Shown here: positions 1 to 2,849 of the stretch, one piece after another
Layout: every line of letters begins with the position of its first letter
How positions within the stretch are numbered: position 1 is the stretch's first letter
IMG/VR virus record: IMGVR_UViG_2563366894_000007
Source of the DNA: a virus
Lineage: Duplodnaviria; Heunggongvirae; Uroviricota; Caudoviricetes
Reading direction: 5' to 3' (one strand)
Length of the DNA: 2,849 nt
The notes under the pieces: model-generated
Database searches by the model: none
Told to the model about the DNA's origin: nothing
The model's input: only the letters and a program-made list of their open reading frames with translations
Position numbers and translations under genes: made by a program

Positions 1-201
1 GCCGCAGCCAGTTCTGCAAGCGCGGCGGCTGCTTCTGCCACTGCATCAGCTAACAGTCAAAAAGCAGCAAAAACCAGTGAAACCAACGCAAAGGTGAGCG
101 AAACAGCGGCTGCGAACTCAGCGAAAGCATCGGCAGCAAGCCAGACGGCAGCTAAAGCAAGCGAAGATGCAGCCAGAGAGTACGCAAGCCAGGCTGCGGA
201 G
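1..201 (+). repeat. Low-complexity GC-rich coding tract (degenerate Ala/Ser-rich peptide repeats) inside the fiber gene
   Basis: Dominated by GCN/AGC/TCN codons. The translation shows reiterated A-A-K-x-S-E-x-N-A / A-x-S-A-K-A-S units. Composition is visibly more GC-rich than the rest of the window. Confidence 0.65.
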
Positions 202-1518
202 CCGTATAAATATGTCTTACAGCCGCTGCCTGATGTGTGGATACCATTTAACGATTCGCTGGATATGATTACGGGCTTTTCGCCGTCATATAAAAAAATT
301 GTTATTGGTGACGATGAAATAACGATGCCTGGCGACAAGATTGTTAAGTTTAAACGTGCATCGAAAGCAACCTATATTAACAAATCTGGTGTGCTGACAG
401 AGGCTGCCATTGACGAGCCACGATTTGAACGTGATGGCCTGCTTATTGAGGGGCAAAGAACTAATCTTCTGCTTAATTCAACAAATCCATCTAAATGGAA
501 TAAGTCAGGCAATCTGGAACTCACAGAAATATCCACGGATTCTTTTAATTTTACTTATGGGAGATTTACTGTAAAAGATACTCTTATTGGTCAGACAAGT
601 GCTATTAATATCGTAACGGTTTCTGGCAGTAAAGGGTTTGATGTCACAGGTGATGAAAAATATGTGACCATTTCATGCCGTGTAAGAAGTGATGTTGAAA
701 ATGTAAGGTGTCGTTTAAGATTTGAACACCATGATGGTTATACTTACACTTTTTTGGGAGATGCTTACCTCAATTTATCAACACTTGTAATTGATAAAGC
801 TGGTACTGCTGCAGACCGTATTATTGCAAAGGCTGTAAAAGATGAGGTTACTGGTTGGATTTTCTATCAGGCTACAATTAATGCACTAGATACAGAGAGC
901 ATGATTGGTGCGATGGTTCAATACGCTCCTGTAAAAGGTTCAGGCACAGCATCTGGAGACTATCTGGATATCGCAACTCCACAAGTGGAAGGTGGATCAA
1001 GTGCTTCGTCATTTATTGTAACTGATATAACTGCAAGCACTCGCGCAAGCGATATGGTGACAGTCCCAATCAAGAATAACCTTTATAATCTTCCTTTTAC
1101 GGTTCTTTGTGAGGTACATAAGAACTGGTATAAAACGCCAAATGCAGCGCCACGTGTTTTTGATACCGGCGGTCATCAAACCGGAGCGGCTATTATTCTT
1201 GGCTTCGGTCGTTCAACAGATTACGACGGATTTCCTTATTGCGATATTGGAGGAGCTAACAGACGGGTAAACGAAAACGCATCGCTTGAAAAAATGGTTA
1301 TGGGGATGCGTGTAAAGTCAGAGCAGTCTACGTGCTCAGTAAGTAACGGGCATATATCCAGCGAAACAAAAACCACATGGTCCTGTATTCAGAACACCGC
1401 AATTATCCGTATTGGAGGCCAGACTACAGCCGGGTTACGTCATTTATTTGGTCATGTCAGGAATTTCAGAATATGGCACAAGGCATTGACTGATGCTCAG
1501 GTGGGGGAGTCAATCTAA
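1..1518 (+). CDS. Tail fiber protein (side-tail-fiber-like), 5'-truncated by the window edge; Ala/Ser-rich N-terminal linker followed by a receptor-binding region
   Basis: Frame 1 is open from nt 1 to TAA at 1516-1518, with no stop and no start codon in the first 31 codons. The GTG at 94 used by the ORF track has AAGG directly abutting it with no spacer, so it is not a credible start and the gene begins upstream of the window. The first ~67 codons are low-complexity Ala/Ser/Thr/Lys (AAKTSETNAKVSETAAANSAKASAASQTAAKASEDAAREYASQAAE), which resembles the collar/linker region of lambda-type side tail fibers as I recall it. The C-terminus ends in a LamG/ConA-like lectin motif. Confidence 0.8.
   Translation, partial: AAASSASAAAASATASANSQKAAKTSETNAKVSETAAANSAKASAASQTAAKASEDAAREYASQAAEPYKYVLQPLPDVWIPFNDSLDMITGFSPSYKKIVIGDDEITMPGDKIVKFKRASKATYINKSGVLTEAAIDEPRFERDGLLIEGQRTNLLLNSTNPSKWNKSGNLELTEISTDSFNFTYGRFTVKDTLIGQTSAINIVTVSGSKGFDVTGDEKYVTISCRVRSDVENVRCRLRFEHHDGYTYTFLGDAYLNLSTLVIDKAGTAADRIIAKAVKDEVTGWIFYQATINALDTESMIGAMVQYAPVKGSGTASGDYLDIATPQVEGGSSASSFIVTDITASTRASDMVTVPIKNNLYNLPFTVLCEVHKNWYKTPNAAPRVFDTGGHQTGAAIILGFGRSTDYDGFPYCDIGGANRRVNENASLEKMVMGMRVKSEQSTCSVSNGHISSETKTTWSCIQNTAIIRIGGQTTAGLRHLFGHVRNFRIWHKALTDAQVGESI
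1432..1503 (+). other. C-terminal LamG/concanavalin-A-like lectin signature of the upstream fiber protein (putative receptor-binding jelly-roll domain; N-terminal extent undetermined)
   Basis: The translation GLRHLFGHVRNFRIWHKALTDAQV matches the characteristic C-terminal strand of Laminin_G_3-type domains (typical form ...DEVRIYNRALSAEEI). This is recognised by eye only. Confidence 0.5.
1500..1509 (+). promoter_or_regulatory. Shine-Dalgarno for the acidic ORF (GGTGGGGGAG), 8 nt upstream of ATG 1518
   Basis: Purine-rich GGGGGAG precedes the ATG. The ATG overlaps the upstream stop (TAATG at 1516-1520), which indicates translational coupling. Confidence 0.55.
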
Positions 1519-1799
1519 TGAAAGATTTAACACTCAAATTTGAAGACAGGGCCGACTTTTCGGCCTTTATGGAGAGTATTGGCTATTATGATGACGAGTC
1601 GATGCAGGATGATATTCTTATCGACGTGATAGGTAACGTGTACAAAGAAACCGGAGAACTGACTGAAGATGGCGAACCGGTATGTGTTAAGGAAGACGGA
1701 TATTTTGTAAACGTGCGCATCATTAATGATTCGCAAATATCGTCATTATTCGATGAATACGTGGTTGCTGTTGAGCATCAACTTCGTGGCTGGATGTGA
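1518..1799 (+). CDS. Small, strongly acidic hypothetical protein (93 aa); function unknown, possibly a fiber assembly/accessory factor
   Basis: ATG start with an upstream SD, 1-nt stop/start overlap with the fiber gene, and a TGA stop at 1797-1799. By my count it has 22 Asp/Glu against 7 Lys/Arg. I see no signal peptide or transmembrane segment and do not recognise a family. Confidence 0.6.
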   Translation: MKDLTLKFEDRADFSAFMESIGYYDDESMQDDILIDVIGNVYKETGELTEDGEPVCVKEDGYFVNVRIINDSQISSLFDEYVVAVEHQLRGWM

Positions 1800-1804
1800 G
1801 GAAG
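1798..1804 (+). promoter_or_regulatory. Shine-Dalgarno GAGGAAG for ATG 1809 (6-nt spacer from the GAGGA core), overlapping the TGA stop of the acidic ORF
   Basis: The sequence reads ggatgTGAGGAAGaaaaATGg. This is the strongest ribosome-binding site in the window. Confidence 0.6.
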
Positions 1805-1808
1805 AAAA

Positions 1809-1952
1809 ATGGCTACATCGACAGTAATTCCTGATGACATCAAAACGCTAAAATCCGACGTTAGCAAATTAAAAAACGATCAAGGAAGCTACGCAACAAA
1901 ATCTTATGTAGACAACAAAACTGAAATCGTTGGTGACTGCTCTGCATTATAG
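1809..1952 (+). CDS. 47-codon ORF with strong SD+ATG, ending at in-frame TAG; most likely the N-terminal segment of the downstream fiber-tip gene rather than an independent gene
   Basis: Translation is MATSTVIPDDIKTLKSDVSKLKNDQGSYATKSYVDNKTEIVGDCSAL, then TAG at 1950-1952. It is in the same frame as the 1965..2849 ORF. The ATKSYVDNK stretch resembles fiber N-terminal segments such as P2 gpH (from memory). Confidence 0.4.
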   Translation: MATSTVIPDDIKTLKSDVSKLKNDQGSYATKSYVDNKTEIVGDCSAL

Positions 1953-1964
1953 GATCAAAAAACA

Positions 1965-2849
1965 TTGCCAACAACTGGAACTATATTCAGCGGTAAGCTC
2001 CGTTTGACACATAAGACGGCAGGAGCGGAGAACGCTTATAGTGACATATATACCAGAAAAAATATTGATGGTACTAAAGATACAATGACGCGCATCATCA
2101 TGCACGACAGCAGAAAAAACATCTGTTGGGACTTTAGTGATCTTTACGGAGGAACTTTAATTTTTCCAGGTGATGACGGATACCTCAAGATGGGTAACTG
2201 CCTCATGTCATACAGTGAGCGGGGAAGTAACGCGCTTATTAAGTTTGATAATACCGACACATTGCAGATCAAATATGCTAATCACGGGTCGACCATGACA
2301 CTAAACACGCAAGGTACGGCGTATTCTGGTGTGTCGACGTTATTATGGGGAAATTCCAGCCGTCCTGTTGTTTATGAAGTCGGTGTTGATGGTGGCGCTT
2401 ATATGTTCTATGCGCAGAAAAATACCGATAACACCTATATGTTAAGCGTTAATGGTGCATGTCATGCCACCGCATTTAACCAGCATTCCGACCGGGATCT
2501 GAAAGACAACATTCAGGTGATCGATAATGCAACCGACCGCATCCGTAAAATGAACGGCTATACATACACGCTTAAAGAAAACGGTATGCCCTATGCTGGT
2601 GTCATTGCACAGGAAGCTCTGGAAGCAATCCCAGAAGTTGTAGGTTCCGCAATGAAATATCAGGACGGTGCGAGCGGATCGGAAGGTGAAGAAGGTGAAC
2701 GTTATTACACAGTAGATTATTCTGGTGTTACTGGCTTGCTTGTTCAGGTAGCCAGAGAGTCAGACGACAGAATAACAGCACTGGAAGAAGAAAACGCAGA
2801 ATTAAGACAAAGATTATCTGTAATTGAGGCGGCGCTTGCGTCTAAATAA
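1965..2849 (+). CDS. Tail-fiber receptor-binding tip protein with C-terminal intramolecular chaperone (Peptidase_S74-like) domain; start uncertain
   Basis: Open frame from the TAG at 1950 to TAA at 2847-2849. The first start is TTG 1965, with AGGA at 1951-1954 about 10 nt upstream; the next in-frame ATGs are at 2085 and 2100. The tip motif LLWGNSSRPVVYEVGVDGGAYMFYAQKNTDNTYMLSVNG resembles the conserved C-terminal tip of P2 gpH-type fibers (from memory). The C-terminus is an intramolecular chaperone domain. Confidence 0.7.
   Translation: MPTTGTIFSGKLRLTHKTAGAENAYSDIYTRKNIDGTKDTMTRIIMHDSRKNICWDFSDLYGGTLIFPGDDGYLKMGNCLMSYSERGSNALIKFDNTDTLQIKYANHGSTMTLNTQGTAYSGVSTLLWGNSSRPVVYEVGVDGGAYMFYAQKNTDNTYMLSVNGACHATAFNQHSDRDLKDNIQVIDNATDRIRKMNGYTYTLKENGMPYAGVIAQEALEAIPEVVGSAMKYQDGASGSEGEEGERYYTVDYSGVTGLLVQVARESDDRITALEEENAELRQRLSVIEAALASK
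2487..2846 (+). other. Intramolecular chaperone / autoproteolytic C-terminal domain (endosialidase-chaperone, Peptidase_S74 type)
   Basis: Hallmark motifs are present in order: HSDRDLKDNI at the cleavage site, NATDRIRKMNGYTY, YAGVIAQEALEAIPEVV, YYTVDYSGVTGLLVQVARE, and a terminal coiled-coil-like ITALEEENAELRQRLSVIEAAL. Confidence 0.75.

Follow-up and report, generated by a model that had tools for sequence, protein, structure and literature searches.

Two unrelated receptor-binding fibres and a small partner protein in the side-tail-fibre operon of an E. coli prophage

Genes and gene order

The window, i.e. the whole stretch of 2,849 nt that was analysed (L004:8193-11041), covers the distal half of a side-tail-fibre operon; the operon belongs to an E. 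coli prophage of the lambdoid, phage-21-like kind that adjoins sitABCD. It begins immediately 3' of a run of N in a draft scaffold, and its left edge is this assembly gap, which lies within the gene of the first fibre. All features are on the plus strand. Gene 1 (positions 1-1518, an open reading frame in frame 1 with 505 codons and a stop) is the 3' part of a side tail fibre gene of the lambda Stf type. It is followed by the gene of an acidic 93-aa protein, p93 (1518-1799), and by gene 3 (1809-2849), a second and short fibre gene with a TAG at codon 48. The order of the locus is J-lom-stf-p93-fibre 2-p97-sitDCBA, and the position of Stf after J and lom was seen in L004, L001, L003 and phage records. 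Scans of the window for promoters and terminators, tandem repeats and Rfam families gave nothing above background.

The locus shares the stf-p92-p97-sitDCBA context with phage 21, whose Stf and p92 are 49% and 54% identical, but the second fibre gene is absent from phage 21 and is inserted at the window's locus. Fibre 1 agrees with Stf of lambda and phage 21 in lying 3' of J and lom, in having Ala/Ser-rich repeats in its shaft and in the PF08400 N-terminus that its full-length relatives carry. In contrast to lambda Stf, fibre 1 has a CBM-like and a LamG domain at its distal end and not the lambda receptor-binding end.

Fibre 1, the distal part of Stf

The product of gene 1 matches phrog_1419 ('tail protein') with E=2e-269. 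Its full-length relatives have 700-790 aa and carry the N-terminal domain PF08400; this domain lies outside the window, and a fragment of 40 aa is encoded in the source scaffold 5' of the N gap. Positions 1-195 encode a shaft of Stf-type, Ala/Ser-rich repeats. Several tail-fibre PHROGs were matched over aa 1-67, and the shafts of relatives were matched repeatedly.

The repeats are followed by a hypervariable CBM-like beta-sandwich (442-1047) that is related to the head-spike fibre of the gene transfer agent RcGTA. The NCBIfam model NF048003 (GTA head spike fibre domain) matched aa 148-349 with 58.9 bits against a cutoff of 36, and the solved chain 6tb9 was found with E=6e-4. Rcc01080 of RcGTA, from which both the model and the chain derive, also has the junction motif ...SS.I.T....TRA.D in common with fibre 1. 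Unlike fibre 1, it decorates the head of a gene transfer agent and is not a tail fibre, and it has neither LamG nor p93. The hypervariable CBM-like segment is likely the glycan-binding specificity determinant of fibre 1, and the domain probably binds surface polysaccharide.

At positions 1048-1515 a LamG/ConA-like lectin-fold domain follows, which ends in the motif HLFGHVRNFRIWHKALTDAQ and is the extreme C-terminus in all homologues. On the window's own sequence, Pfam Laminin_G_3 (PF13385) remained below the threshold (E=0.0012-0.0046, 17.6-19.5 bits vs a cutoff of 27.6), while 34 of 39 diverse homologues of the domain matched it at E<=0.01 (best E=4.7e-13). A profile built on nt 997-1515 (A7) found solved LamG-type folds, namely 4qvs with 5.7e-6 and botulinum HCN with 1.2e-4, and also pentraxins (C-reactive protein, 4e-4) and a sialidase lectin domain (6e-3). 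The final 173 aa of fibre 1 are thus LamG/ConA-like. When the distal 440 aa of Stf were modelled with AF2 (34 close homologues), the CBM-like domain alone was folded; the LamG domain had a pLDDT below 50 in this shallow alignment and did not form its fold. As the model of this domain is too poor, its identity rests on the profiles.

The small protein p93

The start codon of p93 overlaps the stop codon of fibre 1 (TAATG). The protein matches phrog_1361 (unknown function) with E=2.5e-46; no Pfam, NCBIfam or credible PDB relative was found. Homologues occur in at least 181 phage records, with an adjoining tail-fibre gene in each of those listed, and come after LamG-ended fibres. They stand directly 3' of a fibre gene in swan01, Baret, phage 21 and nimi, and the homologue of phage KarlJaspers is annotated as 'putative lateral tail fiber chaperone'. 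Phage 21 keeps its homologue without a fibre 2. The gene 3' of stf is p93, without a Pfam or NCBIfam match, and not a Tfa-type assembly protein as in lambda. In relatives, tfa is present as truncated remnants only, further downstream.

p93 is probably a fibre assembly factor or adaptor. Co-divergence in the first four loci had hinted that p93 might chaperone the Stf end in an allele-specific manner, but this was rejected: in the table of 80 loci, p93 is 89-100% identical beside LamG domains that are 33-51% identical.

Fibre 2 and its domains

Gene 3 matches phrog_4563 ('tail fiber protein') along its full length with E=9e-209, and its intact relatives have 346 codons. The closest of them (P0001, 89% identical) served for structure prediction and for the comparison with P2 gpH. 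Peptidase_S74 was the sole tail-fibre Pfam family found in fibre 2, and no tail-attachment domain was recognised.

The protein begins with a conserved motif, MATSTVIPDDIKTLK..., and a predicted helix (1809-1901), together a candidate attachment plug. AF2 places the helix at aa 9-25 with low confidence. Across lambdoid loci the motif is 87-100% identical, and 74% in the 9g-like phage JenP1, regardless of the other alleles. It is shared with gp04 of swan01 (E=3e-8) and, with 12 of 15 residues in a comparison by eye against the MVTKTVIP... allele P0003, with fibre 2 of the T5-like phage Baret. Altogether it was found in 47 phage records, and it starts just 3' of a p93 homologue in the dozen that were checked. 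Proteins that occupy this gene position in other phage families, and are unrelated in the rest of their sequence, share the first ~15-30 residues of fibre 2.

The motif is followed by the variable region (1896-2360), which in the window alternates at fine scale between two known alleles, and by a beta-structured segment similar to P2 gpH and T4 gp34 (2220-2486). Residues ~69-233 align to gpH 439-611, including LWG.S.RPVV.E.G....FY.Q.NTDN...VNG; P0001 gave E=4e-14 in BLASTP against this part and 98% probability in hhalign over gpH 515-611. No alignment with gpH was obtained beyond residues 439-611. Fibre 2 differs from gpH in having neither its N-terminal baseplate-binding part nor its final 58 residues, and in its built-in S74 chaperone, whereas P2 has a separate gpG. 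The matches to T4 gp34 are weak. The AF2 monomer of the fibre 2 family reached a pLDDT of 57, and Foldseek found nothing significant in the PDB (best T4 gp34, E=0.1). In the mature, cleaved protein, the gpH-like segment would form the distal end.

Positions 2487-2846 encode a Peptidase_S74 intramolecular chaperone (PF13884; aa 227-278, E=6.3e-14, 52.4 bits vs a cutoff of 22) with a C-terminal coiled coil. PDB entry 6f45 matches this region with E=1e-3. Among 30 relatives, S227, D228, R229, D230, L231 and K232 are each at least 90% conserved, and autocleavage is predicted before Ser227 (SDRDLK, with Ser227 and Lys232). In work on T5 pb1 and K1F endosialidase, the Ser at the cleavage site and the Lys five residues downstream are reportedly the residues involved. 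A C-terminal PF13884 with conserved Ser and Lys five residues apart is common to K1F endosialidase, T5 pb1, S16 gp37 (6f45) and fibre 2. In contrast to these fibres, mature fibre 2 would be very short (226 aa) and varies near its N-terminus, not beside the cleavage site.

Distribution and assortment of alleles

Two unrelated receptor-binding fibres with a small partner protein are an ordinary cassette that is common in E. coli prophages: it was present in 416 of 5,426 complete E. coli genomes. The modules also occur in lambdoid, 9g-like, T1-like and T5-like phages. The order is kept in those of the 80 IMG/VR loci that include upstream sequence as well as in the phages Tritos, PhiR11_1, PhiR47_1 and JenP1, and in every locus examined gene 3 lies 3' of a LamG-ended fibre gene and a p93 gene.

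Each fibre has one sharply delimited hypervariable segment. Among 86 loci, 12 alleles of the fibre 1 variable domain and four of that of fibre 2 were distinguished, and the four commonest fibre 1 alleles each combine with two to four fibre 2 alleles. The variable segments of both fibres assort independently. Fibre 2 homologues are 73-93% identical where Stf ranges from 49% to 80%.

These data agree with much of the preliminary description of this DNA, which had seen a LamG/ConA-type domain at the end of the upstream gene and a 'P2-H-like' tip with a self-cleaving chaperone in the downstream gene. It had also regarded the two proteins as members of different families, and no significant similarity was found between them (best E=0.17). 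Its proposals of two receptor specificities and of a hotspot of exchange, for which it had suggested a comparison of module swapping between related phages, are reasonable given the different families, the delimited hypervariable segments, their free pairing and the occurrence in multiple phages. The p93 gene, the CBM-like domain 5' of LamG and the assembly gap at the left edge had not figured in it.

Proposed mounting of the second fibre

We favour, with moderate confidence, an explanation in which the locus is a two-fibre Stf operon whose second fibre is mounted on fibre 1 or p93, the stop in gene 3 being an artefact of assembly. Fibre 1 would be anchored to the tail tip via its N-terminal domain outside the window and would end in the hypervariable CBM-like beta-sandwich and the conserved LamG domain. 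p93, translationally coupled to fibre 1, would act as assembly factor or adaptor. Fibre 2 would be made as a 346-aa precursor in which S74 is expected to drive trimer folding before it is cut off at Ser227. This would leave a fibre of 226 aa in which the conserved plug at the N-terminus is followed by a variable middle part and an end that resembles P2 gpH, and the two fibres would carry independent specificities. Since no tail-binding domain was recognised in fibre 2, fibre 1 or p93 probably serves as its mount. A docked or branched fibre is consistent with the genomic linkage and the conserved N-terminal motif, although unproven. If a docking surface exists, the LamG domain is not an obvious candidate for it, because the motif and p93 are still 97-100% identical where this domain of fibre 1 has fallen to 33%. 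The persistence of p93 in phages without fibre 2 counts against the proposed mounting.

Fibre 2 might instead be a virion fibre that attaches to the tip complex or tail tube by itself, so that the particle has two unbranched fibre sets. The conservation of the N-terminal motif whatever the distal alleles of Stf, and the higher identity of fibre 2 homologues compared with Stf, fit such an arrangement. However, it is unlikely: the motif spans lambdoid, T1-like, 9g-like and T5-like phages with differing tail tips, and in the phages examined the gene bearing it never occurred without a LamG-ended fibre and p93 upstream. An end-to-end fibre of Stf, p93 and fibre 2, with p93 as the hinge as in T4 gp34-gp35-gp36-gp37, would agree with the gene order of proximal fibre, small protein and distal fibre, with the co-occurrence of p93 and the fibre 2 N-terminus, and with the weak similarity of fibre 2 to the shaft domains of T4 gp34 and P2 gpH. 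This is improbable, as two lectin-type domains already form the end of fibre 1 and one of these is hypervariable, as is typical of a terminal receptor binder; moreover, phage 21 has Stf and a p93 homologue without fibre 2, and no solved protein with detectable similarity to p93 was found.

For the favoured mounting on fibre 1 or p93, the sole experimentally supported precedent is LtfA/LtfB of DT57C, which is non-homologous. The T5-like phages DT57C and DT571/2 have branched, L-shaped tail fibres of LtfA and LtfB that bind O-antigen; LtfB has no tail-binding domain and was proposed to hang on LtfA (PMC4728585, PMC10713586). The two systems have in common tandem fibre genes with different receptor-binding regions, an S74 chaperone and a second protein without a tail-binding domain. 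They differ in the joint, which is of the phiEco32 gp14/gp15 type without a small intervening gene in DT57C, and in S74, which is on both fibres there and on fibre 2 alone here. Homology to LtfA/LtfB was considered and rejected (best E=0.001-0.08); the N-terminus of LtfB is unrelated to MATSTVIP....

It is conceivable, although rather doubtful, that a portable socket-and-plug system is formed by the LamG-ended fibre together with p93 and an N-terminal motif of 15-30 residues, M[AV]T.TVIP.DI..LK. Under the same tentative reading, unrelated siphoviruses of the lambdoid, T1-like, 9g-like and T5-like groups could use it to equip their side fibres with exchangeable second receptor-binding proteins. 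Such a joint would have no relation to the one of phiEco32 and DT57C, and no description of it was found in the literature searched. Which O-antigen and capsule types are accessible to a temperate phage, or to a delivery particle derived from a phage, is set by the side tail fibres. If the interpretation is true, host-range engineering would gain a practical handle in a cassette whose two binding modules can be exchanged independently and whose second fibre has a short conserved plug, and such a cassette would explain part of the mosaicism at the locus.

The in-frame TAG of gene 3

The only odd feature of the window is the stop at codon 48 of gene 3 (TAG, 1950-1952), where relatives have TGG or TAT; the column is variable, with W, Y or K, and the reading frame remains open past the TAG. 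Across the 2,849 nt, all 423 sites that differ between two prophage alleles of another strain, Ecol_316, match one or the other, and private differences are absent. Between nt 1896 and 2360 (465 nt), 171 informative sites alternate in 55 runs, many of a single base. The window agrees with the TAT allele at site 1951 and with the TGG allele at site 1952. The codon thus joins the A of one allele to the G of the other, which makes an assembly chimera its most likely origin. The mosaic patch was not found at >85% identity in 5,426 complete E. coli genomes, an exact-pattern scan of genome contigs for the TAG/TGG patch gave no match, and the window's allele is unique to its source assembly. The stop is most likely an artefact of the draft assembly, which probably merged the reads of two paralogous prophage copies.

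A genuine nonsense mutation in a genuine recombinant, with gene 3 as a pseudogene of a decaying prophage, is not implausible a priori because four of 82 other gene 3 copies (~5%, in a fixed reading frame) have a premature stop. The split gene 3 of PhiR47_1, the frequent decay of prophage tail genes and the variable codon 48 point the same way. Nevertheless, we consider it a poor candidate: 55 alternations between parental alleles in 465 nt without private substitutions are unlike natural recombination tracts, and the region lies in a gapped draft scaffold with an allele seen nowhere else. The preliminary description had given the second protein '347 aa if read through'. The TAG is indeed real in the sequence, but this length should not be taken as biological. 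Deliberate read-through or suppression that regulates the amount of fibre 2 can practically be dismissed: its sole support is the open frame 3' of the TAG, whereas a sense codon stands here in all relatives, the search of the window for RNA families found none, the allele is absent elsewhere and the chimeric origin of the codon explains the TAG fully. Best explained by collapsed-repeat assembly, the stop is not worth pursuing as recoding.

Many 254-aa 'truncated' versions in databases had suggested recurrent disruption of gene 3. This was rejected; the two versions checked (P0026 and P0028) are artefacts of assembly breaks, as they start ~30 nt from a contig end.

Gene layout and distribution of the cassette

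The window was filled by three co-directional genes, all on the plus strand. The fibre 1 ORF (nt 1-1518, frame 1, 505 codons) was open at the left edge. It was followed by the gene of p93 (nt 1518-1799), a 93-aa acidic protein, whose ATG overlapped the TAA of the preceding gene. The fibre 2 gene (nt 1809-2849) had a GAGGA ribosome-binding site upstream and a 346-codon frame with a TAG at nt 1950-1952. The window (L004:8193-11041 on the source scaffold) started directly after a 6.4-kb run of N and therefore its left edge is an assembly gap within the fibre gene. This run (L004:1797-8191) lay within stf, immediately left of the window; its stated size is too large, since the intact stf genes of relatives were only ~2.4 kb long.

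The scaffold order of J, lom, a 40-aa PF08400 fragment, the gap, the window, a 97-aa protein and sitDCBA was that of a lambdoid tail operon. Phage 21 has the same order of stf, a 92-aa protein, a 97-aa membrane protein and sitDCBA, but it is without the third gene, fibre 2. In the region downstream of gene 3 (L004:11084-15178; L094:3792-7273), the 97-aa protein was 95% identical to its phage 21 counterpart, which is annotated as putative membrane protein with two TMDs, and sitDCBA came next. As with phage 21, this iron/manganese transporter seems to travel as cargo of the prophage.

In a set of 5,426 complete E. coli genomes, 416 contained at least 80% of the window, and the cassette was present as a whole in the phage isolates Tritos, PhiR63_1, HannyBb and 2G7b. 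Among 80 IMG/VR loci found via fibre 2, a homologous fibre 1 was located upstream in all but two, which were contig-end copies without upstream sequence. Between both fibre genes sat that of p93 or of a divergent version with 89 aa. The locus is an ordinary and very common two-fibre cassette.

Domain composition of the two fibres

Fibre 1 matched phrog_1419 ('tail protein', E=2e-269). Its residues 148-349 hit NCBIfam GTA_spike_fiber above cutoff as well as the solved RcGTA head spike fibre 6tb9, and in the AF2 model this CBM-like domain alone was folded (pLDDT ~90). The last ~170 residues by themselves gave only a sub-threshold match to Laminin_G_3. A library-wide HMMER search yielded 109 relatives of this C-terminal domain, always at the extreme C-terminus of the protein; PF13385 was matched by 34 of 39 relatives (best E=4.7e-13) and their profile led to solved LamG/ConA-type folds.

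Fibre 2 contained Peptidase_S74 at aa 227-278 with the Ser/Lys pair of SDRDLK conserved, and matched phrog_4563 across its full length. Its family was similar to P2 gpH (BLASTP E=4e-14, gpH residues 439-611; hhalign 98%) and more weakly to T4 gp34. The tandem of a LamG-type fibre and a P2-H-like, S74-ended fibre, as put forward in the preliminary description, was thereby confirmed: the upstream gene does end in a LamG-type domain, 'P2-H-like' is correct for residues ~69-233 of fibre 2, and the two fibres, compared directly, belong to non-homologous families.

The distal module of CBM-like and LamG domains was also found behind the P2-type N-terminal fibre domains PF12571/PF03406 (P0197, P0215). 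In the rV5-like myovirus nimi (L095:1-4333), it ends a 1,479-aa fibre, and a p93 homologue of 110 aa comes next. The module crosses the boundary between sipho- and myoviruses. At locus 1 of strain Ecol_316 (L001:7140-9518), the PGAP annotation of stf comprises two pseudogene pieces separated by ~1 kb without annotation; the protein of the distal half was 100% identical to the window.

In longer relatives of gene 3 (P0020-P0025, P0042), the N-terminal helix was extended by tandem TAKSDIS/TAKTNITTLQNDVK-type units, and stalk length appears to vary with repeat number. Hundreds of database entries consist of a 254-aa 'tail fiber domain-containing protein' that starts at Met93 of gene 3 (proteins P0026-P0030; L005:29-793, L006:30-794). 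In the two examined (P0026, P0028), the gene started ~30 nt from the contig end, and assemblies appear to break at the variable/conserved boundary of gene 3.

Allele exchange

Between the two Ecol_316 prophages, differences in fibre 1 were confined to nt 462-1080, the CBM-like domain, and those in fibre 2 to nt 1903-2355. The LamG-type label fits the conserved last domain of fibre 1 and not the variable one. Twelve alleles of the variable segment of fibre 1 and four of that of fibre 2 combined freely, which supports the part of the earlier interpretation that saw a hotspot of exchange.

The 93-aa protein p93 and the possible mounting of fibre 2 on fibre 1

No relative of p93 was found in Pfam, NCBIfam or PDB; it is a member of phrog_1361, annotated as unknown function. 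Homologues were detected in at least 181 phage records (lambdoid, Drexlerviridae, dhillonviruses, Queuovirinae, T5-like and rV5-like), all listed as adjoining a tail-fibre gene, and in four of four loci inspected the homologue lay directly 3' of the fibre gene. Copies of p93 with 89-100% identity adjoined LamG domains that were only 33-51% identical; p93 is independent of particular fibre-end alleles.

No recognised tail-binding domain was found in fibre 2. Its first ~30 residues were 87-100% identical among lambdoid loci, and this start recurred in otherwise unrelated proteins encoded directly after a p93 homologue, for instance swan01 gp04 (224 aa, E=3e-8). Another such protein is the second fibre (583 aa) of T5-like Baret, in which 12 of the first 15 residues agreed, by eye, with the P0003 allele of fibre 2 (MVTKTVIP...). 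The motif occurred in 47 phage records and started 10-20 nt past the p93 homologue in the dozen records listing both coordinates. This pattern would be expected of a conserved plug, but it amounts to genomic linkage only, and the docking of fibre 2 onto fibre 1 is a proposal consistent with it.

The experimentally supported precedent for a second fibre mounted on a first is LtfA/LtfB of DT57C (PMC4728585, PMC10713586), and according to the BASEL paper, lateral fibres of small siphoviruses can comprise two or more proteins (PMC8594841). Homology to DT57C LtfA/LtfB was rejected by sequence comparison. The two-fibre layout of Baret (L093:4789-6540), with LtfC, a LamG-ended fibre, a 92-aa protein and a 583-aa fibre starting MVTKTVIPTDITKLK, differs from that of DT57C.

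The in-frame TAG in fibre 2

Codon 48 of fibre 2 is TGG or TAT in relatives and TAG in the window. The window was aligned to the two Ecol_316 alleles (1 and 3), located on NZ_CP018957.1 at 3519632-3522480 and 3666131-3668979, which differ from each other at 423 sites. It matched one or the other at 423/423 of these and had no private difference anywhere. Allele 3 was matched at all three sites in nt 1-60, followed by allele 1 at 239 and allele 3 at one of 240 sites in nt 61-1500, and again allele 3 at 7/7 sites in nt 1501-1895 and 2/2 in nt 2361-2849. In nt 1896-2360, 171 sites were split into 55 of allele 1 and 116 of allele 3; the two alleles alternated in 55 runs, many of a single base. Within the TAG, the A derived from TAT and the G from TGG.

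The mosaic patch was absent from all complete E. coli genomes searched, and in the protein collection it occurred only in the record from the source scaffold KB733188.1. Likewise, the 47-aa peptide 5' of the TAG was recorded in one assembly (GCA_000352965.1, scaffold KB733188.1). Alternatively, the TAG-bearing gene 3 may be a real mosaic pseudogene, in favour of which a premature stop in the fixed reading frame was present in ~5% of other gene 3 copies. The mosaic pattern, the restriction of the patch to the source scaffold and the N gap argue instead for a consensus of collapsed copies: two prophage copies would have been merged in assembly into a sequence mixing both alleles. The TAG, the single unusual feature of the window, is most likely an assembly artefact.

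Among other copies of gene 3, that of PhiR47_1 (L011:5020-6060) was split into 294 aa and a short ORF, and three from IMG/VR (L076, L078, L090) carried premature stops in the fixed frame.

What the first reader, a model, noticed from the sequence alone, without database searches (positions are those of the whole stretch)
1518..1799. Strongly acidic 93-aa ORF translationally coupled between two fiber genes
Its ATG overlaps the upstream fiber stop (TAATG) and its TGA stop overlaps the SD of the next gene, so it is embedded in the fiber translational unit. It is highly acidic (22 D/E vs 7 K/R) and shows no secretion signal. It is too small and unlike the usual Tfa/gp38/U-type fiber chaperones (about 175-260 aa) as far as I can tell. 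Candidate roles are a novel compact fiber-assembly or adhesin-capping factor for the upstream LamG-type fiber, or an acidic DNA-mimic-like anti-defence protein riding in the late operon. I cannot distinguish these from sequence alone.
Basis: partly seen in the sequence, partly recalled or inferred. Interest (0 to 1): 0.5.

Follow-up and report, generated by a model that had tools for sequence, protein, structure and literature searches.

The report
Small acidic partner of lectin-headed tail fibres
This is a real, conserved 93-residue phage gene that always sits directly behind tail-fibre genes ending in a lectin-like head, so it is most likely a dedicated helper or joint piece for that kind of fibre rather than an anti-defence protein, although nobody has tested its function.

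Summary
ORF 1518-1799 overlaps the upstream fibre stop (TAATG). Its TGA lies inside the next gene's SD. It has 22 D/E against 7 K/R (pI 4.05).

It is a genuine gene: dN/dS is about 0.19 and the AF2 model has pLDDT 88.7. It belongs to PHROG 1361 (function unknown). It has no Pfam, NCBIfam or PADLOC match and no informative structural relative.

In 107 loci from lambdoid, T1-like, Dhillonvirus, Queuovirinae, T5-like and rV5-like phages it always directly follows, with a 1- or 4-nt overlap in nearly every measured case, a fibre ending in a LamG/ConA-like head. All 8 loci sampled from the fibre side have it. It moves with that head as a cassette that replaces heads carrying a C-terminal S74 intramolecular chaperone (rV5 gp41 versus phage nimi).

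It is the centre of a conserved island: the last ~45 aa of fibre 1, the small ORF, and the first ~20 aa of fibre 2. That island lies between hypervariable receptor-binding regions.

Best reading: a trans-acting assembly partner of the lectin head. Main rival: a virion-retained joint for the distal fibre. An anti-defence role is unlikely. The window's distal fibre carries an in-frame TAG.

The parts
1..1518 (+). 3' part (505 codons, cut by the window start) of a lambda-Stf-like side (proximal) tail fibre gene; stop TAA at 1516-1518
   Evidence: phrog_1419 'tail protein' E 2.5e-252. 94% DNA identity to phage Tritos TRITO_19 'tail fiber protein, lambda stf homolog'.
442..1047 (+). GTA head-spike-fibre-like domain in the variable part of the proximal fibre
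   Evidence: NCBIfam NF048003 GTA_spike_fiber, E 7.8e-16, 59.1 bits against a cut-off of 36. PDB 6tb9 RcGTA head spike fibre, E 3.3e-4.
1066..1515 (+). C-terminal LamG/ConA-like lectin head of the proximal fibre (boundaries approximate); basic (last 140 aa pI 9.05)
   Evidence: Pfam Laminin_G_3 is the top hit for 7 of 7 diverse homologous C-termini (E 1.8e-6 to 0.018; one is above the gathering score). Homologues are described as having a galectin-like or lectin-like head (D69) in PMC11990801 and PMC12143355. Charge.
1381..1515 (+). Last ~45 codons of the proximal fibre (..IRIGGQTTAGLRHLFGHVRNFRIWHKALTDAQVGESI); upstream edge of the conserved junction island
   Evidence: Mean pairwise identity 0.84-0.87, against 0.48-0.62 just upstream, in 67 of the 71 unique prophage alleles. 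The motif is present in all lineages.
1504..1509 (+). Shine-Dalgarno GGGGAG of the small ORF, inside the end of the fibre gene
   Evidence: Read directly from the sequence; 8-nt spacing to the ATG at 1518.
1518..1799 (+). The finding: 93-aa acidic protein, PHROG 1361, candidate partner of the lectin head
1798..1804 (+). Shine-Dalgarno GAGGAAG of the distal fibre gene, overlapping the TGA of the small ORF
   Evidence: Read from the sequence. The 9-nt gap from stop to ATG is conserved in 85 of 89 loci.
1809..1883 (+). Conserved N-terminal segment of the distal fibre (MATSTVIPDDIKTLKSDVSKLKNDQ; motif M-x-T-x-T-x-IP-x-DI-x-x-LK); downstream edge of the junction island
   Evidence: The first 20 aa have mean pairwise identity 0.95, then identity drops to 0.45-0.59. 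The motif is shared by lambdoid, T1-like, Dhillonvirus, Queuovirinae and T5-like loci. It was seen only in phages checked, or already known from the earlier hit lists, to carry the small ORF.
1809..2849 (+). Distal tail fibre gene (346 codons) with a C-terminal Peptidase_S74 intramolecular chaperone (about 2487-2642); interrupted by an in-frame TAG at 1950-1952
   Evidence: phrog_4563 E 2.9e-180. PF13884 E 6.5e-14. TAG in the window against TAT or TGG in relatives.

Best explanation
The ORF encodes a small cytoplasmic acidic alpha/beta protein that is the dedicated partner of side or lateral tail fibres whose C-terminus is a LamG/ConA-like lectin head.

Shown:
- It is made from the same late mRNA as the fibre, by translational coupling (1- or 4-nt stop/start overlap).
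- It is inherited with the lectin head as one cassette.
- It is under purifying selection.

Inferred:
- It binds the conserved, basic C-terminal part of the lectin head through its acidic surface and its conserved C-terminal P-x-R-x-W tail.
- It acts in trans as the assembly or maturation factor of that fibre end. This could be folding or registering the trimer end, or keeping the lectin head covered until assembly.
- It therefore does the job that a fused Peptidase_S74 intramolecular chaperone does in the alternative head cassettes.

Whether it leaves after assembly or stays on the fibre is not known.
For: (1) Co-occurrence. In 80 E. coli prophage loci from IMG/VR, 20 phage genome records from six lineages, 3 distant metagenomic loci (25-34% identity), 2 Escherichia species genomes, 1 E. 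coli chromosome and the window itself, the ORF directly follows a fibre ending in ...RHLFGHxRNxRxW..xLTDxQ.... In the 92 loci where the junction was measured, 91 have a 1- or 4-nt overlap.

(2) Reverse test. All 8 loci chosen from the fibre side carry the ORF. Record counts and host distribution match: 204 records for the fibre C-terminus against 181 for the ORF.

(3) Natural cassette swap. rV5 gp41 and nimi_170 are 91% identical up to residue 1049. rV5 then ends in an S74 chaperone with no small ORF (no HMM hit at E<=10). Nimi ends in the lectin head plus the small ORF. Both continue with the same terminator sequence. The T5-like pair behaves the same way: DT57C LtfA ends in S74 and the paper describes no intervening gene before ltfB (PMC4728585), while IrisVonRoten Gp22 has a lectin head followed by Gp23.

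(4) The ORF is kept in phages with no distal fibre. In rV5-like nimi a terminator follows it. The lambdoid phages 2G7a, ev243, PhiR40_1 and PhiR41_1 also lack a distal fibre.

(5) Charge. The family has net charge -8 to -18, and the fibre's last 140 aa have pI about 9. In SelmaRatti and SP15 both lose their charge together: the ORF is -3 or -2 and the head has pI 5.5-5.75.

(6) The C-terminal tail (R90, W92) is conserved but modelled as unstructured with lower confidence, as expected for a partner-binding peptide.

(7) No fused form exists among 1.8 billion representative proteins.

(8) The 89-aa allele of the ORF travels with its own head C-terminal allele (RHLNGHIKNLRFWNRALSD) in PhiR55_1 and PhiR11_1, while the distal N-terminus differs between those two phages.
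Against: - There is no direct evidence of binding or chaperone activity, and no complex prediction could be run.
- The ORF is much more conserved (94-100%) than the body of the lectin head it would serve (down to about 40-45% identity). Tfa and gp38-type chaperones behave differently: they co-vary with the fibre tip.
- Its identity tracks the distal fibre's first 25 aa (rho 0.79) better than the head's last 45 aa (rho 0.60) or the head body (rho 0.23).
- The conserved last 45 aa are also the most conserved part of LamG_3 domains in general, so their conservation may reflect fold constraints rather than a binding site.
- The charge covariation rests on essentially one lineage, and nimi is an exception (-18 against a neutral head).
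Confidence: 0.5

Rival explanations
1. Structural joint or adaptor. The protein stays in the virion on the lectin head of the proximal fibre and forms, or completes, the socket into which the N-terminal M-x-T-x-T-x-IP-x-DI-x-x-LK peptide of the distal fibre plugs. This would build a two-part (branched or jointed) side fibre, functionally like the small hinge proteins of the T4 long fibre.
For: - The gene lies between the proximal and distal fibre genes, with a fixed 9-nt spacing to the latter in 85 of 89 loci.
- The conservation island covers the last 45 aa of fibre 1, the ORF and the first 20 aa of fibre 2, flanked by variable regions on both sides.
- The distal N-terminal motif was found only in phages that were checked, or already known from the earlier hit lists, to have the ORF (60 records; two doubtful cases checked).
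- LtfB homologues in DT57C-type phages (S74-ended LtfA) lack the first 26 residues that carry the motif.
- ORF identity correlates best with the distal N-terminus (rho 0.79), and near-identical ORFs never pair with a diverged distal N-terminus.
- In rV5-like phages, which have no distal fibre, only the first ~71 residues of the ORF are conserved and the C-terminal third is replaced.
- BASEL annotators labelled the T5-like homologues 'tail fiber protein'.
- PMC11990801 models the distal fibre as attached to the lectin-headed proximal fibre.
Against: - The ORF is retained under selection where no distal fibre exists: rV5-like phages and four plaque-forming lambdoid phages.
- The C-terminal PxRxW tail is unchanged in the distal-less lambdoids.
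- PhiR11_1 and PhiR47_1 pair a 33%-identical ORF with a 92%- and 88%-identical distal N-terminus.
- The distant locus L100 has the ORF followed by an S74 fibre with an unrelated N-terminus.
- Tight linkage (9 nt) alone could explain the co-inheritance.
- No virion proteome examined covers it. The AKFV33 study analysed only four gel bands, and rV5 itself lacks the gene.
Confidence: 0.3
2. Transient cap or blocker. The acidic protein covers the glycan-binding face of the lectin head inside the infected cell or on newly released virions, and so prevents premature binding to host glycans or debris. This is a 'chaperone cap' in the sense of PMC10579305, as cited in PMC11990801.
For: - The same synteny and cassette evidence as for the main explanation.
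- Charge complementarity with the basic head.
- The protein is always a separate polypeptide.
Against: A cap over the binding face should co-vary with the hypervariable body of the head. Instead the ORF is near-invariant while the head body falls to 40-50% identity. No direct evidence exists.
Confidence: 0.07
3. Anti-defence or other host-directed 'moron' (for example an acidic DNA mimic) that merely rides in the late operon.
For: Strong acidity (net -15, pI 4.05) and small size. No known function.
Against: - Strict linkage to one fibre-head type in six unrelated phage lineages, and transfer with that head as a cassette.
- Late, translationally coupled expression, whereas known mimics such as Ocr and ArdA are made early (general knowledge).
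- The compact alpha/beta sandwich model has no similarity to DNA mimics.
- No Pfam, NCBIfam or PADLOC hit.
- The family is very narrow: 51 clusters at 50% identity among 1.8 billion representative proteins.
Confidence: 0.05
4. Not a functional gene: a chance ORF or a conserved recombination linker between fibre modules.
For: It lies exactly where fibre modules are exchanged, and it has no annotated function.
Against: - dN/dS 0.12-0.19.
- Length, start and stop positions are conserved from 25% to 100% identity.
- It has its own SD.
- The AF2 fold is confident.
Confidence: 0.02

Closest known systems
PHROG 1361 (and the related phrog_18574), families of unknown function
   Same: Full-length HMM match (E 2.5e-46, residues 1-93 against profile positions 1-92 of 92). 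The window's ORF is an ordinary member. PGAP calls it 'hypothetical protein' in 988 of 5,426 complete E. coli genomes.
   Different: Nothing differs. The family simply has no assigned function.
Separately encoded tail-fibre assembly chaperones (lambda Tfa, Mu U, P2 G; T4 gp38 and gp57A)
   Same: The gene lies immediately downstream of the fibre gene it would serve, is co-transcribed and co-translated with it, and travels with the fibre's C-terminal module during horizontal exchange.
   Different: - No sequence relationship: no Pfam hit at E<=1 and no matching PHROG.
- About half the size (93 aa against roughly 175-260 aa).
- The predicted fold is a compact alpha/beta sandwich.
- It does not co-vary with the variable receptor-binding part of the fibre.
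- It serves a lectin-like head, not a beta-helical or knob-type tip.
Peptidase_S74 intramolecular chaperone (K1F endosialidase, T5 pb1, DT57C LtfA and LtfB)
   Same: It occupies the equivalent place in alternative head cassettes of otherwise near-identical fibres (rV5 gp41 against nimi_170). That suggests an equivalent role at the fibre's C-terminal end.
   Different: It is a separate polypeptide rather than a fused, self-cleaving domain. It has no PF13884 match. No protease motif was identified; the search made was a Pfam scan, not a scan for catalytic residues.
Branched or jointed fibres: DT57C LtfA-LtfB, phiEco32 gp14-gp15, T4 gp34-35-36-37
   Same: The gene order is proximal fibre, then the small ORF, then distal fibre. 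The distal fibre has a short conserved N-terminal attachment segment. IrisVonRoten Gp22 and Gp24, homologues of the window's two fibres, are modelled as a proximal-distal complex (PMC11990801).
   Different: In DT57C and phiEco32 no small intervening gene is described, and the distal fibre's N-terminus is of a different type that docks on the mid-shaft of the proximal fibre (PMC4728585). The T4 hinge protein gp35 is far larger and unrelated (general knowledge).

Membership tests
PHROG 1361 | Significant full-length match to the family HMM | tested here: met
   E 2.5e-46, 156.7 bits, residues 1-93 against profile positions 1-92 of 92.
Tfa / Caudo_TAP-type tail fibre assembly proteins (lambda Tfa, Mu U, P2 G) | Sequence match to the family (Pfam or PHROG models) | tested here: not met
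   No Pfam family at E<=1. The only PHROG hits are 1361 and 18574, both of unknown function.
Tfa / Caudo_TAP-type tail fibre assembly proteins (lambda Tfa, Mu U, P2 G) | Gene immediately downstream of, and co-expressed with, the fibre gene | tested here: met
   TAATG overlap and own SD. A 1- or 4-nt overlap in 91 of 92 related loci.
Tfa / Caudo_TAP-type tail fibre assembly proteins (lambda Tfa, Mu U, P2 G) | Binds the fibre's C-terminal tip and is required for its trimerisation | not testable with these tools
The question needs co-expression and knockout experiments.
Peptidase_S74 intramolecular chaperone | PF13884 domain fused to the fibre C-terminus with an autocleavage site | tested here: not met
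   No PF13884 hit in the small ORF or the proximal fibre. The domain is present only in the distal fibre (E 6.5e-14).
Acidic DNA-mimic anti-restriction proteins (Ocr, ArdA type) | Strongly negative surface charge | tested here: met
   Net charge -15, pI 4.05. The family ranges from -8 to -18, apart from -2 and -3 in SP15 and SelmaRatti.
Acidic DNA-mimic anti-restriction proteins (Ocr, ArdA type) | Sequence or fold similarity to a known mimic; elongated DNA-like shape | tested here: not met
Acidic DNA-mimic anti-restriction proteins (Ocr, ArdA type) | Early or leading-region expression, independent of structural genes | tested here: not met
   The ORF is embedded in the late fibre operon in all 107 loci, with no promoter-like site at its junctions.
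Fibre joint or adaptor proteins of branched fibres | Encoded between the proximal and distal fibre genes | tested here: met
   Window gene order. The same order holds in T1-like, T5-like, Dhillonvirus, Queuovirinae and lambdoid loci.
Fibre joint or adaptor proteins of branched fibres | Present only where a distal fibre needs attaching | tested here: not met
   The ORF is present without a distal fibre in rV5-like nimi, where a terminator follows it, and in Lambda_2G7a, ev243, PhiR40_1 and PhiR41_1.
Fibre joint or adaptor proteins of branched fibres | Component of the mature virion | not testable with these tools
   No solved structure contains a homologue. The AKFV33 proteome covered four gel bands only. 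rV5, which has a shotgun proteome, lacks the gene.

The most novel reading that the evidence does not exclude
The ORF is the core of a horizontally shared plug-and-socket system. It stays on the lectin head of a proximal fibre, and together they form a universal socket for any distal fibre that carries the ~15-25-residue N-terminal plug M-x-T-x-T-x-IP-x-DI-x-x-LK. This would let lambdoid, T1-like, T5-like, Dhillonvirus and Queuovirinae phages exchange both the lectin head and the distal receptor-binding fibre independently around one constant 93-aa joint protein of a previously undescribed fold family.
Probability: 0.3. Interest if true: 0.65.

Novelty: new variant of a known kind. Interest (0 to 1): 0.45.

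Why it matters
Lectin-headed side fibres with this small gene are very common. The window-type allele alone is present in 988 of 5,426 complete E. coli genomes. The family occurs in six coliphage and Salmonella-phage lineages that are used as models (the BASEL collection) and in biocontrol (T5-like and rV5-like phages).

If the protein is needed to assemble or join these fibres, host-range engineering that swaps the lectin head or the distal fibre must carry the small gene along. Structural models of these fibres, which currently omit it (PMC11990801, PMC12143355), would be incomplete.

It would also add a third solution to fibre-end maturation: a 10-kDa trans-acting partner, alongside fused S74 chaperones and Tfa/gp38-type chaperones.

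Tried and rejected
- Pfam, NCBIfam and PADLOC scans of the ORF gave nothing.
- PDB sequence searches with the single sequence and with a profile gave only spurious hits at E>=0.04.
- The exhaustive HMMER search found only small stand-alone homologues. The two large hits (P0161, P0168) are repeat proteins matching a short DVIG..Y segment, so they are not fusions.
- Virion proteomics in the literature did not help. The AKFV33 study identified four gel bands only. The rV5 shotgun proteome is irrelevant because rV5 gp41 ends in S74 and rV5 lacks the ORF.
- Literature searches for the family or for a described function found nothing.
- A scan of GTDB species representatives with the head motif returned only two Escherichia loci.
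- The covariation analysis could not separate 'binds fibre 1' from 'binds fibre 2', because all three conserved pieces are tightly linked.
Full report
**Observation**

The window is the side-tail-fibre region of a lambdoid E. coli phage or prophage. It is 93-94% identical over about 80% of its length to phages Tritos, PhiR63_1, HannyBb and 2G7b. In Tritos the three genes are annotated 'tail fiber protein (lambda stf homolog)', 'hypothetical protein' and 'tail fiber protein'.

ORF 1518-1799 encodes 93 aa. Its ATG shares one base with the fibre's TAA (TAATG). GGGGAG lies 8 nt upstream of the ATG. Its TGA overlaps the GAGGAAG that precedes the next ATG at 1809. The protein has 22 D/E against 7 K/R and a pI of 4.05. 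No promoter-like or terminator-like site lies at either junction. All elements of the observation are confirmed.

One detail was missed. The downstream fibre gene (1809-2849, same frame throughout) contains an in-frame TAG at 1950-1952. Relatives have TAT or TGG at that codon, so in this window the distal fibre is nonsense-interrupted.

**Is it a gene?**

Yes, on four grounds:
- It matches PHROG 1361 end to end (E 2.5e-46), a family of unknown function.
- It has 217 close homologues, all about 93 aa and all unnamed or 'hypothetical'.
- Nei-Gojobori dN/dS is 0.19 among 37 distinct alleles of its clade and 0.12-0.17 for distant pairs.
- An AF2 model built on a 23-sequence alignment is confident (pLDDT 88.7, pTM 0.75). 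It shows a compact b-a-a-b-b-b-b-a sandwich and a less confident, unstructured C-terminal tail.

The family is narrow. Only 51 clusters at 50% identity were found among 1.8 billion representative proteins, all of them small stand-alone proteins apart from two spurious repeat-protein hits.

**Context across phages**

tblastn finds the protein in 181 phage records. They include lambdoid phages (among them phage 21 and Lambda-like isolates), Drexlerviridae, Dhillonvirus, Queuovirinae, T5-like Markadamsvirinae and, for the first ~71 residues only, rV5-like Vequintavirinae.

In every locus inspected the ORF starts 1 or 4 nt before the stop of a tail-fibre gene. That fibre's C-terminus reads ...IRIGGQT..G.RHLFGH.RN.R.W...LTD.Q... 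The loci inspected were:
- 80 IMG/VR prophage loci
- 20 phage genome records
- three distant metagenomic homologues at 25-34% identity
- two Escherichia species genomes
- one E. coli chromosome
- the window itself

.

That C-terminus is a LamG/ConA-like domain. Laminin_G_3 is the top Pfam hit for 7 of 7 diverse representatives (E 1.8e-6 to 0.018), and one representative scores above the gathering threshold. Published work on homologues calls it a galectin-like domain (IrisVonRoten Gp22, PMC11990801) or a lectin-like head, pseudo-domain D69, seen by cryo-EM in EmilHeitz (PMC12143355). In the window a GTA-head-spike-fibre-like domain precedes it.

I ran this in the reverse direction. The fibre C-terminus is found in 204 phage records, with the same host and genus distribution as the ORF. 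Six records that might have lacked the ORF all have it, including the very divergent SelmaRatti and SP15 (HMM E 1e-22 and 1.7e-23). Both loci found through the fibre motif in species-representative genomes have it too.

**Cassette behaviour**

rV5 gp41 (1,272 aa) and nimi_170 (1,479 aa) are 91% identical through residue 1049 and then diverge. rV5 ends in a Peptidase_S74 intramolecular chaperone and has no small ORF (no HMM hit at E<=10 in 25 kb). Nimi ends in the lectin head followed by the small ORF. Both then continue with the same terminator and intergenic sequence.

The same alternation is seen in T5-like phages. DT57C LtfA ends in S74, and the paper describes ltfA and ltfB with no intervening gene (PMC4728585). 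IrisVonRoten, L6jm, FGS017, SelmaRatti and SP15 have a lectin-headed LtfA, then the small ORF, then the distal fibre.

So the unit of exchange is [lectin head + small ORF], and it stands in for [head + fused chaperone].

**Conservation island**

I compared 71 unique allele combinations from E. coli prophages. Mean pairwise identity runs as follows:

| Segment | Mean pairwise identity |
|---|---|
| Fibre shaft | 0.85-0.98 |
| Receptor-binding region and most of the lectin head | 0.48-0.72 |
| Last ~45 residues of fibre 1 | 0.84-0.87 |
| Small ORF | 0.92-0.99 |
| First 20 residues of the downstream fibre | 0.95 |
| Rest of the downstream fibre | 0.45-0.59 |

The downstream gene nearly always starts 9 nt after the ORF's stop (85 of 89 loci). 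Across lambdoid, T1-like, Dhillonvirus, Queuovirinae and T5-like loci it begins M-x-T-x-T-x-IP-x-DI-x-x-LK.

This N-terminal motif was seen only in phages that were checked, or were already known from the earlier hit lists, to carry the small ORF (two doubtful cases checked). Homologous distal fibres in DT57C-type phages lack those first 26 residues. In those phages the distal fibre is thought to dock on the mid-shaft of LtfA through a phiEco32 gp15-like N-terminus (PMC4728585).

**Chaperone or joint?**

Evidence that the ORF's primary partner is the upstream head:
- It persists without any distal fibre. In rV5-like phages an intrinsic terminator follows it. Four plaque-forming lambdoid phages also lack a distal fibre.
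- PhiR11_1 and PhiR47_1 combine a 33%-identical ORF allele with a 92%- and 88%-identical distal N-terminus. That ORF allele travels with its own head C-terminal allele.
- The family is acidic (net -8 to -18) while the head's last 140 residues are basic (pI about 9). Both lose their charge together in SelmaRatti and SP15.

Evidence for a joint role:
- The island includes the distal N-terminus.
- ORF identity tracks the distal N-terminus (rho 0.79) better than the head's end (0.60) or the head body (0.23).
- Near-identical ORFs serve heads that are only 40-50% identical. This is unlike Tfa/gp38-type chaperones, which co-vary with the fibre tip.
- In rV5-like phages the ORF's C-terminal third is replaced.

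Linkage over 0-9 nt confounds the covariation analysis. The two roles are also not mutually exclusive.

**Verdict**

I commit to a dedicated, trans-acting assembly or maturation partner of the lectin head (0.5). A virion-retained joint for the distal fibre is the main rival (0.3). A transient cap is a minor variant (0.07).

The anti-defence reading (0.05) conflicts with the strict synteny, the cassette transfer, the late coupled expression and the non-mimic fold. A non-gene reading (0.02) conflicts.

**Relation to what is known**

The ORF is an ordinary member of PHROG 1361. Neither that family nor the BASEL and RBPseg papers that model these fibres assign it a function. The papers do not discuss the small gene at all.

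It behaves like a fibre chaperone or accessory gene in position and inheritance. It fails the sequence tests for Tfa, gp38/gp57A-type chaperones and S74. I therefore rate it a new variant of a known kind, of moderate interest. It is common: the window-type allele alone is in 18% of complete E. coli genomes. It is also relevant to fibre engineering. Its mechanism remains inferred.

Noticed in passing
window 1950-1952 (within 1809-2849): In-frame TAG in the distal tail-fibre gene. Six related loci with the same local allele have TAT (Tyr) at this codon and 44 have TGG. The gene is therefore nonsense-interrupted in this window, leaving a 47-aa N-terminal product or a pseudogene.
   Followed up: yes
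window 442-1047: The variable part of the proximal fibre contains a domain matching the head-spike fibre of the Rhodobacter gene transfer agent (NCBIfam GTA_spike_fiber E 7.8e-16; PDB 6tb9 E 3e-4). It sits just before the LamG-like head.
   Followed up: partly
L105 (E. coli 13TMH22, NZ_CP019256.1 4234461-4246742): A 100%-identical copy of the small ORF lies in a decayed lambdoid remnant at the trkG/ynaK (Rac) locus, next to sitABCD. The tail-tip and neighbouring genes are pseudogenes, while lom, both fibre genes and the small ORF remain intact.
   Followed up: no
L085 4792-5085; L088 4789-5073; L089 4789-5082; L092 3714-4001; L001 8889-9182: A conserved ~95-aa hydrophobic protein (MDI[TS]..LHALCAVA...GNWAYGAIAGCTFFIAREHTQAEYRWIE) ends the lambdoid fibre operon. 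In phages without a distal fibre it takes the distal fibre's place, mostly with the same 9-nt spacing after the small ORF. This suggests a precise deletion of the distal fibre.
   Followed up: partly
phage records MG0656xx ('Campylobacter phage') and OR84xxxx ('Listeria phage'): Records named as Campylobacter or Listeria phages carry rV5-like or T5-like coliphage fibre modules, including the small ORF. They are probably mislabelled or contaminant sequences.
   Followed up: no
L001 9410-10000 (phage Tritos, downstream of the fibre operon): A PinR-type site-specific recombinase lies just after the fibre operon, as in invertible fibre segments of Rac, e14 and Mu. All fibre genes here are on one strand and no inverted alternative fibre end is annotated. 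I ran no DNA-level repeat search.
   Followed up: no
L004 5334-5431 and L098 14100-14199: rV5 and nimi share an identical intrinsic terminator and intergenic sequence directly after two different fibre-end cassettes. This marks the right-hand boundary of the exchanged module.
   Followed up: yes

What the first reader, a model, noticed from the sequence alone, without database searches (positions are those of the whole stretch)
1798..1967. Fiber-tip gene with a canonical SD+ATG start is split by a single in-frame amber codon
ATG 1809 has the best ribosome-binding site in the window (GAGGAAG, 6-nt spacer). After 47 codons there is a TAG at 1950-1952, and the same frame then continues without a stop for 299 more codons to TAA at 2849. 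The downstream part has no ATG near its 5' end, only TTG 1965, and the 47-aa segment looks like fiber sequence rather than an unrelated small protein. The TAG is embedded in uAGGAu, which could also act as an SD for TTG 1965. Possible explanations are: (a) a recent nonsense mutation, making this a pseudogene or an amber allele; (b) a gene expressed through amber suppression or read-through, giving a 347-aa fiber; (c) termination-reinitiation yielding a 47-aa peptide plus a TTG-initiated tip protein; (d) a sequencing error; (e) TAG read as a sense codon in this genome. Option (e) is the least likely, although it is notable that all three unambiguous stops in the window are TAA or TGA.
Basis: partly seen in the sequence, partly recalled or inferred. 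Interest (0 to 1): 0.6.

Follow-up and report, generated by a model that had tools for sequence, protein, structure and literature searches.

The report
Amber codon from a chimeric assembly
The stop codon that splits this prophage tail-fibre gene is almost certainly not biological: the deposited draft sequence is a base-by-base blend of two similar prophage copies in the same E. coli strain, and TAG arose by mixing one copy's TAT with the other's TGG.

Summary
ATG 1809, an in-frame TAG at 1950-1952 and an open frame to TAA 2849 are all in the window, and every homologue is one uninterrupted 346-aa fibre (phrog_4563, C-terminal Peptidase_S74).

The stop is very probably an assembly artefact. 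The window comes from the draft E. coli KTE202 assembly and starts one base after a 6,395-N scaffold gap. KTE202's flanks are identical to the complete genome Ecol_316 (0 mismatches in 6.8 kb). Ecol_316 and MINF_7C each carry two lambdoid prophages 147 kb apart with this fibre module:
- P1, next to yciE, has TGG at codon 48.
- P2, next to sitABCD, has TAT at codon 48.

All 2,849 window bases equal P1 or P2, with none unexplained. In window 1916-2259 the sequence switches parent 53 times in about 350 nt, and 21 codons are mixed within the codon. TAG is T, plus A from TAT, plus G from TGG.

This blend occurs nowhere else: not in 5,426 complete E. coli genomes, IMG/VR, metagenomes or 15 billion proteins. 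P1-derived bases fall in clusters about 87 nt apart, which suggests a computational origin.

Read-through, reinitiation and TAG-as-sense are not supported. Interest is low, apart from two spurious RefSeq proteins.

The parts
1..1518 (+). 3' part (505 codons) of the side tail fibre gene stf. The contig begins here, one base after a 6,395-N scaffold gap.
   Evidence: Window = L004:8193-11041 of KTE202 scaffold KB733188.1, with the N run at L004:1797-8191. phrog_1419 tail protein, E 2.5e-252.
462..1080 (+). Block that is purely P1-type (yciE-side prophage) inside an otherwise P2-type (sit-side) context.
   Evidence: All informative sites in this block equal P1 and none equals P2. The block is 100% identical to P1 of Ecol_316 and other complete genomes. 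The combination in window 1-1900 is found in no complete genome; the best hit is P1 at 99.4%.
1518..1799 (+). 93-aa conserved ORF of unknown function between stf and the fibre gene. It is P2-type at its 6 informative sites.
   Evidence: phrog_1361, E 2.5e-46. Annotated in all homologous loci. Typing.
1798..1804 (+). Shine-Dalgarno-like GAGGAAG for ATG 1809. It is identical in all close alleles.
1809..2849 (+). Short tail-fibre gene (346 codons in intact relatives), as deposited interrupted by TAG at codon 48.
   Evidence: Translation. Intact homologues are 346 aa. phrog_4563 matches 1-346 of 346.
1916..2259 (+). Mosaic zone where the sequence alternates between P1 and P2 bases at single-site resolution.
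   Evidence: There are 149 informative sites across gene nt 95-451 (window 1903-2259): 94 P2, 55 P1, none unexplained, with 53 switches. The first P1 base is at window 1916. 21 codons are chimeric within the codon. The longest exact match to either parent is 60 nt, median 10. P1 clusters recur with an 87-nt period.
1950..1952 (+). The in-frame TAG, a within-codon chimera of P2 TAT (Tyr) and P1 TGG (Trp).
1965..1967 (+). TTG, the codon for Leu53 of the fibre (TTG in the A and B alleles, TTA in C). It is not a start codon.
2085..2087 (+). Internal ATG (Met93) that RefSeq uses as the start of the 254-aa protein WP_024194463.1 at this locus.
   Evidence: P0018 is 254 aa, 100% identical, from the same 3.56-Mb scaffold.
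2487..2642 (+). Peptidase_S74 intramolecular-chaperone domain (residues 227-278). The window, P1 and P2 are identical here.
   Evidence: Pfam PF13884, E 6.3e-14, residues 227-278. No informative sites in this range.

Best explanation
The TAG is an artefact of the draft assembly of E. coli KTE202. The strain's lineage carries two lambdoid prophages with paralogous stf / 93-aa / 346-aa fibre / 97-aa modules:
- P1 lies next to yciE/yciF, carries the B-type fibre allele and has TGG at codon 48.
- P2 lies next to sitABCD, carries the A-type fibre allele and has TAT at codon 48.

The modules share long identical stretches that flank divergent cassettes. In the short-read draft, the contig placed at the P2 locus was built from reads of both copies. 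The result is a clean P1 block in stf and, in the fibre's variable region, a per-column blend of P1 and P2 bases. That blending produced 21 codons belonging to neither parent, one of which is TAG.

Shown: the composition of the sequence, the existence of both parents in clonal relatives, and the uniqueness of the blend.

Inferred: that KTE202 itself has both prophages intact, and that the blend arose in a consensus, patching or polishing step. The exact step is not identified. In the real genome the gene is most probably an intact 346-aa A-type fibre.
For: 1. Source. The window is from draft assembly GCA_000352965.1 (E. coli KTE202, loci A15E_02067/02068). It starts one base after a 6,395-N gap inside stf, where the P2 structure predicts only about 739 missing nt.
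2. Clonality. KTE202's flanks are identical to complete genome Ecol_316: 0 mismatches in 1,796 nt upstream and 5,000 nt downstream, all P2-type.
3. Both parents exist. Ecol_316 and MINF_7C each carry P1 and P2 about 147 kb apart, with both fibre genes intact.
4. Every base is explained. Of 2,849 window bases, 2,423 are shared by both parents, 297 are P1-only, 129 are P2-only and 0 are unexplained. Both complete genomes give the same result.
5. Density of switching. The mosaic zone has 53 parent switches across 149 informative sites in about 350 nt, against 69 +/- 5.7 expected for a fully random order. The choice of parent is blind to codon position and to base identity.
6. Chimeric codons. 21 codons are chimeric within the codon and 8 encode a residue found in neither parent. 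TAG is T + A (from TAT) + G (from TGG). Simulated per-site blends carry at least one stop in 30% of cases.
7. Not an ancestral intermediate. At informative sites the window agrees with C-type outgroups only 47-54% of the time.
8. Uniqueness. The zone is at most 87.4% identical to anything in 5,426 complete E. coli genomes. Scans of GTDB, IMG/VR and metagenomes found no exact match. Its protein cluster has 2 members, both from this scaffold.
9. Natural alleles are clean. 51 of 64 full-length B-type genes from other collections match P1 at all 149 zone sites, and none is a fine mosaic.
10. Regular spacing. P1-derived bases fall in clusters with an 87-nt period (0 of 3,000 permutations reach the observed power) and there is no sequence repeat of that period.
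Against: - No reads were available, so the artefact is inferred, not observed.
- The mosaic contains many k-mers absent from both parents (longest exact match 60 nt). It therefore cannot be a simple de Bruijn path switch and needs a per-column consensus, patching or polishing step that I could not identify.
- I could not confirm the assembler. Illumina with ALLPATHS-LG is only my recollection. One search shows only that ALLPATHS-LG emits ambiguity lists that are later flattened.
- The stf cassette, which is equally divergent, is a clean P1 block rather than a blend, so two different failure modes would be needed.
- I could not check that KTE202's own assembly contains P1.
- Gene conversion from P1 into P2 would also leave every base explained by P1 or P2.
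Confidence: 0.88

Rival explanations
1. The mosaic is real. Fine-scale gene conversion between the two resident prophage fibre genes (P1 donor, P2 recipient) created a private hybrid allele in KTE202. The amber is a genuine by-product that inactivates a dispensable accessory fibre, making it a pseudogene.
For: Gene conversion would also leave every base explained by P1 or P2 and the flanks unchanged. Block-wise cassette exchange is common in this gene family. The gene tolerates nonsense mutations or disruption elsewhere: the isolated phage PhiR47_1 has a private GAG->TAG at codon 295, and other genomes have IS insertions in the gene.
Against: 53 switches in about 350 nt between sequences about 39% divergent, with alternation inside 21 codons, matches no recombination or repair process known in E. 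coli (my own knowledge: MutHLS repair is long-patch, and unrepaired heteroduplex segregates into pure parental strands). No other fine mosaic appears among 64 natural B-type genes or 5,426 complete genomes. The 87-nt periodicity has no sequence basis. The locus abuts a mis-sized scaffold gap.
Confidence: 0.07
2. The amber is functional and decoded by a suppressor tRNA or by programmed read-through, giving a full-length 347-aa fibre.
For: The frame is open on both sides and the full-length product would be collinear with homologues.
Against: No homologue has a stop at this codon; they have TAT, TGG or AAA. No tRNA gene lies within 20 kb. The allele is unique to one draft assembly. 7 other codons of the same stretch also encode residues found in neither parent, which points to a scrambled rather than a selected sequence.
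Confidence: 0.01
3. Termination-reinitiation: a 47-aa peptide plus a TTG-initiated 294-aa tip protein are made as two products.
For: uAGGAu lies 10 nt upstream of TTG 1965. Gene callers did call the two ORFs.
Against: No homologue has a two-gene layout. The homologous clusters of 254-aa proteins that I traced are contig-end truncations or IS insertions, and the 45-48-aa ones (mostly flagged partial, from short contigs) look the same but were not traced. TTG 1965 is the Leu53 codon. The N-terminal 47 residues are part of the conserved coiled-coil-like head of phrog_4563.
Confidence: 0.01
4. TAG is read as a sense codon in this genome.
For: The three other stops in the window are TAA or TGA.
Against: The host is E. 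coli with the standard code. Three stops are too few to be informative. Clonal relatives have TAT and TGG at this codon.
Confidence: 0.003

Closest known systems
Collapsed or chimeric repeat consensus in short-read draft assemblies (paralogous prophage tail-fibre modules)
   Same: Two near-identical repeat copies lie in one genome. The contig sits at a scaffold gap. Every base is attributable to one copy or the other. The hybrid is unique to one draft assembly.
   Different: The blend is at single-base resolution with an 87-nt periodicity, not a simple path switch at a shared repeat. The responsible pipeline step is not identified.
phrog_4563 / Pfam Peptidase_S74 short tail fibres of lambdoid prophages and siphoviruses (Tritos, PhiR63_1, JenP1), with a C-terminal intramolecular chaperone as in endosialidase-type fibres
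   Same: Same length, same gene order (stf / 93 aa / fibre / 97 aa), and the S74 domain at residues 227-278.
   Different: The deposited sequence has a stop at codon 48 and 7 other residues found in neither parental allele. The only hit among solved structures is weak: 6f45 long tail fibre distal subunit, E 0.0012.
Inactivated side-tail-fibre genes in otherwise viable lambdoid phages (the lambda PaPa stf frameshift, from my own knowledge; the PhiR47_1 amber found here)
   Same: An accessory fibre gene carries a disabling point mutation.
   Different: Those are single private changes in an otherwise clean allele. Here the stop sits inside a 350-nt scrambled stretch.
Segmental gene-conversion systems for antigenic variation (Borrelia vlsE, Neisseria pilE/pilS; my own knowledge)
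   Same: They give fine-scale mosaics of resident donor cassettes. This is what the mosaic would resemble if it were real.
   Different: No such machinery is known for E. coli prophage fibres. There is only one donor, about 39% divergence, and switching within codons. No other mosaics are seen in thousands of genomes.

Membership tests
phrog_4563 / Peptidase_S74 tail fibre | Full-length collinear similarity to the 346-aa family | tested here: met
   Window 1809-2849 aligns without gaps to 346-aa homologues. The intact P2 copy matches the profile over 1-346 of 346, E 7e-209.
phrog_4563 / Peptidase_S74 tail fibre | C-terminal S74 intramolecular chaperone domain | tested here: met
   PF13884, E 6.3e-14, residues 227-278. 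This region of the window is identical to both parents.
phrog_4563 / Peptidase_S74 tail fibre | Uninterrupted reading frame | tested here: not met
   TAG at codon 48 in the deposited sequence. It is judged to be an artefact.
Chimeric or collapsed-repeat assembly artefact | Both parental copies are present in the same genome | tested here: inconclusive
   Both are present in two complete genomes whose flanks are 100% identical to KTE202. KTE202's own P1 locus could not be fetched.
Chimeric or collapsed-repeat assembly artefact | Every base is explained by one parent or the other, with no private substitutions | tested here: met
   0 unexplained bases of 2,849, with 426 informative.
Chimeric or collapsed-repeat assembly artefact | The switch pattern is incompatible with natural recombination or descent | tested here: met
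   53 switches over 149 sites, 21 intra-codon chimeras, 47-54% agreement with the outgroup, and an 87-nt periodicity.
Chimeric or collapsed-repeat assembly artefact | Draft short-read assembly with signs of local assembly trouble | tested here: met
   The contig starts after a 6,395-N gap where about 739 nt are expected. The assembler and read type are not verified.
Chimeric or collapsed-repeat assembly artefact | Raw reads lack the chimeric haplotype | not testable with these tools
   No access to reads.
Programmed amber read-through / suppression | The stop codon is conserved at the same position in homologues | tested here: not met
   Homologues have TAT, TGG or AAA. 76 of 76 B-type loci have TGG.
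Programmed amber read-through / suppression | A cognate suppressor tRNA is present | tested here: inconclusive
   No tRNA gene in the 20 kb around the locus or in P1/P2.
Two-gene layout with reinitiation | Homologues have a separate small upstream gene and a downstream gene starting near nt 1965 | tested here: not met
   The homologues are single ORFs. The truncated entries I traced are contig-end or IS artefacts; the shortest ones were not traced.

The most novel reading that the evidence does not exclude
The mosaic is genuine. An unrecognised fine-scale, segmental gene-conversion process between two resident prophage fibre genes would be diversifying the receptor-binding region at near single-nucleotide resolution, analogous to vlsE or pilE antigenic variation, with the amber as collateral damage.
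Probability: 0.04. Interest if true: 0.85.

Novelty: not a real feature. Interest (0 to 1): 0.07.

Why it matters
As biology it does not matter. The real gene is most probably an ordinary, intact accessory tail fibre of a lambdoid prophage.

It matters modestly for data hygiene.
- Two protein records exist only because of this chimeric contig: the 47-aa WP_001615200.1 / ELH56106.1, and the 294/254-aa ELH56107.1 / WP_024194463.1.
- The case shows that an in-frame stop in a draft genome should first be tested against paralogous copies in clonal complete genomes.
- A three-way 'which parent' tally identifies this kind of artefact without any reads.

If the mosaic were nevertheless real, it would be a new diversification mechanism for phage receptor-binding proteins.

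Tried and rejected
1. Recurrent stop. Several homologue clusters are 254 aa or 45-48 aa, which suggested the stop might recur in other genomes. The 254-aa ones proved to be contig-end truncations (P0026, P0028) or an IS (DDE_Tnp_1) insertion (P0027). Among the 45-48-aa cluster members, several are flagged partial and some sit on very short contigs. A pattern scan instead showed TGG in 76 of 76 B-type loci.
2. Ancestral amber repaired three ways. Y, W and K are all classic amber revertants. This was rejected because the C-type Lys codon is AAA, not AAG, and the window follows the outgroup at only 47-54% of informative sites.
3. Independent third allele. Rejected because there are no private substitutions.
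4. Deterministic flattening rule, such as always taking the alphabetically first base. No base preference was found.
5. Internal 87-nt repeats as the cause of the periodicity. None were found.
6. Literature on the KTE202 assembly method. No paper holds 'KTE202', and the ALLPATHS-LG paper is not in the library. Only the general statement that ALLPATHS-LG records ambiguities in eFASTA was retrieved.
7. Exact-pattern scans for the window's allele in GTDB genomes and IMG/VR gave 0 hits.
Full report
**Observation**

The window holds four things in order:
- the 3' 1,518 nt of a side tail fibre gene (stf);
- a 93-aa ORF at 1518-1799;
- behind GAGGAAG (1798-1804), an ATG at 1809 followed by 47 codons and TAG at 1950-1952;
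- 298 more sense codons in the same frame, ending at TAA 2847-2849.

TTG 1965 opens a 294-aa ORF, and the first in-frame ATG after the stop is at 2085.

**One gene, not two**

Close relatives carry a single ORF of exactly 1,041 nt / 346 aa at the same place. They share the gene order J / lom / stf / 93 aa / fibre / 97 aa. These relatives include E. coli prophages and phages Tritos, PhiR63_1, HannyBb and 2G7b. The fibre itself recurs behind a 92-aa ORF in the lytic Nonagvirus JenP1.

A protein search returned 190 homologues, most of them 346 aa and collinear across the stop. The intact protein is phrog_4563 (1-346 of 346) with a Pfam Peptidase_S74 intramolecular-chaperone domain at residues 227-278.

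At codon 48 the three natural allele types have:
- TAT (Tyr) in type A;
- TGG (Trp) in type B;
- AAA (Lys) in type C.

Clusters of truncated homologues looked at first like a recurrent stop. The 254-aa ones turned out to be contig ends or an IS insertion. The 45-48-aa ones are mostly flagged partial, or sit on very short contigs, and could not be looked up directly. All 76 B-type loci recovered from GTDB genomes, IMG/VR and metagenomes have TGG.

**Where the window comes from**

Exact look-up of the 47-aa and 294-aa products finds one scaffold only: KB733188.1 of draft assembly GCA_000352965.1, E. coli KTE202 (loci A15E_02067/02068). The window starts one base after a 6,395-N scaffold gap inside stf. 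The prophage lies next to sitDCBA, uspF, ompN and a large PFOR-type oxidoreductase gene.

**The key result**

A three-way comparison with an A allele (E. coli 13TMH22) and a B allele (Tritos) showed no site in the fibre gene where the window differs from both.

I then looked for the window's stf cassette (462-1080) in complete genomes. It matches at 100% in genomes that also carry the A-type fibre about 147 kb away. Ecol_316 (NZ_CP018957.1) has two lambdoid prophages with this module:
- P1, next to yciE/yciF, has the B-type fibre (TGG) and the window's stf cassette.
- P2, next to sitABCD, has the A-type fibre (TAT).

KTE202's flanks are identical to P2 of Ecol_316, with 0 mismatches in 1,796 nt upstream of the gap and 5,000 nt downstream. 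The strains are therefore clonal.

Of the 2,849 window bases:
- 2,423 are shared by P1 and P2;
- 297 equal P1 only;
- 129 equal P2 only;
- none is unexplained.

A second complete genome, MINF_7C, has identical P1 and P2 and gives the same tally.

The layout along the window is:

| Window range | Parent |
|---|---|
| 1-461 | shared or P2 |
| 462-1080 | pure P1 |
| 1543-1849 | P2 |
| 1916-2259 | fine mosaic |
| 2260-2849 | P2 |

**Anatomy of the mosaic**

- The zone has 149 informative sites: 94 P2 and 55 P1. There are 53 parent switches (55 runs), against 69 +/- 5.7 for a fully random order.
- The choice of parent ignores codon position and base identity.
- 21 codons are mixed within the codon, and 8 encode a residue found in neither parent. 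One of these is codon 48, where T + A (from P2 TAT) + G (from P1 TGG) gives TAG.
- In simulated per-site blends at the observed mixing ratio, 30% carry at least one in-frame stop, so a stop is an unsurprising by-product.
- The window is not an ancestral intermediate. At sites where a C-type outgroup matches one parent, the window follows the outgroup only 47-54% of the time.
- The blend is unique. It is at most 87.4% identical to anything in 5,426 complete E. coli genomes. Pattern scans found no match. Its protein cluster has two members, both from this scaffold.
- Even window 1-1900 has no exact counterpart. The best hit is P1 at 99.4%, and the 11 mismatches are the P2-specific sites.
- Natural alleles are clean. 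51 of 64 full-length B-type genes from other collections match P1 at all 149 zone sites, and none is a fine mosaic.

**Interpretation**

A sequence that differs from a clonal relative only inside a duplicated module, and always toward the paralogue's base, has two possible origins:
- reads of both copies merged in silico;
- gene conversion from P1 into P2.

53 switches in about 350 nt between sequences about 39% divergent, with alternation inside codons, fit no recombination or repair process I know of in E. coli (my own knowledge). The contig edge at a mis-sized gap (6,395 N against about 739 nt expected) shows the assembler struggled here.

P1-derived bases also fall in five clusters starting at 1916, 2000, 2091, 2171 and 2255. 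The periodogram peaks at 87 nt, and 0 of 3,000 permutations reach that power. Neither parent has a repeat of that period. This regularity points to a fixed-length computational unit.

I therefore conclude, at about 0.88 confidence, that the TAG is an assembly or consensus chimera and that the real P2 gene is intact with TAT.

**Caveats**

- I had no reads.
- The zone contains k-mers absent from both parents (longest exact match 60 nt). A simple graph path switch cannot explain it, so a per-column consensus, patching or polishing step is needed, and I could not identify it.
- The assembler is not verified. Illumina with ALLPATHS-LG is my recollection only. One search shows only that ALLPATHS-LG outputs ambiguity lists that get flattened.
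- The stf cassette is a clean block rather than a blend.

**Rivals**

- A real conversion mosaic with a genuine nonsense codon: about 0.07. It cannot be excluded without reads. The gene is evidently dispensable, since the isolated phage PhiR47_1 has a private GAG->TAG at codon 295 and other genomes have IS insertions.
- Suppression or read-through, reinitiation at TTG 1965, and TAG as a sense codon: each 0.01 or less. No homologue has a stop or a two-gene layout. TTG is the Leu53 codon. No tRNA gene lies within 20 kb. The host is E. coli.

**Comparison with known things**

The underlying gene is an ordinary member of the S74-chaperone tail-fibre family. The phenomenon belongs with chimeric or collapsed repeat assemblies, although its single-base granularity is unusual. 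If it were real, it would resemble segmental gene-conversion systems such as vlsE, and that would be new for phage fibres.

**Verdict**

This is not a real feature. Interest is low (0.07). The decisive test is a k-mer count on the KTE202 reads, or a locus-specific PCR.

Noticed in passing
L090:3312-3314 (phage PhiR47_1, PV340566.1, fibre codon 295): The isolated phage PhiR47_1 (host given in the record: ECOR13) carries a private in-frame amber (GAG->TAG) inside the S74 chaperone region of the same fibre gene, which is annotated as two CDSs. Six IMG/VR loci and JenP1 with the same flanks all have GAG. This suggests the fibre is dispensable on that host, or that this is another sequence error.
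   Followed up: partly
window 1916-2259: P1-derived bases occur in five clusters starting at 1916, 2000, 2091, 2171 and 2255. The period is about 87 nt, and 0 of 3,000 permutations reach the observed power. No sequence repeat of that period is present. The cause is unexplained, presumably a fixed-length unit of the assembly pipeline.
   Followed up: partly
L004:1797-8191 (immediately upstream of window base 1): The scaffold gap is 6,395 N inside stf, whereas the P2 structure of clonal complete genomes predicts only about 739 missing nt. The gap size or the scaffolding is wrong here.
   Followed up: partly
window 462-1080 and window 1-1900: The stf cassette is a clean P1-type block inside P2 context. 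The P2/P1/P2 combination of window 1-1900 exists in none of 5,426 complete E. coli genomes (the best hit is P1 at 99.4%, and the 11 mismatches are the P2-specific sites). The stf part of the contig is therefore also a hybrid.
   Followed up: yes
window 1809-1952 and 1965/2085-2849: The protein records ELH56106.1 / WP_001615200.1 (47 aa), ELH56107.1 (294 aa) and WP_024194463.1 (254 aa, from internal ATG 2085) exist only for this scaffold. They are probably artefactual entries.
   Followed up: yes
L007:1487-2695, L008:1487-2695, L009:1308-2516: In other E. coli genomes an IS (DDE_Tnp_1 transposase, 402 aa) is inserted in the 5' part of the homologous fibre gene, leaving a 254-aa annotated remnant. 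This is genuine disruption of the gene in nature.
   Followed up: partly
L095:3701-6079; L103:1701-4079: In the complete genomes Ecol_316 and MINF_7C, the stf gene of prophage P1 is annotated as a pseudogene in two pieces with about 1 kb between them. P1 may be a decaying prophage even though its short fibre gene is intact.
   Followed up: no
L013 (JANCAF010000137.1, 545 nt): A 545-nt contig in the assembly of the actinomycete Actinacidiphila cocklensis DSM 42063 contains the exact 35-mer of the E. coli prophage B-type fibre. This is most likely contamination of that assembly.
   Followed up: no
L088:30-3481 (phage JenP1) and one search hits: The fibre gene and its small upstream ORF are shared between temperate lambdoid prophages and lytic siphoviruses (Nonagvirus JenP1), and the window's stf C-terminal region also matches genomes of about 108-110 kb. 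The cassettes are exchanged block-wise (types A, B and C, with different C-terminal tails).
   Followed up: partly

What the first reader, a model, noticed from the sequence alone, without database searches (positions are those of the whole stretch)
2304..2849. Chaperone-dependent-type fiber tip fused directly to an intramolecular chaperone, with a predictable autocleavage site
The WG-x-S-x-RPVV ... FY-x-Q-x-NTDN ... VNG tip motif is, to my recollection, typical of fibers that rely on a separate downstream assembly chaperone (P2 H/G, Mu S/U). Here there is no separate chaperone gene. Instead the tip runs straight into an S74-type intramolecular chaperone, with the conserved Ser at nt 2487-2489 in HSDRDLKDNI. 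The predicted mature fiber would end at or next to that Ser, and the C-terminal ~120 aa would be released after trimerisation.
Basis: partly seen in the sequence, partly recalled or inferred. Interest (0 to 1): 0.4.

Follow-up and report, generated by a model that had tools for sequence, protein, structure and literature searches.

The report
Self-cleaving chaperone on a prophage tail fibre
The end of this window encodes the well-known self-cleaving "intramolecular chaperone" domain of a short prophage tail-fibre protein; it is an ordinary, already annotated gene type, and in this copy the gene is also broken by a premature stop codon.

Summary
Window 2487-2846 encodes a Peptidase_S74 intramolecular chaperone (Pfam E=6.5e-14). 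The Ser at 2487-2489 aligns to profile position 1, and its catalytic partner Lys lies 5 residues on (2502-2504). Both residues are present in all 49 homologues that have residues at these positions.

The WG-x-S-x-RPVV...FY-x-Q-x-NTDN...VNG block is real and is shared with P2 gpH (43% identity).
- In P2 gpH the block is sub-terminal, followed by the roughly 70-aa tip shared with Mu S, which was crystallised with Mu's assembly chaperone.
- Mu S and lambda Stf lack the block.
- T4 gp34 (mid-shaft, E=5e-12) and T7 gp17 carry it.

The block is therefore a conserved shaft module, not the chaperone-dependent tip. Among the best 150 matches in 1.84 billion cluster-representative proteins, 59 continue into an S74 domain and 47 into a P2/Mu-type tip.

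The closest full-length relative, P0001, and JenP1 have Tyr there; Tritos, ESCO3, Ecol_316 and PhiR63_1 have Trp. This allele was found only in E. coli KTE202, so the copy is probably a pseudogene.

The gene family is common in E. coli prophages and is already annotated as S74/endosialidase chaperone. Interest is low.

The parts
1809..2849 (+). Short tail-fibre gene, 346 codons, interrupted by one in-frame stop. It is collinear, with no gaps, with the 346-aa genes of phage Tritos, PhiR63_1, PhiR11_1 and E. coli Ecol_316.
   Evidence: ATG 1809 is preceded by GAGGAAG. Length and frame are identical to the annotated CDSs of the relatives. phrog_4563 'tail fiber protein' matches at E=2.9e-180.
1809..1898 (+). 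Conserved N-terminal module (about aa 1-30/40), probably the anchor to the rest of the fibre.
   Evidence: 100% nucleotide identity to Tritos. The first 40 aa are 57.5% identical to the otherwise unrelated 224-aa short fibre of Drexlerviridae phage swan01. The attachment role is inferred.
1950..1952 (+). In-frame amber codon (TAG) at codon 48.
   Evidence: JenP1 has TAT (Tyr) at this codon. The closest full-length relative, P0001, also has Tyr at the protein level. Tritos, ESCO3, Ecol_316 and PhiR63_1 have TGG (Trp). The downstream ORF is identical only to ELH56107.1 / WP_024194463.1 of E. coli KTE202, a cluster of 2 members.
1899..2345 (+). Variable cassette (about aa 31-179), the likely specificity-determining part.
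   Evidence: Nucleotide identity to Tritos is only 60-88% and is closer to JenP1/PhiR11_1, while the flanks are 97-100% identical to Tritos. This is the lowest-conservation region across 49 homologues. The receptor-binding role is inferred.
2325..2486 (+). Conserved sub-terminal shaft module (WGNSSRPVV...FYAQKNTDN...VNG...NQH), homologous to the T4 gp34 P3 beta-prism plus the start of the following triple beta-helix, and to P2 gpH 545-594.
   Evidence: The profile matches T4 gp34 963-1021 at E=4.9e-12 and T7 gp17 314-355 at E=2.6e-3. P2 gpH matches at 43% identity. The gp34 domain boundaries come from PMC5537660. This is the best-modelled part of the AF2 model, with pLDDT 88-93.
2487..2489 (+). 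Catalytic/scissile Ser (Ser175 of the 294-aa ORF, Ser227 of the full protein). The predicted scissile bond is His|Ser, between nt 2486 and 2487.
   Evidence: Aligns to Pfam S74 profile position 1. Ser in 49 of 49 homologues. By analogy with T5 pb1 Thr1263|Ser1264 and MyRF P586|S587. Cleavage itself is inferred.
2502..2504 (+). Lys of the Ser-Lys dyad (Ser+5).
   Evidence: Lys in 49 of 49 homologues. The spacing is the same as endoNF S911/K916, T5 pb1 S1264/K1269 and MyRF S587/K592.
2487..2846 (+). Intramolecular chaperone domain (Peptidase_S74), 120 aa, about 13.2 kDa.
   Evidence: Pfam match at E=6.5e-14. The profile matches phage S16 gp37 (6F45) at E=2e-9, the MyRF ICA domain (7DC3) at E=1e-4, and GA-1 appendage protein 3GUD weakly, starting at the Ser.
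2718..2840 (+). C-terminal long helix of the chaperone domain, probably a trimeric coiled coil.
   Evidence: AF2 predicts a helix at residues 252-292 with pLDDT 83-93. Trimerisation is inferred from T5 pb1 and MyRF.
1518..1799 (+). 93-aa ORF of unknown function. Its start overlaps the stop of the upstream fibre gene (TAATG). A homologue always sits between a large fibre gene and a short chaperone-bearing fibre gene.
   Evidence: phrog_1361, unknown function. No Pfam or NCBIfam hit. Homologues in the same position: swan01 50%, JenP1 46%, PhiR11_1 33% identity.
1..1518 (+). C-terminal 505 codons of a lambda Stf-like side tail fibre, running off the 5' end of the window.
   Evidence: phrog_1419 matches at E=2e-269. 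NCBIfam GTA_spike_fiber domain matches at E=9e-16. The full-length Tritos homologue has phage_tail_N.

Best explanation
Window 1809-2849 is the gene for a short (346-aa) homotrimeric lateral tail-fibre subunit of a lambda-like E. coli prophage.

Layout of the protein:
- A conserved N-terminal anchor (about aa 1-40).
- A variable, probably receptor-specific cassette (about aa 31-179).
- A conserved shaft module homologous to the T4 gp34 P3 beta-prism/triple beta-helix and to P2 gpH 545-594.
- A C-terminal Peptidase_S74 intramolecular chaperone (aa 227-346).

Likely mechanism, inferred from endosialidase K1F, T5 pb1 and MyRF:
- Three chaperone domains associate through their C-terminal coiled coil.
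- They template the intertwined beta structure just upstream.
- Once that structure is formed, the Ser227-Lys232 dyad cuts the His226|Ser227 bond.
- This releases a 13.2-kDa fragment and leaves a 24.8-kDa mature subunit.

The fibre needs no separate Tfa-type chaperone because it lacks the P2/Mu-type tip that such chaperones serve.

In this particular copy (E. coli KTE202) a TAT-to-TAG change at codon 48 cuts translation right after the anchor module. The fibre is therefore most likely not made.
For: Shown by tool results:
- S74 domain above Pfam's cut-off, with the Ser at profile position 1.
- Ser and Lys(+5) present in 49 of 49 homologues.
- The chaperone-domain profile hits S16 gp37 and the MyRF ICA domain.
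- The motif profile hits T4 gp34 963-1021 and T7 gp17 314-355.
- The P2 gpH C-terminus splits into a gp34-like block (559-601) and a Mu S-like tip (602-669).
- The window protein matches only the first of these.
- Of the best 150 motif-bearing representatives, 59 continue into an S74 domain, 52 of them directly abutting, and 47 continue into a P2/Mu tip.
- The mosaic boundary of the variable cassette falls at nt 2348/2349, where the motif starts.
- The amber codon is absent from six related fibre sequences (five compared at the codon, P0001 at the protein level), and the allele is unique to KTE202.

From the literature:
- Ser-Lys dyad, bond cut N-terminal of the Ser, coiled-coil-driven trimerisation (PMC4690869; PMC8326128).
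- gp34 domain map (PMC5537660).
- Short coiled-coil fibres with C-terminal chaperone domains in small siphoviruses (PMC11990801).

Inferred, not shown: cleavage itself, trimerisation, the anchor and receptor roles, and loss of function.
Against: - No trimer model or experiment exists.
- The monomer AF2 model is mediocre (pLDDT 68.6; 46-74 over most of the chaperone domain), and Foldseek found no significant hit.
- The Arg 'folding sensor' found 14 residues before the Ser in endoNF and T5 pb1 is not at that position here; residue -14 is Ser.
- The amber codon could be a sequencing error in a draft genome.
Confidence: 0.82

Rival explanations
1. A P2 H/Mu S-type, Tfa-dependent receptor-binding tip has been fused to an intramolecular chaperone, giving a new hybrid in which the built-in chaperone replaces the separate one for the same tip.
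For: The WG..RPVV...VNG block is shared with P2 gpH. It is common in P2-like fibres that carry Tfa-dependent tips: 47 of the best 150 representatives, plus others with the same PSNWxNFDxRY joint.
Against: The part of gpH/Mu S that forms the tip in the fibre-chaperone complex (gpH 602-669, Mu S 434-503, 5YVQ) has no counterpart here. Mu S, Mu S' and lambda Stf lack the block. The block is mid-shaft in T4 gp34 and T7 gp17. Block plus S74 domain is the commonest arrangement found, not an exception.
Confidence: 0.07
2. The gene is functional in its host. The TAG is a sequencing or assembly error, or is read through, so a full 346-aa fibre is made and processed.
For: There is only one defect. No frameshift or second stop occurs in 1041 nt, and the 3' 500 nt are 97-100% identical to the intact Tritos gene. 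The source is a draft genome.
Against: The sequence as given has TAG. Both the GenBank and RefSeq annotations of KTE202 start the protein downstream of it (294 and 254 aa). Wild E. coli isolates do not normally carry amber suppressors (general knowledge).
Confidence: 0.2
3. An N-terminally truncated product (294 aa from TTG 1965, or 254 aa from ATG 2085) is made and is the functional protein.
For: These ORFs exist and are what the databases annotate.
Against: No Shine-Dalgarno sequence precedes either start. Every intact relative begins at the ATG equivalent to 1809. A truncated product would lack the conserved N-terminal module shared even with swan01.
Confidence: 0.04
4. The S74-like domain is retained in the mature fibre as a permanent C-terminal domain and is not cleaved.
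For: The Arg sensor is not at position -14. No cleavage data exist for this subfamily.
Against: Both dyad residues are conserved in 49 of 49 homologues. In T5 pb1 the uncleaved domain prevents the purified fibre domain from inhibiting phage adsorption, which the authors read as masking of the receptor-binding end.
Confidence: 0.06

Closest known systems
[quoted passage not shown]
   Same: C-terminal domain of about 120-150 aa. Ser-Lys(+5) dyad at its start. C-terminal coiled coil. Located at the end of a trimeric fibre.
   Different: The part upstream of the Ser is unrelated. The motif profile does not hit pb1 or endoNF. The protein is far shorter (346 against 1396 aa). No Arg lies at position -14.
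Salmonella phage S16 long tail fibre distal subunit gp37 (PDB 6F45)
   Same: Best solved-structure relative of the chaperone domain: E=2e-9 over the whole 120 aa, including the '...N-x-SSDR-x-K' junction.
   Different: S16 gp37 belongs to a myovirus long fibre. From my own knowledge, not tested here, it receives a separate gp38 adhesin after processing. No gp38-like gene is seen here.
P2 gpH (with its chaperone gpG)
   Same: Shares the sub-terminal WG-x-S-x-RPVV...FY-x-Q-x-NTDN...VNG module (43% identity over 51 aa).
   Different: After the module, gpH continues with a 70-75-aa tip homologous to Mu S and depends on a separate Tfa. The window protein goes straight into the S74 domain and has no such tip.
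T4 gp34 proximal half-fibre, P3 beta-prism and adjoining triple beta-helix (PDB 4UXE/5NXF)
   Same: Significant profile match of the motif block to residues 963-1021 (E=4.9e-12).
   Different: In gp34 the module is internal to a 1289-aa shaft and has no adjacent chaperone domain.
Short coiled-coil lateral fibres with C-terminal chaperone domains of small siphoviruses (JakobBernoulli Gp36, RuthEpting Gp29; PMC11990801), and the annotated homologues in JenP1, ESCO3 and Tritos
   Same: Same overall plan: N-terminal coiled coil, then a binding region, then the chaperone domain. JenP1, ESCO3 and Tritos carry direct homologues in the same three-gene cassette, annotated as 'endosialidase chaperone' or 'endosialidase-like protein'.
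   Different: None of substance, apart from the amber codon and a recombinant central cassette in this copy.

Membership tests
Peptidase_S74 / intramolecular chaperone (PF13884) | Significant match to the family profile, above the curated cut-off | tested here: met
   52.4 bits against a cut-off of 22, E=6.5e-14, profile positions 1-57 of 58 on ORF residues 175-226. The profile search also hits S16 gp37 at E=2e-9 and the MyRF ICA domain at E=1e-4.
Peptidase_S74 / intramolecular chaperone (PF13884) | Conserved Ser at the start of the domain and Lys five residues later (catalytic dyad) | tested here: met
   Ser at nt 2487-2489 and Lys at nt 2502-2504. Both present in 49 of 49 homologues. The spacing is as in endoNF, T5 pb1 and MyRF.
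Peptidase_S74 / intramolecular chaperone (PF13884) | Lies at the extreme C-terminus of a trimeric fibre/spike protein, just after a triple beta-helix or beta-prism | tested here: met
   The domain runs to the stop codon. The preceding block is homologous to the T4 gp34 P3 prism plus triple beta-helix. This rests on homology only, not on a structure.
Peptidase_S74 / intramolecular chaperone (PF13884) | C-terminal helix that forms the trimeric coiled coil | tested here: inconclusive
   A long helix is predicted at residues 252-292 with pLDDT 83-93. The tools offer monomer models only, so trimer formation could not be tested.
Peptidase_S74 / intramolecular chaperone (PF13884) | Arg from a neighbouring chain that senses correct folding (endoNF R897, T5 pb1 R1250, both at Ser-14) | tested here: inconclusive
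   Residue -14 is Ser and there is no Arg between -1 and -41. The nearly invariant Arg of WGxxxR is at -42. A different spatial arrangement cannot be excluded without a trimer structure.
Peptidase_S74 / intramolecular chaperone (PF13884) | Autoproteolytic release that is abolished by Ser-to-Ala | not testable with these tools
   Needs expression of the repaired gene.
P2 gpH / Mu S Tfa-dependent fibre tip | C-terminal tip domain of about 70 aa (NFDSRYV...INGTWYNV), the part seen in the fibre-chaperone complex 5YVQ | tested here: not met
   No alignment to gpH 595-669, Mu S or Mu S'. gpH 602-669 aligns to Mu S 434-503.
P2 gpH / Mu S Tfa-dependent fibre tip | Adjacent downstream tail-fibre assembly (Tfa, Caudo_TAP) gene | tested here: not met
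   The window ends at the stop codon. In Tritos, PhiR63_1, PhiR11_1 and Ecol_316 the next gene encodes a 95-97-aa hydrophobic protein with no Pfam hit. Only Tfa gene fragments lie further on in Ecol_316.
P2 gpH / Mu S Tfa-dependent fibre tip | Sub-tip WG..RPVV...FY.Q.N.D...VNG module | tested here: met
   Present in gpH 545-594 (43% identity) but absent from Mu S and lambda Stf. It is therefore not a defining feature of the whole group.

The most novel reading that the evidence does not exclude
The gp34-P3-like WG..RPVV...VNG module may be a general recombination joint. Onto it, enterobacterial phages graft one of two alternative folding solutions: a built-in S74 chaperone that leaves the module as the new distal end, or a P2/Mu-type tip that needs a separate Tfa. 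Specificity in the S74 branch would then reside upstream of the module rather than at the tip. As an extension, the conserved end exposed after cleavage might dock another protein.
Probability: 0.35. Interest if true: 0.3.

Novelty: already known. Interest (0 to 1): 0.15.

Why it matters
This matters little beyond correct annotation.

- S74 intramolecular chaperones on phage fibres have been characterised since 2007-2010, and this gene family is already labelled as such in public records.
- The useful corrections are practical. The gene in this window starts at 1809, not 1965. It carries a nonsense codon, so the database proteins of 294 and 254 aa are artefacts of a pseudogene. The 'tip motif' should not be used as a marker of chaperone-dependent tips.
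- There is one modest general point. The same conserved shaft module precedes either a built-in or a separate-chaperone ending, and in this gene it coincides with a recombination boundary. That could help people who engineer fibre chimeras to choose junctions.

Tried and rejected
- Exact-pattern scans for the amber-containing allele found nothing: genome contigs and viral contigs.
- The look-up of encoding contigs for the 254-aa RefSeq product found no record. The source strain, KTE202, was identified through cluster membership instead.
- The AF2 monomer model of the 294-aa ORF had pLDDT 68.6. Foldseek against the PDB gave only non-significant hits, the best being T4 gp34 at E=0.06 and 3GW6 at E=1.6. 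A monomer model of an intertwined trimer is not informative, so the remaining fold-search jobs were not used.
- To test whether the 93-aa ORF is a hidden chaperone I tried Pfam, NCBIfam and PHROGs, which gave no function. The homologue search listed only relatives at least 84% identical among the best 120 hits. The AF2 model had pLDDT 40.8 and is unusable. Its role stays open.
- NCBIfam gave no hit for the fibre ORF, for P2 gpH or for Mu S.
- The promoter/terminator scan of 1400-2849 found nothing above the shuffled expectation.
- I considered and rejected programmed readthrough of the TAG. There is no supporting context, and the relatives simply have Tyr or Trp codons at that position.

Full report
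**What the window is.** The 2849 bases hold three collinear + strand genes of a lambda-like E. coli prophage tail-fibre locus.
- Nt 1-1518: the last 505 codons of a lambda Stf-like side tail fibre (phrog_1419, E=2e-269; NCBIfam GTA_spike_fiber domain).
- Nt 1518-1799: a 93-aa ORF whose ATG overlaps the upstream stop codon (TAATG).
- Nt 1809-2849: a short fibre gene.

The same three-gene cassette is annotated in temperate phages Tritos, PhiR63_1 and PhiR11_1, in many E. coli chromosomes downstream of J and lom, and in the virulent Queuovirinae phages JenP1 and ESCO3. In those records the third gene is called 'tail fiber protein', 'endosialidase chaperone' or 'putative endosialidase-like protein'.

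**Checking the observation.**
- WGNSSRPVV (nt 2346-2372), FYAQKNTDN (2406-2432), VNG (2448-2456) and HSDRDLKDNI (2484-2513) are all present in frame. The Ser is at 2487-2489 and the stop codon at 2847-2849.
- Pfam Peptidase_S74 matches at E=6.5e-14 (52.4 bits, cut-off 22). Profile position 1 falls on that Ser.
- A profile of the C-terminal 127 residues built from 12 homologues hits the chaperone domain of phage S16 gp37 (6F45, E=2e-9) and the MyRF ICA domain (7DC3, E=1e-4). It also hits the GA-1 appendage protein weakly, starting at the Ser.
- In an alignment of 50 homologues, the Ser and the Lys five residues later are present in all 49 sequences that cover the site.
- That spacing is the Ser-Lys dyad of endoNF (S911/K916), T5 pb1 (S1264/K1269) and MyRF (S587/K592).
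- In T5 pb1 and MyRF the bond that is cut lies N-terminal of the Ser. Here the predicted cut is therefore His|Ser, between nt 2486 and 2487. It would give a 226-aa (24.8 kDa) mature chain and a 120-aa (13.2 kDa) released fragment.

**The 'tip motif'.** I fetched P2, Mu and lambda and compared directly.
- P2 gpH does carry the block (WGASTRPVV...FYSQRNTDN...VNG, residues 545-594, 43% identity).
- Mu S, Mu S' and the lambda Stf fragments do not.
- In gpH the block is not the tip. It is followed by about 70-75 more residues.
- A PDB sequence search with the gpH C-terminus splits it cleanly. Residues 559-601 match T4 gp34, and residues 602-669 match Mu S 434-503 in 5YVQ, the Mu fibre-chaperone complex.
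- The window protein matches only the first part.
- A 20-sequence profile of the block hits T4 gp34 residues 963-1021 of 1289 (E=4.9e-12) and T7 gp17 residues 314-355 of 553 (E=2.6e-3).
- In the gp34 crystal structure that stretch is the P3 beta-prism (between triple beta-helix segments 901-944 and 1014-1047) plus the first turns of the following triple beta-helix (PMC5537660).

The block is thus a widely shared shaft module. It is not the element that Tfa-type chaperones serve.

**How usual is block plus chaperone domain?** The same profile was searched against 1.84 billion cluster representatives and found 211 proteins at E<=1e-3. I classified the best 150 with local HMMs.
- 59 continue into an S74 domain; in 52 of these the two abut directly.
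- 47 continue into a P2/Mu-type tip 63-115 residues long.
- 44 are fragments or carry other tips, many with the P2-like 'PSNWxNFDxRY' joint.

The profile was built from S74-bearing proteins, so these proportions are biased toward that class. Even so, the conclusion holds that the module precedes either ending and that the S74 combination is common.

**Internal organisation of the gene.** Nucleotide identity to Tritos is 100% over 1809-1898 and 97-100% over 2349-2849. It falls to 60-88% over 1899-2348, where JenP1 and PhiR11_1 are closer.
- The downstream edge of this recombinant cassette coincides with the start of WGNSSRPVV (2346).
- Across 49 homologues, conservation rises from about 0.2 in the N-terminal two thirds to 0.4-0.5 in the motif and 0.6-0.9 in the chaperone domain.
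- The first 40 residues are also shared (57.5% identity) with a 224-aa protein of Drexlerviridae phage swan01. That protein is otherwise unrelated, sits in the same position after a 92-aa homologue of the small ORF, and has a borderline S74 match (21.8 bits against a cut-off of 22).

I infer an N-terminal anchor, a variable specificity cassette, and a conserved folding block made of the shaft module plus the chaperone domain. The anchor and receptor roles are inferences.

- The ORF from TTG 1965 is a mechanical remnant.
- The gene starts at ATG 1809, behind a GAGGAAG ribosome-binding site. It is collinear, without gaps, with the 346-codon genes of Tritos, PhiR63_1, PhiR11_1 and Ecol_316.
- Codon 48 is TAG (nt 1950-1952). 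JenP1 has TAT (Tyr) there, and the closest full-length relative, P0001, also has Tyr. Tritos, ESCO3, Ecol_316 and PhiR63_1 have TGG (Trp).
- The downstream ORF is identical only to ELH56107.1 (294 aa) and WP_024194463.1 (254 aa) of E. coli KTE202, a cluster of two entries.
- No complete E. coli genome carries this allele. The best match is 95.6% over the whole window and 89.8% over the variable part.
- There is no other defect, so this looks like a recent single nonsense mutation or a sequencing error. Translation would stop just after the anchor module.
- Any product restarted at 1965 or 2085 has no ribosome-binding site and would lack the anchor. The 'predicted mature fibre' is therefore hypothetical for this copy.

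**Separate chaperone?** No Tfa (Caudo_TAP) gene is in the window.
- The window ends at the stop codon, so I looked downstream in relatives. The next gene encodes a 95-97-aa hydrophobic protein with no Pfam hit (phrog_1443, unknown function). Only Tfa gene fragments lie further on in Ecol_316.
- The 93-aa upstream ORF has no family assignment, and its AF2 model was unusable (pLDDT 40.8). Its conserved position between the large fibre gene and the short fibre gene suggests a connector or an assembly factor for the large fibre. This is unproven.

**Comparison with what is known, and novelty.** S74 intramolecular chaperones on phage fibres and spikes are textbook (K1F endoNF, T5 pb1, GA-1/phi29 appendages, S16 gp37). 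Short coiled-coil fibres with C-terminal chaperone domains have been described in small siphoviruses (PMC11990801).
- This family (phrog_4563) is present in hundreds of E. coli genomes and is already annotated as S74.
- It passes the sequence-level membership tests. Cleavage and trimerisation could not be tested. The Arg sensor is not at the canonical -14 position, which is inconclusive.
- It fails the tests for a P2/Mu-type tip.

**Verdict.** The feature is already known, and interest is low (0.15). The most novel reading left open is that the shaft module serves as a general joint for swapping between built-in and separate-chaperone endings (probability about 0.35, modest interest).

Noticed in passing
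window 1950-1952: In-frame TAG at codon 48 of the fibre gene. JenP1 has TAT (Tyr) and P0001 has Tyr; Tritos, ESCO3, Ecol_316 and PhiR63_1 have TGG (Trp). The allele was found only in E. coli KTE202. The database proteins of 294 aa (ELH56107.1) and 254 aa (WP_024194463.1) are remnants downstream of it.
   Followed up: yes
window 1899-2348: Recombinant cassette. This stretch is 60-88% identical to Tritos and closer to JenP1/PhiR11_1, while both flanks are 97-100% identical to Tritos. The 3' boundary coincides with the start of the WGNSSRPVV motif.
   Followed up: yes
window 1518-1799: 93-aa ORF (phrog_1361, unknown function) whose start overlaps the upstream stop codon (TAATG). Homologues occupy the same slot between a large fibre gene and a short S74-bearing fibre gene in lambdoid prophages, Drexlerviridae (swan01) and Queuovirinae (JenP1). 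No family hit, and the AF2 model failed.
   Followed up: partly
window 1-1518 (domain at about nt 442-1047): The Stf-like fibre carries an NCBIfam 'phage head spike fiber' (GTA_spike_fiber) domain (E=9e-16) and a weak ConA/Laminin_G_3-like C-terminus (E=0.0046, below the cut-off). It has no S74 domain and no Tfa gene after it. The same C-terminal part occurs at 72-93% nucleotide identity in T5-like and other siphoviruses.
   Followed up: partly
L011 3194-3868 (phage swan01): A minimal 224-aa fibre: the shared 40-aa N-terminus, about 60 further residues, then a borderline S74 domain (21.8 bits against a cut-off of 22) starting at residue 99.
   Followed up: partly
L003 4173-4880 (phage JenP1), L001 6889-7182 (Tritos): The genes after the short fibre differ between lineages. 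JenP1 has a 235-aa protein with a Gly/Trp-rich N-terminus and a Cys-rich C-terminus (phrog_9288, unknown function). The temperate phages have a 97-aa hydrophobic, probably membrane, protein (phrog_1443). Neither has a Pfam hit.
   Followed up: no
L001 7410-8000, L005 6410-7000: A PinR/PinQ-type serine recombinase lies just downstream of the fibre cassette in Tritos and PhiR63_1. This recalls the invertible fibre segments of Mu, P1 and e14. No inverted alternative fibre end was looked for.
   Followed up: no
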